Source of the DNA: Polyangiales bacterium
Lineage (GTDB): Bacteria; Myxococcota_A; Polyangia; Polyangiales; Ga0077539
Reading direction: 5' to 3'
NCBI GenBank assembly: GCA_044375895.1
Contig: JBILLV010000200.1
Coordinates: forward strand, 1 to 16,784
Length of the DNA stretch: 16,784 bases
A model generated the notes under the pieces. The model did no database searches and was not told where the DNA came from. It saw only the letters and a program-made list of their open reading frames with translations. Positions 1 through 16,784 of the stretch are shown here, in pieces (the stretch's first letter is position 1; every line of letters begins with the position of its first letter). The position numbers were made by a program, and so were the translations under genes.

Positions 1-1
1 C

Positions 2-736
2 GCGAGCGCGCTGCGCCAGCTCCTGTGGTACGCGGTGCAGTCCGACCTGCTGGTGTGCTCCCGCATGATCCTGAGCGGCGCCGAGGTGTCGCCCGACCGC
101 GTGCTGGAGTACATCGACTCGTACCTCGCGAGCGCGTGGCACCCGGGGGCGCCGCCGGAGCCTCCCTCGCCCGGTCTCCCCACCGCGGACAGCGACCACG
201 CGCCCATCGCGACCTCGGTCGCCGAGCACACGGCGCTGCCGTTCCACGAGTCGACGGAGGTGTTTCGCGCGGAGCGCCCGTCGGGCCAGCCGGGCTTCGT
301 CGACCTGCTCGGCGACACGGGCACGGGCGAGGATTTCCACCGGGCCAGCGTGGAGCCCACGTCCCCTTCGACGATGCTCGACCCGGAGGTGCGAGCCCGC
401 CTCGCGGCCAGCCGCGGCGCCGCGCTGCCCGAGCACTTCACCCTCGACGACGACGCGGCCTCGGGGGCCTGGCGCCGCTCGATCCTCGAGGGCGTGACGC
501 CGTCTCGCCGCCCCGCCCCGACGCTCAGCGCCCTCTCCGACGACGCCCTCTTCTTCCTCGAAGCCTCCGGCGCCCGGTGGCCGTGCGACCTGGGCAACCT
601 CCAGGCGGCCCGCGCCATCTTGATGACGCAGGCCCCCCGCGGCGACACGAGCGGCGACCCCCGCGGCATCACCCGGGCGTGGTCCGAGCGGGTGGAGCGC
701 GGCTACGACGAGCTCCGACGGCTGGCCGAGCGCTGA
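2..736 (+). CDS. Hypothetical protein, C-terminal part only; the reading frame is open from the left edge of the window, so the gene is 5'-truncated
   Basis: Frame 2 is open from nt 2 (ASALRQLLWYAVQSDLLVC...) to a TGA at 734-736. GC3 is high and the amino-acid composition is diverse (D, E, F, W, Y present), unlike the Arg/Ala/Gly-rich shadow ORFs. I recognise no family. It lies 23 nt upstream of the next gene. Confidence 0.5.
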   Translation, partial: ASALRQLLWYAVQSDLLVCSRMILSGAEVSPDRVLEYIDSYLASAWHPGAPPEPPSPGLPTADSDHAPIATSVAEHTALPFHESTEVFRAERPSGQPGFVDLLGDTGTGEDFHRASVEPTSPSTMLDPEVRARLAASRGAALPEHFTLDDDAASGAWRRSILEGVTPSRRPAPTLSALSDDALFFLEASGARWPCDLGNLQAARAILMTQAPRGDTSGDPRGITRAWSERVERGYDELRRLAER

Positions 737-759
737 TCGGTTGCGGTAGTCTCCGGGCG

Positions 760-1269
760 ATGACCCCTACGCTCCGCGCCGCCGTCGTGGCGACGGCCCT
801 GACGCTCGCCCCCTCGCTCGCTCCCGCCATCACAGCGCGCCCTGTCACCGTGACCGAGCTCACGCGCTCGGCCGACGATGTGATCGTGGGCACGGTGCGC
901 CGCTCGTTGAGTCGTTGGGAGGGGCGCTTCATCGTCACCGACCACGAGGTGGAGCTCACCGCGGTGCTCAAGGGCCGGCTGCCGTTGCGCGCTGTGGTGG
1001 TGGTGCGGGTGGCGGGCGGCGTGGTGGGGCGCATCGGGCAGCACGTGCCGGGCGCGCCTTCGCTCGAAGACGGGCGGACGTACGTGCTCTTCCTCGCGGG
1101 CGGCGTCTCTGACGTGCGGTACCTCGCGCACATGACGGCGGCGGTGGTGCCGATGACGGTCGACGCCGCGGGGCGGGTGCAGGCGACGGCGCCGGAGTCG
1201 CTCACGATGGGCGCGCCGACGATGGCCTTCGAACGCCTCGTGGGGGCGGTGCGGGCGGTGGCGCCGTGA
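760..1269 (+). CDS. Secreted hypothetical protein of about 169 aa with an N-terminal signal peptide
   Basis: The ATG at 760 is followed by MTPTLRAAVVATALTLAPSLAPAITA, a hydrophobic h-region with an AxA-like cleavage site. The body has balanced composition (TVTELTRSADDVIVGTV..., YVLFLAGG). Its stop TGA at 1267-1269 overlaps the GTG start of the downstream protease (GTGA), indicating translational coupling. Confidence 0.6.
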   Translation: MTPTLRAAVVATALTLAPSLAPAITARPVTVTELTRSADDVIVGTVRRSLSRWEGRFIVTDHEVELTAVLKGRLPLRAVVVVRVAGGVVGRIGQHVPGAPSLEDGRTYVLFLAGGVSDVRYLAHMTAAVVPMTVDAAGRVQATAPESLTMGAPTMAFERLVGAVRAVAP

Positions 1270-2150
1270 GGCCCGCGGCGCTGGTGGTGGCGCTCGGCGT
1301 GTGGGCGCTGGCGGGCGACGCGGCGGCGTACTGCCGCTCGACGACGTCGCGCATGCGGGCGACCTCGCTGGGAGAGTGCGTGCGGACGGGCATCCCGCTG
1401 TCGTGGCGGTCGCGCTGCACGGGCTTCTCGCTCTTTCGCCTCAACACGCCGATGAACATCCCGCTGATGGAGTTCGACCGGCTGGCGCGGGTGGCGACGG
1501 AGGCCTGGGCGCGGGTGCCGTGCGACGCCGACGGCCGCGGGATCCAGTACTTCCGCGTGCTCCCCAACCTCCCCACGTGGAACCCCTCGGGCTACGACCC
1601 GCGCGGGCAGAACTCCAACACCATCGGCTTTCGCCCGCGGTGGAACGACGACGCGATCCACCGCCCCGGCGCCATCGCGATCACCATCGCGACCTTCGAC
1701 TCGTTCACGGGCGAGATCTTCGACGCGGACATGGAGATGAACGACGCCGAGTTCGACTTCTCCATCGGCACGACGATGTCCGACCCGTCCGCGGCCGACC
1801 TCCAGACGATCCTGACGCACGAGTTCGGGCACTTCATGGGGCTTTCGCACAGCGACAACGACCGCGCGGTGATGTGGCCGGAGGCGGGCCTCGGGGAGAT
1901 CCGCCGCGACCTCACCTCTGACGACTCCGCGGGGATGTGCGCGATCTACCCCGCCGCGCAGACGCCCGCCGCGCGCTGCATCGCCGTCCCCTACGGCGGG
2001 CTCACCACGCACGCCGGCGGCACGCTGGTGACGGGCACGTGCAGCGCATCGCCGCGTACAACCTCGCGCGGCGCGTGGACGGCCCTGGGCCTGGTCGCCC
2101 TCGCCGCCCTCGCCCGTCGGCGTGAACGAAGCATCACGCGCCCCACGTAA
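1266..2150 (+). CDS. Secreted zinc metalloprotease, matrixin-like (metzincin M10), with a C-terminal MYXO-CTERM-like sorting tail
   Basis: Signal peptide MRPAALVVALGVWALAGDAAA. Zinc-binding motif HEFGHFMGLSHS (HExxHxxGxxH) followed by a Met-turn AVMWP, which is very close to the matrixin consensus HEFGHSLGLSHS...ALMYP. C-terminus is ...GTCSASPRTTSRGAWTALGLVALAALARRRERS: a Cys, then a hydrophobic helix, then a basic cluster, which is the MYXO-CTERM pattern. Start assumed at GTG 1266, overlapping the upstream stop. Confidence 0.8.
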   Translation: MRPAALVVALGVWALAGDAAAYCRSTTSRMRATSLGECVRTGIPLSWRSRCTGFSLFRLNTPMNIPLMEFDRLARVATEAWARVPCDADGRGIQYFRVLPNLPTWNPSGYDPRGQNSNTIGFRPRWNDDAIHRPGAIAITIATFDSFTGEIFDADMEMNDAEFDFSIGTTMSDPSAADLQTILTHEFGHFMGLSHSDNDRAVMWPEAGLGEIRRDLTSDDSAGMCAIYPAAQTPAARCIAVPYGGLTTHAGGTLVTGTCSASPRTTSRGAWTALGLVALAALARRRERSITRPT

Positions 2151-2183
2151 CATCCGAGACCCGTGACCGCGCCGCGGGGGGTG

Positions 2184-2216
2184 TGAACGGCTGGATACGC
2201 CCGCGCGTTCTACGAC
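2184..2216 (+). promoter_or_regulatory. Candidate ECF-type promoter (tGAAC-N17-CGTT) upstream of the ECF sigma factor gene; possible autoregulation
   Basis: tGAAC at 2184-2188, then a 17-nt spacer, then CGTT at 2206-2209. This is followed by an AT-richer patch (tacgacaatttcagtgaatttc), unusual in a 72% GC window. It sits about 100 nt upstream of ATG 2314. The pattern matches the general AAC-N16/17-CGT architecture of ECF promoters. Confidence 0.35.
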
Positions 2217-2313
2217 AATTTCAGTGAATTTCTCGTCCGTCAGGCGTCATGGGGGGCGCGCGCGAGGCGGCACGGCGGTTGCGAACTGGCGAATCTGCCG
2301 GAGGACGACGCCG

Positions 2314-2928
2314 ATGACGAACACCTGCTCGACCCTGAACGACGCCCAGCTCCGCGACCGCCTGCTCACGCTGGACGGGTCTGCGTGGCGCGAGTTTCAC
2401 CACCGTTACGACCGCATGGTGTGGACGTGCGTACACCGCGTGGTCGCGCGCTTCAGCGGAGTGGTCCCCTCCGACGCCCTGCATGAGATCCGGGCGAACT
2501 TCTACGCCTGCCTGCTCGCCAACGACATGCACAAGCTCCGCACCTTCGACGTGGATCGCGGCAACAAGCTCGGGAGCTGGATCGGGCTGATCGCGATCAA
2601 CGCGGCGTGGGACTACCTCCGCGGCTGCGCCCGCCGCCCCACCGCGCCCCTCTTCGCGGCGGAGAATCTGCACAGCGACGAGGCCGACCTCTTCACCCGC
2701 TCGGCCGCCCGCGAGGAGTGCTCGCGCCTCGCCGACGTGGTGAGCGGGATGTCGAAGCGCGATCGGGAGTTCGTCCAGCTCTACTTCGTCGACGGCCGCT
2801 CTCCCCAAGAGGTGGCCGACGCCCTGGGGATGAACGTCAAGAGCGTCTACACCAAGAAGCACCGGCTCACCCGCCTGCTCCGCGACGCCCTCCGCGCGAA
2901 GCTCGAGCCGGTCTCCATCGCCGCCTGA
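2314..2928 (+). CDS. RNA polymerase sigma factor, ECF subfamily (sigma-70 regions 2 and 4)
   Basis: Region-2-like segment GSWIGLIAINAAWDYLR. Region-4 helix-turn-helix REFVQLYFVDGRSPQEVADALGMNVKSVYTKKHRLTRLLRDAL. Start chosen at ATG 2314 (MTNTCSTLNDAQL), with GGAGG 10 nt upstream. The longer ORF beginning at 2224 has an Arg/Gly-rich, non-protein-like N-terminus. Confidence 0.85.
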   Translation: MTNTCSTLNDAQLRDRLLTLDGSAWREFHHRYDRMVWTCVHRVVARFSGVVPSDALHEIRANFYACLLANDMHKLRTFDVDRGNKLGSWIGLIAINAAWDYLRGCARRPTAPLFAAENLHSDEADLFTRSAAREECSRLADVVSGMSKRDREFVQLYFVDGRSPQEVADALGMNVKSVYTKKHRLTRLLRDALRAKLEPVSIAA

Positions 2929-2956
2929 TCGCCTCCCCTCCCCTCTCCTCTCCCCG

Positions 2957-3637
2957 CTACTTCTTCTCCTCTTCGAGCATCCCGTCGGGCAGGTCGTGCC
3001 CCATGCGACTCTGCTTCGCGCGAAGGTACTCCCGGCTGTACACGTTGACGGGGACGTTCACCGGGACGCGCCGCGTGATGCGCACGCCTTCAGCCTCCAG
3101 CCCGTCGACCTTCGCCGGGTTGTTGGTGAGCAGCGCCACCGAGCGGACGCCGAGCGCGCGCAGCATGTCGGCCGCGGGGCGGTAGCTCCGGAGGTCGTCG
3201 GCGAAGCCCAGGAGGCGGTTGGCGTCGACGGTGTCGTGCCCCTGCGACTGAAGCGCGTACGCGCGGATCTTGTTGCCGAGCCCGATGCCGCGCCCCTCCT
3301 GGCGGAGATAGAGCACGACGCCGGCGCCCGCCTCGGCGATGGCCCGGAGCGCGTGGTCAAGCTGCTCGCGGCAGTCGCACTTGAGCGAGTGGAGCGCCTC
3401 GCCCGTCCAACATTCGGAGTGGGCGCGCGCGAGGACGTCCTCGCCGTTCGCGACCTCGCCGCACACGATCGCGACGTGCTCAACGGGCGCGCATTGGGCG
3501 TCTAACCCGCAGGGGAGCTCGCGAAACACCACCACACGGAAGGCGCCGTACTCCGTCGGCACGTCCGCCTCGGCGTAGCGCTCGAGGGAGCTGGGAGGCA
3601 TCGGGGCGGAGGGGTCCATCGGTGGGGCGCGGAGCAT
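2957..3637 (-). CDS. ribA: GTP cyclohydrolase II (riboflavin biosynthesis)
   Basis: RAHSECWTGEALHSLKCDCREQL matches the RibA zinc-binding motif VHSECLTGD..SLRCDCGFQL. LYLRQEGRGIGLGNKIRAYALQSQGHDTVDAN and LLTNNPAKV are also conserved RibA blocks. Start is uncertain among the ATGs at 3637, 3619 and 3601; none has a clear Shine-Dalgarno. Confidence 0.9.
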   Translation of the reverse strand: MLRAPPMDPSAPMPPSSLERYAEADVPTEYGAFRVVVFRELPCGLDAQCAPVEHVAIVCGEVANGEDVLARAHSECWTGEALHSLKCDCREQLDHALRAIAEAGAGVVLYLRQEGRGIGLGNKIRAYALQSQGHDTVDANRLLGFADDLRSYRPAADMLRALGVRSVALLTNNPAKVDGLEAEGVRITRRVPVNVPVNVYSREYLRAKQSRMGHDLPDGMLEEEKK

Positions 3638-3712
3638 CGTCGGCGGGGGCGCCGCCCGTCAAGCGGTCCAGAATTTCGCGGACGCGCGGACGTGGGGATA
3701 TCGTCCCGCGCG

Positions 3713-4492
3713 ATGAAGATCGTCAGCTGGAACGTGAACGGCATCCGCTCGGCCTTGAAGAGCGGCTTCCTCGACTGGTTCAAGGCCACCGACCCCGACG
3801 TGCTCAACCTGCAGGAGATCCGTGCGGAGTGGGCCGAGCTCGACCTCTTCACGCAGCGCGAGCTGTCGGCGCACCACGACGTGTGCTGGTTCCCCGCGAC
3901 GTCGAAGAAGGGGTACTCGGGGGCGGCGACGCTCACGCGGAAGAAGCTCGGGTTCGCCCACACGAAGGGCCTCGGCATCGAGGCCTACGATGTGGAAGGG
4001 CGCATGGTGGTGAGCGAGCACCCGGCCTTCACCTTCATCGCGGGCTACTTCCCCAACGCCGCCGCCGAGCTCGTGAGGCTCCCGTACAAGCGCCAGTTTG
4101 CCCGCGACCTCGCGGCCTTCGTGCGCGCCCGCCACGCCCAGGGCAAGCGCGTCGTCGTCGTCGGAGACATGAACGTCGCCCCCGAAGAGATCGACCTCGC
4201 CAACCCGAAGACCAACCGCAAGAACCCCGGCTTCACCGACGAGGAGCGCGAAGACTTCCGCGGGTACCTCAAGGAAGACCTCGTGGACGTGCTCCGCGAG
4301 CGTCACCCCGGCGAGAAGGGCCTCTACAGCTGGTGGTCGCAGCGCGGCGCCGCCCGCGCGAAGAACGTCGGCTGGCGCATCGACATCTTCCTCGTCAGCC
4401 GTCCCCTCGCGGCGAAGGTCACCGACGCGCGGATTCACCCCGACGTGCGGGGCTCGGACCACTGCCCCATCTCCCTCGACCTCGACGTCTGA
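3713..4492 (+). CDS. xth: Exodeoxyribonuclease III (Xth/ExoA/APE1-family AP endonuclease)
   Basis: N-terminus MKIVSWNVNGIRSA is canonical for ExoIII (compare MKFVSFNINGLRAR and MKLISWNVNGLRAV). LNLQEIRA; catalytic-region blocks VVVVGDMNVAPEEIDL and WRIDIFLVS; C-terminal SDHCPISLDL. The EEP fold signature is clear. Confidence 0.92.
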   Translation: MKIVSWNVNGIRSALKSGFLDWFKATDPDVLNLQEIRAEWAELDLFTQRELSAHHDVCWFPATSKKGYSGAATLTRKKLGFAHTKGLGIEAYDVEGRMVVSEHPAFTFIAGYFPNAAAELVRLPYKRQFARDLAAFVRARHAQGKRVVVVGDMNVAPEEIDLANPKTNRKNPGFTDEEREDFRGYLKEDLVDVLRERHPGEKGLYSWWSQRGAARAKNVGWRIDIFLVSRPLAAKVTDARIHPDVRGSDHCPISLDLDV

Positions 4493-4495
4493 CCT

Positions 4496-5122
4496 TCAGC
4501 TTCGCGGCCGCATCCCGTCGAGGAGCACGTCGGCGAGCTGTGTGGCCGCGCGCTTGAGCCCGCCCGCCTCGGCGCTCCCGAGGGCCCACGTCATCGCGAT
4601 GCCGTCGAGCGCCCCGAAGATGGCGCGCGCCATGATGCGGGGAGAGACGTCCTCGCGGAGCTCGCCCGCGCGCTGCCCCTCGGCCACCACCGAGGCCATG
4701 AGCTCGAGGTACTCGGTGAAGCGCTTCGTCGCGTACTGCTTCAGCAGCCGCGACGACTGACGGAGGTTCACCGTGATCACCTCCGCGAGGTCGCGCTCGC
4801 CCTCCAGGAGCCCGAGCTGAAACTCCACGATGCGTCGCACGCGCGCGCCGCCCGGCGGGAGCCCCTCGACCTCGCGGCGCAGGAGTGTGAGCAGACGGGT
4901 GATGCGGTCTTCGAAGAGCGAGGTGAGGAGCTCGTCCTTGCTCTTGAAGTAGAGGTAGATGGTGCCGTCGGCCACACCCGCGGCCTTCGCGATCTCCGAC
5001 ACGCGCGAGGCGTAGAACCCTTTGCGCGCGAAGACCTTCACGGCCGCTCGGAGGATGCGCTCGCGCTTCTCGACGGCCTTGGGGTCGTCGCGGCGGCGCC
5101 CGCTGGGTCGCGGTTCATTCAC
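4496..5122 (-). CDS. TetR/AcrR-family transcriptional regulator
   Basis: N-terminal helix-turn-helix RERILRAAVKVFARKGFYASRVSEIAKAAGVADGTIYLYFKSKDELL is the textbook TetR signature. About 200 aa. Its stop is 3 nt from the convergent xth stop. Confidence 0.9.
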   Translation of the reverse strand: MNEPRPSGRRRDDPKAVEKRERILRAAVKVFARKGFYASRVSEIAKAAGVADGTIYLYFKSKDELLTSLFEDRITRLLTLLRREVEGLPPGGARVRRIVEFQLGLLEGERDLAEVITVNLRQSSRLLKQYATKRFTEYLELMASVVAEGQRAGELREDVSPRIMARAIFGALDGIAMTWALGSAEAGGLKRAATQLADVLLDGMRPRS

Positions 5123-5163
5123 GCGGCGGGCGCTACCATGGGGTCGCGCGGGGCGTCAATCGG

Positions 5164-6921
<1,758 letters not shown>

Positions 6922-7034
6922 GCGTTCACCTCTCGCCTGATTCCTTGCGCTTGCCCTCAGTGAAACGGCATCCGGCGCGAGAACTCAAGCCCCGAATGTC
7001 ACTCTTCAGACACCGCAGTGTCCGACCGGTGGGG

Positions 7035-8240
7035 TCATGTACGGCGCGCGGTCAGGGAGACACGCACCACCTCGGGCGGCGCCGCGAGGCGCACGGGCGG
7101 CCCGGTGATCCCCACGCCGCGCGAGACGAACAGGCTCGATCCGCCGCGTTGGTAGCGCCCCGCGACGAAGGGCATGAGCCGATCGGCGACGTGGCCGACG
7201 TTCACCTGGCCCCCGTGCGTGTGCCCCGAGAGCTGGAGCGCCACGCGGCCCGCAGCCTTGATGAAATACACAGGATTGTGAGCCAGCAGCACCACCGGCG
7301 CCTCCGGATCGGCCCCCGCGAGGGCGCGCCGCAGGTCGGGACCGGCCCCGCCAAACAGCCGCGGCGCCATCACGTCGTCGACCCCCGCGAGCGTGATCGA
7401 ACCCCGCCGCGGGTCGCCCGTGTGCACCTTCACCGCCGCGTTGACGAGGCACGAGATCCCTGCCGCCGCGAAGCCTCCTCGCACCGCCTCACGCCCGGTG
7501 TAGTGGTCGTGGTTGCCCAGGATCGCGTGAACGCCGAGGCGCCCCCGCAGCCGCGCGAGGGCCCGCACCGCGTCGGGCACGTGCGCCGGGTTGTTGTCGA
7601 GGATGTCGCCCGTGATCACCACGAGGTCGCCGCGCAGCGCGTTGACGCGCTCGATGAGGCGATCGAGCTCGCGGGGACCGGTGAAGATCCCGATGTGCAG
7701 GTCGGTGATCTGGACGATCGTGAGCCCGTCGAGGGAGGGCGGCAGGTCGGTGACGGTGACGCTCGCCTCGGTGAGCTGGAGGTCGTGCCGCTCGCGCAGA
7801 GCCCCGTAGAGCGTGGCCGCGCCCGCCGTGCCTGTGACTGCCAGAGAGAGGCCCTGCGCGATCACCTCGCGCCGCGTGGGAGCGTCTGGCGGCGGCGCCT
7901 CGGGGCGTGGGCGAAGCCGCTCGACGATGCGCCAGGCGTTGGACACGAAGTGGACGCCGAGGATGCCCGCGGCGCTGGCGAACAGGGTGAAGCCCGAGAG
8001 CCGCGAGAGCCACACGAGGGGTCGCCAGATGCCGCCGCCGACGGGCGCGTAGAGCCGCGCGCTGAGCTCGATGATCGTCGAGAGCGCCACGGCCGCGACG
8101 CATGCCACCAGGAGCCAGCGTCGCGTCGTGCGGCCCTCGGTGCGTCGCGGTGCGATCGCTCGCGCGGTGACGTAGAGGCCGAGGCCCACTTGAATCGCCA
8201 GCACCACGGCGAAGAACACGAGGCGCAGGAGGATGGCCAC
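7035..8240 (-). CDS. Membrane-anchored metallophosphoesterase (calcineurin-like, COG1408-type) with N-terminal transmembrane helices
   Basis: Metallophosphoesterase motifs ITDLHIG, ITGDILD, GNHDH and GHTHGGQ follow about four hydrophobic helices (VAILLRLVFFAVVLAIQVGLGLYV, WLLVACVAAVALSTII, FTLFASAAGILGVHFV, LSLAVTGTAGAATLYG). Start placed at the in-frame GTG at 8240, just before the first helix. The first ATG in frame is at 8462, but the 74 residues it adds are Arg/Gly-rich and non-protein-like. The start is therefore uncertain (8240 to 8462). Confidence 0.8.
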   Translation of the reverse strand: MAILLRLVFFAVVLAIQVGLGLYVTARAIAPRRTEGRTTRRWLLVACVAAVALSTIIELSARLYAPVGGGIWRPLVWLSRLSGFTLFASAAGILGVHFVSNAWRIVERLRPRPEAPPPDAPTRREVIAQGLSLAVTGTAGAATLYGALRERHDLQLTEASVTVTDLPPSLDGLTIVQITDLHIGIFTGPRELDRLIERVNALRGDLVVITGDILDNNPAHVPDAVRALARLRGRLGVHAILGNHDHYTGREAVRGGFAAAGISCLVNAAVKVHTGDPRRGSITLAGVDDVMAPRLFGGAGPDLRRALAGADPEAPVVLLAHNPVYFIKAAGRVALQLSGHTHGGQVNVGHVADRLMPFVAGRYQRGGSSLFVSRGVGITGPPVRLAAPPEVVRVSLTARRT

Positions 8241-8476
8241 GACGCGGCGATCATGGGGACAACGGCGCCCGCGCGCAACGACCACCCGCGCGAACGTCCC
8301 TGGCGAGGGGGCGAACGGCGCTGGACAACCCGCGGGCGCGCTCGTACCTTGTCGCCCTCTTTGGGGGCGCCTCAGCCTCCACCACGCCACCCCCAACCCG
8401 CCACACGTCACGCGTCTCGTCGCCGCCGCGCCCCCGCGGCCCCTTCGACGACGGCGCCCCACCCCATGGACACGCC

Positions 8477-11218
8477 ATGAGCATCGAGAACCGCCAGAAG
8501 ATCCCTGTCCCCCGCCGTTCGTTCCTGTGGTCGCTCAACGAGACCTCGGGCGAGATCCTCCTGCACGTCGGTCCGACGGAATTCACCCCGAGCGCCAACG
8601 ACCGCATCGTCCGCGCGAACGAGCGGGGCGGCTTCGAGCAGGCGCCGATGGAGGCGAGGCCCTTCATCGTCGCCCGCGACGGGGAGTACGTCATCCTCAC
8701 CAACCCGATGCGCGGCGACGTGACCGAGGAGTACTCCAACGGGGCGTACATCCCCGGCGGCAACAAGGAGAAGGAGCTCATCCTCGGCACGACGCGCATC
8801 ATCCCGGGGCCCTGCGCCTTTCCGCTCTGGCCGGGCCAGTCGGCGGAGGTGCGGCCCGCGCACAAGCTCGGCGCCAACCACTACCTCCTCGTCGAGGTGG
8901 TGGGCGCCGTCGAGGAGCGCGCGCGGTACTACAAGCTCCTCATCGCGTCGGCGGAGCTGTCGAGCGCCGTCATCGACGCCGGCGGCGACGCCACCGACGC
9001 CCAGGGCGCACCGGAGGCGGGCGCGGCGAAGGTCCCGTCGCAGCTCCGGCTGGGTCAGCGCATCGTGATCCAGGGCCGCCACACGCAGCTCTTCATCCCG
9101 CCGTCGGGCGTCGAGGTGGTGGCGCCCGTCGAGGACGTCGACCCGTCGCAGATGGCGCGCACCGACACGGACGAGGACGGCATCGCGACGCTCCCACCAG
9201 CCACGCAGCAGGAGTGCGCGAAGCTGGTGGCGCAGGTGCGCGAGGGCGTGAGCGCGAAGCAGTTCAGCGTGCTCAAGAACGAGCTGCGCCACCGCAGCGA
9301 CCTCACCACCGGGCAGCGCGCCATCGTGCTCACGGCCCTCGACGCGGCCTTCGAAGAGCGCGGCGCCGCCCTGGCGCCGCGCGCGCGCAAGTCGGGTGTC
9401 ACGGGCGAGCGGCGCGCCCAGGGCCAGCCCATGGACCCCTACGCCCGCCGCGCGGTGGTGCTCGGGCCGAAGGAGTTCTGCATCCTGTTCGACGCCGACG
9501 GCAACCCGCGCATCGTGAAGGGCCCGGCGCGCGTCTTCCCGGGGCCCCACGACACCTTCCTCCAGCGCGGCTCGCGGCGGCGCGTGTACGACGCCTACGA
9601 GCTCGCCGAGCACCAGGCGCTCTGGCTCCGCATCATCGCGCCCATCACGCGGGAGAAGCTCGCCCAGCGCGTGCCGCCGAGCGTCACCCTCGACCGCGAC
9701 GTCTTCCCGCCGGGCCACGAGATGATCGTGCGGGGCCAGCCGACGGTGTTCTTCCCGTTCATCGAGGCGGAGGTGATCCACCCCGAGACGCGCGAGCCCC
9801 ACGTCGGCAACGACCACGACGCCGTCGTGCTCACCGCCCTCGGCGTCGACCAGAAGAGCGGGGTGTACGTCCGCGACCTGCGCACGGGCATGGTGAAGAT
9901 GGTGCGCGGCGAGACCTCGTACCTCGTCGACCCGCGCTACGAGGAGCACGTCCACCGCCGCGTCCCGCGCGAGCAGTGGAACCTCTGGATCGGCCATGCG
10001 GAGCCCCACAAGGTGACCCGCGACGAGGCCGTCGCGACCCCGTGGGCCATCTCGGTGACCGTCCCCAACAACGAGGCCGTGCTCATCACGTCGCGCCACG
10101 GGCGCCGCGTCGAGGTCGGGCCCCGCGTCGCGCTCCTCGACTACGAGGAGAGCCTCACGGCGCTCCAGCTCTCCAAGGGCCCCTCGAAGGACGGCAAGGC
10201 CACGGTGACCACGTGCTTCCTCCGCGTGCGCGGCGGTCGCGTGTCTGACAGCTTCGAGCTCGACTCGGCGGACTTCGTGCGCTTCAAGGTGCGCCTCGGC
10301 TTCGCGGGGCACTTCGAAGGCGAGGGGGAGCGGTGGTTCCAGGTCGAAGACCCGGTGAAGCTCCTGGCCGACACCGTGCGCTCGCGGCTGCGCGAGGTGG
10401 CGCGCGCGACCCCCGCCACGCGGCTCCTCGCCGAGCTCCCGGCGCTCGTCCGCCGCAGCCTCTTCGGCGAGGGCGACGCGCTCCGCTTCGAGGAGAACGG
10501 CATGGTGATCGACCGCGTCGACGTGCTCGCCTCGTCGGTGGCCGACGGCTCCCTCGCCGAGCTCTTCAACACGGTGCAGCGCGAGTCGGTGAAGCTCCAG
10601 CTCCACGACCAGCAGGCCACGCGTCGGCTGGAGAGCGCGCGCCACCAGGACGCCGTCGACGCCGACCAGCAGCTCCTGCAGCGCGGCGCCGCGCAGCGCA
10701 AGGCGGAGACCGACGCCCACGCCGCCGAGGCCGCCCACGCCCTCGCGACGCGCACCGGCGAGCTCGAGGGCGAGCGCCGCGCGACAGACCTCGAGCGCTC
10801 GCAGCGCCACCAGGAGCGCGTCCTGGAGTTCGAGGTGCGCACCGAGCGCGAGATGTCCGAGGCCGCCGCGGCCCGGCGCCTCCGTGAAGCGGAGGCAGCA
10901 GCGCGCGCGTCGGAGCTCGGGCACAAGGTCGCCGAGTCCCACCTCGAGGCCGTCGCCCGCGTCGACACCGAGCGCGCCCGGGCCTTCGCCGAAGCCGACG
11001 CCATCAAGCTCCAGGCCGTCCAGGCCGAGCTCGTCGGCGCCCTCCACGCGGCTGCAGACAGCGAGGTGATGAAGGCCGCGGCCAACAACATGAACCTCGT
11101 CGCCCTCCTCGGCGGCCGCTCGCCCGCGGAGATCTTCCAGCAGCTCCTCGCGGGCACGCCCCTCGCCCGCACCGTCCGCGACATGCGCGAGCGCGCGCCC
11201 GGCGACGACGCCGAGTAG
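8477..11218 (+). CDS. Major vault protein (MVP) homolog, apparently full length: vault repeats, shoulder domain and cap-helix coiled-coil
   Basis: The 913 aa length is close to the roughly 890 aa of human MVP. Block-by-block similarity to human MVP, from memory: [38 protein letters not shown] against [50 protein letters not shown] against [35 protein letters not shown]...[11 protein letters not shown] against EIRLAQDPFPLYPGEVLEK...[50 protein letters not shown] against [45 protein letters not shown] against [41 protein letters not shown] against [33 protein letters not shown]. The C-terminal 250 aa are a long Ala/Glu/Arg-rich helical coiled-coil, like the MVP cap helix. No signal peptide. The opposite-strand ORF 8408..11047 is a low-complexity shadow. 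Confidence 0.85.
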   Translation: [913 protein letters not shown]

Positions 11219-11274
11219 TCCTACACCCCCTCTGGTGCGCCGGGTGCGCGTGGCGTACGCTGCGCTTCGCCTCG

Positions 11275-12357
11275 ATGCGCGCGCTCTCCCTCACCCTCAC
11301 CGCAGTGCTCGCCCTCGGGTGCGGGGCCAAGACGGGCCTGCTCGTCCCCGACGTGCTCACCACGCCCGACACGGCGGACGTGCTCGACGCGCCCGACGTC
11401 GTCGACGGGCCCGACGTCTGCCAGCCGAGCCCGCTGCCCATCGAGCGCTTCGCCGCGGAGGTGATCTTCGTCATCGACCGCTCGGGCAGCATGGGCGAGC
11501 GCACGCGCACCGGCCTCACGCGCTGGCAGGCCGTCACCACCGCCCTGGCGCGCGTGCTGCCCGCCGTCGACCGCGAGCTGCTCGTCGGGCTGACGCAGTT
11601 TCCCGGCGCGACCAACGGCGACAACCAGTGCGGCGACAACAGCCGCATCGAGCTTGCCCCGCGGCTCCTCAACGCGCGCAACGTCCTCGCGGCGCTCGGG
11701 CGCACCACCCCCATGGGCGGGACGCCGACCTTCGAAGCGCTCCGCGCCGCCCAGACCTGGTACCGCACCACGCCCCCGTCGGGCCGCGTCCGCGGGCGCT
11801 ACCTCGTCCTCGCCACCGACGGCGGCCCCAACTGCAACGCCGCGCTCAACGGCGCCACCTGCTCGTGCACCAACTTCCGCACGGGCTGCAACCTCCCGCG
11901 CGGCGGCCTCGCGTGCCTCGACGACAACCGCACCATCGGCCTGCTCGGCGAGCTCGCCAGCACCAACATCGCCACCTTCATCATCGGGACGCCCGGCGAG
12001 GAAGGCGCATCGCTCCCGCAGACGCTCGACCGCATGGCCATCGCGGGCGGGCGGCCGCGGCCCGGCGCCGGCGCGTCGCGCTACTACCGCGCGGAGGACG
12101 TCGATGAGTTCGCGTCGGCCTTCCGCACCATCACGACGGAGCTGGTGCGCTGCCGCTACGTCACCAACCCCGTCGACGACCCCGCGCAGGTGAGCGTGCG
12201 CGTCGGCGGGCGCGAAGTCCCTCGCGACCCGTCGCGCGCCGACGGGTGGGACTGGACCTCGGTGTCGTCTGGGGAGGTGGTGCTCTTCGGCGCGGCCTGC
12301 GAGGCGTCGCAGCGGGTGGGCGGTGAAGTATCGATCCGTTACGGGTGCCAGCCGTAG
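11275..12357 (+). CDS. Lipoprotein with a von Willebrand factor type A (VWA) domain, a Cys-rich insert and a C-terminal Cys-containing domain
   Basis: Signal peptide plus lipobox: MRALSLTLTAVLALG|C. VWA MIDAS motif VIFVIDRSGSMGE (DxSxS), with conserved Thr and Asp positions in GGTPTFEAL and LVLATDGGPN. Seven-cysteine insert CNAALNGATCSCTNFRTGCNLPRGGLAC, consistent with an oxidising (periplasmic or surface) location. Acidic PDV(L/V)D peptide repeats in the linker after the lipobox. It lies 56 nt downstream of the MVP homolog on the same strand. The alternative-frame ORF 11235..12107 is Arg/Pro-rich and rejected. Confidence 0.8.
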   Translation: MRALSLTLTAVLALGCGAKTGLLVPDVLTTPDTADVLDAPDVVDGPDVCQPSPLPIERFAAEVIFVIDRSGSMGERTRTGLTRWQAVTTALARVLPAVDRELLVGLTQFPGATNGDNQCGDNSRIELAPRLLNARNVLAALGRTTPMGGTPTFEALRAAQTWYRTTPPSGRVRGRYLVLATDGGPNCNAALNGATCSCTNFRTGCNLPRGGLACLDDNRTIGLLGELASTNIATFIIGTPGEEGASLPQTLDRMAIAGGRPRPGAGASRYYRAEDVDEFASAFRTITTELVRCRYVTNPVDDPAQVSVRVGGREVPRDPSRADGWDWTSVSSGEVVLFGAACEASQRVGGEVSIRYGCQP

Positions 12358-12360
12358 CGA

Positions 12361-13323
12361 TCAGCCCGCGAGGGCCGCGTCGATGGCGCGCATCACGTCG
12401 TCGGTGAGCTTCGGGACGACCGCGAGGGCGCCGAGGTTCTCCTGGAGCTGCGACGTGCGGCTGGCGCCGAGGATCACGGTGCTGACGCGGGGGTTCTTGA
12501 GGCACCACGCGATGGCGAGCTGCGACAGCGGGACGCCGAGGTCGCTCGCCACCTTGCCGAGGCGCTTGACCACCACGAGGCGCGACGGGTCGGTGAGCAT
12601 CGGGCGGAGCCACTCCATGCCCGGCAGCGTCGCGCGCGCGCCCTCGGGAACGCCGTCGTTGTACTTGCCCGTGAGCAGGCCCGACGCGAGGGGGCTCCAC
12701 GTGGTGGTGCCGAGGCCGATGCGCTCGTAGAGGGCGGCGTACTCCGTCTCCACGCGGTCGCGGTGCAGGAGGTGGTACTGCGGCTGCTCCATCACGGGCT
12801 TGTGGAGGTGGTGGCGCTCGGCGATGTCCCAGGCCTCCTGGATCTGCGCCGCGCCCCACTCGGACGTCCCCCAGTAGAGCGCCCGACCCGTGCGGACGAT
12901 GTCGTGCATCGCCCAGACCGTCTCCTCCACGGGCGTGTCGGGGTCGGGGCGGTGGCAGAACACCAGGTCGACGTGGTCGAGCTGGAGGCGCTTCAGCGAG
13001 CCGTCGATCGACTCCAGCAGGTACTTGCGGTTGAGCGTGTTGCGCTCGTTGGGGCCGTCGTTGAGCCCCCAGTAGAACTTCGTCGACACCGCGTAGCTCG
13101 CGCGGCGCCACCCGGCCCGCTTGAGCACCCGGCCCATGATCGTCTCCGACTCGCCCTTCGCGTACACCTCCGCGTTGTCGAAGAAGTTCACCCCGGCGTC
13201 GTAGGCGGCGGCCATGCACTCGTGCGCGAGGTCGTCGTTCATCTGCTTGCCGTAGGTGACCCAGGAGCCGAAGGAGAGCTCGCTCACCTTCAGCCCCGCC
13301 CTGCCCAGTCGTCGGTACTGCAT
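12361..13323 (-). CDS. Aldo-keto reductase of the K+-channel beta-subunit-like (AKR6/Kv-beta) type; NADPH-dependent oxidoreductase
   Basis: Colinear similarity to Kv-beta2 throughout: [15 protein letters not shown] against LRVSCLGLGTWVTFG; [15 protein letters not shown] against YESGVNLFDTAEVYA; [19 protein letters not shown] against KKKGWRRSSLVITTKLYWG; [15 protein letters not shown] against YVDVVFANRPDSNTP; ALYWGTSEW against AMYWGTSRW; [15 protein letters not shown] against MTWSPLACGIISGKY; [12 protein letters not shown] against LPQLAVAWCLRN; [16 protein letters not shown] against LLGSSTPEQLIENLGA. Confidence 0.9.
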
Positions 13324-13349
13324 CGTCTCGTCGCTCCTGTCGTGTGCGC

Positions 13350-14546
13350 TCAGAACCCCGCCACCATGCCCAGCGTGAGCGTGTCCTGGCTCGCCGCCGA
13401 CGGGTCCGTCGCGCTCCCCTGATAGAACACCGGCGCCTCGGCGTGGTCGTGGCGGTACTCCAGCCGCGCGCTGAGGTGCTCGAAGGGAGCGTACTCCAGC
13501 GTCGCGGTCTGCGAGGTCATCCAGTCAGCCGCCCAGAAGATCCGTGTTCCCATGGCCGGCGCGCGGTCGAAGAAGAAGTCCGCACGCAGCGCGAGGCGGA
13601 GCGTGTCGGTGAGTTCGAAGCGCGCGTAGGCGGCCGCGGCGCTCCAGTAGTTGACGCCGAAGTTGTTGGGTTCGAAGCCGGCGTTGAGGTGGCCCATCAC
13701 CGTGACGCGTCGCCCGACCCGAACGCGCAGGTACACGTCGAAGAGGCTGCGCCACGCGACCCCCGCCGCGTCGGCCCGGTCGCGCTCGATGCCGCCGAAG
13801 TAGAGGGCGTTGAAGGTGACGTCCGCCGACGGCGCGTACGTGTATTGGAGCAGCACCGACTTGGCGACGTTGTTGTCGACGACGCTGTTCCACCCGTTGA
13901 AGACGCCGAAGGCGACGCTGTGACGCGCGTTGACGGTGTGGGTGACGCGCAGGCCCGTGTGGTAGAAGGGCAGGCCGTAGAAGAGGTTGGAGCGCGACCA
14001 GTTCCAGTTGTCGCGCACGGGCATGGCCTCGGGGCCGATGGGGGAGAGGAAGATGCCCGCCTCCACCAGCCACGCGCCCGCGCGCGCCCCGACGGTCGCC
14101 TGCTGGAGGTACTTCCACACCTCGGATCCAGTGGCCCCGACGCCCGCGAGGGCCCGCCGCGCGGGCTCGGCGCTGTAGTAGCTCTCGGGCGTGTGACCCA
14201 CCTGGAGCGCGAGCCGGCCCACCATCGCGCGGTACTGCCACGACGCGTCGAGCACGACGTTGGAGAGCGTGATGGTGTTGTGCCGGTTGTCGAAGCCGCG
14301 CCAGGCCGTCACCCCGTTCTCGGGGTTGTTGAAGTTCCACTGGTAGAGGGCTTCGACGTAGCCCGCGAGGGTGAGCGTCGCGCGCCCGGAAGAGAGCACG
14401 AACGGAGAGGCCGGCGCCTCTGGCGACGAGGGCTGTGCGGCGGTGAGCTCCAGCGGTCGCGTCGCCTCCGTCGCAGGGACCTCCTGCGCGCTGGCGCCCC
14501 CGGCGAAGAGGAGCGCGGCGATGCCCACGAAGCGATGCCCTCTCAT
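13350..14546 (-). CDS. Outer-membrane beta-barrel protein (porin-like; possibly the BBP2 family)
   Basis: Signal peptide [20 protein letters not shown]|QE, with GGAG 7 nt upstream of ATG 14546. A long body of alternating amphipathic strands rich in Y, W, F, G and N ([59 protein letters not shown]). The C-terminal residue is Phe (...LGMVAGF), typical of BAM-dependent outer-membrane proteins. Its start ATG overlaps the stop of the upstream gene (ATGA). The longer ORF extending to 14684 has an Arg/Gly-rich N-terminal extension and is rejected. Confidence 0.75.
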
Positions 14547-15667
14547 AGAATCTCCACGATGCGCACGCCGACGTCGCCCTCGATGTCCACGAGCTCGCCG
14601 CGCGCGATGGCCCGCCCGCTCGCCCGCACGGTCACCACGTCTCCCACCCGCGCGCGAAACGGCACCACCTCGCCCGCGCGCCACGCGGCCACCTCGGCGA
14701 AGGAGAAGGACTCCCGCGCGATCTCGACCGCGACCTCCACCGGGAGCGTCGCCAGCTGCGCCTCGTCGTCGTGATCTTCCATGAAGGGCACCAGTGCGCC
14801 GCAGAGCACCACCGCGCCGTCGTCGCGGAGCCGCGCCGCGCGCGCGAGCCCGGGAGGATGCCCCATGGCGACGGAGACGTCACCCCTCAGCGTGCCCTCG
14901 CAGAGAGAGAGCCCGTCGAGCGCGATCACCTCCCCCCGCGCGAGCGAGGCCAGCGCCGAGAGCGTCCAACGCGCTCGACCCGCCACCGCCGATGCGACGA
15001 CCGGGAGATCGTCGAGGCGTCGCCAGGAGGGTGAGTCGAAGGCCGGGCGCGCGTCGCGCTCCAACACCACCGTGACCCGCGCGGAGCGCTCGCCGAGCGC
15101 GAGCGTCCAGGGCCACGCGAGGAGGGGATCGCCGTGGAGCGCCGCGATCGCGTCGGGGAGGTCGTCGGTGATGGCGCGGACCACGGGCGGTGGCGCCGGA
15201 TCGAAGGCGCGCGCGAGCAGTCGGGCGGTGAGCGCGGTGAGGGCACCTTCCCAGCGCGGCGCGAGGGGGCCGTGCGGCGCGTAAGTGACCTCGGGCGCGT
15301 CCGGGCCGCCGAGGCAGCGCTGCGCGAGGGAGAGCGCGAAGGGGCGGTCGCACGCCACCACGGCGCACCCGTGGCGCAGCGAGAGCACGGCGGCGAGCGT
15401 CGCGCGGTCGAGGGAGCGAAGGAGCGTCCCGCGATCGGTCAGGGCGGGCGCGTGCGGCTGCGCGACCAGCGGAGCGCCCAGGAGCGCGCGGAGGCCGCCG
15501 TCGCGCTGCGGCCGCGGCTGCGAGGGCGCGCCGAGGCCACGAACGAGTGCGCGGACGAGGGCCACGTCGCGCCGTCGCCAGCGCGGCAATGAAGCGTAGG
15601 GGAAGGGCAGCGCGAGGTCGCTCACCGCGTGTGGCACACGAGAGCGCGCCGCCCGAGACGACGTCAA
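14543..15667 (-). CDS. SpoA (FliN/SctQ-family) domain protein; cytoplasmic C-ring-type component of type III secretion or flagellar systems
   Basis: The C-terminal 70 aa, [70 protein letters not shown], match the SpoA/FliN consensus (...vpvevsvelG.t.ltl.ell.L.vGdvi.L......pv.l.vng..ia.GElv.vdg..gvri.ei) almost position by position. The 300-aa N-terminal region is not recognised. Stop overlaps the start of the downstream beta-barrel gene. The start could be the ATG at 15667 or an internal site. Confidence 0.7.
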   Translation of the reverse strand: MTSSRAARSRVPHAVSDLALPFPYASLPRWRRRDVALVRALVRGLGAPSQPRPQRDGGLRALLGAPLVAQPHAPALTDRGTLLRSLDRATLAAVLSLRHGCAVVACDRPFALSLAQRCLGGPDAPEVTYAPHGPLAPRWEGALTALTARLLARAFDPAPPPVVRAITDDLPDAIAALHGDPLLAWPWTLALGERSARVTVVLERDARPAFDSPSWRRLDDLPVVASAVAGRARWTLSALASLARGEVIALDGLSLCEGTLRGDVSVAMGHPPGLARAARLRDDGAVVLCGALVPFMEDHDDEAQLATLPVEVAVEIARESFSFAEVAAWRAGEVVPFRARVGDVVTVRASGRAIARGELVDIEGDVGVRIVEIL

Positions 15668-15723
15668 GCGTGTCGTGACATTGGCGTCGGTCTTCGCCCC
15701 GCGTGCAGAAGATCTTGCGCGAG

Positions 15724-16784
<1,061 letters not shown>

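Follow-up and report, generated by a model that had tools for sequence, protein, structure and literature searches.

Vaults, SPFH cages and bacterial MVP-like proteins

Vaults are among the largest protein particles of eukaryotes, and their function has remained unclear for about 40 years. Their shell is built from major vault protein (MVP), which forms 39-fold half-vaults, and two of these join to make a closed 78-mer. The eukaryotic references used here are human MVP (Q14764, the sequence used being 100% identical to a PDB chain), the rat vault structures 4V60 and 4HL8, and the human structure 9BW5. The gene described here lies in a 16,784-nucleotide stretch of Polyangiales (Myxococcota) DNA, the whole of which is called the window. 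Its product shares with eukaryotic MVP the collinear repeats R1–R3 and R6–R9, the SPFH-like shoulder, a single cap helix of equal length and the C-terminal helices, as well as two motifs, VGP...N[DE]R of R1 and FPL[WY]PG[QE] of R2; like MVP it appears to be soluble and to lack a membrane anchor. The query has seven repeats whereas the eukaryotic protein has nine, and in place of R4–R5, which in eukaryotes is part of the R3–R5 docking site of the PARP4 MINT, it has a module of five helices with a basic linker. R3 of the query carries an extra acidic loop, and the human NAD+/ADP-ribose pocket (R507, P508 and H509) corresponds to D572, G573 and K574 and is not conserved. No TROVE (TEP1) gene, PARP (PARP4) gene or vault RNA was found within the window, where Rfam and tRNA scans were empty. 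Sequence identity to eukaryotic MVP is only ~17–27%. As other bacterial subfamilies have 5–10 residues at the R4–R5 position, nine repeats mark the eukaryotic form and not the superfamily.

Two other kinds of protein invite comparison. The canonical SPFH/band-7 proteins (HflK/C, QmcA, stomatin, prohibitin, erlin and flotillin) have the SPFH fold in common with the query, but in the query ~590 residues upstream of this domain are taken up by MVP repeats, and the protein lacks the N-terminal membrane anchor and a protease partner, has neither NfeD nor an FtsH-type partner in the window, and gives no match to Pfam Band_7 (PF01145) at E<=1. With TolA the query shares only an Ala/Glu/Arg-rich helix; it has no transmembrane segment and no TolA match in Pfam or NCBIfam.

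The existence of bacterial MVP homologs is already known, having been reported in silico since 2013. Myxobacterial and other MVP-like proteins, namely Plesiocystis pacifica A6FXM1 and A6FXE2, Corallococcus H8MNI3, Enhygromyxa salina A0A0C2D5V5 and Saprospira H6L4P8, come from Daly 2013 (PMC3762200), Sokolskyi 2019 (bioRxiv 10.1101/872010) and Santos 2023 (bioRxiv 10.1101/2023.11.10.566534). According to the available text of these sources, they resemble the query in belonging to the same phylum and in having an MVP-like fold predicted in silico; the query comes from an uncultured Polyangiales lineage and is set beside them by their descriptions. The seven-repeat count, the variable R3–R6 module and the 11-residue quantisation of the cap helix are not described in the available text of the three reports. 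What is new here is the domain map, with seven repeats and a variable module at the eukaryotic R4–R5 position, a measure of the family's size (about 1200 clusters at the 50% identity level), a cap helix of eukaryotic length that changes mainly by 11-residue steps, and the absence of any conserved partner gene. A bacterial homolog in so simple a genetic context could be a tractable system for studying the function and origin of the MVP shell.

The gene and its product

The MVP-like gene occupies positions 8477 to 11218 of the forward strand, with an ATG start and 913 codons followed by a stop codon, as the sequence-only reading had delimited it. The GC of its three codon positions (0.75/0.46/0.97) is as usual for coding DNA. 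The same reading had held that its composition and codon bias match those of its neighbours, and they do, GC3 being 0.97 against 0.88–0.98 in the neighbouring genes and GC ranging from 0.66 to 0.77 across the whole window. The ATG at 8477 is supported as the start because the N-terminus, M-x-x-E-x-RQKIP, is conserved, with few exceptions, among the 18 related loci that have their 5' end on the contig. Two other frames overlap the start. An ORF at 6945–8480 of the same strand, overlapping it in the sequence ATGA, has a GC3 of 0.75 and is a shadow frame that does not code for protein, and a 4-codon upstream ORF overlapping the start codon was dismissed, being present only in the window and in one related locus (L001).

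The 236-nt intergenic region 5' of the gene contains a promoter-like block at 8322–8350 (forward strand), composed of TGGACA (8322–8327), a 17-nt spacer and TACCTT (8345–8350). When the otherwise diverged upstream region is aligned with that of L001, this block is the best conserved, and on the strength of that conservation it might be a promoter; a consensus scan gave no strict sigma-70 site. At the N-terminus of the protein there is no hydrophobic stretch resembling a signal peptide, and the maximum 19-residue Kyte-Doolittle score is 1.05. The protein is predicted to be soluble, without a membrane anchor.

Homology to MVP

The gene encodes an MVP homolog, as had been proposed, and Pfam, phmmer, profile searches, hhalign, AF2 and Foldseek all bear this out. 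With phmmer, the query matches the MVP chains of the PDB at E 4e-16, and the family profile matches them at E 7e-37 over R6–R9; such single-sequence and profile HMM searches reach only from query residue ~318/328 to 840, against MVP 275–801. When human MVP 1–549 was searched with phmmer against 406 collected proteins, the query's family was among the closest (54–74 bits). The repeats are too diverged to be detected within the protein, the N-terminal and middle thirds of the family alignment giving a weak hhalign match (probability 7.6%), so that comparison with human MVP was needed. The hhalign comparison of a 72-sequence profile with human MVP 1–549 (probability 99.7%, E 6e-27) gave a single collinear alignment of query 9–614 to MVP 8–548, which adds R1–R3.

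The predicted structure is in agreement. With a shallow alignment of 30 sequences, AF2 gave a pLDDT of 58 and the repeat regions were uninformative, whereas with a 72-sequence alignment including distant homologs the pLDDT rose to 81 (mean 80.8), and the model has tandem small beta-domain repeats, a shoulder of SPFH fold and a long helix. The best 12 Foldseek matches of this model are all vault chains (E 4e-36 to 3e-28). The murine R1–R7 crystal is matched at E 3e-16 with a TM of 0.53–0.55, and the fold alignments show 14–21% identity to MVP.

Several expectations of the sequence-only reading can be judged from these results. The two outcomes that it had named as refuting, matches confined to the SPFH/band-7 region and a model devoid of tandem repeats, did not occur, as the Vault repeats are matched by hhalign and the model contains the repeats together with the shoulder and long helix. 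Of the two Pfam families that it had named, MVP_shoulder (PF11978) is matched and Vault (PF01505) is not. Its statement that the protein aligns with MVP over essentially its whole length was too broad, residues ~218–322 having no R4–R5 counterpart. NCBIfam and PHROGs gave no match for the protein, and the PADLOC defence models none for it or for either neighbouring gene product.

Domain organization

The tandem repeats that had been read from the sequence are present, but their number is seven and not the nine of human MVP: R1–R3 and the equivalents of R6–R9, all of them beta domains. R1 (8501–8650, forward strand as for all the features below; aa 9–58) consists of beta strands with a pLDDT of 82–92. 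The N-terminal motifs that had been noted align with the human protein, the first, of 37 residues (query 9–45), with 37 residues of human MVP (8–44), placing N41-D42-R43 of the query on human N40-E41-R42. With a mean identity of 90% across 30 family members, R1 ranks with one other domain as the most conserved of the protein. R2 (8651–8839; aa 59–121) is also predicted to be made of beta strands and is aligned by hhalign to human R2, the query FPLWPGQ corresponding to human FPLYPGE. In R3 (8840–9127; aa 122–217), where 26 residues align with a human stretch of 24, there are an inserted helix at 152–159 and a disordered acidic loop at 169–186 (pLDDT < 50), whose mean net charge is -3.6 and is positive in 0/120 relatives.

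The position of the eukaryotic R4–R5 is occupied by the five-helix module (9143–9385; aa 223–303), with AF2 helices at 223–229, 233–237, 241–257, 260–271 and 278–303 and a pLDDT of ~90 over aa 241–300. For residues ~218–322, which are predicted to be all-helical, hhalign found no confident match to R4–R5 of MVP. The segment at this site is only 5–10 aa long in some other subfamilies and as long as 157 aa in others. A disordered basic linker follows (9386–9442; aa 304–322; pLDDT < 50 for 302–318); its sequence identity is low, and its mean net charge is +2.2 and is negative in 0/120 relatives.

The R6 equivalent (9443–9613; aa 323–379), recognized by phmmer, profile search and hhalign, is the most conserved domain of all, with 92% mean identity in the family, and 15 of its residues align with an 18-residue stretch of human MVP. 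The R7 equivalent (9614–9832; aa 380–452) is placed by sequence searches, hhalign and AF2. The R8 equivalent (9833–10024; aa 453–516) contains a helix at 498–505 and a stretch of 23 residues aligned with 23 of human MVP; Pfam Vault_4 matches 455–491 below threshold (15.5 bits against a cutoff of 22.9). In the R9 equivalent (10025–10234; aa 517–586), supported by hhalign and AF2, the match of Pfam Vault_3 at 527–580 is marginal (28.9 bits, gathering score 28.8), and K571 is invariant among 72 diverse homologs.

The shoulder-like segment that had been noticed is an SPFH-like domain (10235–10546; aa 587–690), matched by Pfam MVP_shoulder at 589–690 with 44.4 bits where the cutoff is 25 (E 2e-11, profile 5–118/118). 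The cap helix (10547–11017; aa 691–847) is predicted to be one continuous helix of 157 residues, of which 34 are A, 22 E and 21 R. The expected Ala/Glu/Arg-rich helix is therefore there, but it does not extend over the supposed ~250 residues, and beyond it come short helices over ~55 residues. These belong to the C-terminal region (11018–11215; aa 848–913), at the position of the cap ring, and are predicted at 850–858, 861–875, 883–891 and 897–905 with low-to-moderate pLDDT; a 25-residue C-terminal motif is conserved, with 69% mean identity in the family. AF2 confidence is lower in the middle of the cap helix (pLDDT 55–75) as well as over the C-terminus.

Possible assembly into a closed shell

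The explanation favoured here, with moderate confidence, is that the protein represents a bacterial branch of MVP within the SPFH cage superfamily and is soluble and cytoplasmic, its protomers forming a closed shell. Cage formation is inferred by analogy. Packed laterally, with contacts along the repeat wall, shoulder and cap helix, in the manner of vaults and other SPFH cages, the protomers would build a dome of high-order cyclic symmetry. Two domes would probably pair through the very conserved R1 to give a barrel shorter than the eukaryotic vault, and the family-specific helical module and the charged loops could provide a docking surface for enclosed cargo. Such particles, if they form, would add a new class to the bacterial nanocompartments and could serve in engineering as a self-assembling shell that can be expressed in prokaryotes.

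Some hints of assembly come from the conservation of R1 and R6 and from the length pattern of the cap helix. At the waist of human MVP, N40 takes part in a polar network and R42 is conserved, and both align with the N-D-R motif of the query R1. In phmmer and profile searches the cap helix aligns end to end with that of rat MVP, up to residue 801. By the boundaries attributed to Tanaka et al. 2009, the rat helix is reportedly 156 residues long (647–802). In the family, cap helices of 157, 146, 135 and 153 residues occur, and the deletions seen in 119 relatives comprise 27 runs of 11, one of 22 and three of 4. As deletions of 11 residues preserve the helical register, these steps hint at the outcome that a register-constrained helical assembly would produce, although as few as three or four independent events may account for them. 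A Fourier test along the helix for a heptad or hendecad pattern found no periodicity of 3.5–3.67 residues, in hydrophobicity or conservation, that exceeded shuffled sequences. This negative result counts against a cage, as do the two missing repeats, the unconserved NAD+/ADP-ribose pocket and the lack of vault RNA and of a TROVE or PARP partner in the window.

A different arrangement, which seems rather unlikely, is an open SPFH-type half-cage apposed to the cytoplasmic face of the inner membrane instead of a free closed vault, the models named for it being HflK/C, flotillin, prohibitin and QmcA. All solved SPFH assemblies other than vaults are membrane half-cages, eukaryotic vaults too can bind membranes (bioRxiv 10.64898/2025.12.12.693869), and the genes flanking the query are for envelope proteins, namely a membrane phosphoesterase and a lipoprotein. 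However, neither a transmembrane nor a strongly hydrophobic segment is present in the query protein, and seven MVP repeats stand where a canonical SPFH protein has its membrane anchor. The absence of a Band_7 match and of a nearby NfeD or FtsH-type partner also speaks against this arrangement, as does the retention of a highly conserved R1, the domain through which half-vaults pair.

It is rather improbable that the protein forms no cage at all and is an elongated scaffold or filament, monomeric or of low order, such as the TolA-like spacer or nucleotide-binding protein speculated upon in the available text of the 2019 preprint (bioRxiv 10.1101/872010). Such a reading would accommodate a cap helix that is without hydrophobic periodicity and resembles the low-complexity domain II of TolA, as well as the loss of two repeats and the absence of partner genes. 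Against it, in every solved protein whose SPFH domain leads into a long helix the two form a ring, the length of the helix is conserved and equal to that in eukaryotes with indels in steps of 11, and the TolA Pfam match, membrane anchor and TolA domain III are all missing. The very high conservation of R1 and R6, small domains exposed at the surface, likewise speaks against it.

Origin and distribution

The gene is native to a Polyangiales genome and no contaminant; it is 91% identical in the Polyangiales MAG STL-MYX9, and the gene order is conserved over most of the window. Although MVP is best known from eukaryotes, and Daly 2013 (PMC3762200), in its available text, weighed transfer from eukaryotes for the cyanobacterial copies, eukaryotic contamination or recent transfer is refuted, to the point of being extremely improbable, by composition (GC3 and codon-position GC like those of the neighbours), by the synteny of the bacterial neighbourhood with that MAG, by the low identity to MVP in the fold alignments and by the distribution of the family, whose members include > 400 close relatives within Myxococcota alone and whose best 150 clusters at 50% identity all have E values of 1e-82 or lower, compared with 1e-37 for the solved MVP chains.

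No neighbouring gene is conserved across the family in 19 loci or in six other subfamily contexts, and the MVP-like gene may be expressed on its own, without a family-wide partner. The downstream VWA gene, which recalls the VWA domain of PARP4, was rejected as a partner in the lumen because its product is an exported lipoprotein that has a lipobox and weakly resembles CglB, and because the two genes are adjacent only within the clade of >=80% identity.

The family is large. Its profile matches 1195 clusters at 50% identity, for 544 of which the match is at E<=1e-30, and its range includes bacteria of the candidate phyla radiation and very large phages. Together with the published homologs, these numbers contradict the impression of bacterial MVP-like ORFs as a handful of database curiosities; that none has been characterised agrees with literature searches. 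In the query's 90%-identity cluster, one member of 913 aa has the public name 'major vault protein', and close relatives from Nannocystis, Labilithrix and Sandaracinaceae are among those bearing MVP names in IMG and UniRef.

A wider reading can be put forward only tentatively. Myxococcota, many other bacteria and some large phages might assemble closed vault-like shells with a seven-repeat wall and a cargo dock formed by the module at the R3/R6 junction; the MVP architecture would have arisen in bacteria, among which its diversity is far greater, and the eukaryotic nine-repeat vault would be derived, having gained R4–R5 at that junction.

In the phages, a link between MVP and DUF2828 is unproven. 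DUF2828 was rejected as an echo of TEP1/TROVE: it occurs in 694 phage records, whereas an MVP-like match is present in only 3 phage records, and its sequence matches neither PDB nor TROVE entries. The idea had come from phage-like contigs of ~165–200 kb, in which an MVP-like gene has immediately 5' of it a DUF2828/phrog_850 gene for an 'RNA-binding protein'.

Homology to Major Vault Protein

The ORF at 8477–11218 (+) encodes 913 amino acids, as the sequence-only reading had it, and its GC content by codon position (0.75/0.46/0.97) is the coding signature common to its neighbours; the long ORFs that overlap it in other frames are without this signature. The start codon is supported by the N-terminus M-x-x-E-x-RQKIP, which is kept in almost every one of the 18 related loci with a 5′ end on the contig. 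The product is almost certainly a homolog of major vault protein (MVP), in agreement with that reading. Pfam MVP_shoulder matches at 44.4 bits (cutoff 25), while Vault_3 lies exactly at threshold (28.9 vs 28.8) and Vault_4 below it. A phmmer search of all PDB sequences returned MVP chains only (E 4e-16, query 328–840 to MVP 275–801), and a 30-sequence family profile matched PDB MVP with an E-value of 7e-37. Profile-profile alignment (hhalign) of a 72-sequence profile with human MVP 1–549, a reference sequence 100% identical to a PDB chain, gave a probability of 99.7% (E 6e-27) as a single collinear stretch, residues 9–614 to human 8–548. The vault-repeat motifs that had been noticed by eye are aligned in repeats R1 (IPVP...HVGP...NDRIV to human IPPY...EVGP...NERVL), R2 (FPLWPGQ to FPLYPGE) and R3 (from IVIQG..), after which R6–R9 and the beginning of the SPFH-like shoulder are also recovered. 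Within this stretch confidence collapses at residues ~218–322 only; the alignment over essentially the full length of MVP, as first proposed, is not confirmed. Where R9 meets the shoulder, a loop G-P-S-K-D-G-K (residues 568–574, nucleotides 10178–10198) aligns with K506-R507-P508-H509 of the human NAD+/ADP-ribose pocket, and its K571 is invariant across 72 diverse homologs; the ligand-contacting residues of the human pocket are not kept.

Predicted Structure and Domain Architecture

The first AF2 model, from a shallow alignment, had a pLDDT of 58; distant homologs were added to give the 72-sequence alignment for a second model, whose mean pLDDT is 80.8 and which contains the anticipated tandem β repeats, SPFH-like shoulder and long cap helix. 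R1 (residues 9–58) and R2 (59–121) are followed by R3 (122–217), which carries an inserted helix and a disordered acidic loop (169–186). Then come a module of five helices (223–303, pLDDT ~90 over 241–300), a disordered basic linker (304–322), four further β repeats equivalent to R6–R9 (323–586), the α/β shoulder (587–690), the cap helix and short C-terminal helices to residue 905. The query therefore has seven repeats, not the nine of human MVP, with the helical module of its family in place of R4–R5. Several other subfamilies, bacterial and phage, have 5–10 residues at this place, and others as many as 157; because the length differs so, the R3/R6 junction is regarded as a site of variable insertions. 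R3–R5 of human vaults form the docking site for the MINT domain of PARP4 (PMC12280208).

The cap helix had been put at about 250 residues; in the model it is a single uninterrupted helix of 157 (691–847, window 10547–11017). Among 119 relatives its length is 157, 146, 135 or 153 residues, with no other values, as a result of deletions of 11 (27 runs), 22 (one run) and 4 residues (three runs), which fall at no fewer than three positions. Eleven residues correspond to three helical turns, so that the register is preserved. Such steps fit a helix that is packed from end to end, although independent events are few.

Proposed Assembly

The domain architecture and fold of the MVP-like protein are established, and it is the further mechanism that we infer. 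All solved proteins in which a long helix comes after an SPFH domain form a ring-shaped dome, and in vaults the N-terminal repeats lengthen the wall and R1 joins both halves. By analogy, the protomers would on balance be expected to assemble into a cage of the vault type. Assembly is favoured by the 11-residue steps, by a cap helix equal in length to the eukaryotic one, and by the conservation of R1 and the R6 equivalent, the most conserved domains (90–92% identity). It is also favoured by the R1 N-D-R motif, which is retained and aligns with human N40-E41-R42 at the vault waist. A half-cage apposed to a membrane is unlikely, since no membrane-anchoring segment was found in the 913-residue protein, a result that likewise favours the vault-type cage. 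Slightly less likely again is that no cage forms at all: amphipathic periodicity was looked for along the cap helix and none was found, and two of the nine eukaryotic repeats are absent, both of which count against assembly, whereas the cap-helix length and steps and the R1/R6 conservation argue for it.

Distribution of the Family and Earlier Work

Bacterial homologs had been thought to be only a handful, but more than 400 relatives are found at E ≤ 1e-5. The best 120 of these are full-length with 59–100% identity, and the organisms named among them are Polyangiales, Labilithrix, Nannocystis, Sandaracinaceae and Bradymonadia. When 1.84 billion cluster representatives were searched exhaustively with a family profile, 1195 clusters matched at E ≤ 1e-3, of which 544 reached E ≤ 1e-30; the top 150 of the 1195 have E ≤ 1e-82, far better than the 1e-37 of solved eukaryotic MVP chains with this profile, the two values coming from different databases. 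Several relatives are already called "major vault protein" or "MVP shoulder domain-containing protein", and a 913-residue member of the query's own 90%-identity cluster carries the former name in a public source. Daly et al. (2013, PMC3762200) list homologs from the myxobacteria Plesiocystis and Corallococcus, with a predicted fold and docking like MVP, and the work of Sokolskyi (2019, bioRxiv 10.1101/872010) and Santos (2023, bioRxiv 10.1101/2023.11.10.566534) includes in silico analysis of bacterial and phage MVPs. The query is a new member of an already described and annotated family, and the surprise for specialists is limited. Searches of the literature on bacterial MVP yielded no experimental work, consistent with the earlier statement that none is characterised, and recent vault papers still call MVP domains unique to the eukaryotic vault. 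The bacterial family is a candidate route to the vault problem, and its seven-repeat map, the variability of the R3/R6 junction and the quantised length of the cap helix give experiments concrete handles.

Full-length MVP-like proteins of 872–1086 residues also occur in Patescibacteria/Parcubacteria (P0282, P0371, P0142), whose small genomes are an unexpected home for a shell protein of ~100 kDa. Other members are found in phage-like contigs of ~165–200 kb and in huge uncultured phages (462–735 kb; LR756500.1, LR756501.1, LR756503.1; matches H16–H18), where unannotated MVP-like ORFs match about half of the query's length at 26–32% identity. In the phage-like contig L024 (also L025), a DUF2828+DUF7788 gene (5345–6871) immediately precedes an 828-residue MVP-like gene (7001–9487). 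The former is phrog_850, an "RNA-binding protein" that is weakly VWA-like, and is reminiscent of the TROVE and VWA partners that eukaryotic vaults have. DUF2828 is, however, found in 694 phage records and an MVP-like match in 3, and its product matched neither TROVE nor any PDB sequence.

Gene Origin and Neighbourhood

The gene is native to its genome, as was first proposed, because its composition equals that of its neighbours (GC3 0.97 vs 0.88–0.98; window GC 66–77% throughout), the closest locus, in Polyangiales MAG STL-MYX9 (protein 91% identical), keeps the order of genes along most of the window, and an identical protein occurs in several independent metagenome assemblies. These observations make eukaryotic contamination or recent transfer from a eukaryote extremely improbable.

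Mapped by GC3 framing and Pfam, the surroundings are an ordinary Myxococcota chromosomal neighbourhood. Upstream are genes for an M10-type peptidase (1266–2150, +), an ECF sigma factor (2224–2928, +), GTP cyclohydrolase II (2957–3637, −), an endo/exonuclease/phosphatase (3692–4492, +), a TetR regulator (4496–5122, −), a Ser/Thr kinase (5164–6921, −) and a membrane metallophosphoesterase (7035–8240, −). Downstream are those for a VWA lipoprotein (11275–12357, +), an aldo-keto reductase (12361–13323, −) and a BBP2 porin (13350–14684, −), a FliN-C-domain ORF (14543–15667, −) and a second Ser/Thr kinase (15679 onward, +). When the ORFs of 19 related loci were clustered, the sole recurring neighbour was the VWA gene, which starts 56 nt 3′ of the MVP-like gene and is restricted to the clade of at least 80% identity (the window and L001–L004). 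No common neighbour was found among six contexts of MVP-like genes from other subfamilies, and no Rfam family, tRNA, TROVE or PARP gene lies in the window, so that the MVP-like gene behaves as one standing alone. The VWA protein begins with a lipobox, MRALSLTLTAVLALGC, and weakly resembles the gliding-motility lipoprotein CglB (94 bits vs cutoff 200); being exported, it was rejected as a lumen partner of MVP.

The 236-nt intergenic region 5′ of the MVP-like gene contains a TGGACA-17-TACCTT block that is kept in the closest relative. A 511-codon ORF (6945–8480, +) with an ATGA overlap at the MVP start resembles a translationally coupled upstream gene and was rejected, since its GC3 of only 0.75 marks it as a shadow of the minus-strand phosphoesterase gene. 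A 4-codon uORF (ATG GAC ACG CCA TGA, 8466–8480), whose stop overlaps the MVP start codon, is common to the window and STL-MYX9 only and is not kept in more distant loci. The metallophosphoesterase, between the first kinase and the MVP-like gene, has N-terminal hydrophobic segments and is similar to YaeI/LpxG, below their cutoffs; because it is missing from the corresponding place in the otherwise syntenic STL-MYX9 (L001 7625–8000), it is considered an indel. The FliN/FliM C-terminal domain (PF01052) ORF overlaps the adjoining porin gene and is trimmed to 107 residues in public gene calls; it is perhaps a remnant, or else a component of the switch or of type III secretion that has been repurposed.

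Follow-up and report, generated by a model that had tools for sequence, protein, structure and literature searches.

The 16,784-nucleotide stretch of Polyangiales DNA analysed here (the window) carries, on the same strand and close together, a gene for a bacterial MVP homolog and a gene for a VWA-domain lipoprotein, and this arrangement raises the question of whether the second protein is a partner of the first. We know of no function for any bacterial MVP homolog; a conserved partner gene would therefore have been a valuable lead. Such homologs have been listed by Daly et al. 2013, without partners. The sequence-only reading of the locus pointed to the VWA domain of VPARP/PARP4, and it weighed a physical complex of the two proteins against a link by co-regulation.

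The MVP homolog (913 aa; 8477..11218, + strand), the upstream neighbour, is considered here as context only and lies outside the VWA unit. It exhibits the Pfam domains MVP_shoulder (2e-11) and Vault_3 (1.3e-6), and phmmer aligns it to rat/human MVP with an E-value of 4e-16 over residues 328-840. No N-terminal hydrophobic segment was found, in keeping with the earlier observation that it possesses no signal peptide. Its ORF ends at 11218 and is followed by a 56-nt spacer (11219..11274, +) and by the VWA gene (11275..12357 including the stop codon, +), and thus the spacing and common strand noticed from the sequence are correct. To note, the start coordinate of 11219 given previously is the first base of the spacer, the ATG itself being at 11275. 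The ORF at 11275-12357 displays a GC3 of 0.96, a strong coding signature, and encodes a protein of 360 aa. The AlphaFold2 (AF2) model of this protein has a pLDDT of 90.9 overall and of 59-76 across residues 1-50.

The conservation of the gene pair was surveyed in 44 species-representative MVP loci with usable downstream sequence. The VWA gene is located downstream of MVP in four of them (L001-L004), all closest relatives of the window with an MVP at least 80% identical, and is absent from the other 40; next to P0126, an MVP of 76% identity, there is no VWA gene. As the VWA-family HMM does not recognise generic VWA domains (a second VWA gene in locus L059 escaped it), 30 immediate downstream ORFs from 29 other MVP loci were also scanned with Pfam; none of them contains a VWA domain of any type. 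All-against-all clustering of the MVP neighbours did not reveal any conserved neighbour beyond genus-level synteny and ubiquitous Ser/Thr kinases. The pair is therefore not conserved across the MVP-bearing bacteria surveyed, contrary to what a partnership would have led one to expect. PADLOC matched neither the VWA protein nor MVP nor the phosphoesterase to a defence system, and the PD-T4-6 matches of the kinase reflect generic kinase similarity.

The distribution of the VWA orthologues leads to the same picture. Loci L057, L059, L061, L062, L064, L066, L067 and L073 harbor the VWA gene without MVP; they are metagenome contigs, and the absence of MVP applies to the locus and not to the whole genome. 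Within the orthologue group, the pairing is confined to a single shallow subclade of Polyangiales, in which at least three losses have occurred, the MVP-less loci being nested inside the MVP-bearing subclade in the NJ tree. A striking example is the close relative L066, which retains the flanks of the window (STK, 88%; AKR, 87%; BBP2; SctQ-like) while MVP is missing. No MVP remnants were detected in its spacer by blastn (word size 7) or tblastn, only the STK-proximal and VWA-proximal ends being alignable; the homology of the window spacer to that of L066 begins at 11228, 9 nt past the MVP stop. Similarly, L057 retains the downstream flank of L068 without MVP. The order MVP then VWA, with a short spacer of 44-204 nt, is observed in seven sampled lineages (the window, L001, L069, L002, L003, L004 and L070) and in two flanking contexts, STK-MVP-VWA-AKR and ClpB-MVP-VWA-OmpA, and the pair has therefore come through some rearrangements together. 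Taken as a whole, the adjacency looks like a lineage-specific juxtaposition, an accident of gene order that arose once and was broken several times, and functional coupling of the two genes seems to be absent.

The spacer contains a promoter-like element belonging to the VWA gene. Its -35-like hexamer, CTGGTG (11232..11237, +), corresponds to TTGGTG or TTGnnn in the majority of the orthologue loci, with TGG invariant in a 10-locus alignment. The -10-like hexamer, TACGCT (TAnnCT; 11256..11261, +), is located 18 nt further downstream and 13 nt before the ATG, and its TA..CT is invariant in the same alignment, including the MVP-less L066, L062 and L057. In 13 of 14 orthologue loci, again with MVP-less ones among them, the arrangement TTGnnn-N17/18-TAnnCT is situated 8-20 nt upstream of the ATG; by chance it would arise in 0.2-0.3% of cases. 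The distance of 13 nt to the ATG implies a very short leader devoid of a Shine-Dalgarno sequence. Scanning positions 10700-12700 with standard consensus patterns for sigma-70 promoters and terminators returned nothing; since the element lies under the threshold of that scan, it is comparative conservation that singles it out, and an independent VWA promoter in the spacer is predicted on this basis. The stretch TGGTGC-N5-GTGC, found in the window, L001 and L069, was considered as a sigma-54 site and rejected, since it is TTGnnn-N17/18-TAnnCT, and not a GG-N10-GC spacing, that the remaining orthologue loci preserve. The initial remark that no intrinsic terminator separates the two genes holds: there is no terminator-like site or hairpin in the spacer, and the folding of its RNA is no better than that of shuffled sequences (z = 0.56). 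Read-through is thus plausible and MVP-VWA co-transcription possible in the lineage of the window. A conserved co-regulation of MVP and VWA is, conversely, argued against by the 40 loci out of 44 without the pair and by the predicted promoter motif being kept in orthologue loci without MVP.

The features of the VWA protein itself are those of an exported protein. It begins with a lipoprotein signal peptide, MRALSLTLTAVLALG followed by the lipobox cysteine C16 (lipobox LALGC; 11275..11322, +), which possesses a positive n-region and a hydrophobic h-region and matches a PROSITE PS51257-type pattern within the first 35 residues (KD13 = 2.05). Of 116 homologs, at least 90% retain residues C16, G17, A18, T20, G21, L22 and P25, and the N-terminus is the same in 14 of 14 orthologue loci; the lipobox noticed at the outset is therefore genuine as a conserved pattern. 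It is followed by the conserved motif GAKTGLLVPD, restricted to this family within 1.09 Mb of fetched DNA, and by an acidic tether predicted to be flexible from its composition and pLDDT (residues 17-48; 11323..11418, +). The tether comprises 7 Asp, 4 Pro and 6 Val arranged as PDV, PDT and ADV units, which agrees with the acidic repeats described earlier. Besides that of the lipobox, the protein harbors ten of its 11 cysteines, nine of them invariant and C205 nearly so (at least 90%) among the 116 homologs; this even number is compatible with five disulfides. The VWA domain contains a Cys-rich insertion (residues 185-216; 11827..11922, +), which had been credited with seven cysteines but holds five, C187, C196, C198, C205 and C214, all invariant or nearly so. 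The lipoprotein signal and the ten conserved cysteines predict export to an oxidising compartment, as had been proposed, and set the protein apart from the signal-less MVP. The protein is probably lipidated, and it may reside in the outer membrane or at the cell surface.

The tether leads to an integrin alpha-I-like VWA domain (~residues 50-291; 11422..12147, +) with the Rossmann-like alpha/beta fold of this family, recognised by Pfam as VWA_2 (PF13519, 37.6 bits for a cut-off of 27) and VWA (PF00092, 25.5 bits for a cut-off of 23.8). Its MIDAS is formed by D68-R-S70-G-S72 (nt 11476-11490), T150 and D182; D68, S70, S72, T150 (as well as T152) and D182 are invariant in the 116-sequence family alignment, and the MIDAS is therefore complete, as stated in the sequence-only reading. 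A small C-terminal domain follows (residues 292-360; 12148..12354, +). It is rich in beta structure, with strands assigned by DSSP at 294-356 of the AF2 model, and harbors the conserved C293, C342 and C358 and a GWDW motif in invariant alignment columns. The closest structural matches of the model are extracellular adhesins.

By sequence comparison, the closest characterised relative of the VWA protein is CglB. The NCBIfam profile NF033757 (CglB) aligns with residues 78-344 over profile positions 79-382 of 402 (E 7e-27), with a score of 94.5 bits for an equivalog cut-off of 200 bits: the protein is a homolog and not an equivalog. CglB, the adventurous-gliding adhesin of Myxococcus xanthus, is a surface-exposed outer-membrane lipoprotein with a VWA domain, a MIDAS, a beta-jellyroll domain and 16 disulfide cysteines (Islam et al. 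2023, PMC9946355). The two proteins come from the same phylum, and the architecture described for CglB is found here too: a lipobox cysteine, a complete MIDAS within the VWA domain, numerous conserved cysteines for disulfides and, at the C-terminus, a small beta domain. They differ in length (360 aa as compared to a profile of 402 positions), in the number of non-lipobox cysteines (10 instead of 16), and in the CGAKTGLLVPD motif and acidic PDV tether, which are proper to the family of the VWA protein. Their genomic surroundings differ as well, the VWA locus having no nearby Glt genes and, ancestrally, OmpA/TSP3 and DsbA neighbours. The VWA protein is not CglB itself, but a member of a large Polyangiales/Myxococcota family of paralogs of this Myxococcus gliding adhesin.

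The MIDAS-bearing VWA domains of other extracellular adhesins, namely SpaC, Mfa5, the minor pilin PilB, Plasmodium TRAP, integrin alpha-I and CMG2/TEM8, display only 13-22% identity with the VWA protein. They are carried by pili, transmembrane helices or integrins, whereas the predicted anchor here is an N-terminal lipid followed by a tether, and the Cys-rich insertion 185-216 is an addition relative to all of them. BatB is a VWA protein anchored by transmembrane helices and encoded in the batA-E operon (Bacteroides aerotolerance, Bat) with MoxR-type partners. The VWA protein differs from it by its lipobox and its richness in cysteines, and no bat or MoxR-type genes are present at this locus.

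The older and more widely conserved neighbours of the VWA gene are a downstream gene for an OmpA/TSP3 outer-membrane protein and a divergent gene for DsbA. The VWA-OmpA/TSP3 pair is found in nine lineages, spanning the deepest divergences among the orthologues, and the divergent DsbA neighbour in three. The OmpA gene is missing from the window, L001, L066 and L069.

Several explanations of the MVP-VWA neighbourhood can be confronted with these data. That the VWA protein is a VPARP-like minor vault component, bound in or on a bacterial vault-like MVP shell, is suggested by the adjacency and by the VWA domain of PARP4, and by nothing else. Both proteins possess this domain and both are associated with the MVP family, but the association is physical for PARP4 and only genomic here. 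For docking to MVP, PARP4 uses the helical MINT domain and not the VWA domain (PMC12280208). In the VWA protein, Pfam finds VWA only, among the BRCT, PARP catalytic, VIT, VWA and MINT domains of PARP4, and its 69-residue C-terminal region is beta-rich, with no MINT-like helical region evident in the AF2 model. PARP4 is cytoplasmic, whereas the conserved export signal and ten disulfide cysteines predict that the VWA protein does not share the compartment of the signal-less MVP. Together with the unconserved pairing, this makes a VPARP-like partnership so improbable that the analogy is best abandoned. A lineage-specific operon is a better founded proposal, in which MVP and the lipoprotein would be co-transcribed and serve one process despite their separate compartments; a cytoplasmic assembly of MVP could, for instance, be regulated jointly with an adhesin of the envelope. 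The common strand, the spacing of 44-204 nt without a terminator, and the order kept in seven lineages over two flanking contexts are consistent with it. However, descent alone predicts a shared gene order among relatives whose MVPs are at least 80% identical, the pairing is missing from the 40 other MVP loci (with no VWA in the downstream ORFs scanned) and was lost at least three times in the subclade, including from L066 with its identical flanks, the same promoter-like element precedes the VWA gene with or without MVP, and the two proteins are predicted in different compartments; we thus regard such an operon as unlikely. A more specific version, in which MVP captured a site upstream of a CglB-like adhesin gene and one transcript couples a cytoplasmic vault-like assembly to adhesin display at the outer membrane, appears very unlikely. 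Were it true, this coupling would constitute a lineage-specific functional module and the first handle on the role of a bacterial MVP homolog.

The function and orientation of the VWA protein allow for two further readings. It might be a genuine orthologue of CglB and serve an Agl-Glt gliding machine of its host as adhesin, in view of the full-length profile similarity and of the lipobox, MIDAS-bearing VWA domain, many cysteines and small beta domain that they have in common. This seems highly improbable: the score is so far under the equivalog cut-off that the function of CglB is not transferable with confidence, the ten non-lipobox cysteines are not the 16 of CglB, the family contains many paralogs at 35-42% identity, and no glt or agl genes are present in the 16.8-kb window. 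The second reading is more probable, but remains the less likely orientation. The protein could be located in the outer membrane's inner leaflet and face the periplasm, its MIDAS binding an envelope partner, ancestrally the OmpA/TSP3 neighbour, since lost from the locus in the lineage of the window. Most outer-membrane lipoproteins face the periplasm, which counts for this orientation, as does the VWA-OmpA/TSP3 adjacency kept in nine lineages across the deepest splits, and the acidic calcium-binding TSP3 repeats could supply the ligands of the MIDAS. Against it stand the structural matches to extracellular adhesins, the surface exposure of CglB (PMC9946355), and the lack of an OmpA gene in the window, L001, L066 and L069.

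We consider it probable that the product of the ORF at 11275-12357 is an exported, lipid-anchored and disulfide-stabilised CglB-like VWA protein expressed from its own promoter, and that its adjacency to MVP does not indicate a physical or obligatory functional link. The gene would be transcribed from a sigma-70-type promoter, CTGGTG-N18-TACGCT, with a very short leader. The Sec/Lgt/LspA-type signal would take the protein through the inner membrane into the periplasm, where oxidation of its ten conserved cysteines would occur, and, the residue at position +2 being a Gly, the lipoprotein would probably be sorted to the outer membrane, where it may hang on its flexible acidic PDV-repeat tether. 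There, the MIDAS (D68, S70, S72, T150, D182) may bind a ligand's acidic side chain via a divalent cation, as in integrin alpha-I domains, pilus-tip adhesins and CglB. The ancestral genomic partners of the VWA gene would encode envelope proteins, namely the downstream OmpA-family protein with its TSP3 calcium-binding repeats and the divergent DsbA-like oxidoreductase. From the features discussed above, ligand binding by the MIDAS and activity of the promoter are both presumed.

The VWA gene is thus removed as a lead to the function of bacterial MVP homologs, and across Myxococcota no conserved MVP neighbour emerges. The positive outcome is modest: a coherent Polyangiales family of CglB-like, MIDAS-bearing, disulfide-rich lipoproteins is defined, the hallmarks of which are the post-lipobox motif CGAKTGLLVPD and a conserved, near-leaderless predicted promoter. 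This family may be of interest to those working on myxobacterial surface adhesins and on lipoprotein sorting.

The MVP homolog (8477-11218, forward strand, 913 aa) is recognised by the Pfam families MVP_shoulder (2e-11) and Vault_3 (1.3e-6), and rat MVP aligns with it in phmmer (E 4e-16, residues 328-840). Its N-terminus is not hydrophobic, and the absence of a signal peptide is borne out. The surrounding DNA has a G+C content of about 72%, and its relatives are found in Polyangiales and other Myxococcota. The next same-strand ORF is the VWA gene (11275-12357, forward strand), which starts with ATG, encodes 360 residues and has a GC3 of 0.96. As no in-frame start precedes the ATG at 11275, the spacer that follows the end of the MVP homolog at 11218 is exactly 56 nt long. 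It contains no terminator-like site, and its RNA fold is not more stable than those of shuffled sequences (z = 0.56). The gene pair described in the sequence-only reading is real, and only a minor correction is needed.

The earlier interpretation of the VWA protein itself is correct. Both VWA_2 (37.6 bits) and VWA (25.5 bits) exceed their Pfam thresholds, and the complete MIDAS (D68-R-S70-G-S72, T150 and D182) is present and invariant across a 116-sequence alignment. The N-terminus, MRALSLTLTAVLALG followed by C16, conforms to the lipoprotein pattern, and behind it an acidic tether containing PDV/PDT/ADV units spans residues 17-48, with low pLDDT in the structure model. The Cys-rich insert also exists (residues 185-216), but holds five cysteines and not the seven first counted. 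The protein has 11 cysteines, C16 and ten others, nine of which are invariant in the alignment, while C205 is nearly so. The same N-terminus and an invariant CGAKTGL(L)VPD were seen in all 14 orthologue loci examined. In the window, CGAKTGLLVPD (11320-11352, residues 16-26) directly follows the lipobox Cys; it varies little or not at all among 116 family members, is confined to this lipoprotein family within 1.09 Mb of fetched Myxococcota DNA, and may be a family-specific signal for sorting or surface export.

The closest described relative is CglB, the gliding-machinery adhesin of Myxococcus xanthus, an outer-membrane lipoprotein whose MIDAS-bearing VWA domain is accompanied by a small beta-jellyroll domain and whose disulfide cysteines number 16 (PMC9946355). 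The NCBIfam CglB profile NF033757 matches residues 78-344 over nearly its full length (positions 79-382 of 402, E 7e-27), with a score of 94.5 bits, far under the 200-bit equivalog cut-off. The homolog search delineates an orthologue-like group (P0001-P0036, identity of at least 48%), separated by a clear gap from many paralogs that share 35-42% identity and come almost exclusively from Polyangiales/Myxococcota. Profile score and homolog search place the VWA gene in a large CglB-like lipoprotein family and set it apart from CglB itself; its product is a previously undescribed member of a kind of protein already known.

Likening the pair to MVP and VPARP/PARP4 does not hold. PARP4 docks on MVP repeats 3-5 via a helical domain, MINT, and not through VWA (PMC12280208), and Pfam finds neither MINT nor BRCT, PARP catalytic or VIT domains in the VWA protein. 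The latter is also predicted to be exported, in contrast to the presumably cytoplasmic MVP homolog, and the likeness goes no further than possession of a VWA domain, which is very common. MVP homologs of bacteria, myxobacteria among them, were noted in earlier work, which gives no partners for them (PMC3762200).

Nor is the pairing conserved across MVP-bearing bacteria. With each GTDB species represented by one genome, a profile-guided scan yielded 56 MVP loci, 44 of them usable, with at least 1.5 kb beyond the MVP 3' end. By family HMM and tblastn, a same-strand VWA gene lies directly 3' of MVP in only four of the 44 (L001-L004), the closest relatives, with 80-91% MVP identity. The next gene after an MVP 76% identical to that of the window (P0126) is unrelated and convergent. 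Because the family HMM is blind to generic VWA domains, 30 immediate downstream ORFs at other MVP loci were scanned with Pfam, and none has a VWA domain; their products include histidine kinases, a chaperonin, PhoH, DHQ synthase, RimK, a BamB-like protein, an M23 peptidase, FHA, ArsB and NuoF. Clustering of all neighbours revealed no conserved MVP neighbour past genus-level synteny.

Contigs encoding VWA orthologues were examined as well. MVP lies upstream in L069, L068 (= L004) and L070 (83, 68 and 66% VWA identity), and is missing from L066 (78%), L062 (68%), L057 (65%), L061 and L064 (both 61%), L067 (56%), L059 (54%) and L073 (50%). L066 shares the window's flanks (TetR, an STK gene at 88%, VWA, an aldo-keto reductase at 87%) and keeps the BBP2 barrel, the SctQ-like gene and a second STK gene, yet MVP and the phosphoesterase are both missing from its STK-VWA interval, a 371-nt gap in which no remnant of MVP was found. 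Likewise, L057 retains the downstream block of L068 (OmpA, a 470-aa ORF, Amidase_3, HSP20, DUF4132), with Lon upstream in place of ClpB-MVP. In a neighbor-joining tree of VWA proteins, every locus with MVP falls within one subclade, inside which the MVP-less L066, L062 and L057 are nested, and all loci with MVP share one junction of the MVP 3' end with the putative promoter region. The simplest history is therefore that the two genes became neighbours once and that the pairing was later lost at least three times.

The sequence-only reading had also considered co-transcription plausible. Across ten aligned loci (about 100 nt 5' of the ATG), conservation is limited to a TTGGTG/CTGGTG hexamer, TAnnCT 17-18 nt on and the ATG 8-20 nt further; the hexamer pair also occurs in the MVP-less L066, L062 and L057. 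Of the 14 orthologue loci, 13 (the deep L059, L064 and L067 among them) carry a looser form, T[TG]Gnnn-N17/18-TAnnnT, whose end lies 8-20 nt upstream of the start codon; by chance it turns up in 0.28% of shuffled upstream regions and at 0.17% of random positions. In the window, CTGGTG lies at 11232-11237 and the -10-like TACGCT at 11256-11261, and homology with L066 restarts at 11228, just 9 nt past the MVP stop. Motif and homology restart thus suggest that the VWA gene carries its own conserved control region, a predicted promoter that would imply a very short leader and no Shine-Dalgarno sequence. Such a promoter between the genes, as far as a prediction goes, speaks against the link to MVP proposed in the sequence-only reading. 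Read-through from MVP is possible; a lineage-specific MVP-adhesin transcription unit with genuine functional coupling appears very improbable. A link to MVP is not supported, and the position of the VWA gene beside it is best read as a lineage-specific accident. The -10-like hexamer lies inside an 8-bp palindrome, GCGTACGC (11254-11261), probably incidental since L001 and L069 have GCGTAGGC and do not keep it.

Several other features of these loci were recorded. In L015 (Nannocystis radixulma), a distant VWA-family paralog (12991-14901, reverse strand; 25% identity, family HMM E 2e-42) lies just 3' of MVP in convergent orientation, probably by coincidence, as congeneric Nannocystis lack it there. 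In L071 (2142-8763), AAA_22 and NACHT-like NTPase genes precede MVP P0126 on the same strand with a 127-nt gap, in one lineage only. Ser/Thr kinase genes lie a few kb from MVP in 13 loci (including L001, L010-L012, L015, L028, L030, L031, L034, L038, L043 and L044), mostly upstream on the opposite strand; such genes are abundant in myxobacterial genomes, so this proximity may be due to chance. Between kinase and MVP, the window has a YaeI/LpxG-like metallophosphoesterase gene (7035-8462, reverse strand) that is missing from L001, where STK and MVP are just 376 nt apart; the indel spans about 7050-8375. Since 8376-8476 aligns with the MVP-upstream spacer of L001, the phosphoesterase ORF as listed, which begins at 8462 and so only 14 nt from the MVP ATG, probably extends too far; GTG 8285 or 8240, ahead of the TM helices, is a likelier start. 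Three forms of the STK-VWA interval are thus seen: empty in L066, with MVP alone in L001, and with phosphoesterase and MVP in the window. Downstream, a BBP2-type beta-barrel porin gene (13350-14684, reverse strand) and a SctQ/FliN-like gene (14543-15667, reverse strand) form a pair conserved in L066 (4-nt overlap), L001 and L069, and further genes for type III secretion or flagella are not in view; as the listed window ORFs overlap by 142 nt, the porin probably starts further in.

The VWA protein would be exported by Sec, lipidated at C16 and oxidised to five disulfides, the oxidation being supported by the DsbA gene adjoining deep orthologues. Its residue +2 is Gly, in place of the Lys reported as a retention signal for M. 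xanthus, which suggests sorting to the outer membrane. On a presumably flexible, acidic tether, the MIDAS may bind an acidic ligand residue in a cation-dependent manner, the protein facing either outward, as CglB, or inward to an OmpA/TSP3-type partner. An OmpA-family gene with TSP3 repeats lies 3' of the VWA gene in nine lineages, across the deepest splits of the orthologue group, and a divergent double-DsbA gene lies beside it in three. The long-term neighbours of the VWA gene are these envelope genes, not MVP. In deep orthologues (L059 4570-9011, L067 4489-8913, L073 4614-8939), the VWA lipoprotein gene belongs to a conserved triad, preceded by a divergent double-DsbA/thioredoxin gene and followed by one for a TSP3-repeat protein of the OmpA family (about 500-550 aa); this triad may be an envelope module deserving its own definition.

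Follow-up and report, generated by a model that had tools for sequence, protein, structure and literature searches.

An SctQ-like gene outside any secretion cluster and its persistent Ser/Thr kinase neighbour in a Polyangiales contig

Proteins of the SpoA/FliM family are known almost only from flagellar C-rings and injectisome sorting platforms. The window analysed here, the whole 16,784-nucleotide contig JBILLV010000200.1 of a Polyangiales bacterium, encodes such a protein in a minus-strand gene string with an outer-membrane barrel and an aldo-keto reductase. Domain searches found no type III secretion system (T3SS) or flagellar gene anywhere in the 16.8-kb contig, nor any within 10 kb of the relatives' loci, whose contigs reach 534 kb; the sequence-only reading, which had placed the SpoA gene outside any such cluster, thus holds for the window and for its relatives alike.

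All three minus-strand genes are backed by the composition of a coding frame (frame-specific GC3 of 0.84–0.99). The SctQ-like gene (14543..15667, stop codon included) yields 374 aa when read from TTG 15667; the public database instead holds a form of 360 aa that starts at GTG 15625 (P0001), and an exact look-up of the 374-aa form returned no entry. The 360-aa form appears the more likely of the two, because its start is the better fit to the starts of homologues. The BBP2/OmpL-like porin (13350..14546, 398 aa) and the Kv-beta-like reductase (12361..13323, 320 aa) follow in the operon-like packing that the earlier reading described: the stop codon of the SctQ-like gene and the start codon of the barrel gene share ATGA at 14543–14546 (ATTCT-ATGA-GAGGG), a four-base overlap, and a GGAG within the SctQ-like coding sequence precedes the barrel ATG by 6 nt; the reductase ATG, with AGGAG 11 nt upstream, begins at the 27th base after the barrel stop, beyond a gap of 26 nt. 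A scan of positions 12200–15900 for consensus promoters and terminators gave no promoter and two weak terminator-like sites, where about 0.8 would be expected. In the window's lineage, porin and reductase are probably co-transcribed with the SctQ-like gene.

Judged by its whole sequence, the window protein is a complete SctQ paralogue encoded outside a secretion cluster. Its C-terminal SpoA domain, SpoA2, which the sequence-only reading had recognized unaided, is significant: residues 304–374 (14546..14758, minus strand) form the best PF01052 stretch (E 4.3e-21, 75 bits against a cut-off of 23.8), and the SpoA domain matches the solved structures of FliN (1o6a), YscQ-C (3uep), and HrcQ2 (1o9y) with E values of 1e-13 to 3e-9. 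That reading had also asked whether the N-terminal 300 residues resemble FliM or SctQ; the answer is that their fold is FliM-middle/CheC-like (domain at 15056..15586, minus strand, about residues 28–204 of the 374-aa form), and that the protein as a whole is an SctQ paralogue by sequence. Between the two lies a SpoA1-like beta domain (14801..15013, minus strand, about residues 219–289), a second and weaker PF01052 stretch that is beta-rich in a predicted model of low confidence (pLDDT 45–65) and that aligns in hhalign with the matching part of cluster-embedded SctQ. The architecture is that of SctQ, in which two SpoA domains come after a FliM-like domain at the N-terminus. Its best curated family match is TIGR02551 (SctQ; 61 bits, E 1.8e-16, aa 139–371, model positions 40–298 of 300), below the curated cut-off of 100.8 bits. 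Comparison of alignment A1 (the family of the window protein) with alignment A2 (cluster-embedded SctQ) by hhalign gave full-length homology over 325 aligned columns (probability 99.8%, E 3.8e-30), and the A2-type genes have confirmed neighbours in FliP/SctR, SctS, SctT, SctN, SctJ, and FliO. At the N-terminus stands the peptide PFPYASLPR (15581..15607, minus strand; family consensus RPFPFxxLPR), whose P and L are invariant in A1; it is strongly conserved in the family alignment, as is SpoA2, and the SctQ proteins embedded in needle-less myxobacterial T3SS (T3SS*) clusters open with the same peptide, PLPF-LP-xSR.

The likeness to SctQ (YscQ/SpaO/Spa33/HrcQ) thus covers the entire domain order of N-terminal peptide, FliM-like domain, SpoA1 and SpoA2, and for the SctQ of T3SS* (MXAN_2445 cluster type) it is a full-length profile homology. 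What differs is the setting: SctK/L/N/RSTUV and SctJ/D are not nearby; the stable neighbour is instead a tail-anchored Hanks kinase; and the family occurs mainly in Polyangiales and Sandaracinaceae, in which T3SS genes are reported to be mostly absent (PMC10196010). Full-length FliM in C-ring structures shares the overall layout, a FliM-like domain and then a SpoA domain at the C-terminus, but the window protein has two SpoA domains where FliM has one, and searches of Pfam and NCBIfam matched it to no FliM family. Regular-expression searches of 19 family members found neither the CheY-binding peptide of FliM (LSQxEIDALL), from which the N-terminal PFPYASLPR peptide differs, nor a conserved FliG-binding GGXG, an isolated GG.G occurring in two of the 19 at non-equivalent positions; the CheC/FliY phosphatase motif [DS]xxxExxN(x22)P is likewise absent from 19/19. 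SpoA2 and Thermotoga FliN share 37% identity across some 70 residues, whereas the window protein, at 360–374 aa, carries domains additional to those of FliN/FliY. The host phylum is not known to be flagellated.

A further trait of SctQ may be retained. YscQ, SpaO, and Spa33 produce a short SctQ-C product from an internal start (PMC4443714, PMC4832279), and at the corresponding position the SctQ-like gene has an in-frame ATG (Met296; 14780..14782, minus strand) from which a SctQ-C-like, SpoA2-only product of 79 aa, the size of FliN, is predicted. An ATG lies 77–89 codons before the stop in 16 of the 17 family loci, and 12 of those 16 have a Shine–Dalgarno (SD)-like GGAG, GAGG or AGGA 4–10 nt upstream of it, against a per-position background of 7.8%. 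The motif is built from different codons and in different reading phases across lineages, and cluster-embedded SctQ genes have the same internal ATG and SD-like feature. The window's own motif before Met296 is degenerate (CTGGTG in place of CTGGAG).

The two downstream genes can be assigned to families. The barrel matches PF07642 (BBP2) over essentially the full model (E 2.2e-59, positions 2–339 of 339) behind an N-terminal Sec signal peptide that is readable from sequence, and belongs to a porin family of more than 1196 members; the reductase is a member of the general aldo-keto reductase family (PF00248, E 2e-70) and scores 342.5 bits over its full length against TIGR01293 (Kv_beta), just below the subfamily cut-off of 365.4. 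Porin and reductase follow the SctQ-like gene only in L002–L004, L091, L092, and L097, whose SpoA proteins are 65–85% identical; among trio-bearing contigs the kinases are 94–97% identical. In other kinase-linked members that keep their downstream flank, a PDZ protein, DUF362, a cupin, an ECF sigma factor, or others follow. Conversely, L087 has a barrel gene near an 81%-identical reductase gene and a VWA gene, with no SpoA gene in that region. On the evidence of gene order, porin and reductase are recent, lineage-specific downstream neighbours that stand outside any conserved system, and their eye-catching linkage is a recent accident of how the genes are arranged.

The neighbour on the other side has a different history. 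The sequence-only reading had remarked, in what proved its most important hunch, that a kinase gene diverging from the same intergenic region might share regulation with the string. The window holds the first part of a Hanks-type Ser/Thr kinase gene (15724..16784, plus strand, cut by the contig end; PF00069, E 2e-48), starting at ATG 15724 or GTG 15772, with the motifs VAVK, HRDLKPEN, DFG, and TPEFMSPE intact. Since the window cuts the gene, its tail is visible only in complete orthologues (94% identity), in which a Pro/Ala-rich linker leads to a single C-terminal transmembrane helix ending 2–6 residues before the stop; from its sequence, the kinase is tail-anchored in these orthologues. The divergent control region (15626..15771) measures 56–146 bp depending on the start codons; across 11 loci, 99–179 bp separate the first conserved codon of one gene from that of the other. 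The region contains a conserved GTGGTTGCC block (window ~15733–15741), and the promoter scan found no sigma-70 consensus promoter in it.

The kinase adjoins the SctQ-like gene in 16/17 genome loci and in nine further metagenome loci; L008 is a family member without it. Adjacent orthologous kinases, 61–97% identical, are present in L001–L006, L009–L013, L015, L018, L042, L086, L091, L094–L096, L098, L100–L102, and L129. The geometry of the pair is variable (divergent, with one gene inserted, or with the kinase downstream on the same strand), and its outer flanks take at least six different arrangements, with changes on both sides. The kinase family is, however, much larger than the SctQ-like family: kinases 68–70% identical adjoin YfiH and a class A PBP, with no SpoA gene, in Pendulispora albinea and one Myxococcales MAG, and the kinase therefore does not require the SctQ-like partner. 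Part of the linkage could be synteny inherited within one order. A family-specific phospho-acceptor, Thr153 (RAVTDD), was considered as well; it is nearly invariant in the close family and replaced in distant kinase-linked members, and for that reason we make no phospho-acceptor claim.

SpoA genes in the relatives' DNA were delimited as ORFs anchored on tblastn matches. The SctQ-like gene is the fastest-evolving of the block (65% identity against 79–94% for its neighbours). Its dN/dS is 0.40–0.66, below 1 in every comparison, and the gene is therefore under selection yet fast-evolving; the value for the kinase is 0.08–0.18. Myxococcota SctQ-like genes fall by context into kinase-linked genes, T3SS-embedded genes, and two other orphan contexts, one with FHA/zinc-ribbon proteins and PilZ, the other with a giant TPR-transglutaminase protein. 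Clades match genomic context in a neighbour-joining tree, in which the two kinase-linked groups do not come together. The cluster-embedded genes of T3SS* are placed between SctJ and SctR/S/T; the taxon labels on their 21 loci read Anaeromyxobacter, Myxococcales, unclassified Myxococcota or delta-proteobacterial MAGs, or Acidobacteria. Among the kinase-linked loci the labels Polyangiales, Sandaracinus, and Sandaracinaceae predominate, alongside three Myxococcaceae MAG labels and two unspecific ones (Myxococcota, Deltaproteobacteria). A survey of 17 Myxococcota genomes found T3SS genes mainly in the 9 Myxococcales genomes, the others being Polyangiales, Nannocystales, and Haliangiales (PMC10196010).

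We consider, with moderate confidence, that the window gene is an orphan SctQ paralogue whose product works with the tail-anchored Hanks kinase as a cytoplasmic SpoA scaffold, a mechanism that we infer from gene linkage and homology. The SctQ-like gene would have left a secretion cluster with all SctQ parts kept, including, in most relatives, the internal start; the divergent kinase would be its functional partner, the two sharing a control region that does not exceed about 150 bp, and the pair being kept while its surroundings were reshuffled. SpoA domains could then join the full-length protein and the SctQ-C-like fragment in a cytoplasmic oligomer that serves as a scaffold, in the manner of SctQ and FliM/FliN. 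This scaffold might act on the inner side of the membrane together with the kinase, for which it would be a substrate or else an adaptor or activator.

The homology that identifies the protein would also suit a scattered secretion gene, whose product serves in trans a T3SS encoded elsewhere, with the kinase at most a regulator. The window shows only 16.8 kb of its genome, Chlamydiales offer a precedent for scattered T3SS loci (PMC3459982), and the resemblance to cluster-embedded SctQ extends from the N-terminal peptide through the full length to the internal start. We nevertheless regard this as unlikely: the T3SS* clusters found carry their own SctQ gene; cluster-embedded and kinase-linked loci carry largely different taxon labels; among the 17 Myxococcota genomes, T3SS genes are mainly in Myxococcales (PMC10196010); no kinase-linked locus has a T3SS gene within 10 kb; and at least two more orphan SctQ-like groups have stable contexts of their own. 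Another reading takes the gene as what is left, in decay, of a secretion or flagellar apparatus since lost, devoid of current function and beside the kinase by passive synteny. In its favour are the highest rate of evolution in the block (dN/dS up to 0.66), a low-confidence model of the SpoA1 part, and in the window a degenerate SD before the internal ATG. Such decay is very improbable, however, for an ORF that remains intact wherever a family A locus spans the gene (over 25 loci, with identity falling to about 30%), with dN/dS never reaching 1, SpoA2 and the N-terminal peptide strongly conserved, GC3 typical of coding sequence, and a kinase adjacency that has outlasted several rearrangements.

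Scarcely probable, finally, is the reading with which the locus first drew attention, that SpoA protein, porin, and reductase make up one functional system, for example a platform, an outer-membrane channel, and a redox enzyme. The four-base ATGA overlap and the 26-nt gap do suggest co-transcription and translational coupling, and the arrangement is kept in six related contigs. Yet these six form one shallow clade; the trio is missing from the other kinase-linked members that keep their downstream flank; the porin–reductase–VWA block exists without a SpoA gene in L087; the porin comes from a family that exceeds 1000 members and occurs in other settings; and no mechanism is known that would link a SpoA scaffold in the cytoplasm with a porin exported through Sec. 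The sequence-only reading had let its combination depend on whether orthologues of the three genes are linked in other genomes; the trio is not conserved beyond relatives that are at least 65% identical, so that the proposal fails on its own terms, and comparative gene order leaves it largely refuted.

Returning to the SctQ-like gene and its kinase, we tentatively extend the scaffold reading to the family at large, as a possibility that we think less likely than not: SctQ may have been duplicated and re-used in Polyangia, whose lineages are reported to be without T3SS genes, as a secretion-independent cytoplasmic scaffold, in at least three orphan groups with partners of their own. The kinase-linked form would be a C-ring-like signalling platform on the inner membrane, with Ser/Thr phosphorylation either under its control or in control of it. 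If true, this would add a new function to those of the FliM/SctQ/SpoA protein family; searches of the literature, not exhaustive, for orphan or paralogous SctQ or for SpoA-domain proteins in myxobacteria gave no account of the window gene's family. A full-length SctQ paralogue maintained under selection outside any secretion cluster and persistently paired with a membrane kinase suggests either re-use of an assembly module for another purpose or, in myxobacterial T3SS-like machines, platform variants that are encoded in trans and linked to phosphorylation. In chlamydial PknD–CdsD and in PpkA–Fha1 of type VI secretion, Hanks kinases act as regulators of secretion machines, and the targets are FHA-domain proteins in intact systems. 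The window resembles these in the genetic or functional coupling of a eukaryote-like Ser/Thr kinase to a component of a secretion base, and differs in that the partner is an SctQ paralogue, secretion genes are not nearby, and phosphorylation is hypothesised. The needle-less T3SS* of myxobacteria is regarded as standing near the injectisome's ancestor, and the orphan SctQ family would bear on its evolution and on its dismantling in some lineages. The SctQ-like/kinase pair offers a concrete gene pair for testing in Polyangiales or Sandaracinus.

A minor observation concerns the porin. A potassium theme, linking a kup/kdp neighbour of the porin in Polyangium fumosum with the Kv-beta-like reductase, was set aside because its basis is one locus and a family name; relatives of the BBP2 porin occur in other contexts, among them beside kup and kdpFABC.

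What holds up at this locus is the pairing of an orphan SctQ paralogue with a predicted tail-anchored Hanks-type Ser/Thr kinase. Third-position G+C singles out one reading frame per stretch of the complete contig (16,784 bp, 72% G+C), and the minus-strand gene string described by the sequence-only reading is real by this measure, by an ATGA overlap and by Pfam assignments. The TGA of the SpoA gene (14543..15667) overlaps the ATG of a 398-aa BBP2/OmpL-like porin gene (13350..14546; Pfam, E 2e-59) in the ATGA at 14543-14546; a 26-nt spacer then precedes the gene of a 320-aa aldo-keto reductase (12361..13323, minus strand; Pfam, E 2e-70), which scores slightly under the NCBIfam Kv-beta subfamily cut-off. 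The SpoA gene forms a 374-aa ORF from TTG 15667 or 360 aa from GTG 15625, the latter being the start in the public database (P0001, 360 aa) and the one that agrees with homologues. Upstream and divergent lies the kinase gene (15724..16784, plus strand), truncated by the contig end. The other genes encode a CglB-like VWA lipoprotein, a major-vault-protein-like protein, a metallophosphoesterase, a second kinase, a TetR regulator, GTP cyclohydrolase II, an ECF-type sigma factor and an M10 peptidase. T3SS or flagellar genes, said earlier to be missing nearby, were found by neither Pfam nor NCBIfam anywhere on the contig.

The SpoA domain first noticed from the sequence alone is recovered by Pfam (PF01052 at the C-terminus, E 4e-21; a second, weaker stretch is also seen). 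The curated SctQ model TIGR02551 aligns residues 139-371 with model positions 40-298 of 300 at 61 bits, below its 100.8-bit cut-off, and a 19-member family profile matches the SpoA domains of solved FliN, YscQ-C, HrcQ2 and SpaO. An AlphaFold model made from the same alignment as this profile (mean pLDDT 72; 80-92 in the N-terminal half) contains an α/β domain followed by two β-rich SpoA-type domains, and Foldseek matches it best to complete FliM chains from C-ring structures. Unlike FliM, the family lacks the CheY-binding peptide and the conserved GGXG motif; unlike CheC/FliY, it lacks the CheC phosphatase motif. For the deciding comparison we used seven bona fide SctQ genes located between SctJ and SctR/S/T in Anaeromyxobacter-type clusters of T3SS*, the needle-less myxobacterial type III secretion-like system; FliP, Bac_export_1, Bac_export_3, T3SS ATPase, YscJ and FliO were verified as neighbours in clusters of that type. 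These proteins align with the family over the whole length (hhalign 99.8%, E 3.8e-30, 325 columns). The aligned region extends to the N-terminal peptide (PLPFELPxLSR in T3SS* cluster genes vs. LPFPYASLPR in the window protein). We assign the window protein by sequence as a full-length SctQ paralogue, which settles whether its N-terminal 300 residues belong with FliM or SctQ. Among 1.84 billion cluster representatives, profile searching returned 208 proteins at E <= 1e-30, so the full-length family is a small one.

We compared the contexts of database homologues, of 80 further loci taken from one genome per species and of 80 metagenome loci, querying them with the window's proteins and clustering neighbouring ORFs. 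Porin and reductase genes follow the SctQ-like gene only in a shallow clade whose SctQ-like proteins are 65-85% identical (L002-L004, L091, L092, L097), and at locus L087 a porin (60% identical), a reductase (81% identical) and a VWA gene stand together without a SpoA gene. The proposal of a three-gene system of SpoA protein, barrel and reductase is thus not supported: the three genes are probably co-transcribed in the window, but their juxtaposition is lineage-specific. The porin family has >1196 members, and in Polyangium fumosum (L088, 6001-7182) a 50%-identical BBP2 porin gene lies between kup and kdpFABC-kdpD. A K+-related role of the family is possible from this one locus; in the window (12361-14546) the porin is followed by the Kv-beta-like reductase.

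The kinase gene, by comparison, adjoins the SctQ-like gene in 16 of the 17 family genome loci and in nine more metagenome loci, while genes outside the pair occur in at least six different arrangements. It is mostly divergent; at L018 one gene is inserted between the two, and at L042 and L129 the kinase gene follows downstream in the same orientation. In 11 loci, only 99-179 bp separate the first conserved codon of one gene from that of the other. Kinase identity is 61-97% where that of the SctQ-like protein is 27-77%; dN/dS is 0.08-0.18 in the kinase gene against 0.40-0.66 in the SctQ-like gene. In complete kinase orthologues, a Pro/Ala-rich linker joins the kinase domain to a single C-terminal transmembrane helix, a predicted tail anchor, which ends 2-6 residues short of the stop. 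The coupling has exceptions on both sides: one family member (L008) has no kinase, and the kinase family is far larger than the SctQ-like family (3489 matches, E <= 1e-60). The kinase also exists without the partner, as kinases of Pendulispora albinea (CP089984.1, L089) and a Myxococcales MAG (L090), 68-70% identical to the window kinase and of the same size, have no SpoA gene beside them and are flanked by YfiH/Cu-oxidase_4 on one side and a class A penicillin-binding protein on the other; these neighbours hint at a cell-envelope role of the kinase family. The two kinase-linked groups are not joined in our neighbour-joining tree, which could reflect two independent associations or equally a weak tree. 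In the intergenic region, a 9-nt block, GTGGTTGCC (window ~15733-15741, plus strand; GGCAACCAC on the opposite strand), is kept in 11 loci, with the variant GGCAACAAC in some; flanks and putative translation vary around it, and the block may be a regulatory element.

Known SctQ genes produce a short SctQ-C, comprising SpoA2 only, from an internal start (PMC4443714, PMC4832279). Of 17 family loci, 16 have an ATG placed 77-89 codons ahead of the stop, and 12 of these 16 carry GGAG, GAGG or AGGA 4-10 nt upstream of it (background in the same genes, 7.8% per position). The motif is encoded by differing codons across lineages (L-E, W-S, R-S, G-A) and, counted by lineage, occurs in about 7 of 11, still far over chance; ATG and motif are also found in cluster-embedded SctQ genes and the other orphan groups. 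Initiation at this ATG is likely in the family as a whole and uncertain in the window copy, which retains the ATG (14782-14780, Met296) and has CTGGTG in place of the motif.

In the tree, the SctQ-like groups of Myxococcota match genomic context: kinase-linked, T3SS*-embedded and two orphan groups. Clade C (L016, L020, L043, L052, L055, L060, L063, L079 from Nannocystis exedens, L082, L084, L085) adjoins one or two 1250-aa TPR/DUF3857/transglutaminase proteins, a TPR lipoprotein-like gene and CcmF; several of its loci have a small gene (172-226 aa, no family match) that overlaps the SctQ-like stop codon. Clade D (L017, L019, L022, L032, L044, L057, L065, L072, L076 and others) adjoins two FHA/zinc-ribbon proteins with additional matches to the YscD cytoplasmic domain family; its other neighbours are a 1300-aa TPR/HEAT protein, a PilZ protein, PgpA and glycogen-metabolism genes, with no T3SS genes near its SctQ-like genes. 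Acidobacterial MAG contigs L066, L070 (Pyrinomonadaceae) and L075 (Chloracidobacterium) carry SctQ-like genes that group with myxobacterial cluster-embedded SctQ and are followed by SctR/S/T homologues, an indication that T3SS*-like clusters also exist outside Myxococcota.

Searchable literature yielded no description of orphan SctQ-like genes. In the main rival to a function with the kinase, the protein would be a platform subunit encoded in trans for a T3SS elsewhere in the genome. The cluster-embedded loci carry the taxon labels Anaeromyxobacter, Myxococcales, unclassified Myxococcota or delta-proteobacterial MAGs, and Acidobacteria; kinase-linked loci are mostly Polyangiales, Sandaracinus and Sandaracinaceae, with three Myxococcaceae MAG labels and two unspecific ones (Myxococcota, Deltaproteobacteria) as exceptions. 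In the remaining two orphan groups the labels are mainly Polyangiaceae, Polyangia, Polyangiales and Nannocystis, and several loci have nothing beyond Myxococcales, Deltaproteobacteria or other unspecific MAG labels. Given these labels, the occurrence of T3SS genes mainly in the nine Myxococcales genomes among 17 Myxococcota, as reported by a comparative study (PMC10196010), and the possession of its own SctQ by the M. xanthus T3SS* (PMC10433427), a secretion-independent role of the kinase-linked protein is plausible. We favour a SpoA-mediated scaffold that would act at the inner membrane, alongside the kinase or under it, and of which an SctQ-C-like fragment may be part.

Other genes of the window deserve mention. 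The vault-protein homologue (8477-11218, plus strand; 913 aa, MVP_shoulder and Vault_3 domains in Pfam) is collinear with rat major vault protein (query 328-840 vs. MVP 275-801, E 4e-16); our literature search found no paper linking vault proteins and myxobacteria. At L004, a Polyangiales MAG locus, its gene shows 91% conservation and adjoins the VWA lipoprotein gene; at L091 it is reduced to fragments. The VWA-domain lipoprotein (11275-12357, plus strand) resembles the gliding-motility adhesin CglB (NF033757, 94.5 bits vs. a cut-off of 200), and several genomes show synteny of its gene with the porin-reductase block. GTP cyclohydrolase II is encoded 11 kb from the SctQ-like gene in the window (2957-3637, minus strand) and immediately upstream of the orphan SctQ-like gene at L084 (9157-9906), which is probably a coincidence.
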